33,165 bases of DNA, from assembly GCA_050950285.1 (NCBI GenBank), contig JBMNHG010000007.1, positions 1 through 33,165 on the forward strand. The letters are read 5' to 3'. How positions within the stretch are numbered: position 1 is the stretch's first letter; each line of letters begins with the position of its first letter. Below the pieces are notes generated by a model, which was given only the letters and a program-made list of their open reading frames with translations, was not told the DNA's origin and did no database searches. Positions 1-33,165 of this stretch are shown in pieces. The translations under genes were made by a program, and so were the position numbers. Source of the DNA: Kiritimatiellia bacterium. GTDB lineage: Bacteria; Verrucomicrobiota; Kiritimatiellia; RFP12; JBMNHG01.

Positions 1-2
1 TG

Positions 3-287
3 CTAGTGCTGAAGATCAAGCATGTCGGCCCCCACGCGCCAACCGCCGTTCAAACCATCGGGGCAGCGGCGGAAGGGAATGAGACCGCCGAGGGATCGAG
101 CTTTGTTGTGGGCACCGGCGGCAATGGGCTGGACTTCTGGGTCCTCTCGCGAATCGGATACTTCCATGACGGCGGCAGGAAGCTCTACATGTACGTGCGG
201 AAGCTGACCGTGGATGAAACCGGCCATGTCCGGGGGATCAGCGGCGAAACGAGGGTCGAAGTGGAAACACCTGTGGTTGAGGGTTGA
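3..287 (+). CDS. Hypothetical protein, C-terminal part (5' truncated by window), possibly phage virion protein
   Basis: Frame open from the window start; stop 3 bp before the next ATG (operon-like packing); beta-rich composition. Confidence 0.6.
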   Translation, partial: LVLKIKHVGPHAPTAVQTIGAAAEGNETAEGSSFVVGTGGNGLDFWVLSRIGYFHDGGRKLYMYVRKLTVDETGHVRGISGETRVEVETPVVEG

Positions 288-290
288 GCG

Positions 291-941
291 ATGGCTTACG
301 GAAACCTTGTCAGAGACGGCGCAACCGGGCACCTGAATTACGACAGTGCCACGGGCCATCTGGTTTTTCGGAACTGGGTGGACATCGCGTCTGCCGGGCA
401 ATGGAGGAAGTACGGGTACAACAGTCTCAACGATCCGTCGGCCTATCCCTCCATGATGAGCGTGTACCCCGGCGCGTGGGCTGCTTTGCAGGCCGACGCA
501 TGGGACGGCAGCAGCTACGGGTATCTTTACACGCAGTCGGACTGGGGACAGTCTCATCCGACCGGCGGCAACTATTACACGTCCGTCTGGCTCTATGCGG
601 GCTGCATGCGGTTCAACACGGCGGCCTACAAGGGCAAGACGCTGTACAAGATTCGGGTGTCGTGCGCCTACTACCGCAAGAACACGGTGTGCGATTACCG
701 GCTGACCTATCAGACCGATGCGGGGACCGTTCCGGACGACTCGTGGGCATGGACTACCGCCAGCCCATTCGTGAATGTGCCGGGGACAGGCTACTCGATT
801 CTGACGCTGGGCACGCCGCTGGTGCTCGACGACACGCTCTGGCTGACATCGTGGATTTCCGACTACACGCCGCCCACCAGCGCCTTGCAGGACAACTTCT
901 TCAGGATCGATTCACCGGTAAGGATGTACTTCCAGGATTGA
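291..941 (+). CDS. Hypothetical aromatic/beta-rich protein, possibly phage tail-associated
   Basis: 216 aa, ATG start, tightly packed between neighbours, Y/W/S/T-rich, N-terminal DGATGHL/DSATGHL duplication. Confidence 0.65.
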   Translation: MAYGNLVRDGATGHLNYDSATGHLVFRNWVDIASAGQWRKYGYNSLNDPSAYPSMMSVYPGAWAALQADAWDGSSYGYLYTQSDWGQSHPTGGNYYTSVWLYAGCMRFNTAAYKGKTLYKIRVSCAYYRKNTVCDYRLTYQTDAGTVPDDSWAWTTASPFVNVPGTGYSILTLGTPLVLDDTLWLTSWISDYTPPTSALQDNFFRIDSPVRMYFQD

Positions 942-945
942 GGAT

Positions 946-1890
946 ATGAAAGCGACGATCTGCATTCCGACATGGACTACGGGCCATCACATGCTGATGG
1001 ATTGCGTGAAGAACGTGCGCGAGACTACCGCGTCCGAGCCTGTCGTCTGGCGAACGGACGCGAACGTCGCAGTGGCCAGGAGCGAGGCCACGGCGGCGGC
1101 GGACACTGACTACATCTGCTTCCTGGACACGGATGCGTTCCCGCAGGAAAACGGCTGGCTGGACCGGCTGGTACAGACCGCCGAAGAGTCCGGGGCCGAC
1201 ATCGTGTCGCCGAACGAGGTTCTGTGGTTCTCGCCGTCGAAGACGAAGGCGCTGTGGCCCGAGAGCGCCGCACCCTACGTCGTGGGCGGTCCGCCGACGG
1301 TCGCGGGAATGTGCGTGCTGGTGAGGCGCGGCAAGGGCGTCTGGGACACCCACATGGGGCTGACGCATGGCAGACTTGGCCCGTGCATCGAGGATACGGA
1401 CTTCGCCTACAGCGTAGCGGCGCAAGGCGGCCTGCACGTGAAGGAGCCCCGTGTCCACGTCATCCACAAGGACCGGGGAGCGCCCGACTTCGAGACGTGG
1501 CGGCTGACGCACGAGTACCTCTGCTATGAGATCATGTCGAAGCTGCTCGTCTACAAATGGGAAGTGCTTCCGCCCGAGGAGAGGGCGGGCTTCTTTTCCG
1601 GCCTTGGAAGCGTTCCGGGCAAGAGCCAGCGGTATCTGGCCGACGGATACGGCATCAAGGACCTGATCGAATGCTACGCGCCGGTTGCGGAGAAGATTCC
1701 GGACAAGGCGAACGAGGCACTATGGGGGATCGAGAGCCTGGCGGAACACCATTTGCGGACCCTCAGGCGCGAGGAGAAGCAGAGATGGAAGGGCCGCGAC
1801 GATGTGCCGGAAGCCCTCACCAGGAACATCCAGGGCGATTGGGGCGGTCCGGGGTCAGTCCGAACGCCACGGGTACGAGCGCGTCAGTGA
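946..1890 (+). CDS. GT-A fold (family 2-like) glycosyltransferase
   Basis: N-terminal TICIPT strand, A-R-x-x-A...YICFLDTD (DxD), later IEDTDF motif; GAGGA RBS upstream. Confidence 0.75.
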   Translation: MKATICIPTWTTGHHMLMDCVKNVRETTASEPVVWRTDANVAVARSEATAAADTDYICFLDTDAFPQENGWLDRLVQTAEESGADIVSPNEVLWFSPSKTKALWPESAAPYVVGGPPTVAGMCVLVRRGKGVWDTHMGLTHGRLGPCIEDTDFAYSVAAQGGLHVKEPRVHVIHKDRGAPDFETWRLTHEYLCYEIMSKLLVYKWEVLPPEERAGFFSGLGSVPGKSQRYLADGYGIKDLIECYAPVAEKIPDKANEALWGIESLAEHHLRTLRREEKQRWKGRDDVPEALTRNIQGDWGGPGSVRTPRVRARQ

Positions 1891-1942
1891 ACGGCAGAAA
1901 AGCCGACTTCAAAAGGCATGCGGAAACTGCTACATTGCTCGC

Positions 1943-3207
1943 ATGAGTCGCTTTGCCGTTACCAGCCCTGATCAAATAGTGTCCATACTTCGGACGTTTG
2001 CGGCCTTCGATGGTATTCGTTGGGCCAACGCGCCGAATTACAACCTGATCAACTACTGCTCCGAAGACCTGTCCGACGACGAGAAGATTCTGACGCATTG
2101 GCTCAGTTACATCGCCGACAGGCAAATGCCATTCATGCGCGTATGGGAGGTCGGCGGTTATGTCCTCTCCCAATCTCGTGCGGGAGTTCGAGAGATCGGG
2201 CAGGCCGATGAAGGCGCTTGCCGACGAGCACATACAGCGTCGCCCGGGGGGAGGACGGCAAAGACAAGATCGTGTTCCAGTCTCCAAAGGACGGACCCAA
2301 CAGACGCCTTGAGCTTCAAGGCATAACACGAGGGCCAGTTCGATTTGCCTCCCGATACATCCCAGAAGACGCCTTGCTCATGTTCCGCACGCTCACCTTG
2401 CTTGAGAAAGTCGCGGACAGACGTTTCGCTGGGTTTGCGGCGCTGTTCATCTCGGACTCGGCAGGAATCGGTGAAAACATGCGCCGCCTTGCCATTGCGC
2501 TCGACGGGCTCACCTATTCGGCCGCTGGAGCCATAACGGCTGGCCAACTGGCCGACAGGCTGAGAGATCTGCCAGGTTCGTTGGCGCAAGACGTGTCAGC
2601 GATCCGCAGGGACCCCTCGGCGTGGCTGGAGGCGAGGCGGAAGGTATTCCGTCCCTTCGGCAAGAAGCGTCTCTGGTGCTCGTTGAGAGACTACCTAAAG
2701 AGCCCGGAATTCAATCCCTGCTTCGTGCAAGCTCTTGCTGATGCGGGTTTGAGAAATGCCCATCGATGGAAGTCGACGGACCAGGAATTGCGCCGCTCGC
2801 TCGATCAGTTAGAGTTGCCCGGCGATGTTTGGAACAACAACGAGGTCTTTGCGAACGGCCTGTTCTTGCCTTACTTGCAGAACAAGCCAAAGACGTGGGA
2901 TATGCCCCGGACTGTCCGGGAGATATACAAGGCGATTAATGGCCGAGTGCGGGGGGTGTTTTACCCTGAGCAACTCGACGTGACCTTTGACTTCGTGCCA
3001 CGAATGTGCGAGCGGCAGATGTGCCATGTCTGCCCGTTCGGCGGGGGCGTGTCCAGTCTCTGTCACCAGCAGCGGAACCTGCTCTGTCCTGTTCCGCTGG
3101 TTTCCTGCGGATACCAGCACAGGTGCCGTCCTGAGCAATGCGGATTCAAATCCGATGCCACGAGTGGCGTCTGTCGGCATTGGCAGGCTATCACCACTGA
3201 ACAGTAA
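1943..3207 (+). pseudogene. Frameshifted Cys-rich protein with HhH-GPD/EndoIII-like features
   Basis: N-terminal part starts ATG 1943 (MSRFAVT...WEVGGYVLS) and continues in another frame (ORF 2218-3207). KKRLWCSLRDYLK, LELPGDVWN and CERQMCHVCPF motifs. Frame break between 2169 and 2251. Confidence 0.6.
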
Positions 3208-3216
3208 CGTGGCCAC

Positions 3217-3651
3217 TCATGCATCTTCGGCAACCCGTCCGGCCTGCTGATCGAAGGCCAACCCCTTCCACAACCTCCGCTGCTTACGCCACTCGAGCTC
3301 GGCGGCGATGGGGCGGATGTGTGTCTCGCGGATCGGGTCGCGGCCCTTGACGGTGCGCGGCAGGAAGAGGAGCGCCTCCTGAATCTCCGGCGCGAGTTGC
3401 AGCAGGTTCATGACCTGAGTGACGCGGGCGCGGCTCACGTTGCCCAGCCGCGCCAGGTCGGCCTGATCCGTGATCTCGCCTTCCTTGATCAGCCGGTCGA
3501 AGCGGATCGCCAGAGCCATCAGGCGCGAGATGCGCGGGATTCGGCCCTCGGGCACGGGCGACGGCTCCGGCGGCGGGCTGTCCTGCATGACCTTGCGGGT
3601 GTGCAGCCCCCGCGTGAAGTAGACCTCCTTCTTGATGCTTATCGGTCGCAT
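3217..3651 (-). CDS. Conserved HTH-like protein accompanying DUF2924/serine recombinase modules
   Basis: PRISRLMALAIRFDRLI...DLARLGNVSRARVTQVMNLLQLAPEIQE motif; overlaps the recombinase stop. Confidence 0.8.
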   Translation of the reverse strand: MRPISIKKEVYFTRGLHTRKVMQDSPPPEPSPVPEGRIPRISRLMALAIRFDRLIKEGEITDQADLARLGNVSRARVTQVMNLLQLAPEIQEALLFLPRTVKGRDPIRETHIRPIAAELEWRKQRRLWKGLAFDQQAGRVAEDA

Positions 3652-5213
3652 GTCGTTGCCTCCTGTCGTTTGAGTTCATCGGCCAGCGTCTTGATGCCGG
3701 TCGGGTGGAAGGTGATCTCGACGGTGCCGTTGGGCCCGTCATAGTCCACGCGCTCGATCAGCAGGTGCAGGATGCGGGCCTGCTCACGTGCGCTCAAGGT
3801 CTCCCAGAGCGGGTCAAACAACGCGCACGCCTCGCCAACCTCGCGGGCGTCCACCAGCTCGCGGGAGAGGGCGAGAATCTGCTCGCGGACCTCCGTGGCG
3901 CGTTGCTCGGCGGTGCGGATGCGCTCCTGGACGTCGGCCAGGCGGTCGGTCGCTTGGCCGTTCTTGCCGATCAACTTGCGCAGGTCGGCGTTGTGGCGGC
4001 CCAGTTCGCGCTCTAGCGTGCGCTTCTCGACCTCCAGCTTGCCGATGGCCTCCTCGCGCTGGCGGCGGCATTCGGCCAGCGTCTCGTTGAGCAGGTTCGT
4101 GTCCCGCCCGATGCTCTTGACCTGGTCGACCACGAACCTCTCCATTTCGGGCGCGGGCACCGACGGCGTGGGGCAGGCCTGCCAGCCGCGTTTCTGGGCG
4201 TTCGTGCAGCAGTAGTACCGGTAGACCTTGCCGCCGTTGTCGGACAGGCGTTTGACGGTGTGCGATGGAGCCATCGCGCAGTCGCAGGTGACGCAGCGCA
4301 CCAGGCCCTTGAGGAGCGCCCCGTGGCGGTTACGGACGTGGGCCCCGCCGGTGCGGCCGTTGCGCTTGAGCAGGTGCTGGGCGCGGTCGAAGATCTCGGC
4401 GTCCACGATGGCCGGGTGCTCGCCATCGTAAATCTCGTCCTTGTAGGTGATCTTGCCGAGGTAAACGCGGTTCGTCAGCAGTCGGAACAGGCTGTTCTTG
4501 TCGAACGGCCTGCCGCCCATCTCGCGGCCGCGCGTCGAAGTCCAGTGCTTCGTTCTCCATCCTCGTTCTTCCAGGAGCGCCGACGTGGTCAGGAGCGACT
4601 GGCGGTCCAGGTATAGCTCGAAGATGTCACGCACGCGGGCTGCCTCGTCATCGTTGACCCGCAGGCGGCCGCCGTTCTCGACCACATCGTAGCCCAGCAT
4701 GGGGTAGCCGCCGGTCCACTTGCCCTTGCGGCGCGTGGCGGCGATCTTGTCGCGGGTGCGCTCGGAGATCATCTCGCGCTCGAACTGGGCGAACGACAGC
4801 AGCACGTTGAGCATCAGGCGACCCATCGAGGTGCTGGTGTTGAACTGCTGGGTGACCGAGACGAACGCGACCTTGTGCCGTTCGAGCACGTCCATGATCT
4901 TGGAGAAGTCGATCAACGAGCGGCTCAGGCGGTCGACCTTGTAGACCACGATGGAGTCCACCTGGCCCGCCTCGATGTCGGCCATCAGGCGCTGGAGCGC
5001 CGGGCGATCCATGTTGCCGCCGGTGAACCCGCCGTCGTCGTAGCGGTCGGGCAGGCAGACCCAGCCCTCCGAGACCTGGCTGGCGATGAACAGTTCGCCC
5101 GCCTGCCGCTGGGCGTCCAGGCTGTTGAACTCCTGCTCCAGGCCGTCCTCGGTGCTCTTGCGGGTGTAGACCGCGCATCGGACGGTCGGCGGCTTCTCGG
5201 TCGCCTTACTCAT
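3639..5213 (-). CDS. Large serine recombinase (resolvase + recombinase + Zn-ribbon + coiled coil)
   Basis: Catalytic YTRKST, VYKVDRLSRS, AQFEREMISERTRDK, recombinase-domain YLGK, Zn ribbon CVTC...YYCC...C; 524 aa. Confidence 0.95.
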   Translation of the reverse strand: MSKATEKPPTVRCAVYTRKSTEDGLEQEFNSLDAQRQAGELFIASQVSEGWVCLPDRYDDGGFTGGNMDRPALQRLMADIEAGQVDSIVVYKVDRLSRSLIDFSKIMDVLERHKVAFVSVTQQFNTSTSMGRLMLNVLLSFAQFEREMISERTRDKIAATRRKGKWTGGYPMLGYDVVENGGRLRVNDDEAARVRDIFELYLDRQSLLTTSALLEERGWRTKHWTSTRGREMGGRPFDKNSLFRLLTNRVYLGKITYKDEIYDGEHPAIVDAEIFDRAQHLLKRNGRTGGAHVRNRHGALLKGLVRCVTCDCAMAPSHTVKRLSDNGGKVYRYYCCTNAQKRGWQACPTPSVPAPEMERFVVDQVKSIGRDTNLLNETLAECRRQREEAIGKLEVEKRTLERELGRHNADLRKLIGKNGQATDRLADVQERIRTAEQRATEVREQILALSRELVDAREVGEACALFDPLWETLSAREQARILHLLIERVDYDGPNGTVEITFHPTGIKTLADELKRQEATTCDR

Positions 5214-5706
5214 CGTCGCCTCCGTTTCGTTTCAGGTTGAAGAAGTGGTAGCCGTTCCAGTGGGTGCCCGTGATGGCCTTGGCGACCGCCGAGAGCGTGC
5301 GGTAGACCTCGCCCTCGTGCTCGAAGCCCTTGGGCAGGACACGCACGACGATCTCGCGGCCCTTGTAGAGGCGCTTGATGTTCGATCCGGCCATCGGCAG
5401 GCGCGAGTCGCTGTCGAAGGCCACCGAGGTCTGCCGGGTGAGCGCGGGCCGGTCCTCGGTCTTTCGGACCTTCGGCGCGGTGGTGCGCAGGTCGGCGTCG
5501 TTGGCCAGTTCGTCGGCCCGACGCCTCGCTTGCTCGGACAGGTCGCCGTGGGCGTTGGCCTGCAACCGCCAGGCGATGCGTTTGACCAGGTAGTCCCGGT
5601 TGCCGGTGCGCGTCGGCTCCCCGAAGGCATCGACGTGTTTGGATCGCAGTTCCGAGACCGTCATGCGGCCCAGGGCGGCGACCTCTCTGGCGACGTTCTG
5701 CGTCAT
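5206..5706 (-). CDS. DUF2924 domain-containing protein
   Basis: YLVKRIAWRLQ and FEHEGEVYRTLSAVAKAITGTHWNGYHFF signature; 8-bp overlap with the recombinase start. Confidence 0.9.
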   Translation of the reverse strand: MTQNVAREVAALGRMTVSELRSKHVDAFGEPTRTGNRDYLVKRIAWRLQANAHGDLSEQARRRADELANDADLRTTAPKVRKTEDRPALTRQTSVAFDSDSRLPMAGSNIKRLYKGREIVVRVLPKGFEHEGEVYRTLSAVAKAITGTHWNGYHFFNLKRNGGDDE

Positions 5707-6017
5707 GGTTTGCGTGCTCCTTTCATGTGTTCGTTCGCTGTTTCTCGTGCCTGCCGAGAGGCTGGCGACGTGAACACATGAAGGCTCGTTCTCGCCCCCT
5801 CATCAAGGGCTTCCCGACCTCTTTTCGAAGTATTTTCGGGCGTGCGGGAGGGACTCGAACCTGGCGCGTTCTCGGCGCTCCGGCGCAGGCGCAGGACGCC
5901 TCTGGCGAGGATGGCCGCGACCTCGCGGCGGCGCTGGTCGGGGGTCATGGCTGCGGGGTCGCGGGTCGCGTCGTGGGCGATGGACGCCGGTCGTTCTGTC
6001 GGTGCGGATGCTGGCAT
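5703..6017 (-). CDS. Small hypothetical protein upstream of DUF2924
   Basis: GAAAGGAG RBS; MTPDQRRREVAAILARGVLRL motif typical of this module; ATGA overlap with DUF2924. Confidence 0.65.
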   Translation of the reverse strand: MPASAPTERPASIAHDATRDPAAMTPDQRRREVAAILARGVLRLRRSAENAPGSSPSRTPENTSKRGREALDEGARTSLHVFTSPASRQARETANEHMKGARKP

Positions 6018-6153
6018 TGCGGGCTCCTTTCGGGTTGTCCGCCTTCGCCCTGGGGGCTGCGGCGCGACGGGCCCACAACGGCCTTCGCCTGGCGACCGGT
6101 CCGATGTCTGGCGGGTTGATGCTGCTCGTCTACGGATTACATACGCGCCGGAA

Positions 6154-6197
6154 GTTCGAAATGGCGCTGGGGTCCGGTACGAACGAACCTGTTAACC
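6154..6197 (+). repeat. Direct repeat copy 1 (left flank of stress operon)
   Basis: 35/44 identity to 10909-10952, ungapped, including identical 18-mer CGAACGAACCTGTTAACC. Confidence 0.85.
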
Positions 6198-6220
6198 GGC
6201 CCTTGTGGCCCGCGGGATCA

Positions 6221-6249
6221 TTGACACGGCACCGGCGCGATGCTATATT
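6221..6249 (+). promoter_or_regulatory. Sigma70-type promoter of the ArsR-hcp operon
   Basis: TTGACA (6221-6226), 17-bp spacer ending TGc, TATATT (6244-6249). Confidence 0.85.
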
Positions 6250-6262
6250 CAAGCTTTTGAAT
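6247..6262. promoter_or_regulatory. Putative ArsR-family operator
   Basis: ATTCAA-gctt-TTGAAT inverted repeat (ATTC-N8-GAAT) overlapping the -10/TSS. Confidence 0.7.
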
Positions 6263-6282
6263 GTTCCCGCAAAGAGGCTGAC

Positions 6283-6645
6283 ATGACTGATTCACAGAGA
6301 TGGGGCAAATCAGCGAACCTGTTGAGGATGCTCGGACATCCGGTGCGGCTGGCGCTGATTGAGGAACTGTCCAAGGCTCCGAAGTGCGTCACGGACATCC
6401 AGGATTTGCTGGACGTCCGTCAGGCGAATGTCTCACAGCATCTGGCCGTACTGCGCGAGGCGGAGATTGTGGACTTCCATGAGGAAGGCAATCTTCGCTG
6501 CTACTACATCCTGAGGCCCACCTTGGTCCGCGAGTTGGTACGCTTCCTCGGGAAGGATCACCCGTTGAAGCCGAGGAGCGCGGAACAGATACGGCGTGCG
6601 TGCCGGAACACGATGAAGATCCACCAGAAGACCGATCATCGATGA
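6283..6645 (+). CDS. ArsR/SmtB family transcriptional regulator
   Basis: LGHPVRLALIEEL...CVTDI...QANVSQHLAVLREAEIV winged HTH; AGAGG RBS before ATG 6283. Confidence 0.92.
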   Translation: MTDSQRWGKSANLLRMLGHPVRLALIEELSKAPKCVTDIQDLLDVRQANVSQHLAVLREAEIVDFHEEGNLRCYYILRPTLVRELVRFLGKDHPLKPRSAEQIRRACRNTMKIHQKTDHR

Positions 6646-6676
6646 GATGTTGACCGACAAAGAGAGGAACGAAACC

Positions 6677-7030
6677 ATGACCGTGTTGTTGATCTTCAAT
6701 CACGCGCCCTACGATGGGACTGATGTGACCTGGAACGCCCTGCGGTTGGCGGGGCAACTCAAGAAAGACGGGGCCGAGGTGCGGCTCTTTCTCATGAACG
6801 ATTCAGTAGATCTGGCCCGCGACGGCATCCCTGTGCCTGAGGGCGCCTCTGATATGGTCCAGATGACCAAGGACCTGATCGCCGCCGGAGTGTCGGTGAA
6901 GGTCTGCGGCACCTGCCAGGCGCGATGCGGTATTCGCAAGGGTGATCCCTACTACGAAGGTGCCCGGAAAGCCACGATGGCCGAGTTGTCTGAATGGGTG
7001 ATGCATAGCGATCAGGTGCTGACGTTCTGA
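6677..7030 (+). CDS. DsrE/YchN family protein
   Basis: NHAPY, ALRLA, LFLMNDSV, VCGTCQARCG motifs; GAGG RBS. Confidence 0.88.
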   Translation: MTVLLIFNHAPYDGTDVTWNALRLAGQLKKDGAEVRLFLMNDSVDLARDGIPVPEGASDMVQMTKDLIAAGVSVKVCGTCQARCGIRKGDPYYEGARKATMAELSEWVMHSDQVLTF

Positions 7031-7056
7031 CGGGTCTTCATTGGAAGGAGTGAATC

Positions 7057-7551
7057 ATGTCTCAGGAAACCCAGCCGACCGATCCGGCGTCATCAAATCA
7101 GCCGCCGTTGCGCCCAACGGCGTTAATGAACTTCAAGAAGACGGATTCCGAGTTGGCAAAGATTGTCGGAGCCTTCTGGCAACTGATCTGGGCCCGCAAG
7201 TCACCCGCTATCGATCAGAAGACTCGGTATCTGCTCTCGCTGGCAAATGCCGTCGGCGCGGGGCGGTTCAGGCAGGCGACCCGGGAACTCGTCAAGGCTT
7301 ACGCAATCGGCACAACGGTCGAGGAACTGGATGAACTGTTCAGCCTGTTCGTCTGGAACCAGGGTGCCGGAACGTTCGCCTCCGAGATCGGCCCTTCTTC
7401 CCTGTTCGCCGCCTATCAGATGGCGAAGGAGATGGAAGGGAACAAGGCTTCGCGCGATGAGGTCGTAGAGGCTTTGAAGAAACACTTTGGCGAGGAAAAC
7501 CCCGCCGTTGGAACCCGTTATCAACCCGAAGAAAGGAAAGAAACACGATGA
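7057..7551 (+). CDS. Carboxymuconolactone decarboxylase (CMD/AhpD-like) family protein
   Basis: AIDQKTRYLLSLA...KAYAIGTTVEELDE pattern; no CxxC; AAGGAG RBS. Confidence 0.75.
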   Translation: MSQETQPTDPASSNQPPLRPTALMNFKKTDSELAKIVGAFWQLIWARKSPAIDQKTRYLLSLANAVGAGRFRQATRELVKAYAIGTTVEELDELFSLFVWNQGAGTFASEIGPSSLFAAYQMAKEMEGNKASRDEVVEALKKHFGEENPAVGTRYQPEERKETR

Positions 7552-9212
7552 GTATGTTTTGCTACCAGTGTGAACAAACCGCCAGAGGAACCGGCTGCAC
7601 CGCGCATGGCGTATGCGGGAAAGACCCGGAGACCGCCGCGCTTCAAGACCTCGCGATTCACATCGCCGAAGGAGTCAGCCAGTACGCGCATCGGGCTCGG
7701 CCCCTGGGCGTAACCCATCGTCCAGCGGATCTGTTCGTCGTCGAGGCCCTGTTCGCCACGGTGACGAACGTGGACTTCGATCCTCAGCGCTTGGCGGAGC
7801 TGATTCGACGCGGTGCGGCAGTCCGTGCTGAGATCAGGCGGGCTTATGAAGCCGCCTGCCGGAAAGCCGGTCAGCAGCCGCAGCCGTTGGCGCATGATGC
7901 GGCCATCGAGCCCTCCGGCGACCTCAATGAGATGATTCGCCAGGGCGAGCAGGTCACCATCCAAAAGCGCATCGAGGCGCTGGGCGACGACGTGGCGGGC
8001 CTTCAGGAACTGATCACCTATGGCCTGAAAGGCATGGTGGCTTACGTTGACCACGCGATGATCCTCGGCGTCGAGGACGATGCGGTCTATGCGTTCATCC
8101 ACGAGGCGATGGACTTCCTCGCAGGGAACCCGGCGGACGTGGATACCCTCGTCGGCATGGCCATGCGGGTTGGAGAAGTCAATCTCAAGGCCATGGAACT
8201 GCTCGATGCCGCCAACACGGGCACATACGGCCATCCCGAGCCAACCCAGGTCCGGGTCACCCCCGTCAAGGGCAAGTGCATCGTGGTCTCGGGCCACGAC
8301 CTCAAGGACCTGAAGATGCTTCTGGAGCAGACCGAGGGCAAGGGGATCAACGTCTACACGCACGGGGAGATGCTGCCCTGCCTGGCGTACCCGGAGCTGA
8401 AGAAGCACAAGCATCTCGTGGGCAACTATGGCGGGGCCTGGCAGGATCAGCGGCAGGAGTTCGACGCCTTTCCTGGATCGGTTCTGATGACCACCAACTG
8501 CATCCAGAAGCCCAAGGAGAGCTACTTCGGACGCATCTTCACGACCGGCCTGGTCGCCTGGCCGAACGTCACGCACATTGCCCCCGACGCCAAGGGGAAC
8601 AAAGACTTCACCCCCGTAATCGAGGCGGCGCTATCCGCGCCGGGCTTCGCGGAGGACGCCGAACCCAAGACCATCACCATCGGCTTTGCGCGCAATACCG
8701 TGATGAGCGTCGCAGGGCAAGTGATCGACGCGGTCAAGGCGGGCAAGATTCGTCACTTCTTCCTCATCGGCGGTTGCGACGGAGCCAAGCCCGGCCGTAA
8801 CTACTACACCGAGCTGGCGCAACAGGTGCCGCAGGACTGCGTGATCCTGACGCTTGCCTGCGGGAAGTACCGCTTCAACAAGTTGCCGTTCGGCGACATC
8901 GGCGGTATTCCGCGACTGCTGGACTGCGGGCAGTGCAACGACGCCTATTCCGCCATCCAGATCGCCGTGGCGCTGAGCAAGGCGTTCAACTGCGGGGTCA
9001 ACGAACTTCCGCTGAGCCTGGTGCTGAGTTGGTACGAGCAGAAGGCCGTCTGCATCCTGCTGACGCTGCTGCATCTGGGCATCAAAAACATGCGGCTGGG
9101 ACCGACGCTCCCCGCGTTTGTCGGCCCCAACGTCCTCAAGGTGCTGGTGGAGAAGTTCAACCTCATGCCGATCACAACGCCTGAGAAGGATCTCGCGGCC
9201 ATGCTCGGATAA
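7548..9212 (+). CDS. hcp: Hybrid cluster protein (hydroxylamine/NO reductase)
   Basis: MFCYQCEQT...C...GVCGK cubane motif, SGHDL, YTHGEMLP, TTNC, GGCDG, LACGKY, GQCND, SWYEQKA. Confidence 0.97.
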   Translation: MSMFCYQCEQTARGTGCTAHGVCGKDPETAALQDLAIHIAEGVSQYAHRARPLGVTHRPADLFVVEALFATVTNVDFDPQRLAELIRRGAAVRAEIRRAYEAACRKAGQQPQPLAHDAAIEPSGDLNEMIRQGEQVTIQKRIEALGDDVAGLQELITYGLKGMVAYVDHAMILGVEDDAVYAFIHEAMDFLAGNPADVDTLVGMAMRVGEVNLKAMELLDAANTGTYGHPEPTQVRVTPVKGKCIVVSGHDLKDLKMLLEQTEGKGINVYTHGEMLPCLAYPELKKHKHLVGNYGGAWQDQRQEFDAFPGSVLMTTNCIQKPKESYFGRIFTTGLVAWPNVTHIAPDAKGNKDFTPVIEAALSAPGFAEDAEPKTITIGFARNTVMSVAGQVIDAVKAGKIRHFFLIGGCDGAKPGRNYYTELAQQVPQDCVILTLACGKYRFNKLPFGDIGGIPRLLDCGQCNDAYSAIQIAVALSKAFNCGVNELPLSLVLSWYEQKAVCILLTLLHLGIKNMRLGPTLPAFVGPNVLKVLVEKFNLMPITTPEKDLAAMLG

Positions 9213-9219
9213 ACGTTAC

Positions 9220-9245
9220 GCGGGGCCGCCGACGGGCGGCCCCGC
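9220..9245 (+). other. Intergenic hairpin (11-bp perfect stem) after hcp
   Basis: GCGGGGCCGCC-gacg-GGCGGCCCCGC with no U-tract; second hairpin GATGCGC-ggaaa-GCGCATC at 9261-9279. Confidence 0.7.
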
Positions 9246-9305
9246 TCGAATCACGGTGCGGATGCGCGGAAAGCGCATCCTGTCGAAGAAAGGAGTACCT
9301 CACCC

Positions 9306-10493
9306 ATGCATCCTCGAAAGATTCGAGACGGCATTCACGGCATCATGACGGTTCACTGGGAGCGACGGCTGTTCGACTCGTTGATCCCGTTGCCCGATGG
9401 AACCAGTTACAACGCCTACCTCGTGAAGGGGCGTGATGCGACGGCTCTGATTGACAGCGCGGACCCGGCTTTGCAGGGCGAATTCATGGAACATCTCCGC
9501 GACGTGGCTGGCATCGACTACGTCGTGTCTCAGCATGCGGAGCAGGACCATTCGGGTGTGATCCCGCTGTTGCTGGAGCGGTTTCCCGCCGCCAAGCTGG
9601 TCTGCAGCGGAAAGGCCCAGGATCTGCTGGCAACGCATCTGGGAGTTGCCGCCGACCGAATGATTGCCGTGGAGGACAGTCAGACCATATCCCTTGGCGG
9701 CAAGACGCTGCAGTTCGTCCACACGCCTTGGGTCCATTGGCCGGAGACCATGTGTACATACGTTCCCGAGGACAAGTGCCTGTTCTCCTGCGATTTCTTT
9801 GGCTCGCACCTGGCCACGACCGACCTTTACGTGACTGACGAAGCCCGCGTGTACGAGGCGGCCAAGCGGTACTACGCCGAGATCATGATGCCGTTCAGGA
9901 ACGTGATCGCCAAGAACCTCGACAAGATTGGCAGGTTGGACTTCGACACCATCGCGCCCAGCCACGGGCCCGTCTACGACAAGCCCTCCTTCATTTTGAA
10001 CGCCTACCGGGAATGGGTATCGCCCGGAATGAAGAATGAAGTAGTCCTGCCTTATATCAGCATGCACGGAAGCACTGCGGCAATGGTGAAGCATCTCATC
10101 GATGCACTGGCTCGACACGGCGTCACCGTTGCGGCATTCGATCTGGCCGTGACGGACATTGGCAAACTCGCCATCGCGCTGGTGGATGCTGCGACTCTGG
10201 TCGTCGGAACCCCGACCGTCCATGTCGGTCCACATCCGGCGGTGTTCTATGCCTCGCATCTGGCAAATCTGCTGCGTCCCAAGCTCAAGTACGCCTCCAT
10301 CGTCGGCTCCTACGGGTGGAGCAGCAAGGCCATCGAACAGATCGCCGCACTGATTCCGAACCTCAAGGTCGAAGTCCTGGAACCGGTACTGTGCAAGGGC
10401 CACCCTGCGCCGGAGACTTACGGGAAGCTCGACGCGCTGGCCGCTGCTGTGGCCAAGGCGCATGAGAAGGACGAACTGGTCAAACAGGACTGA
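9306..10493 (+). CDS. fprA: Flavodiiron protein (FprA family A-type flavoprotein)
   Basis: GTSYNAYL, HAEQDH, VHWPE, SCDFFG, PSHG diiron ligands; SMHGST flavodoxin loop; GSYGW. Confidence 0.93.
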   Translation: MHPRKIRDGIHGIMTVHWERRLFDSLIPLPDGTSYNAYLVKGRDATALIDSADPALQGEFMEHLRDVAGIDYVVSQHAEQDHSGVIPLLLERFPAAKLVCSGKAQDLLATHLGVAADRMIAVEDSQTISLGGKTLQFVHTPWVHWPETMCTYVPEDKCLFSCDFFGSHLATTDLYVTDEARVYEAAKRYYAEIMMPFRNVIAKNLDKIGRLDFDTIAPSHGPVYDKPSFILNAYREWVSPGMKNEVVLPYISMHGSTAAMVKHLIDALARHGVTVAAFDLAVTDIGKLAIALVDAATLVVGTPTVHVGPHPAVFYASHLANLLRPKLKYASIVGSYGWSSKAIEQIAALIPNLKVEVLEPVLCKGHPAPETYGKLDALAAAVAKAHEKDELVKQD

Positions 10494-10552
10494 AGCTGCC
10501 TCGGAATGTCCACGGCACCCCGGAAGCATCAACACGAGAGAGAGACATCACG

Positions 10553-10891
10553 ATGAAGATCATCAACGCCAAGGAAGCCCCTGGCGGGCCGAACCCTCAC
10601 AACGTCAAAGCCGCCCAGGTCTATGACAATGAGCACGCGATGGTTGTCCACCTGACGCTCGGACCGGGACAGTCGCTCAAGCGCCACATCACGCCGGTGG
10701 ACGTGTTCTTTTATGTCCTGGAAGGCACCGGGGTTGTCGAGGTGGGTGACGAAAAGCAGACGGTCGGTCCCGATTCGCTGATCGACAGCCCGGCCCGCGT
10801 CCCGCACTGCTGGTACAACGAGAGCGACAAGCCACTGCGGGTCCTTGTGGTGAAGGTGCCACGCCCCACCACGCAGACCCGGCTCCTGTGA
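10553..10891 (+). CDS. Cupin domain protein
   Basis: HITPVDVFFYVLEGTG...PARVPHCWYN cupin motifs. Confidence 0.9.
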   Translation: MKIINAKEAPGGPNPHNVKAAQVYDNEHAMVVHLTLGPGQSLKRHITPVDVFFYVLEGTGVVEVGDEKQTVGPDSLIDSPARVPHCWYNESDKPLRVLVVKVPRPTTQTRLL

Positions 10892-10908
10892 TTTCCCGCT
10901 TGGAGACG

Positions 10909-10952
10909 GTTCGAAACCGGTCATGGTCCCGGTCCGAACGAACCTGTTAACC
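10909..10952 (+). repeat. Direct repeat copy 2 (right flank of stress operon)
   Basis: 35/44 identity to 6154-6197; followed by degenerate partial copy AACGAGCTGTTCACC (10956-10970). Confidence 0.85.
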
Positions 10953-11002
10953 ACAAACGAGCTGTTCACCAGAGAGTCAGAGAGTTTGGGGGGTTGTTCT
11001 CG

Positions 11003-11041
11003 GGGTCCGGTCGTGAACGTATACGTTCAGGACCGGGACCC
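11003..11041. repeat. Imperfect ~39-bp palindrome, candidate recombinase site
   Basis: Perfect core TGAACGTATACGTTCA (11014-11029) with CCGGTC/GACCGG arms. Confidence 0.75.
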
Positions 11042-11110
11042 GGTTTCTCCGTTTCGGAAGAGAGAACGCGCCCAAGGCGGCGGGAGCGCCGGAACCCTTT
11101 GGAATCAACG

Positions 11111-11148
11111 CAAAACGAAGACGCCCGGCCAGATGCCTGGTCGGGCGT
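11111..11148 (-). terminator. Putative intrinsic terminator downstream of tRNA-Asn
   Basis: 12-bp near-perfect stem ACGCCCGACCAG/CTGGCCGGGCGT followed by CTTCGTTTTG on the minus strand. Confidence 0.6.
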
Positions 11149-11190
11149 TCGTGTTAACAGGATGGTACGGGAATCTTCCGAGAAGAAAGT

Positions 11191-11265
11191 TGGCTCCGGT
11201 GGCTGGATTCGAACCAGCGACCAAAGGATTAACAGTCCTCTGCGCTACCGCTGCGCTACACCGGA
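11191..11265 (-). tRNA. tRNA-Asn (GTT)
   Basis: TCCGGTGTAGCGCAGCGGTAGCGCAGAGGACTGTTAATCCTTTGGTCGCTGGTTCGAATCCAGCCACCGGAGCCA cloverleaf with encoded CCA. Confidence 0.97.
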
Positions 11266-11288
11266 GTGATGCGAAAAATGTGGAAGGG

Positions 11289-11318
11289 AACTTACCACCT
11301 TCCCAGGTCGGCTGTCAA
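11289..11318 (-). promoter_or_regulatory. Sigma70-type promoter of tRNA-Asn
   Basis: TTGACA-18 bp (ending TGG)-TAAGTT on the minus strand, 23 bp upstream of the tRNA. Confidence 0.65.
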
Positions 11319-11342
11319 TCGCCTGTTTTCCCCGGGAAGCAT

Positions 11343-12434
11343 CTATCCGGCCTTGTGCCTGAAGATGACCATTCGCTGGATGGCGAAGCTGGCCAGGAAG
11401 AGGAACAGGTCGACGATGGCCTTGATCCAGGTCAGGCTGACGCCGGGGAACCCGGCATGGAGGATCTTGGTGCCCAGGTACGAGGCGGTGACGATGGCCA
11501 GCGCCAGCACGGCGTATTTGTGCGCCGAATAGTGTCCGAAGACGTGTCGCTTCCGGCTTTCGGCGAAGACCAGGAAGCGGTTCACGAGGTAGTTGAAGGT
11601 GCCGGAAACGACGCGCGCCAGCACGACGGACAGGAAAAGGTGCGCCCTTCCCTCTTCGTCGAAGACTCCGTAATAGAGGAAGCGGAACAAGAGGATGTCG
11701 ACGACGAAGGAAAGCGCCGAGGCGAGCACGAACAGCCCGAAGCGCCGGGCCAGCGCCTTGACGAGGATCCCGCAGATCTTCATCGAGTCGGAGAAGGGAT
11801 TGAAATGCGTCCCTTTGTTTCCTTCCTCGTAGATGGTTTCGATGGGAATCTGGAGGAGCGGGCGGTCGTGCAGGGCGAGCAGCATGCGGGTTTCGAACTC
11901 GAAGCGTTCGCCGGGGACGGAGAGCAGGGAGCGCATCATTTCGGCGGGGATTGCGCGCAGGCCCGTCTGGGTGTCCAGGAACGAGCGTCCGGTGGCCACG
12001 CGGAAGAAGAGGAGCATGCCCTTGTTGCCGAAGCGGCTTTTCAGGGGCACGTGGCTTTGTGAAAAATCCCGGACGCCGAGGACCAGCGCGTCCGGGTTGG
12101 CCTGGAAGTGTTCGAGACAGCGGGCGACGTCGGCCGGGGAATGCTGTCCGTCGCTGTCCGCGGTGATGCACCCGATCCCATCGGGGCGGGTTTCCAGCAG
12201 GTGGGCGAAGGCCGTCTTGAGGGCGCGCCCTTTCCCCCGGTTCGTCCCGTGGCGGACGAACGAAATGTCGGGCCCGGCGGCGGCGCACTCGTCGAAGATG
12301 GGGCGAAGCTCCGGCTTGCTGCCGTCGTCCACGAGCAGGATCGGGGCGGACGTAATGGCCCGGAGATCCCGGCAATACCGGGGCAGCCGTTTGTCCGGAT
12401 CCAGGGACGGAATCACGATGGCGACTTGGACCAT
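11343..12434 (-). CDS. Bifunctional glycosyltransferase family 2 / GtrA family protein
   Basis: IVIPSL, LVDDGS, NRGKGRALK, TADSDGQH, DTQTGLR, FEFET; C-terminal 4-TM GtrA segment. Confidence 0.92.
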   Translation of the reverse strand: MVQVAIVIPSLDPDKRLPRYCRDLRAITSAPILLVDDGSKPELRPIFDECAAAGPDISFVRHGTNRGKGRALKTAFAHLLETRPDGIGCITADSDGQHSPADVARCLEHFQANPDALVLGVRDFSQSHVPLKSRFGNKGMLLFFRVATGRSFLDTQTGLRAIPAEMMRSLLSVPGERFEFETRMLLALHDRPLLQIPIETIYEEGNKGTHFNPFSDSMKICGILVKALARRFGLFVLASALSFVVDILLFRFLYYGVFDEEGRAHLFLSVVLARVVSGTFNYLVNRFLVFAESRKRHVFGHYSAHKYAVLALAIVTASYLGTKILHAGFPGVSLTWIKAIVDLFLFLASFAIQRMVIFRHKAG

Positions 12435-12497
12435 GGGGGGGATGATAGAGGCAGTCCGGTGGAATTTCCACAAGAATCGTCGGGGAGAAGCGAGGGG

Positions 12498-14264
12498 CTA
12501 CGAGGCGTCTTCGGCGGCCATGTCCATCTCGGTGCGGAGCATGTCGTGTCCGGTGGCGATGCCGAGGAGGGCGCCGGTGGAGGGGTCGACCACGAGCAAT
12601 GCGTCGTGGGGGGCCTCCATGAGCAGGTGTCCGGCCTCGCGCAGGGAGGTGGAAGCCGGGCAGACGGCGGCGGGCCGGACGTCGGGCGGGCGGCCTTGGG
12701 CGACGGCCTCTTCGATTTCCGCCCGGTGGAGGATGCCTTGGATTTTGCCGTCCGCCACGACGGGGAAGCGCCGGTGGCCGGAGGAGGCGAGGAGCCAGCC
12801 GAGGGAGGTGGGGTCGAGGCTTTCCACGCACACGGGCGAGGGGGAGGCGATGGTCGCGACGGGCCATTGCAGCCAGTCCGAGAGGTCGCGGGGCGGGCGC
12901 AGGCGCTCGATGTCGATGCCGTCCTGCTGGAGGATGGCGTCGTAGAAGGCGACGGGGGCGAGGCGTCGCGCGAGGATCTGGCTTGCGAGGGTGGCGATCA
13001 TCAAGGCGGGCACGAGCTTGAAGTCGCGGGTCATCTCGAAGACGATCAGGATCGCGGTGACGGGGGCGCGGATGACGGCGCCGAGGCAGGCGCTCATGCC
13101 CACGACCACCAGCAGGATCTGTTCGGCTTCGGGAAGGTCCAGGAACTGTCCGGCAAGGCCGCCGGCGATGGCGCCGCACATGCCGCCGAAGACGAGCGAG
13201 GGCGAGAAGACGCCGCCCGCTCCGCCCGCGCCCACGCACACGATGGTGGCGACGAGTTTCGCGGCGAGCAGGAAGAGCGCGGTGGGAAGCGCGAGCTTGC
13301 CCACGAGCGCGGCGGAGAGGTCGCCATAACCGAGCCCGAAGACGCCCACGCTGCCGGTGACCGCATACACGAAGACGCCCAGCACCCAGGTGGCGAGCGC
13401 CCCGAGCATCGGGCGAAGCCACGGCGGAATCGGGCGCAGCATGCCGCCCGCGCCGAAGGTGCTCCGCACCCGGAGCGCCCCGTGCTGGAAGAGCACCCCG
13501 GCGAGGGCCGCCGCCGCGGCCACCACGGGGATGAGCAGGTAGACCGTGAAGGTCGAGGCTTCGACGGGGCCCAGGACGAACGACGGTTTGTCGCCCAGGA
13601 CCAGTTGGGTGACCCACGCCCCGAGCACGGCGGCCAGGAGGATCTTGCCGAAGAGGCGGCTGTTGAGGTCCTCCTGGATCTCCTCCAGCACGAAGGTGAC
13701 CGCCGCGAGGGGGGTGTTGAAGGCGCCCGCGAGGCCCGCGCCCGCGGCGGTGGCGGTGCCGAGGCGCCGTGCGCCGGGTCCGCCTTCGGGGTCGAACTTG
13801 GCCAGCACGGATCCCACGGTGCCGGAAATCTGCACGCAGGGCCCTTCGCAGCCGAGACTGAGTCCGCCGCCCACGCTGGCGACGCCGGCGAGGAACTTCA
13901 CCCACGCCACGCGCCACGGCACCGCGCCGCGGTTTTTCCAGTAGGCGGCCTTGAGCTGCGGGATGCCGCCGCCCGCCGCGGCGGGGCACAGGAAGTGCGT
14001 GAGGCATCCGGACACCAGCGCGCTTCCCGCGACGGTCGCGAAACTCGCCGCGAGGAAGAAGGGGAGCGGGTGTCGCGCATAGGCGAGAAACGTATGGCGG
14101 AAGAGCGTTTCGATCCCCAGCTGGAAGGCCACGGCCGAAGCGCCGCCGCAGACGCCATACACGGCGACCTTCAGGAGGAGGCGCACATTACGCGGAAAAA
14201 CGGCGTCGCCGCCGGTCTTTCGGGGCCTGCCGCCGTCGCTGGCGTGGGTGGGATGGGTCGCCAT
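12498..14264 (-). CDS. ClC family chloride channel/H+ antiporter with C-terminal CBS domains
   Basis: GGGIP, GCEGP, AFNTPLAAVTFVLEE, GGVFSP, RAPVTAILIVFEMT motifs; CBS pair; start estimated. Confidence 0.92.
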   Translation of the reverse strand: MATHPTHASDGGRPRKTGGDAVFPRNVRLLLKVAVYGVCGGASAVAFQLGIETLFRHTFLAYARHPLPFFLAASFATVAGSALVSGCLTHFLCPAAAGGGIPQLKAAYWKNRGAVPWRVAWVKFLAGVASVGGGLSLGCEGPCVQISGTVGSVLAKFDPEGGPGARRLGTATAAGAGLAGAFNTPLAAVTFVLEEIQEDLNSRLFGKILLAAVLGAWVTQLVLGDKPSFVLGPVEASTFTVYLLIPVVAAAAALAGVLFQHGALRVRSTFGAGGMLRPIPPWLRPMLGALATWVLGVFVYAVTGSVGVFGLGYGDLSAALVGKLALPTALFLLAAKLVATIVCVGAGGAGGVFSPSLVFGGMCGAIAGGLAGQFLDLPEAEQILLVVVGMSACLGAVIRAPVTAILIVFEMTRDFKLVPALMIATLASQILARRLAPVAFYDAILQQDGIDIERLRPPRDLSDWLQWPVATIASPSPVCVESLDPTSLGWLLASSGHRRFPVVADGKIQGILHRAEIEEAVAQGRPPDVRPAAVCPASTSLREAGHLLMEAPHDALLVVDPSTGALLGIATGHDMLRTEMDMAAEDAS

Positions 14265-14422
14265 GAAACGAATGTCTACGGGGGAAACGCGTCGCGTTCG
14301 TCCGGCAAAACCGCCGGGAACATGGGCCATTTTGCACGGCGCGCCGCCCGCGTGCAATCGTTTTTCGGCGGAAACCGTCTGGAGCGGGGGGCTTTGTGGT
14401 ATGCTGTACGGCGTTCTCCCGC

Positions 14423-15742
14423 ATGAAAAAGACCTCCTCCTCTTCCCAAAAGCGGCGCGCCGCTTCGCCGCGCGGCGAAGCGGCCTCCCCGCGTTCGTCC
14501 GGCGCGCTGCTGCTCGGCGCCTTCCTGGTTCCGCTGGCCGCGCACGTCGCGGTGATTGCGTCGAAGCTGGGGAATGCGCCCGCGATCCCCTGGCCGCAAT
14601 TGATTCCGCTGGGGGTACACGGAGTCGCCCTGCTCGTGACGTGGGTTTGGCTGAAGGCCCTGCGGCACACGGGGGACGTCGTGGTTCTTGCCGCCGCCTT
14701 TTGCCTGACGGGCCTGGGGCTCGCCATGCAGTTCCGCCTGGGCGTGTACGCGGATGCGCCCCTCCTTTCGATGGGTCGCCTGGCCTATCCCATCGGCGTG
14801 GCGGCCCTGCTGGCGTGCCTTCTCGTCTTCGGGGACGGGCGCGCCGCGATCCTGGGGCGGATGGGGTGGATCGCCTATCTGGGCGCGATCGGCGCACTCG
14901 GCGCGATGCTGGTCCTGGGGCGTCGCTATCGCGGCGGCATCTATCTGGCCGGCAACCTCAATCCCTCCGAAATCGTGAAGCCGTTGATGGTCGTCTTCCT
15001 CGCGGCCTATCTTTCGGAGCGGCGCGAGGACTTTTCGGTGACGCGGGCTGGAATCCCGATGCCAGGCCTTTCGTCGTTTCTGCCGCTTCTTGCCGCATGG
15101 GCGGTGCCGATGGCGATGGTGCTGTGGATGCACGACCTCGGGCTTCTGATCCTGCTGAACGCCGTGCTCGTGGTGATGCTCTTTGCGTTGACGCGCAAGG
15201 CCGGGTATCTCGTGCTCGGCGGCGCGGGGGTCTTCGCCTTCGCCCTGCTGGCGGGGAAATTCTCGGCCCACGCCCAGGCGCGTTTCGCCGCGTGGCGCCG
15301 GCCCTTCGAGGATTCGGCGGGGAAGGGCTGGCAGCTTTGCCAGTCGCTCACGGCCTTCTACTCGGGGGGGATGTGGGGCACGGGGCTGGGGCGCGGCATG
15401 CCGCAAAGCGTGCCCATTGTCACGTCGGACTTCGTCTACGCGGCCTTCGGGGAGGAGTTCGGCTTCCTGGGATGCGCGCTGCTCCTGGCGCTCTACGCGA
15501 TTCTTTTCGCGCGGGGCTGGCGGATTGCGTCCAACGCCGCGGGCGGCGCCTTCGGGCAGCTTCTCGGCGCGGGCCTTGTCGCGATGCTTGCGCTGCAGAC
15601 GCTGCTGAACGTGGGGGGCGTGACCAAGGCCATTCCGCTTACGGGCATCACGCTGCCCTTCCTCAGCCAGGGCGGGAGCAGCCTTGCGGTCTCGCTGGCG
15701 AGCGTCGGCCTCCTTGCGGCCTTGTCCACGCGGTCGAAATGA
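14423..15742 (+). CDS. FtsW/RodA/SpoVE (SEDS) family protein
   Basis: NPSEIVK, HDLG, WQLCQS, SDFVYAAFGEEFG, IPLTGITLPFLSQGGSS. Confidence 0.92.
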   Translation: MKKTSSSSQKRRAASPRGEAASPRSSGALLLGAFLVPLAAHVAVIASKLGNAPAIPWPQLIPLGVHGVALLVTWVWLKALRHTGDVVVLAAAFCLTGLGLAMQFRLGVYADAPLLSMGRLAYPIGVAALLACLLVFGDGRAAILGRMGWIAYLGAIGALGAMLVLGRRYRGGIYLAGNLNPSEIVKPLMVVFLAAYLSERREDFSVTRAGIPMPGLSSFLPLLAAWAVPMAMVLWMHDLGLLILLNAVLVVMLFALTRKAGYLVLGGAGVFAFALLAGKFSAHAQARFAAWRRPFEDSAGKGWQLCQSLTAFYSGGMWGTGLGRGMPQSVPIVTSDFVYAAFGEEFGFLGCALLLALYAILFARGWRIASNAAGGAFGQLLGAGLVAMLALQTLLNVGGVTKAIPLTGITLPFLSQGGSSLAVSLASVGLLAALSTRSK

Positions 15743-15809
15743 CGTGGCATGTTTTGTGCGCCGGGACGGCATTCGCCCCCCTTCGGAGGGGGGATTCCGG
15801 AATCCCCGC

Positions 15810-17504
15810 ATGAAGCTCACGACCCGTGGAAAGAACCTTCTCGCCCTTGCCGGCGTTGCCCTGGCAATGGCCGTGTACCTGTTTTTGCAGGCGAGGTGCT
15901 TCCAGTGCGGGACGAACGAGAAGGACTGCGAAGGGTACTTCATCCTCGGCAAGCGCCTGGCCGCCGGCGAGCCCGCAGGGCGTCCGGCGACCGCGCCGTT
16001 CCAGCAGATCAACCACGTGTGGGTCGAGAACGATCGCGGCGAGCTGCTCCCGAAATACGCGCCGGGCTACCCCTTGCTGGTGGGGGCCGCCTACCGCTTT
16101 TCCGGCGGGAGCGACGCGGCCGCCTTCGCGGTGAATCCGGTGCTGGGCCTGGTTGCGCTGGCGGGCGCCTGGGTTCTCTTCCGGCTCTTTCTGGGGCTTC
16201 TCCCTTCCGTGCTGGGCGTGTGGCTGCTGATGCTGCACCCGATGTTCCAATCCTATTCCAGCTATCCGCTCGCCCACGCGATGGAACTCGCCTGCCTGGT
16301 GTGGGGCTTCGCCTTCCTCGGGCGCTGGGCGCGAAGGCCCGGCTTCGCCGCCGCGCTGGGCGCGGGCTTCGCCTTCGGGTGTGCCGCGGGGGCCCGGCAC
16401 ACGGCGATTCTCTATGCGCTTCCGGTGGCGACGGTGGCGACGGCGACGGCGGTGCGGGAGATTCGGAACCGCCGTGCCGGCGGCGCCTCCCGGCCGGCGG
16501 CGGTCTGGGGCTCCCTCCTGGCGCTCGGCGCGGCGTATGCCGTTGTCCCGGCCTTGGTGGCCCTCTACCATTGGCGGTGGTTCGGGAGCCCCTTCCACAG
16601 CGGCTACTACCTCACCGGCGAACAGCAGGCGCTGAAATGGGCCTATGTGTGGGAGAACATCGAGACCGTCATCGTGGGGCTGAACCACGACTGCGGCCTT
16701 GCGCTGTTCGCGCTCGCGCTGGCCGGGATGGTCCTGGCGGGGCCGCGCTTGTTCCGCATCGTGTGCATCGAATGGCTGCTCGTGGCGTGTGTGCCCTACC
16801 TGTTCTATTACTGGGCGCCGAGGAGCATCGCCTTCTTCCGCTTCTACTATCCGGTGGTCCCGATGCTGATCGGCTCGGCCTTGATGGCGCTGGAGGAGAT
16901 GCTTCGCGGACGCCGCCACCGCCGCGCCCTGCTCTGCGCCTATGCGGCGGTGGTCGTGCTTTCGTGGTGCCCGAAGGTGCTCGAACCCTTCCTGGGGTGG
17001 ACGATGAGCGCGGCGGGCCGCTCCCAGGCCGCGGTCGGCGCCGCCGTGCGCCCCCATCTGCGCGAGGACGCCGTGCTTTTCCTCGAGTACCCGCTCGACA
17101 CCGGCATCGGCGCCTTCCAACGCTACGACACCTACCGCATCCAGGCCTTCGACCGCTGGATCCTGCGGGAGGAGATGAAGCCGTGGAAAGAGCCGTGGGA
17201 GCGGACGGAACGGGAGCGCTGGAACCGATGGCCCATCATGTCGCAGGACTCCCGCCGCCTCAAGCTCGAGTCCCTTTTCGAGGAACTCGGCCCGGAAGGG
17301 CTCGTCCGGCGGCACGTGGCTTTCGCCAACGAACGCCTCGCGGCGTCGAACCAGGTGGCCTACCTGCTGCGGACGGACGACAACCCCTACGGCCACGCGC
17401 GACTGCCGCAACCGTGCGGCTTCACCCTCGAGCCGCTGGCCCGCTTCGATGTGCCGGGGCACGGCAGCTGGACGCTCTACGAGGCGGACGCGACGACGCC
17501 GTAG
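15810..17504 (+). CDS. Polytopic membrane protein, GT-C fold (ArnT/PMT-like) glycosyltransferase
   Basis: N-terminal TM, D-x-x-G-Y loop, PKYAPGYPLL motif, multiple TM helices, C-terminal soluble domain. Confidence 0.72.
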   Translation: MKLTTRGKNLLALAGVALAMAVYLFLQARCFQCGTNEKDCEGYFILGKRLAAGEPAGRPATAPFQQINHVWVENDRGELLPKYAPGYPLLVGAAYRFSGGSDAAAFAVNPVLGLVALAGAWVLFRLFLGLLPSVLGVWLLMLHPMFQSYSSYPLAHAMELACLVWGFAFLGRWARRPGFAAALGAGFAFGCAAGARHTAILYALPVATVATATAVREIRNRRAGGASRPAAVWGSLLALGAAYAVVPALVALYHWRWFGSPFHSGYYLTGEQQALKWAYVWENIETVIVGLNHDCGLALFALALAGMVLAGPRLFRIVCIEWLLVACVPYLFYYWAPRSIAFFRFYYPVVPMLIGSALMALEEMLRGRRHRRALLCAYAAVVVLSWCPKVLEPFLGWTMSAAGRSQAAVGAAVRPHLREDAVLFLEYPLDTGIGAFQRYDTYRIQAFDRWILREEMKPWKEPWERTERERWNRWPIMSQDSRRLKLESLFEELGPEGLVRRHVAFANERLAASNQVAYLLRTDDNPYGHARLPQPCGFTLEPLARFDVPGHGSWTLYEADATTP

Positions 17505-17508
17505 GGCC

Positions 17509-17528
17509 CGGAGCGGCGCGCCGCTCCG
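17509..17528. terminator. Perfect 20-bp palindrome between convergent genes
   Basis: CGGAGCGGCG|CGCCGCTCCG, no U-tract. Confidence 0.5.
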
Positions 17529-17666
17529 TCAATAGGGGTTGGACGGCATCAGCTCCCAGCCGGCCACCTTCGCCACGGTGGCGGGGGCATCTTCCGCGAA
17601 GAGTTTCACGCCGCGTCCGCCGAGGGTGGGGTAGACGACGCGCGCGATGGCCTTCGGGTAGTCCAT
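17529..17666 (-). CDS. 45-aa small ORF, possible cyclophilin N-terminal remnant
   Basis: AAAGGA RBS; VKLFAEDAPATVA resembles the cyclophilin I-x-LF-x-D-x-AP-x-TV-x-NF motif. Confidence 0.4.
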   Translation of the reverse strand: MDYPKAIARVVYPTLGGRGVKLFAEDAPATVAKVAGWELMPSNPY

Positions 17667-17680
17667 CGGAGAGTCCTTTC

Positions 17681-18307
17681 CTATACCTTGTCCAGCTTCG
17701 CCGGCAACGCGTAGATTCCAGGGATGGAAATCAGCATGACGGCGAATTTCACGGCGAGGTTCACCAGGAAGATTTCGCCCATGGCGCTCCAGGGAAGCCT
17801 TCCCGCGAAGGCGCCAACGACGAAGACGAGGTTGTCGAGCGGCATGGAGACGGCGTTGCTGGCAAGTACGCGGAGCCACAGGCGTTCCGGTGCGCGGGCG
17901 CGGACGAAGCGGTAGATTTCGGTGTCGACCAGTTCGCTCGCCACCTCGGCGGCGATCGAGGCGAGCACGATGCGCCACACGGGCGCGAAGACCGTCCGGA
18001 AGGCCTCGGCATGGACGGCGTCCGGGTGGCCCGGAAGGCGTCCGGCAAGCCAGAAATAGGCGGCCATGGCCAGGTTGATGGCGGCGGCGGAGAGGATGAC
18101 CGCGCGCGTCGCCTTCGTGCCCGTGGCGCGATGGACCATGTCGCGCAGGGTGAAGGTAAAGGGGTAGATGAAGGCCCCGAGGTCGACCGCGAGGCCGAAG
18201 ACGGAGCCGATTTTCAGGCTCGCGACGTCCGCGATCAGCTGTGCACCGACGTACGCGGCGACCAACACCAGCGGCAGGGCCGGAATGGCATCCCCATCGC
18301 GATCCAT
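17681..18307 (-). CDS. Queuosine precursor transporter (YhhQ/VUT family)
   Basis: ADVASLKI, YPFTFTLRD, RIVLASIAA...SELVDTEIY, LRVLASNAVSMPLDN. Confidence 0.88.
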   Translation of the reverse strand: MDRDGDAIPALPLVLVAAYVGAQLIADVASLKIGSVFGLAVDLGAFIYPFTFTLRDMVHRATGTKATRAVILSAAAINLAMAAYFWLAGRLPGHPDAVHAEAFRTVFAPVWRIVLASIAAEVASELVDTEIYRFVRARAPERLWLRVLASNAVSMPLDNLVFVVGAFAGRLPWSAMGEIFLVNLAVKFAVMLISIPGIYALPAKLDKV

Positions 18308-18329
18308 GGTCCAGGCGGGGCGGGCGGGG

Positions 18330-18845
18330 TTACTTCGCCTCGAGCATCGCCTCGATGTCCGCGATGACCTTCTCGGGCCTGGCGGTGCGCGAGGCGCCGA
18401 ACCGGCCGAGCACGGTCTTCCCGTCGGCGGCGAGAACGATGTAGGTGGGGTAGCCTTCGACATCGTACTGCTTCTGGAGCTTCCGGTTGCGGACCACATA
18501 CGGCATGGGGACGCGCGTCTTGTCCCGCGGGAAGTCGATGAAGACCTGCACCACGTGCTCCTTCGCCCATGCGCCCCAGGTTTCGGTGGTGAAGACCTTC
18601 TCCTCCATGAGGACGCACCAGGGGCACCAGTCGCTCCCGGTGAAGTTGAGGAGGATGGGGAGATCCTTCTCGGCGGCCAGCGCGAGCGCGGCGTCGTAGT
18701 CTTGCGTCCAGGCGCCGACCTCCGCGCCCATGGCGGCGGCGGGGCTTTTGCCCGCTTTTTGGGCCGCCTTGTTGGCGCGGGCGAGGGGAATCATGAACGA
18801 CAGGCCCGCGACAAGCGCGAGCGCGATCAACGTCCGTTTGCCCAT
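18330..18845 (-). CDS. Exported thioredoxin-fold protein (DsbH/SoxW-like)
   Basis: Signal peptide; FTGSDWCPWC; GYPT cis-Pro loop. Confidence 0.88.
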   Translation of the reverse strand: MGKRTLIALALVAGLSFMIPLARANKAAQKAGKSPAAAMGAEVGAWTQDYDAALALAAEKDLPILLNFTGSDWCPWCVLMEEKVFTTETWGAWAKEHVVQVFIDFPRDKTRVPMPYVVRNRKLQKQYDVEGYPTYIVLAADGKTVLGRFGASRTARPEKVIADIEAMLEAK

Positions 18846-18921
18846 GGTGTTTTCGCTTCCTTTCCTCATTCGGGTTGTGTCTCCGGGTTGTGTTCCAAAG
18901 GCCGTGGCGCAGGGGGCGCGG

Positions 18922-19917
18922 TCATTCCCACTCGATCGTGGCGGGGGGCTTCGGGGTGATGTCCCAGACAACGCGGTTCACGCCGTCGACGGTGGAGGCG
19001 ATTTTCCCGGCCACCCTGGCCATGAACCGGAAGGGGAGTTCCACGACGCCGGCCTTTACGAACTGGGAGGTCGAGACCGCGCGGAGGGCGATCACGTACC
19101 CGAAGGTGCGGGCGTTGTTCTTCACGCCCACGGACTTCACGTTCGTCATCACCGCGAAAAACTGCTGGGCCTTGCGATCGAGCCTGGCCTTGGCCATGGC
19201 GTCGCGGAAGATGAAGTCGGCCTGGCGAAGGATGTCGAGCTTCTCCTTCGTGAGTTCGCCCAGGCAGCGCACCGCAAGCCCCGGGCCCGGGAAGGGCTGC
19301 CGCATGACCATCGCTCCAGGGATGCCGAGGGCCTTGCCGACCTTGCGGACTTCGTCCTTGTAGAGGTACTTCACGGGCTCCACGAGGCCTTCGAAGCCGA
19401 GGTCCCCGGGGAGGCCGCCCACGTTGTGGTGGGCCTTCACGGCCTTGTGCCCGCCGCCGCCGGACTCGACGATGTCGGAGAAGATGGTGCCCTGCCCGAG
19501 AAATTCGATTTTGCCGAGTTTGGCGGCCTCCTCGCGGAAGACCTCGACGAACTCGCTGCCGATGCACTTGCGCTTGAGCTCGGGATCCGTGATGCCCTTC
19601 ACCTTCGCGAGGAAGCGCTTCTCGGCGTCGACCTGGACCAGCTTGATCCCGAACTGGCCCTGGAAGACCGACTTCACCTCCTTGGCCTCGTCCAGGCGCA
19701 GGAAGCCGTGGTCCACGAAGACACACGCCAGCTGCCGGCCGATCGCCTGGTGGAGGAGGACCGCGCAGACCGCGCTGTCGACGCCTCCGGACATCGCGAG
19801 GAGCACCTTTTTGCTGCCGACGCGCTCGCGGATCGCCGCGATTTCCTCCCGGATGTACTTCTTGGCGTTGAATTCCTTCCCTACGCGGGCGAGACGTTCT
19901 TTCTCAAGCTGGGTCAT
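18922..19917 (-). CDS. guaA: GMP synthase ATP-pyrophosphatase + dimerisation domains only (subunit B-like)
   Basis: SGGVDS PP-loop, VDHGFLR, QGTI, HHNVGGLP, RQPFPGPGLAVR, KPPATIEWE; no glutamine amidotransferase domain. Confidence 0.9.
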   Translation of the reverse strand: MTQLEKERLARVGKEFNAKKYIREEIAAIRERVGSKKVLLAMSGGVDSAVCAVLLHQAIGRQLACVFVDHGFLRLDEAKEVKSVFQGQFGIKLVQVDAEKRFLAKVKGITDPELKRKCIGSEFVEVFREEAAKLGKIEFLGQGTIFSDIVESGGGGHKAVKAHHNVGGLPGDLGFEGLVEPVKYLYKDEVRKVGKALGIPGAMVMRQPFPGPGLAVRCLGELTKEKLDILRQADFIFRDAMAKARLDRKAQQFFAVMTNVKSVGVKNNARTFGYVIALRAVSTSQFVKAGVVELPFRFMARVAGKIASTVDGVNRVVWDITPKPPATIEWE

Positions 19918-20001
19918 CGGCGAAAGCCTTTCGTCACAGGGCTGGCTGCAACGATACCAAGGGTTGCGGGCGGGGAACAAGTACGAAGTTGCCGCCGACG
20001 G

Positions 20002-20040
20002 AAAAAGCCGTGAACCCTCTTGTTTCGGGATCACGGCTTT
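20002..20040 (-). terminator. Intrinsic terminator after tRNA-Phe
   Basis: AAAGCCGTGA/TCACGGCTTT stem with T-run on the minus strand. Confidence 0.7.
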
Positions 20041-20052
20041 ACAAAAAGGGGA

Positions 20053-20128
20053 TGGTGGCAAGGAAGGGAATCGAACCCCCGACACGGGGATTTTCAGTCC
20101 CCTGCTCTACCAACTGAGCTACCTCGCC
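20053..20128 (-). tRNA. tRNA-Phe (GAA)
   Basis: GGCGAGGTAGCTCAGTTGGTAGAGCAGGGGACTGAAAATCCCCGTGTCGGGGGTTCGATTCCCTTCCTTGCCACCA. Confidence 0.97.
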
Positions 20129-20150
20129 ACAACGGTGTGAAGCGGGATGG

Positions 20151-20179
20151 ATGATAGCCCCCCGGCGGGGGAAACGCAA
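20151..20179 (-). promoter_or_regulatory. Sigma70-type promoter of tRNA-Phe
   Basis: TTGCGT-17 bp-TATCAT on the minus strand. Confidence 0.6.
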
Positions 20180-20229
20180 CCAGAATCTTCGGCGGCGCGC
20201 CGCGCGGCATGCCGCCGCGTGGCGCGGAT

Positions 20230-20769
20230 TCAACCGTCGGGCCAGTGTCCCCGGCGGTGGCGGGCGAGATCGCGGCCGTAGCGGGCGACCTCCTCGGCGA
20301 CGCGGAGGAAGGTCTCCGGCGCGGGTTCGGGGTAGTCGCCTCCGGGCGCGTCCGGGCGGCCCGCCGTGATTTCCGCGAAGAGGCGCGTGGCCAGCGCCAG
20401 GGGATCCTTCGTCTCGCACCCCCACACGGTCACCACGCGCCAGCCCAGGGCTTCGAGGCGGGCCTTCACGGAGGAGTCGCGGGCGACGTTCCGTTCGAAC
20501 TTTTCCGTCCAGAACGCCGTGCGGCTCTTCGGCGTCGTGGCGACGGGGCAGCCCGGATGGCGGTGCCAGAAGCATCCGTGCACGAAGACCACGCACTTCC
20601 ACTTCCGGAGAACCACGTCGGGGCGTCCCGGCAGATGCTTCGCATGGAGCGAGAAGCGGAAGCCGAGGCGGTGGAGCGTCGAGCGCACCACCTTTTCCGG
20701 CTGGGTGTCGCCGCTGCGGATGCGCGACATCAGCCACGACCGTTGCTCTGGAGGGATCGTATCGGCCAT
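20230..20769 (-). CDS. vsr: Very short patch repair endonuclease
   Basis: RSWLMSRIRSGDTQPE, LPGRPD, FVHGCFWHRH, FWTEKFERNVARD, GWRVVTVWGC. Confidence 0.93.
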   Translation of the reverse strand: MADTIPPEQRSWLMSRIRSGDTQPEKVVRSTLHRLGFRFSLHAKHLPGRPDVVLRKWKCVVFVHGCFWHRHPGCPVATTPKSRTAFWTEKFERNVARDSSVKARLEALGWRVVTVWGCETKDPLALATRLFAEITAGRPDAPGGDYPEPAPETFLRVAEEVARYGRDLARHRRGHWPDG

Positions 20770-20782
20770 CGGGCGAGCCTGC

Positions 20783-22081
20783 CTACAGCGCGGCGTCGAA
20801 GGTCTCGACGCCGCTCAAGGGGCGTTTGAAGCAGATGTGCTCCACGTACTGGCGGAAGTTCTCGGCCCCGCGGAGAATCTCGATGTCCATGCGGAGGAAA
20901 TAGATGGGAACGGGCGGGAGATCGATCTTCGGGATGCGCACGGCGTCCTTCTCGGTGGTGATCACCGCGTCGGCGTCGAGGAAGGCGGCGTGGTGGAGGA
21001 CGTCGAGGATCTCCTTCCGGCTGAAGCGGTGGTGGTCCACGAAGCGTTCGCAGGCGAGGACCTTGGCGCCGAGGGCGCGGAGGGAGGACTCGAAGCCGCC
21101 GGGCGAGGCGATTCCGGAAAGGGCGGAGACCTTCTTGCCGACAAGCCAGGACAAGGGGAGCTCCTCGCGGGTATAGACGTCGCGGAGCAGCTGCGGCTGG
21201 TGGCGGCATTCGAGGATCTCGACCTTCGGGTTGATGGCGCGGATCCGCCGGCGCAGGGCTTCCGTGGAGCTGCCGTCGCACTTGGTGATGAAGAGGAAGT
21301 TGGCGCGTTTCAGGTTCTGGATGGGCTCGCGCAGGACGCCGCGGGGGAGCATGTGGCCGTTGCTGAAGGGGTTGGTGCGGTCCACCAGCACCACATCGTG
21401 CGCGTGCTTGAGGCGCTGGTACTGGAATCCGTCGTCGAGCAGGAGCGTGTCGCATCCGAAGTGCCGGATGGCGTAGCGTCCGCTTTTGACGCGGTCTTTG
21501 TCCACGAGGACCACCACGCCGGGGAGGTTGGTGGCGAGCATGAACGGTTCGTCGCCGCTTTTGGCGCTGTCGAGGAGCACCGTGCGGCCGTCGCTCACCA
21601 CGCGGGGGCGATACCACCAGGGGCGTTGCTTCTCGCGGGGGCCGGGCGCGCCGCCGTCCGCGGCGCCGCCATCGGGGGCGTTGCGGCCTCTGCGCGGGGT
21701 GCGGGAGGAGCGTCGTCGCAGGCGGCTCCACCAGGGGAGTTCCTCCTTGCGGTAGCCGCGCGAGAGGATGGCCACCTTGCGTCCGGCGGCGGCGAGCTCG
21801 CGGGCGAAGGTCTCCACCACGGGCGTCTTGCCCGTTCCCCCGACGGTGATGTTGCCCACGCTGATCACCTGGCAGCCCAGGGGGAAGCGGCGGAGGATGC
21901 CCAGTTCATAGAGGGCGAGGCGGGTCTGGACGATGAGGCGGAAGACGCACGAGCAGCCATGGAGCACGGCCAGCAGGAGGCGGATGTTCCACGGCTTCCC
22001 CTGGTCCGCCCCCTCGTACTGGATCAGGCGAAGCAGGAACTTTTCGGTCTCTTCGAACCAGGATGGCTGCTTTTTCCGCAT
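20783..22081 (-). CDS. lpxK: Tetraacyldisaccharide 4'-kinase
   Basis: [47 protein letters not shown]. Confidence 0.95.
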
Positions 22082-22184
22082 GAGTGGCGAAGCATAGCAA
22101 ACTTTGGCGCGGGATTCCAGGGCGGAACCGGGGACGCCGGGGCGGCTCCTGCGGGCTGGGCGGGAGCGATGCGGTGCAAAACGC

Positions 22185-25100
22185 CTATTCCTGGCCGAAA
22201 TCGCGATCGATGCCGTCGCGTTCGGGGGTCAGGCACACCACGAAGGCGGCGCCGCTGGCGATGGCGATTTCGTTGTCGCCCGCCCGGAGTTCCACGGGGA
22301 CGCGGGTATGGCCGGGGTGCCAGCCCCGGGGGTTGGAGGGGTCGGCGGCCCACACGCGTTCGCCGTTCAGCCAGACCAGCAGGGGTTCGGCGGCGGGGAC
22401 GAGCCAGGCGTCGCGCGCGCCGTCGCTATGGACCGTGGCCTTGGAGAAGTACCAGCGGCCTTCCCCGGCCACCTTGTCCAGTTCCACGGCGACGCCGCGG
22501 CGGCGCTCCTGGTCGGGCCACCAGCTGGCGGCGCCGTCCTGGCGAGGCAGGGTCATCGCGTGGCCTTCGCCTTCGGGAACGGGCATCGGGGCGTCTGCGG
22601 CGGGGCGGTCCGCGGGCATGGCCCAAACGACCCATTCCGTGACGAGGCCCGGAAGCGTGGGGACGTCGAGGGTCTGCGGGACGGGCACGTCGGCGTAGCC
22701 GAGGGCGTCGAGGAGTTCGCGAACCATCGTGCGGTAGCCGGGGAATTCCAGGTGGATGCCGTCGGGGCTGATGAGCGGCGCGCCGCCGGCGCGGAGGTCG
22801 CGCTCCATCGCGGCGTGGACGTCGGCATAGCGGAGGCCGCGCTTGTCGGCCTCGTCGCGCATGGCGGCGACGAGTTCCTCGAGGAGGGGGATTGTCCCGG
22901 CATGCTGTTCGGCGATGACCACGGGGGTCATGGGGAGCACGCGTGCGCCGGAGGCGAGGATGGCGTCGAAGATGGCGGCGCACTCGGTCGCGAACTGCCC
23001 GGCGGACTTGCCGCGCATGGCGTCGTTCACGCCGGCGTTGAAGATCACGAGGTCGGGCTTGTAGGAGAGCACGTCGGGCTCGAGGCGGCGGAGCATTCCG
23101 TCGGCGGTGTCGCCCCCGATGCCCGCCGCGACCGTGACGGGCACGGGGAGGCCGGCTTCGTGAAGGGCCTGTTTGAGGAGGAGGGCGTAGGTTTCGCCGT
23201 CGGTGATGGAGTCGCCGAGGCAGACGATGGTCCGGGCGTTCATGGGAGGGATTTCCTGGGGTTCGGAGAAGAGTTCCGACATGTCGGAGTCGTCGATGCG
23301 ATACCAGAGGATGCGGTTGAGCCAGCTGTCCTCGATGAAGGCGTCGAGCTTGCCGTCGCGCGGATCGCGGTTCACGCACACGGCGGCGGTGTTGTCCATC
23401 CAGCCGGAGGTGAAGCCGGCGGGTTCGCCGGGCTTGAAGGTGCCCACGTGCAGGCCGCCCGGCTCGTAGTGGTAGACCTCGCCATCGAGGAAGTGGCCGA
23501 GCATCACGCCGCCGCGGCCGCCGGGAACCACGCAGAAGCCGGGGGTGACGCCGGGCATGGGCGTAATCCATTCGAGCCGGTTCTCCTTCGTGTAGCGGGC
23601 GAGGACCCAGCCGCCCATCCAGATGTTCCCGGCGCCGGGGCCGTCGGGACGGAAGAGGGCGCTTCGGCCTTCGGCGTAGAGGGAGCCATCTCCGGCGCGC
23701 TGGGCCATGAGCGGGAAGAAGCGGGCGGGCGACTCGTCGCGCGGGATGATCATGCGGGCCTGGCGCCAGTCGTAGCGGGGGTTGCCGCGGCCGTCGAAGC
23801 CCGCGAGCGGAAGCTCCCAGACGGCCTGGGTGTGATGCTCGCAATAGACGAGCGTGCCGTCCGCGTCGGCGTTCATGCCGAAGATGGCGTAGCGGGTCTC
23901 CTCGGGCGGGACCTGCCGGTCGACCTCGTCGTCCTGCACCTTGCCGTCGCCGTCGAGGTCGCTCCAGCACCAGAGGTTCGGGGGCTTGCGTCCGGCTTCG
24001 GGGAGGTCGTGGTTGTAGCGGCCGTCGGGGTGGGGCTCGGTGCTGCCGACCATCGCGGCGAGGCGGTAGAGGCCCTCGCCGGTGCGGCGGTAGATCTGCA
24101 TGCTGTCGCCGTAGCACTGGTACAGGAATTCGATGCCGTTGAAGGCGAGGTGCGCGGGTACGCCGTGGTTGCCGTAGAGGTATCCGGGGTCGCCATCGAG
24201 GACGGTCCCTTCGTAGGTCCACTCGCCCTTGTCCTTGTCGCCGAGCCGGATGCGATGGAAGCGCTGGGTCAGGAACTCGTCGGGGCGGGCGGGGTTGTAG
24301 CTTCCGGAATCGCAGAAGGCGAGGGCGAGGTGTTCCCAGAGGCAGGTGCCGTCGGGGGCGAAGTGGCCGATGCGCGCGCCGCCGCAGGGGACGGAGCCGA
24401 GGGTGGTCAGGTTGCCCTGGGCGTCGACGCCCGCGCCGACCAGGGAATAGAATTGGTCGGGGCGGGCGGTGCCGGGGGCGGCGGGGCCGCCGAAGGCGCG
24501 GGTCTGTTCCGCCGTCTTGCCGGAGACGTCGAAGAAGCGCACCTGGCAGGATTCGCCGTCGGCCACGCAGAGCTCGCCGCCGGGCGCCATGCAGAGGGAG
24601 GCCGTGCGCACGTCTTCGAGGAGGGTGGCGTCGAAGGTGCCGTCGGGGTTGAAGCGGCTCACCTTCGTGTGCTCGTGGGCGACGTAGAAGCGGCCTTCGG
24701 CGTCGATCGCGATGTCGTGCGGAAGTCGCACGGCGAAGGCGGCGGAGGCGTCCTCGGCGCCGGTCTCTTTGTCGAAGACGCGCACTTGGCCGGCGATGGC
24801 GTCGGTGGCATAGATGTGATCGCCGAAGACCGCGAGATCCTGGATGGGCTGCGCGAGGAGGGCGGCGTCCTCGGCGGGCGTCCCTTCGGGGATGGAGCGT
24901 TCGGGCCATTCATAGAGCTGGATGTGGCCCTTCCATCCGGCGAGGGAGGGATCGGTGAAAGGGACGAGGTCGCCCGTGCGGATGTCGAAGCGCTGGATCT
25001 GCTTGCGGCTCTTGCTGTGCTCGTTGGCCCAGCCGAAGGTGGCGCAGTAGATGAAGGCGTCGTCCGCGGTGATGGCATGCGGCGCGCCGTTGGGGTCGCC

Positions 25101-25580
25101 GTTGCGGATCTGGTAGCGGGCGTGGAAGAGCGTCTTGCCGCCGGGGTCGAAGACCTTGAAGTCGTGGCCGGCCTCTTCCCAGCCGTTGGCGGTGTAGAGG
25201 ATGCCGTCGGCGCCCGCGAAGATGCCGCTCACGCCGTGCTGGATGTGCTGCATCTCGCCGCCGGGCGAACCGGTGTTGCCGAGCTGCGCGACGTTCTCGT
25301 AGGTGGAGCGGTTCACGACCACGCGCAGCCTGTACGTGCCGGGGGCGGCGGGGCGCCCCACGGAATCCCTCCCGCTCCACACGGCCTCGTGGGAACCGGC
25401 CTCGCGGGTTTCGGCGCCCCAGAGGGGGCAGACGAGACGGCCCGCTTCGTTGTAGATTCCGCCGGCGGTCAGGCCGCCCTGTTCGAGCGTATAGGGGAAG
25501 GTGAAGGTGGCGGCGCAGGCCGCCGCGGCCCAAAGCGACGCGGCGGTGGCGGCGCCCGGAAGGTGAAGGTGTTTCGCCAT
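22185..25580 (-). CDS. Large secreted protein: FlgD-Ig-like + beta-propeller + SGNH/GDSL hydrolase
   Basis: Ala-rich signal peptide, W-x-G-R-D...APGTY Ig motif, NHL-like repeats, DLDGDG Ca-loop, GDSIT...NAGVND...DGIH SGNH blocks; GGAG RBS. Confidence 0.75.
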   Translation of the reverse strand: MAKHLHLPGAATAASLWAAAACAATFTFPYTLEQGGLTAGGIYNEAGRLVCPLWGAETREAGSHEAVWSGRDSVGRPAAPGTYRLRVVVNRSTYENVAQLGNTGSPGGEMQHIQHGVSGIFAGADGILYTANGWEEAGHDFKVFDPGGKTLFHARYQIRNGDPNGAPHAITADDAFIYCATFGWANEHSKSRKQIQRFDIRTGDLVPFTDPSLAGWKGHIQLYEWPERSIPEGTPAEDAALLAQPIQDLAVFGDHIYATDAIAGQVRVFDKETGAEDASAAFAVRLPHDIAIDAEGRFYVAHEHTKVSRFNPDGTFDATLLEDVRTASLCMAPGGELCVADGESCQVRFFDVSGKTAEQTRAFGGPAAPGTARPDQFYSLVGAGVDAQGNLTTLGSVPCGGARIGHFAPDGTCLWEHLALAFCDSGSYNPARPDEFLTQRFHRIRLGDKDKGEWTYEGTVLDGDPGYLYGNHGVPAHLAFNGIEFLYQCYGDSMQIYRRTGEGLYRLAAMVGSTEPHPDGRYNHDLPEAGRKPPNLWCWSDLDGDGKVQDDEVDRQVPPEETRYAIFGMNADADGTLVYCEHHTQAVWELPLAGFDGRGNPRYDWRQARMIIPRDESPARFFPLMAQRAGDGSLYAEGRSALFRPDGPGAGNIWMGGWVLARYTKENRLEWITPMPGVTPGFCVVPGGRGGVMLGHFLDGEVYHYEPGGLHVGTFKPGEPAGFTSGWMDNTAAVCVNRDPRDGKLDAFIEDSWLNRILWYRIDDSDMSELFSEPQEIPPMNARTIVCLGDSITDGETYALLLKQALHEAGLPVPVTVAAGIGGDTADGMLRRLEPDVLSYKPDLVIFNAGVNDAMRGKSAGQFATECAAIFDAILASGARVLPMTPVVIAEQHAGTIPLLEELVAAMRDEADKRGLRYADVHAAMERDLRAGGAPLISPDGIHLEFPGYRTMVRELLDALGYADVPVPQTLDVPTLPGLVTEWVVWAMPADRPAADAPMPVPEGEGHAMTLPRQDGAASWWPDQERRRGVAVELDKVAGEGRWYFSKATVHSDGARDAWLVPAAEPLLVWLNGERVWAADPSNPRGWHPGHTRVPVELRAGDNEIAIASGAAFVVCLTPERDGIDRDFGQE

Positions 25581-25746
25581 GGGAGACTCCTGGTTTCGTG
25601 CGTGCGGGAGGAAGCGGGAGGAAGAAGGACCACGCGGTATTCGTAGCATGAGGCAGGCCAAATCGCAACGGCTTTCCTCGCGGATTCGCGCCGGCGGACC
25701 GTCCCGGAAAGCGCGCCCGTAACGGCGCGCCGCTTCCCGTGCGGCA

Positions 25747-27003
25747 TCAGCCGCGGAGCTGGCCGTCGCCCGTGACCTCGTACTTGTAGGTGGTGAGTTC
25801 CGCCAGTCCCACCGGGCCGCGGGCATGGAGCTTGTCGGTGCTGATCCCCATCTCCGCGCCGAGGCCGAACTCGGCGCCGTCGGTGAAGCGCGTGGAGGCG
25901 TTCACGTAGACGGCGGCGGAATCGACGCGCTTGAGGAAGGCGCGGGCCGCGCGGGGGTTCGTGGTGACGATGGCGTCGGAGTGGCGGGAGCCGTGGCGGT
26001 TGATGTGTTCGATGGCGGCGCGCAGGGTTCCCACCACGCGCACGGCAAGGATGAAATCGAGGTATTCGGCGTCCCAGTCCCCGGGGCTCGCGGGGGCGAA
26101 GGCGGGAACGATGGCGCGGGCGGCGGCGTCCGCGCGGATTTCGACGTTGCGGCGCGCCGCCATTCCGGCGAGCATCGGAAGGAAGGCGCCGGCGATGGCT
26201 TCGTCGACCAGCAGCGTCTCGACCGCGTTGCAGGTGCCGGGACGCTGGCACTTCGCGTTCTCGACGATGGCCAGGGCCGTCCCGAGGTCGGCGCTTTTCT
26301 CGACGAAGATGTGGCAGACGCCCTTGTAGTGCTTGAGCACGGGCACGCGCGCCTGCTCCATCACGGCGCGGATGAGCGATTCGCCGCCGCGCGGGATGAC
26401 GACGTCGACGCGGTCGTCCATCTGCACCAGTTCGCGCACGGCGTCGCGGTCGGTCACCGGGACAAGCTGCACGGCATCCGCAGGGATCCCGGTTCCGGCG
26501 AGGGCGGAGGAGAGCGACGCGGCGATGGCGAGGTTCGAGCGGATGGCCTCCTTGCCGCCGCGCAGGATCACGGCGTTCGAGCTTTTCAGGCAGAGGGCGG
26601 CGGCGTCCGCGGTGACGTTCGGGCGCGATTCGTAGAGGATGGCGATCACGCCGAGGGGGACGCGGCGCTTGACGATGACAAGCCCGTTCGGGCGCTTCAC
26701 GCGGCCCAGCACCTTCCCGACGGGGTCCGGCAGGGCGGCGACGTCGCGGAGGCCCTGGACCATGGCGGCAAAGCGGGCGTCCGTGAGGGTGAGGCGGTCG
26801 ACCATCGCATCCGAAAGGCCTGCGGCGGCGGCCGCCTCGATGTCCTCGCGGTTGGCCGCCTGGATGGCGGACTGGTCGCGGAGGAGCGCGTCGGCCATCG
26901 CGAGGAGCGCGCTGTTCTTGCGGCGGGTGGAGGCCTCGGCGAGGCGGTGGGCGGCGGCGAGGGCGCGGTCGCCCATCGCGCGGATCTGTGCGTGGAGGTC
27001 CAT
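25747..27003 (-). CDS. proA: Gamma-glutamyl phosphate reductase
   Basis: YESRPNVT, LRGGKEA, IPRGG, TCNAVETLL, NASTRFTDG, ISTDKLHARGP. Confidence 0.97.
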   Translation of the reverse strand: MDLHAQIRAMGDRALAAAHRLAEASTRRKNSALLAMADALLRDQSAIQAANREDIEAAAAAGLSDAMVDRLTLTDARFAAMVQGLRDVAALPDPVGKVLGRVKRPNGLVIVKRRVPLGVIAILYESRPNVTADAAALCLKSSNAVILRGGKEAIRSNLAIAASLSSALAGTGIPADAVQLVPVTDRDAVRELVQMDDRVDVVIPRGGESLIRAVMEQARVPVLKHYKGVCHIFVEKSADLGTALAIVENAKCQRPGTCNAVETLLVDEAIAGAFLPMLAGMAARRNVEIRADAAARAIVPAFAPASPGDWDAEYLDFILAVRVVGTLRAAIEHINRHGSRHSDAIVTTNPRAARAFLKRVDSAAVYVNASTRFTDGAEFGLGAEMGISTDKLHARGPVGLAELTTYKYEVTGDGQLRG

Positions 27004-27060
27004 GGGGGAAATCCTTGGGGGTGGGTTCGGGGTTCGAGGGCGGAAGAACGGGGCGCGGGT

Positions 27061-27924
27061 TCAGGAGGCCCGCACGACCCAGTCGGAGGGCGGGATGGCC
27101 TCCAGGAGCGGGGGGAGGAGGGAGTCGGGCACGTCGAGGTTCCCGAAGCCGCGGCCGATGGCGATGTCGGGCGTGGACGCCCCATGGTAGTCGGAGCCGC
27201 CCGTCACGAGCAGCCCGTGCTGCCGGGCAAGGCGGAGCGCCGTCACCAGCATCTCCGCCCCATGGGTCGTGTAGTAGGCCTCGATTCCCGAAAGCCCCAG
27301 CTCCTTCAGCGTTCCGATGGCGGCGTCGAGGCGCCGGGGATCCTCCGACCAGAGGAAGGGGTGGGCCCACACGGCGACGCCGCCCGCCGCCCGGATCAGG
27401 CGGATGCTCTCGCCCGGCGGCAGGCGCACGCGATCGGAGTAGGCGGCGCAGCCGGCGCCGAGATAGCGGTCGAAGGCCTCCTGGATGGAGGCGACGTAGC
27501 CGCGCGCGACCATCGCCCGGGCAATGTGCGGACGCCCGACCACGCTGCTCCCGGCGAAGGCGGCAACCTCCTCCGGATCGAGGGGGAGCCCCAAGGCGGC
27601 GAGATTCGCGAGGATGCGCCGGTTGCGGTCGTCGCGGCCGCCAAGCACCGTGCCGAACTGCGTGACGAGCTCCGGGAAGGTCGGATCCACCCCGTAGCCG
27701 AGGATGTGGATCGTAGCATCCTCGAACTGGGCGCTCACTTCCACGCCGGAAAAGCCGGTCAGCCCAAGCGAGCGGCATGCCGCGAGGAAGCGCTCGACGC
27801 CTCCGAGGTTGTCGTGGTCGGTGACCGCCGCGGCGCCCAGGCCGAGGGCATGGGCTTTCGCGGCGATTTCCTCCGGCGTGTCGCTGCCGTCCGATGCGGT
27901 GGAATGGATATGGAGGTCGATCAT
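27061..27924 (-). CDS. PHP domain phosphoesterase (TrpH/YciV-like)
   Basis: DLHIHSTASDG, TDHD, GRPHIA, AHP, GGSDYHG. Confidence 0.92.
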   Translation of the reverse strand: MIDLHIHSTASDGSDTPEEIAAKAHALGLGAAAVTDHDNLGGVERFLAACRSLGLTGFSGVEVSAQFEDATIHILGYGVDPTFPELVTQFGTVLGGRDDRNRRILANLAALGLPLDPEEVAAFAGSSVVGRPHIARAMVARGYVASIQEAFDRYLGAGCAAYSDRVRLPPGESIRLIRAAGGVAVWAHPFLWSEDPRRLDAAIGTLKELGLSGIEAYYTTHGAEMLVTALRLARQHGLLVTGGSDYHGASTPDIAIGRGFGNLDVPDSLLPPLLEAIPPSDWVVRAS

Positions 27925-27972
27925 GGCGGGTACGAAGGCGGAATCCGCGCGAGCGCGGCCCGGGGAACGCGA

Positions 27973-28662
27973 TCAGTCCAGGATTTCGGGATAGGCGCTC
28001 CGGATCGCGCCGGGGCATTGGGCGCCGAAGAAACCGGCGATCGCGGCGTCGTAGGCCGCCGTGTGGGCGAAGGCCTTCTTCATCAGGCCGAAACGGGTTT
28101 CGAGGCCGAGGGCGCCATGCTTCTCCGCCATCTCGGCGAGGAGGGAGGGGTAGTCGTCCGGATCGGTGACCGACGCCACGCGCAGGTAGTTCTTGGCGGA
28201 GGCGCGCACCATGCAGGGCCCGCCGATGTCGATGTTCGCACGGGCCATTTCGGGGGTGACGCCCGGCTTCGCCACGGTCTGCCGGAAGGGATAGAGGTTC
28301 ACCACCACCATGTCGATGGCCACGCCGTGCACGCGGGCCAGGTCGTCCTGGTGGGCGGGGTTGTAGGTTTCCGAGAGCAGGCCGAGGTAGATTTTGAAGT
28401 CGAGCGTCTTCACGAGGCCGCCCTGCATTTCGGGCTGTCCGGTGTAGTCGGAGACGGCCACGAGGTTCCTCGCGGCGAGGTCGTCGCCGAGGATCGCCCG
28501 GATGGCGGCGTAGGTTCCGCCGGTGGAGAGGATCCGCACGCCGGGGACCTGCTTCACGAGGGCGGGGATGAAGGTGTCGAGGCCGCGTTTGTCGGAGACG
28601 CTGCAGAGCACGTTGCGGATGGCGACACGGTCGTCGATCCGGGTCACGATGTTGAGGGCCAT
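27973..28662 (-). CDS. Standalone IMP cyclohydrolase (PurH N-terminal MGS-like domain)
   Basis: SVSDK, STGGT, GLVKTL, VVNLYPF, IDIGGP, RASAKN, AFAHTAAYDAAI; ends before the transformylase domain; AAGGAG RBS. Confidence 0.85.
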   Translation of the reverse strand: MALNIVTRIDDRVAIRNVLCSVSDKRGLDTFIPALVKQVPGVRILSTGGTYAAIRAILGDDLAARNLVAVSDYTGQPEMQGGLVKTLDFKIYLGLLSETYNPAHQDDLARVHGVAIDMVVVNLYPFRQTVAKPGVTPEMARANIDIGGPCMVRASAKNYLRVASVTDPDDYPSLLAEMAEKHGALGLETRFGLMKKAFAHTAAYDAAIAGFFGAQCPGAIRSAYPEILD

Positions 28663-28705
28663 GGTTCTCCTTGGGGATCGGGGAGGGGAGGGGGAAGCAT
28701 CCGGA

Positions 28706-29716
28706 TCACGCCAGGCGGACCACGGGCTTGGCGACTTCGCGGGTCTTGAGGTTTTCGAAGGCGGCATGGATGTCGTCGAGGTCGAAGAGGTGGTCGCGGT
28801 CGATCCAGGCGGCGGGATTGAGGCGTCCGGCACGGTAGTGCAGAAGCGCGGCGTCGTGGGTTTCGGCCTCGTCGTAGCCGCCGGCGTAGCAGGTGAAGGT
28901 CTTGGACGGCGTGAGGCGCAGGTCGTAGAACTCGTCCATCCCGTAGGTGCCGATGGTGCCGCCCGGGCGGAGGCAGTCGAGGCCCTGGAGGGTCATCGCG
29001 GCCTTCCCGACGGCGTCGATCACGAAGTCGTAGCCGTCCGGGACGATTTCCATCGCCTTCTTCCAGCAGTCGGGGTCGCGGTAGTCGAGGCAGTCCGTGG
29101 CGCCGGCGAGCCGTCCTTGGGGGGCGCGGCCCGCGGCGCCGACCATCGTGACGCGGCTTGCGCCGAGGTTGCGGCAGTGGGCGACGAAGGAAAGGCCGTT
29201 GCCGCCGGAGCCGATCACGAGCGCCTTCGCGCCCGGACGAAGGCCCATGCGGGTGGTGTAGCTGAGCGTCTCGCGCCAGGTGATGAACATCGTGCCCACG
29301 AAGGGATCGATGTCGGCCGGAAGCACCTGCTGCACGGTGGAGTCTTTCCAGCCGTCCACGCCATCCTCCTGCATGGCGCGCCAGTCCTTGGCGACGCCCA
29401 TCGTGGCGAATCCGCCCCAGCCGATGTTCACGCCGCCCGAGGGAGGCGTGCCCACGCGGGTGACGAGGTCGCCCGGACGGAGGTTGCGGACCTTCGCGCC
29501 GACTTCGACGACGCGCCCGATGCTTTCGTGGCCGAGCACGAAGGGGAGTGTCACCCACTCGCAGTAGGGGCGGTCCTGGCGGATGAGGTGCACGTCCGTG
29601 CCCGCGCAGAGGGCTCCGTAGAGGAGATCGCAACGGGCATCGTAGTCTCCGATCACGGGATCGGGCAGTTCGCGCACCACCAGTTGGTTTTTCGCTTCGA
29701 CGACGGCAGCTTTCAT
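28706..29716 (-). CDS. Zinc-binding (MDR superfamily) dehydrogenase
   Basis: LCAGTD, LGHESIG, GSGGNG Rossmann motif; lacks structural-Zn Cys lobe. Confidence 0.88.
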   Translation of the reverse strand: MKAAVVEAKNQLVVRELPDPVIGDYDARCDLLYGALCAGTDVHLIRQDRPYCEWVTLPFVLGHESIGRVVEVGAKVRNLRPGDLVTRVGTPPSGGVNIGWGGFATMGVAKDWRAMQEDGVDGWKDSTVQQVLPADIDPFVGTMFITWRETLSYTTRMGLRPGAKALVIGSGGNGLSFVAHCRNLGASRVTMVGAAGRAPQGRLAGATDCLDYRDPDCWKKAMEIVPDGYDFVIDAVGKAAMTLQGLDCLRPGGTIGTYGMDEFYDLRLTPSKTFTCYAGGYDEAETHDAALLHYRAGRLNPAAWIDRDHLFDLDDIHAAFENLKTREVAKPVVRLA

Positions 29717-29934
29717 GGGGAAATGTCCTTTCGACGGGGGATTCGATGACGAAAAGGTATCAGGAAGCGCCGGATCAAGCAAGGCGGAGTCAAAGCCGCC
29801 AGACGTTGCCTCACAAGTCATGACACCGGAACTGAGGTGATGGAGACGTCAAAGGCGGGGGAAGAAGCCTCTGCCGAACAAGGGAACGCCCATCTCGGTC
29901 GCGGTGTTCCAACTACGGCACTCGGCATGATGGC

Positions 29935-30360
29935 TACATTGAGGACGGCCAGCAACCCCCCAACGCCACCCGCACCTTGCAGCGTACCGGAGAGGTCGCG
30001 CCCCAGACGTAGTGGTTGGTGGTAGATGACTGGCGGTGATTGTCTCGGCAACGAGATTCCATCCGTCGTAGATGTAGGTATGCGTCGCCTCGGGGGTGAA
30101 TTTCAACACCCTTCTGCTCATGTGGTCGTAGGCGTTGGAAACAACGCACAGACCGTTGGAATAGGCGGCGACGAGGCGGTTCTCGGCGTCATACGCATAG
30201 CTGAAACGCCCGTCCCACGTCATATTTCCGTCGAGATCGTATGCGGGAGAAATTTGGACAGGATTGACAGGATTGACATGATTGGAAATCAGGAAATACT
30301 GGTTCAGTTCGTTGGCGGTGTAGATGTTCGTGACGGCGTTAAGCGAGGTCCACAGCGCGT
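29935..30360 (-). pseudogene. Rhs/YD-repeat gene 3' exon, frameshifted and truncated
   Basis: ANELNQY, YDLDGNM, YDAENRL, YDHMSRR, YIYDGWN; then NHYVWG and DLSGTLQGAGGVGGLLA fall in two further frames; no recognisable core terminus or toxin. Confidence 0.8.
30257..30283. repeat. 9-bp tandem repeat x3
   Basis: GACAGGATT GACAGGATT GACATGATT, encodes NHVNPVNPV in the Rhs frame. Confidence 0.8.
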
Positions 30361-32293
30361 ATCGCGGTAGGGACGCCCGTTGCCGGGCGCCCCCCGCACG
30401 GATCCCGGCGTGCGGAATTCCCGCACCGGGCTCTTCGGGACTGCTCGCTTTGCACTCGGTCTTCAACGCGCCCCCATGAAGGAAAACAGCATCTGCCCGC
30501 TCTCGGTGATCCGCGGTCCCGGCACCCCGTGGCGCTTGAGGATCGCATTGAGACGGACCCAGGTCAAGCCCCGCTTCTGGCTTCTGCGGTTGAGCCACTT
30601 GTAGAGCCCAGCCACCACCTGCCTCCAGAACTTGCACAGGCTGCGCCCGTTGCCCGTCACGCCGTAGTACTGCCAGTACCCCGCGAGCTTGCGCCCCAGC
30701 CGTTCCATGAGAACGGGCAGGCGTTCGCCCCGGTTGGCCTTGATCCACTCGGCGAAGCGTTCCACCGACCGCCGGAGACGGCTCGGAGCCGTCCGGCGCT
30801 GCACCTTCCAGCGTCCGTTTCGCGTACGCTCCCAGTGGTACTGGAACCCCAGGAAGTCGAAGCCGCCGTTGTCGCCCGACGGGTTGCCCCGCTCGAAGCG
30901 CACCAGCCGCGTCTTCTCCCCCGACAGCTCCAGGCCGAACTTGCCCAGTCGCCCGGGCAGTTCCCCAAGGAAGCGTTCCGCGTCCTCGCGCCGCTCGAAG
31001 GCGACCACGAAGTCGTCGGCGTAGCGCAGCATCACGCATCGGCCCGGCGTCGTCCTCCTGACCACGCGGTCGAACCAGAGATCCAGCGCGTAGTGCAGGT
31101 AGACGTTCGCCAGCACCGGCGAGACCACCCCGCCTTGGGGCGTCCCCTCCGTCGGATGCAGCACCCGTCCGTCCGTTTCGAGCACCCCCGCCTTGAGCCA
31201 TTTGCGCACCAGCCGCAGAAACGGCTTGTCGTCGATGCGAAGCTCCAGCATCCTGAGCATCCAGTCGTGATCGACGTGCTCGAAGAAGCCCTTGATGTCC
31301 GCATCGACCACCCACGCATAGCTCCCCCCGCCGAGCCTCGCCGCCCATTCGCGGCTGGCCTCGCGGGCGTCGCCGCCGGGACGGTAGCCCCGGCTCGCCG
31401 GCAGGAAGTCCTCTTCGTAGATCGCCGTGAGCACCTTCGCCACGGCCATTTGCAGCAGTTTGTCCTCCAGCACAGGGATTCCGAGGGGACGCAGTTTCCC
31501 GCCCCCCTTTGGGATGTTCACCCTGCGCACCAGTCGGGCGTGGTACCGCTTGTGCTTGAGCCGCTCGACCAGCGCCGCGAGGTTGGCGTCCAGGTCGCGC
31601 TCGTAGTCGTCGAACGTCACCCGGTCAACCCCCGGCGCGGCGTCCCTGCGCAACGCCCGAAAGCATTCGCGCAGGTTCGCCTCGTCCAGCAGCCTGTACA
31701 CGTCGCGGAATCGCGCCTTCGGGTCGCGTCGCGCCCGATCCGCTATTCCCCGCAGTGAGGTTTGCAGTGTTTGACAGCCTGTCGTGTCCGTCCTTGCCTG
31801 TTCCCTTTGCGGGCTTCGCAGCCCCGCCGCCCCCTTCCCCGTGTGATCGGCTCGCCCGTCTCGGAGTACTATGGGGCGGTCTGACTCCCGCCGCCGCGTC
31901 GCGCCGCCTTCCCCTTCGGCTCGGCGGTCGCTACCGCGCCCTCGCGGACGCGGACGGCGACGGGTCTCCCAAGTTCCCGTTCGCTTCTCTCTCCACATGC
32001 CGCGCGCCGTAGACCCCGGCGCAGTCACCGGACGCAAGCCAGTTGCGCGTTCTTGTTGCTGGCTTCCATGTAGGCAAACATGTCGCCCTGCGCATGATCA
32101 ATTAACGGGGCTGAACCGCTTCGGGAGGGTGCATCCTCCCTGCGGCCTGCGAAGTTCCCTGTGTACGCTTACACTACTTCATTCGGATTCGACTCCTCTT
32201 CCATAGTGCCAACACTCGGTACGAGTGGATGGCTGGTCCTTACTCGGCGGGGACTTCCACCCCGCAAGAAGCGCCGAGCTTCGCTTGGCGCAC
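30361..32293 (-). mobile_element. Group II intron (complete, 1933 nt)
   Basis: 5' GTGCG at 32293; domain V GAGCCCGGTGCGGGAATTCCGCACGCCGGGATC; domain VI ending CCCTACCGCGAT at 30361; RT ORF inside; exon joining restores the host frame. Confidence 0.95.
30463..31767 (-). CDS. ltrA: Group II intron reverse transcriptase/maturase (no endonuclease domain)
   Basis: APGVD, IPK...LRPLGIP, DADIKGFF, GTPQGG, RYADDF, FDFLGF, X domain; start uncertain (CTG 31767; frame open to 32037). Confidence 0.93.
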   Translation of the reverse strand: MQTSLRGIADRARRDPKARFRDVYRLLDEANLRECFRALRRDAAPGVDRVTFDDYERDLDANLAALVERLKHKRYHARLVRRVNIPKGGGKLRPLGIPVLEDKLLQMAVAKVLTAIYEEDFLPASRGYRPGGDAREASREWAARLGGGSYAWVVDADIKGFFEHVDHDWMLRMLELRIDDKPFLRLVRKWLKAGVLETDGRVLHPTEGTPQGGVVSPVLANVYLHYALDLWFDRVVRRTTPGRCVMLRYADDFVVAFERREDAERFLGELPGRLGKFGLELSGEKTRLVRFERGNPSGDNGGFDFLGFQYHWERTRNGRWKVQRRTAPSRLRRSVERFAEWIKANRGERLPVLMERLGRKLAGYWQYYGVTGNGRSLCKFWRQVVAGLYKWLNRRSQKRGLTWVRLNAILKRHGVPGPRITESGQMLFSFMGAR

Positions 32294-33165
32294 TGCCTAT
32301 GTTGTCGAAGGCGTAGCGGTTGGTGTGGGCGGGCTGGATGATGGCCGCCGTGACTTCGCTTCTGGCGTTGTAATCAAAGGTGTCGGCGTTTCGTGACGTG
32401 ACACGGTTAAGCAGGTCGTAGGTGTAGGCCAGCGGATTGTACGGCACGCCGCTGACGCTGTTGGTGATGGCTTTTACCAGACTGCGGCGGTAGGGGTCGC
32501 GGGTCAGGTTGCGGGCAAGTACGACGCCATTCGTCAAGGCCACCGAATAGCCCGCATCCCAACCGTCGGAGGTGTAGGCGTAGGTGGCGCGGAAGGCGGT
32601 GTTGGAGACGGCGGAGTGCCGGTTCTCGGAGTCGTAGCCGTATTGAACGGGTGGCGCATCCTCGACGCGCAACGCCGCCAGGCGGTGGCGGTGGTCCAGG
32701 GTGCGGGCCAGGGTCGCGGTGTCGCCGCCAACCATGGCCGTCTCGTTGGTGGCGGTGCCGAGGTGGCTGTTCTGGTAGGCGTATCGCGCGACGGCGTTGG
32801 AGGCAAAGGCGGGGCGCTGGAAGGCATCGTACCCGAGCGCGGCGGCAGGCGTGGCGTCGGAGTACGAGACGCCTGTCAACAGCCCGTCGGGGTTGTAGGC
32901 GTTCTCCTTCCACGCTCCGCGAGCCCATGCCGTGCGGAGCGGCTTGCCGTCGGGGGTGTGCGTATAGGACACTGCGGAGCCGTCGGCGTAGACCTTGTTG
33001 GTGGCAAGTCCGGTGGCGTGGTCGTAGTTCCAGGCGGTGAGATCGAGGGACGCAGGGGACGCAAGGGATGCGAGGGACGCGCCTCCGGCAAGCTGGACGG
33101 CGAGGGCGGCGAAGCCGACGGCGTTGCCTCGGGTGGTGGCGAGGGCGGCCATGCGGCCGGCGGTG
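32294..33165 (-). CDS. Rhs/YD-repeat protein 5' exon (begins outside window)
   Basis: YDHATGL...KVYADG, YDAFQR, YGYDSENR, RDPYRR, YTYDLLNRVT, YNARSEV, YAFDNIG repeats; frame open to window end. Confidence 0.9.
33045..33080. repeat. 9-bp tandem repeat x4
   Basis: GAGGGACGC AGGGGACGC AAGGGATGC GAGGGACGC, encodes ASL ASL ASP ASL. Confidence 0.75.

Follow-up and report, generated by a model that had tools for sequence, protein, structure and literature searches.

A 4.7-kb operon in the genome of a Kiritimatiellia bacterium probably represents a cassette that entered a dedicated docking site through conservative site-specific recombination, with the adjacent recombinase acting as the enzyme. The evidence comes from the window, that is, the whole stretch of 33,165 nucleotides that was analysed, and from related loci in which the same site is found empty, filled with other genes, or filled several times.

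A stress operon between two copies of one site

A repeat search of the window returned two 44-nt repeats (6154-6197 and 10909-10952; start-to-start distance 4755) with 80% identity, and it thereby recovered the figures of an earlier, sequence-only reading of this DNA, namely, direct repeats identical at 35/44 positions that share an 18-mer, CGAACGAACCTGTTAACC, located at 6180-6197 and 10935-10952. With up to 2 mismatches allowed, the 18-mer has 2 matches in the window, as against 0.00 expected from 100 shuffles, and in the genome of 4,045,209 bases the forward strand has 2 matches and the reverse strand 0. A genome-wide HMM search for the site likewise recovers only two copies, at 6149-6199 (C7; E 4.4e-15) and 10907-10954 (E 1.1e-8). 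Because both searches give just two copies in the 4.05-Mb genome, the repeat is not a dispersed REP-type element, and the possibility that it might be a widespread genomic REP can be set aside. On the + strand, the first copy corresponds to an attL-like left junction (6149-6199), which combines an element-side left half (GTTCGAAATGGCG...) with a cassette-side right half, and the second copy corresponds to an attR-like right junction (10907-10954), which combines a cassette-borne left half (GTTCGAAACCGGTCAT...) with the native right half of the element. The latter half and its flank are 97.3% identical to an empty allele found in locus L085.

Between the junctions lies a six-gene cargo (6283-10891, + strand; Pfam and NCBIfam) that encodes an ArsR/SmtB regulator (6283-6645), a DsrE-like protein (6647-7030), an unknown protein (7057-7551), a hybrid-cluster protein/hydroxylamine reductase (7548-9212; NCBIfam 829.9 bits, cutoff 367), a flavodiiron protein (9306-10493), and a cupin (10553-10891), all on the + strand. 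The cargo is a 4.7-kb nitrosative/oxidative-stress operon. For the regulator, starts at 6205 or 6284 were rejected in favour of the ATG at 6283. The cassette appears to have its own sigma-70-like promoter (6221-6249, + strand; TTGACA-17-TATATT, 11/12 match), which is to be taken as a consensus match only, because the scan found 1 site and 1.2 are expected by shuffling. The repeats bracket this unit as tightly as had been claimed: 23 bp separate the end of the first copy from the -35 box, whose TTGACA begins at 6221, the second copy starts 17 bp past the stop of the last ORF (10553-10891), and the ORF positions bear out that the interval is exactly one promoter plus six genes. The G+C content is 57-63% in the cargo, 65-70% in the recombinase module, and 67-73% past 12 kb.

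The recombinase operon

The recombinase module is oriented away from the first copy, as the earlier reading had it, with all of its genes on the - strand. Next to the site is a conserved leader or promoter region (6018-6148, - strand), which was recognised in alignments of empty sites. It is followed by a 104-aa ORF (5703-6017), taken from the ORF list and preceded by an RBS-like GGAG, for which Pfam, PHROG, and NCBIfam gave no match. Then comes a 166-aa DUF2924 protein (5206-5706; Pfam PF11149, E 5.8e-41; PHROG 11806), presumed to be a DNA-binding accessory protein, whose gene overlaps the start of a 524-aa large serine recombinase (3639-5213; Pfam Resolvase, Recombinase, and Zn_ribbon_recom). 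The last product is a 144-aa ParB-HTH-like protein (3217-3651), for which the Pfam HTH_ParB match is below cutoff (E 6.6e-4) and which matches PHROG 14161, annotated as "recombinase" (E 4.9e-16). The block that is conserved in relatives begins just past the stop of this gene, at about 3240-3268 (blastn left limits 3234-3268).

Judging from its domains, the recombinase is intact, as all three Pfam domains of large serine recombinases are recognised: the catalytic domain (PF00239 Resolvase, residues 14-166, E 5.9e-39) and the C-terminal PF07508 (residues 189-285, E 2.6e-15) and zinc-ribbon PF13408 (residues 300-366, E 6.4e-12). Its YTRKS motif, the serine of which we take to be the nucleophile, aligns with YTRVS in the catalytic domain of the TP901-1 integrase (E 8.5e-25), residues 172-369 match the A118 integrase (E 1.4e-13), and residues 376-465, where a coiled-coil insert may lie, have a sub-threshold match to the coiled-coil family Lebercilin (23.9 bits, cutoff 34.3). 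Among NCBIfam models, CcrB scores best at 191.7 bits (cutoff 900), followed by CcrC at 113 (cutoff 900) and CcrA at 109.1 (cutoff 700). Copies that share 83-89% identity with the enzyme are found in MAGs whose labels name five different groups, and a homologue that is 63% identical (L013) occurs in a MAG labelled Candidatus Nealsonbacteria.

Empty, filled, and multi-cassette alleles

Relatives were fetched with a 26-nt block of the leader (6072-6097), which is found exactly in 96 metagenome and 6 IMG/VR stretches, and the survey covers 110 related loci with the recombinase leader, the window included; because all loci were fetched via the recombinase or its leader, the linkage between site and recombinase is partly built in. 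The empty allele, with one undivided site, was found in 52 of the 110 loci (32 distinct sequences); in L003 and L004, for instance, the counterparts of window positions 3264-6197 and 10905-11268 join on one single site. Another 51 loci (43 distinct junction sequences) have foreign DNA at the same point, and clustering of the 44 loci whose cargo measures 60 nt or more gave 34 groups, hence at least 34 unrelated cargo types. The insertion is precise, and both the empty alleles and the alternative cargo that the earlier reading had looked to relatives for do exist.

Cassettes range from 0.5 to 5 kb. A Pfam family was matched by 19 of 26 scanned cargo proteins, the families including GmrSD, TetR, ArsP permease, PadR, CNNM/CorC, methyltransferase, ParA-like, LinB-like nucleotidyltransferase, TerB, and alpha/beta hydrolase. 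By eye, -35/-10-like motifs can also be read at the starts of other cassettes. Some alleles hold more than one unit: in L009, two cassettes are separated by a P.P' hybrid site (the half-sites are described below), and at least three sites or stacked units are present in L087, L089, L144, L109, and L100. Identical cassettes also occur in diverged backbones, so that the cassette moves independently of its backbone; between L104 and L144, the cargo is 99.9% identical over 800 nt and the backbone 91.7% over 1210 nt. Between the window and L085, the recombinase side is 91.2% identical and the terminal segment beyond the site, R240, 97.3%. Two findings speak against the proposed mechanism: one genome (G161, a 94%-complete assembly) has two units of site plus R240 and no recombinase of this family, and seven more distant loci, with recombinases 57-66% identical, show no comparable repeat pair save a 127-nt pair in L030.

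Half-sites and the crossover point

The left half-sites fall into two clearly distinct classes, B beside the recombinase and P on the cassettes. Arm column 10 is G in 32/32 empty sites and 38/38 left junctions, while it is C in 16/19 right junctions; column 13 is G in 31/32 empty sites and 38/38 left junctions and in only 3/19 right junctions. Because the left halves of the right junctions differ at these two columns, the repeats are not a target-site duplication, and the cassettes carry their own, distinct half-sites.

Two pairs of loci confine the crossover to a centre of 5-6 bp. In the empty L119 and the filled L111, 600 nt of backbone show 99.17% identity; from GGGTCCGAG onward, the right junction of L111 has the sequence of the empty site in L119, and the left junction of L111 departs from that site immediately past GGCGGT-G-GGGT. 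The backbones of L132 and L140 agree fully (100% over 593 nt), but the two loci differ in cargo and in P', which begins 4 nt after GGGGT. The site itself consists of an inverted GTTCG...CGAAC with an outer distance of 31 bp and a central GG..CC, and dyad symmetry is weak outside these elements. It looks like a large-serine-recombinase attachment site of about 45-50 bp, and therefore the crossover is probably not in the 18-mer. Most likely it is in the centre (approximately GG-G/T-T/C-CC; positions ~6170-6176 and ~10925-10931), although the window data alone fit both placements. The earlier proposal that the element adds or excises cassettes at this site is supported, in that two of the three outcomes named as refuting it, a lack of empty or alternatively filled alleles in relatives and a repeat dispersed through the genome, did not occur; it is to be qualified as to the place of exchange and the catalyst.

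Several observations complicate this picture. The central hexamers differ between the left and right junctions of several loci (GGGTCC/GGTCCC in the window, GGGTGC/GGCCCC in L140), which is unexpected for one event with a shared 2-bp overlap, so that later mutation, several events, or another mechanism would be needed. P is very like B, and in some cassettes, including that of the window, P' is very like B'; in this respect the sites are closer to those of SCC than to a classical attP/attB pair, and recombination through short homology becomes conceivable. Between L104 and L144, the right-hand identity boundary lies beyond CTGTTAAC, as would sooner be expected of a crossover in the 18-mer region. 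Finally, no recombination product, be it a circle or an excision junction, was observed; four public runs, available as contigs only like all 24 runs found, showed no circle junction.

The host element and tRNA-Asn

To the right of the site is R240, a conserved terminal segment of the element of about 240 bp (10955-11190, + strand), whose place beside the site is preserved in relatives. Within it are a second CTGTTCAC motif, AGAGAGTCAGAGAGTT, a palindrome found by the repeat search (11001-11042), and a hairpin (11121-11146) that looks like the terminator of tRNA-Asn on the - strand. The element abuts the 3' end of this gene (tRNA-Asn (GTT), 11191-11265, - strand; ARAGORN; Rfam tRNA 73.2 bits), and homology to relatives ends at the gene (blastn limits 11265-11268). 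R240 is conserved across loci while the tRNA bodies differ, and what comes after it is either tRNA-Asn or a further unit opening with a P'-like half (TCCCC..GCAACCC). Partial tRNA ends separate units in two loci, with 7 nt in L144 and about 28 nt in L126. Among 60 loci with recombinase homologues, 8 have a tRNA-Arg just downstream.

The gene content of relatives suggests that the host element is phage-like. Tape-measure proteins adjoin the module in L004 and L016 (E 7.6e-45 and 9e-47), with a baseplate protein in L016, and 6 IMG/VR contigs carry the recombinase leader; in the window, only unnamed ORFs lie to the left of the module before the contig ends, and the phage structural genes are those seen in relatives. 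The element occurs in MAGs labelled as several phyla, including Planctomycetota, Acidobacteria, Nitrospira, and others. Samples with DNA of the organism itself come from bioreactors, wastewater, digesters, and landfills; at least half of the sampled words were present in each of 20 runs from 16 studies.

Proposed mechanism and its alternatives

In the mechanism that we favour, a docking site of about 45-50 bp would lie some 140 bp upstream of, and divergent from, the orf104-DUF2924-recombinase-ParB-like operon, in a phage-like element that has settled at the tRNA-Asn 3' end. The empty site would be B.B', with B being GAGTTCGAAATGGCGGT(A/G)GG and B' being (G)TCCG..CGAACGG..CTGTTAAC. A cassette circle would bring its own site, P.P', with P closing the cassette at its 3' end (GAGTTCGAAATCGC(T/C)C..GG) and P' opening it at the 5' end. 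An exchange in the centre (GG-G/T-T/C-CC), between the inverted GTTCG and CGAAC, would yield attL as B.P' (6149-6199) and attR as P.B' (10907-10954). Linkage, site architecture, and analogy point to the adjacent CcrB-like large serine recombinase as the catalyst, with or without DUF2924, and help from DUF2924 and/or the small ORFs is probable. We likewise infer a circular intermediate, the exact crossover dinucleotide, and a reaction that is still active. Since B' is similar to the tRNA-Asn 3' end, the internal site has the look of a second copy of the chromosomal sequence that the enzyme targets.

An unlikely alternative is that the recombinase element, the cassettes, and the 240-bp segment are separate serine-recombinase insertions piled at the tRNA-Asn end; the site beside the recombinase would then be a scar between stacked units, reshuffled later by scar-scar recombination, and there would be no dedicated docking site. 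Such a history could account for the end of R240 being followed by tRNA-Asn or by a unit that opens with a P'-like half, for the resemblance of B' to a shortened tRNA-Asn 3' end, and for the second cassette of L144, which comes after R240 plus 7 nt of tRNA end and whose start is homologous to the cargo of L135, itself at a B.P' junction. Part of the recombinase leader is also retained in units of L089 and L087, which is what one would expect of decayed elements. Nevertheless, entry at the tRNA end predicts cassettes between R240 and the tRNA, whereas at least 34 cargo types lie between the leader and R240, the unit next to the tRNA is R240 in 25/25 distinct junctions with a tRNA, and the near-isogenic L119 and L111 differ by a clean insertion at the internal site.

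We consider it quite improbable that cassettes are simply swapped between related elements by homologous exchange through conserved flanks (the recombinase leader and R240), and that the site copies have some other function, for example as an operator for the recombinase promoter or as an insulator/terminator, and are present in each cargo block by coincidence. The interval between integrase and attachment site is a classic home of accessory genes in temperate phages, identity is mosaic across the site in both the window/L085 and the L104/L144 comparisons, and, read by eye, GTTCGAAA may also serve the recombinase promoter as its -35 box. Yet this would leave unexplained why unrelated cargos start with a P' half and end in P, distinct from B (16-17 of 19 right junctions, as against 0 of 70 other sites), why P.P' hybrid sites occur between cassettes, as in L009, and why 34 cargo types share one insertion point within the same few bp. 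Slightly more doubtful still is the idea that another recombinase, host- or element-encoded (e.g., a tyrosine integrase), acts on the site while the serine recombinase merely integrates the whole element at tRNA-Asn. The 3' ends of tRNA genes are the usual targets of tyrosine integrases, according to the part of PMC4383910 used here; the junction centres of some loci lack a shared dinucleotide, and the left end of the element, with its gene content, lies outside the window. Searches with Pfam and PHROG, however, found no other recombinase in positions 1-11300 of the window and no tyrosine recombinase domain among the ORFs scanned, and no second recombinase was found in about 10 kb beside the module of L004, L016, and L179. 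In 16/60 recombinase-homologue loci, moreover, the order of tRNA-Asn, variable gap, and recombinase operon is kept (with tRNA-Asn on the strand of the recombinase and 1.14-9.75 kb upstream of its start), and the site, with its inverted GTTCG/CGAAC and short centre, lacks the 6-8 bp overlap and the inverted core sites of 9-13 bp.

Comparison with known systems

The closest published systems are the SCC elements and the Dehalococcoides ssrA islands. SCC elements, including SCCmec, use the large serine recombinases CcrAB or CcrC, their cargo units have imperfect direct repeats of att sites, recombinase-less units stand in tandem beside an autonomous unit, and partner sites are more alike than classical attP/attB. 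Here too, the enzyme is a large serine recombinase for which CcrB is the best NCBIfam family, cargo units lie between direct repeats of att sites, including recombinase-less tandem units (window; L009, L087, L089, and L144), and partner sites are more alike than in the classical pair. Unlike in SCC, the CcrB score is far under its cutoff, with CcrA and CcrC also below theirs, and one recombinase with DUF2924 takes the place of the CcrA/CcrB pair. The anchor is tRNA-Asn rather than the 3' end of rlmH (orfX), the docking site appears to lie within a phage-like element beside the recombinase promoter, the cassettes are small and seem to have promoters of their own, and the labelled hosts are Planctomycetota, Acidobacteria, Nitrospira, and others.

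In the sections of McMurdie et al. (2011, PMC3146451) drawn on here, the ssrA islands have a CcrB-like serine recombinase of about 540 aa in an "integration module" by the attachment site, a module to which a ParB-domain protein also belongs. Where islands stand in tandem, repeats of a small RNA gene's 3' end mark their limits, 15 islands without the module are thought to be mobilised by neighbours, and the phylogenies of module and cargo are discordant. Our locus shares with these islands the CcrB-like recombinase and ParB-like protein at the attachment site, the module-less units, and a stack whose limits are a small-RNA gene, here tRNA-Asn, and incomplete copies of that gene's 3' end. Nonetheless, their target is ssrA (T-loop), and their units, of about 12 kb, are inserted at the RNA gene itself (PMC3146451). 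Their second, small serine recombinase, DsiA, is absent here, and neither an internal docking site by the recombinase promoter nor cassette-borne half-sites are described in those sections.

Further likenesses exist with integrons and phages. Integron-like features are the recombinase gene with a divergent docking site, the row of unrelated cassettes that each finish with a recombination site of their own, and the existence of empty, single, and multi-cassette alleles. In contrast to integrons, the recombinase is of the serine rather than the tyrosine (IntI) type, the sites look double-stranded, quasi-symmetric, and about 45 bp long rather than being folded single-strand hairpins such as attC, the cassettes, up to a whole six-gene operon, appear to have their own promoters while integron cassettes are mostly promoterless, and the platform rides on a phage-like element. 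The large serine integrases of phages (TP901-1, A118/LI, Bxb1, and phiC31) share the arrangement of domains, the sequence matching TP901-1 and A118 integrase structures, as well as the location of the gene by the attachment region and, as far as the site can be read, a length of 40-50 bp with what would be a short central crossover. Whereas those enzymes serve one phage genome and one host site, here a second, internal site would take extra DNA, and the partner sites are alike on both halves, unlike attP and attB.

Significance

A broader reading, to which we give somewhat less than even weight, is that of a phage-borne capture platform run by a large serine recombinase, in which an internal copy of the tRNA-Asn end, placed by the recombinase promoter, docks promoter-bearing cassettes with attP-like sites, and these are stacked, exchanged between phages, and carried across phyla, so that the whole would be functionally a serine-recombinase integron. 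If the recombinase does run the site, this would be a natural modular gene-capture system besides the textbook integrons and SCC. It would also offer dozens of natural matched pairs of serine-recombinase sites, useful for working out site-compatibility rules, and a ready-made landing-pad design of the sort that engineers make by hand. The cargo ranges from a stress operon here to restriction, transporter, regulator, and nucleotidyltransferase genes elsewhere, and, on that condition, the system would explain how accessory operons spread as small units between distant bacteria.

Repeat pair and cassette

The sequence-only reading described a pair of 44-bp direct repeats, at 6154-6197 (copy 1) and 10909-10952 (copy 2), and this description holds: the copies match at 35 of 44 positions and share an identical 18-mer, which occurs twice in the window (0.00 expected from 100 shuffles) and twice in the entire 4.05-Mb, 12-contig genome. 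The repeat is no widespread genomic REP, as a profile search of the genome with the whole site returned these two copies only. A match to TTGACA-17-TATATT at 6221-6249 follows the end of copy 1 after 23 bp; it should be read as a consensus match only, because the promoter scan found one site and shuffling gives an expectation of 1.2. At the other end, 17 bp separate the last stop codon from the start of copy 2. The six genes in between, all on one strand, encode an ArsR/SmtB regulator (true start ATG 6283), a DsrE-like protein, a 164-aa protein of unknown function, a hybrid-cluster protein/hydroxylamine reductase (829.9 bits, cutoff 367), a flavodiiron protein, and a cupin. G+C is lower in this cassette (57-63%) than in the recombinase module (65-70%) or beyond 12 kb (67-73%).

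A tRNA origin of the repeat was rejected, given that ARAGORN and Rfam give only the true tRNA-Asn and tRNA-Phe, and that the GTTCGAA-like and CTGTTAA-like motifs stand in an order unsuited to a tRNA. A 10-mer of the site, CGAACCTGTT, recurs within the first ArsR codons (6314-6323), which may be chance.

Empty and filled alleles among relatives

Related loci were gathered with a 26-nt block (window 6072-6097) of the leader, that is, the region upstream of the recombinase operon. This yielded 96 metagenome and 6 IMG/VR stretches and, together with genome loci and the window, a total of 110 leader-bearing loci; all loci were ascertained via the recombinase or its leader. Both kinds of allele expected of a cassette site are found among them. 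In loci L003 and L004, window segments 3264-6197 and 10905-11268 are joined and overlap on a single repeat copy, which constitutes a precise empty allele. When the loci are sorted by their distance to a conserved right-flank motif, 52 of the 110 count as empty (141-200 nt), 21 count as filled and show both junctions (660-4899 nt), and 37 lack the flank, mostly owing to short contigs. Sorting by junction gives 52 empty sites (32 distinct) and 51 left junctions that run into foreign DNA (43 distinct), as well as 23 right-junction candidates with 20 distinct sequences, or 19 once one mis-anchored candidate is removed.

The cargo is diverse, as the 44 filled loci whose cargo measures 60 nt or more form 34 clusters. 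Pfam families were matched by 19 of 26 cargo proteins (7 had no match), and they include a GmrSD restriction enzyme, TetR, an ArsP permease, PadR (twice), CNNM/CorC transporters (twice), a methyltransferase, a ParA-like ATPase, LinB-like nucleotidyltransferases (twice), TerB, DUF5661, DUF5677, PEP-CTERM/DUF1559 proteins, and an alpha/beta hydrolase. Arrays also occur: L009 holds two cassettes with a hybrid site between them, and L087, L089, L144, L109, and L100 present at least three sites or stacked units. Among close relatives there is little to compare, since the family comprises only two genomes, the other of which lacks the motif. In three loci sorted as empty (L115, L136, and L171), a 31-nt insert lies between the leader and GTTCGAAA, and the right half of the site resembles that of a cassette; these loci may hold the remnant of a lost cassette.

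Half-sites and position of the crossover

The half-site beside the recombinase leader always reads GTTCGAAATGGCG..., with G at arm column 10 in 32/32 empty sites and 38/38 left junctions, and G at column 13 in 31/32 and 38/38, respectively. At the far cassette end, in contrast, the sequence is GTTCGAAATCGC(T/C)C...; 16 of 19 cases have C at column 10, and just 3 of the 19 have G at column 13. This consistent difference between the half beside the leader (B) and the cassette-borne half (P) rules out a simple target-site duplication. Cassettes also have a right half of their own at their start; one common form, TGCGGGAGGAACCGGCTGTTAAC, is found with at least six cargo types and is identical to no half among the 32 distinct empty sites, with a similar half present in the L115 group. 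Read in this way, the repeat is a whole site, with B.B' as the empty form, P.P' on a cassette circle, B.P' as the left junction, and P.B' as the right one.

Near-isogenic loci help to place the crossover. The backbones of L119 (empty) and L111 (filled) are 99.17% identical over 600 nt; the right junction of L111 equals the empty site of L119 from GGGTCCGAG on, and its left junction diverges from the empty sequence immediately after GGCGGT-G-GGGT. Similarly, the backbones of L132 and L140 are identical (593 nt), their cargo differs, and the divergence starts 4 nt after GGGGT. From these comparisons, the crossover most likely falls within a 5-6 bp centre, GG-G/T-T/C-CC, which is flanked by inverted GTTCG and CGAAC 31 bp apart. 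In size and shape, an inverted arrangement of this type around a 5-6 bp centre looks like the attachment sites of large serine recombinases.

The same comparisons reject, for L111 and L132/L140, a crossover inside the 18-mer or its CTGTTAAC core. Such a position is possible for the window and for L104/L144. In the window cassette, P' is nearly identical to B', which accounts for the shared 18-mer, and here the crossover could lie anywhere from the centre to CTGTTAACC. A dyad centred on GTTAAC was also compared by hand and discarded, the hexamer alone being symmetric.

Recombinase module and related systems

The recombinase module lies on the strand opposite to the cassette and is transcribed away from copy 1, as had been noted. 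It encodes a 104-aa ORF, a DUF2924 protein, a 524-aa large serine recombinase, and a 144-aa ParB-HTH-like protein. The recombinase carries all three Pfam domains of its class and can be aligned to the TP901-1 and A118 integrase structures; its best NCBIfam family is CcrB, at 191.7 bits, far under the cutoff of 900. More than 565 relatives are found in the genome collection, the best of which (83-89% identical) come from MAGs labelled Nitrospira, Acidobacteria, Anaerohalosphaeraceae, Planctomycetales, and Tepidisphaeraceae, labels that in MAGs can be wrong. Neither window 1-11300 nor the DNA beside the module in L004, L016, and L179 yielded another recombinase. We infer that the adjacent large serine recombinase performs the cassette reaction.

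The layout is integron-like but with a serine recombinase, as first proposed; unlike in integrons, the sites look double-stranded and the cassettes bear putative promoters. Among the titles and abstracts listed from literature outside subscription journals, we found no description of such a recombinase/cassette system, and the papers listed for DUF2924 all concern Wolbachia. DUF2924 is reported to overlap the RAMA DNA-binding domain (PMC11342252), and in Wolbachia phage WO a DUF2924 gene is followed by a recombinase gene (PMC10299305). The closest published systems in kind are SCC elements and the ssrA islands of Dehalococcoides. The latter islands (PMC3146451) stand in tandem, bounded by repeats of the 3′ end of the RNA gene, a CcrB-like recombinase shares their integration module with a ParB-domain protein, and 15 of them are devoid of this module.

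The tRNA-Asn end and the carrier element

A tRNA-Asn gene (11191-11265, minus strand) lies 238 bp past copy 2, and homology with relatives ends at this gene. Since the tRNA bodies vary across loci and the intervening segment of about 240 bp (R240) is conserved along with the recombinase module, the element ends at the 3′ end of tRNA-Asn. In relatives, tape-measure and baseplate genes adjoin the module, and six IMG/VR contigs contain the leader; thus, the carrier is a tailed-phage-like element. R240 also contains a near-perfect 42-nt palindrome (11001-11042), which L003 and L004 keep and L016 has in a looser form. Its arms (GGGTCCGGTCGTGAACG) resemble the site from the centre through the right half, and it may serve as a terminator of cassette transcripts or as a second protein-binding site.

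The main rival to a dedicated docking site is that units pile up separately at the tRNA-Asn end, leaving the site beside the recombinase as a scar between stacked units. After R240, the sequence continues either with tRNA-Asn (25 distinct junctions) or with a next unit that opens with a P'-like half. For instance, L144 reads recombinase, cassette 1, R240, 7 nt of the tRNA end, cassette 2, site, R240, and tRNA. We counted several observations against the docking-site reading: seven distant recombinase loci have no clear repeat pairs, except for one 127-nt pair in L030; at several loci the left and right junctions have unequal central hexamers; symmetry past the GTTCG/CGAAC pair is weak; the right boundary of L104/L144 suits a crossover nearer CTGTTAAC; the sampling of loci went through the recombinase or its leader; and the contigs show neither a circle nor an excision product. 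As regards the origin of a docking site, B' resembles a shortened tRNA-Asn 3′ end, which suggests that the internal site copies the chromosomal target of the enzyme. Co-variation of B' with the acceptor stem of the host tRNA-Asn did not stand as a further argument, being partial (L004, L114, and L120 are exceptions) and not independent of descent.

In a phylum sample of 401 genomes, R240 was matched in 10 at E<=0.001, with strong matches in only five besides the window's own. One of these, G161, has two copies of the site with R240 and no recombinase of the window's family in its 94%-complete assembly. One of these units (L200:4100-4500) terminates at GGCTC inside a terminase ORF. We rejected this terminase as the natural left end of the element, as the junction is internal to an ORF that is intact in the window's own genome; it is apparently a secondary insertion site. 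GGCTC resembles the 3′ end of tRNA-Asn. The homologous terminase gene of the window's genome is of gpA type, and a partial second copy of it is also present there (C3:23002-24687 and C3:36883-37383).

Other differences occur in the left part of the window. Its segment 10-1857 is matched at 87% by IMG/VR contig L179, which resumes at about 3194, so that 1858-3193 is an extra 1.3 kb, a second indel, with a 329-aa ORF (2218-3207) that has no Pfam or PHROG match. Window 9-284 codes for the C-terminal end of a protein that in L179 has 851 aa, and it recurs in the same genome at C2:954103-954375 (about 93% protein identity). This repeat probably explains the assembly break at the left end of the window, and it hints at a second related element.

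More generally, the recombinase family as a whole associates with tRNA genes. Among 60 loci with recombinase homologues, 16 have, on the same strand, a tRNA-Asn 1.14-9.75 kb upstream. In eight others of the survey (L026, L028, L033, L040, L042, L046, L055, and L064), a tRNA-Arg encoded on the opposite strand lies between a few hundred bases and about 1.5 kb past the recombinase stop. These may form a subclade for which tRNA-Arg is the target and in which the recombinase gene is placed at the attachment end.

Mobility of the cassettes

Of 24 matched sequencing runs, represented by Logan contigs, we examined four (X2, X10, X14, and X4). Contigs from all four break at both repeat copies, and the assembled contigs, as distinct from the reads, show no circle or excision junction, which has no bearing either way. 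A joint from 6132 to 11121, with 29-nt sides, 90% likeness, and intervening DNA "not known", appears at depth 11 in X2 and 647 in X4; we read it as a related element and not as excision here. In the wastewater run X10, contigs at a depth of about 140-165 cover 6168-7912 and 8181-8365 with 0-2 differences and 8907-9058 with 9, and almost nothing spans 9229-11138. One of them has a different left flank before 6153, resembling a flank in contig C46 of G161, and from these contigs the front part of the cassette may be present in another context.

Backbone and cargo can also be compared directly. The nucleotidyltransferase cassettes of L104 and L144 are 99.9% identical over 800 nt, and their backbones 91.7% over 1210 nt, with the final backbone-type mismatch immediately left of the GGG centre. 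Between the window and L085, identity is 91.2% on the recombinase side and 97.3% in R240. To judge from such sequence comparisons, the cassettes move independently of their backbones.
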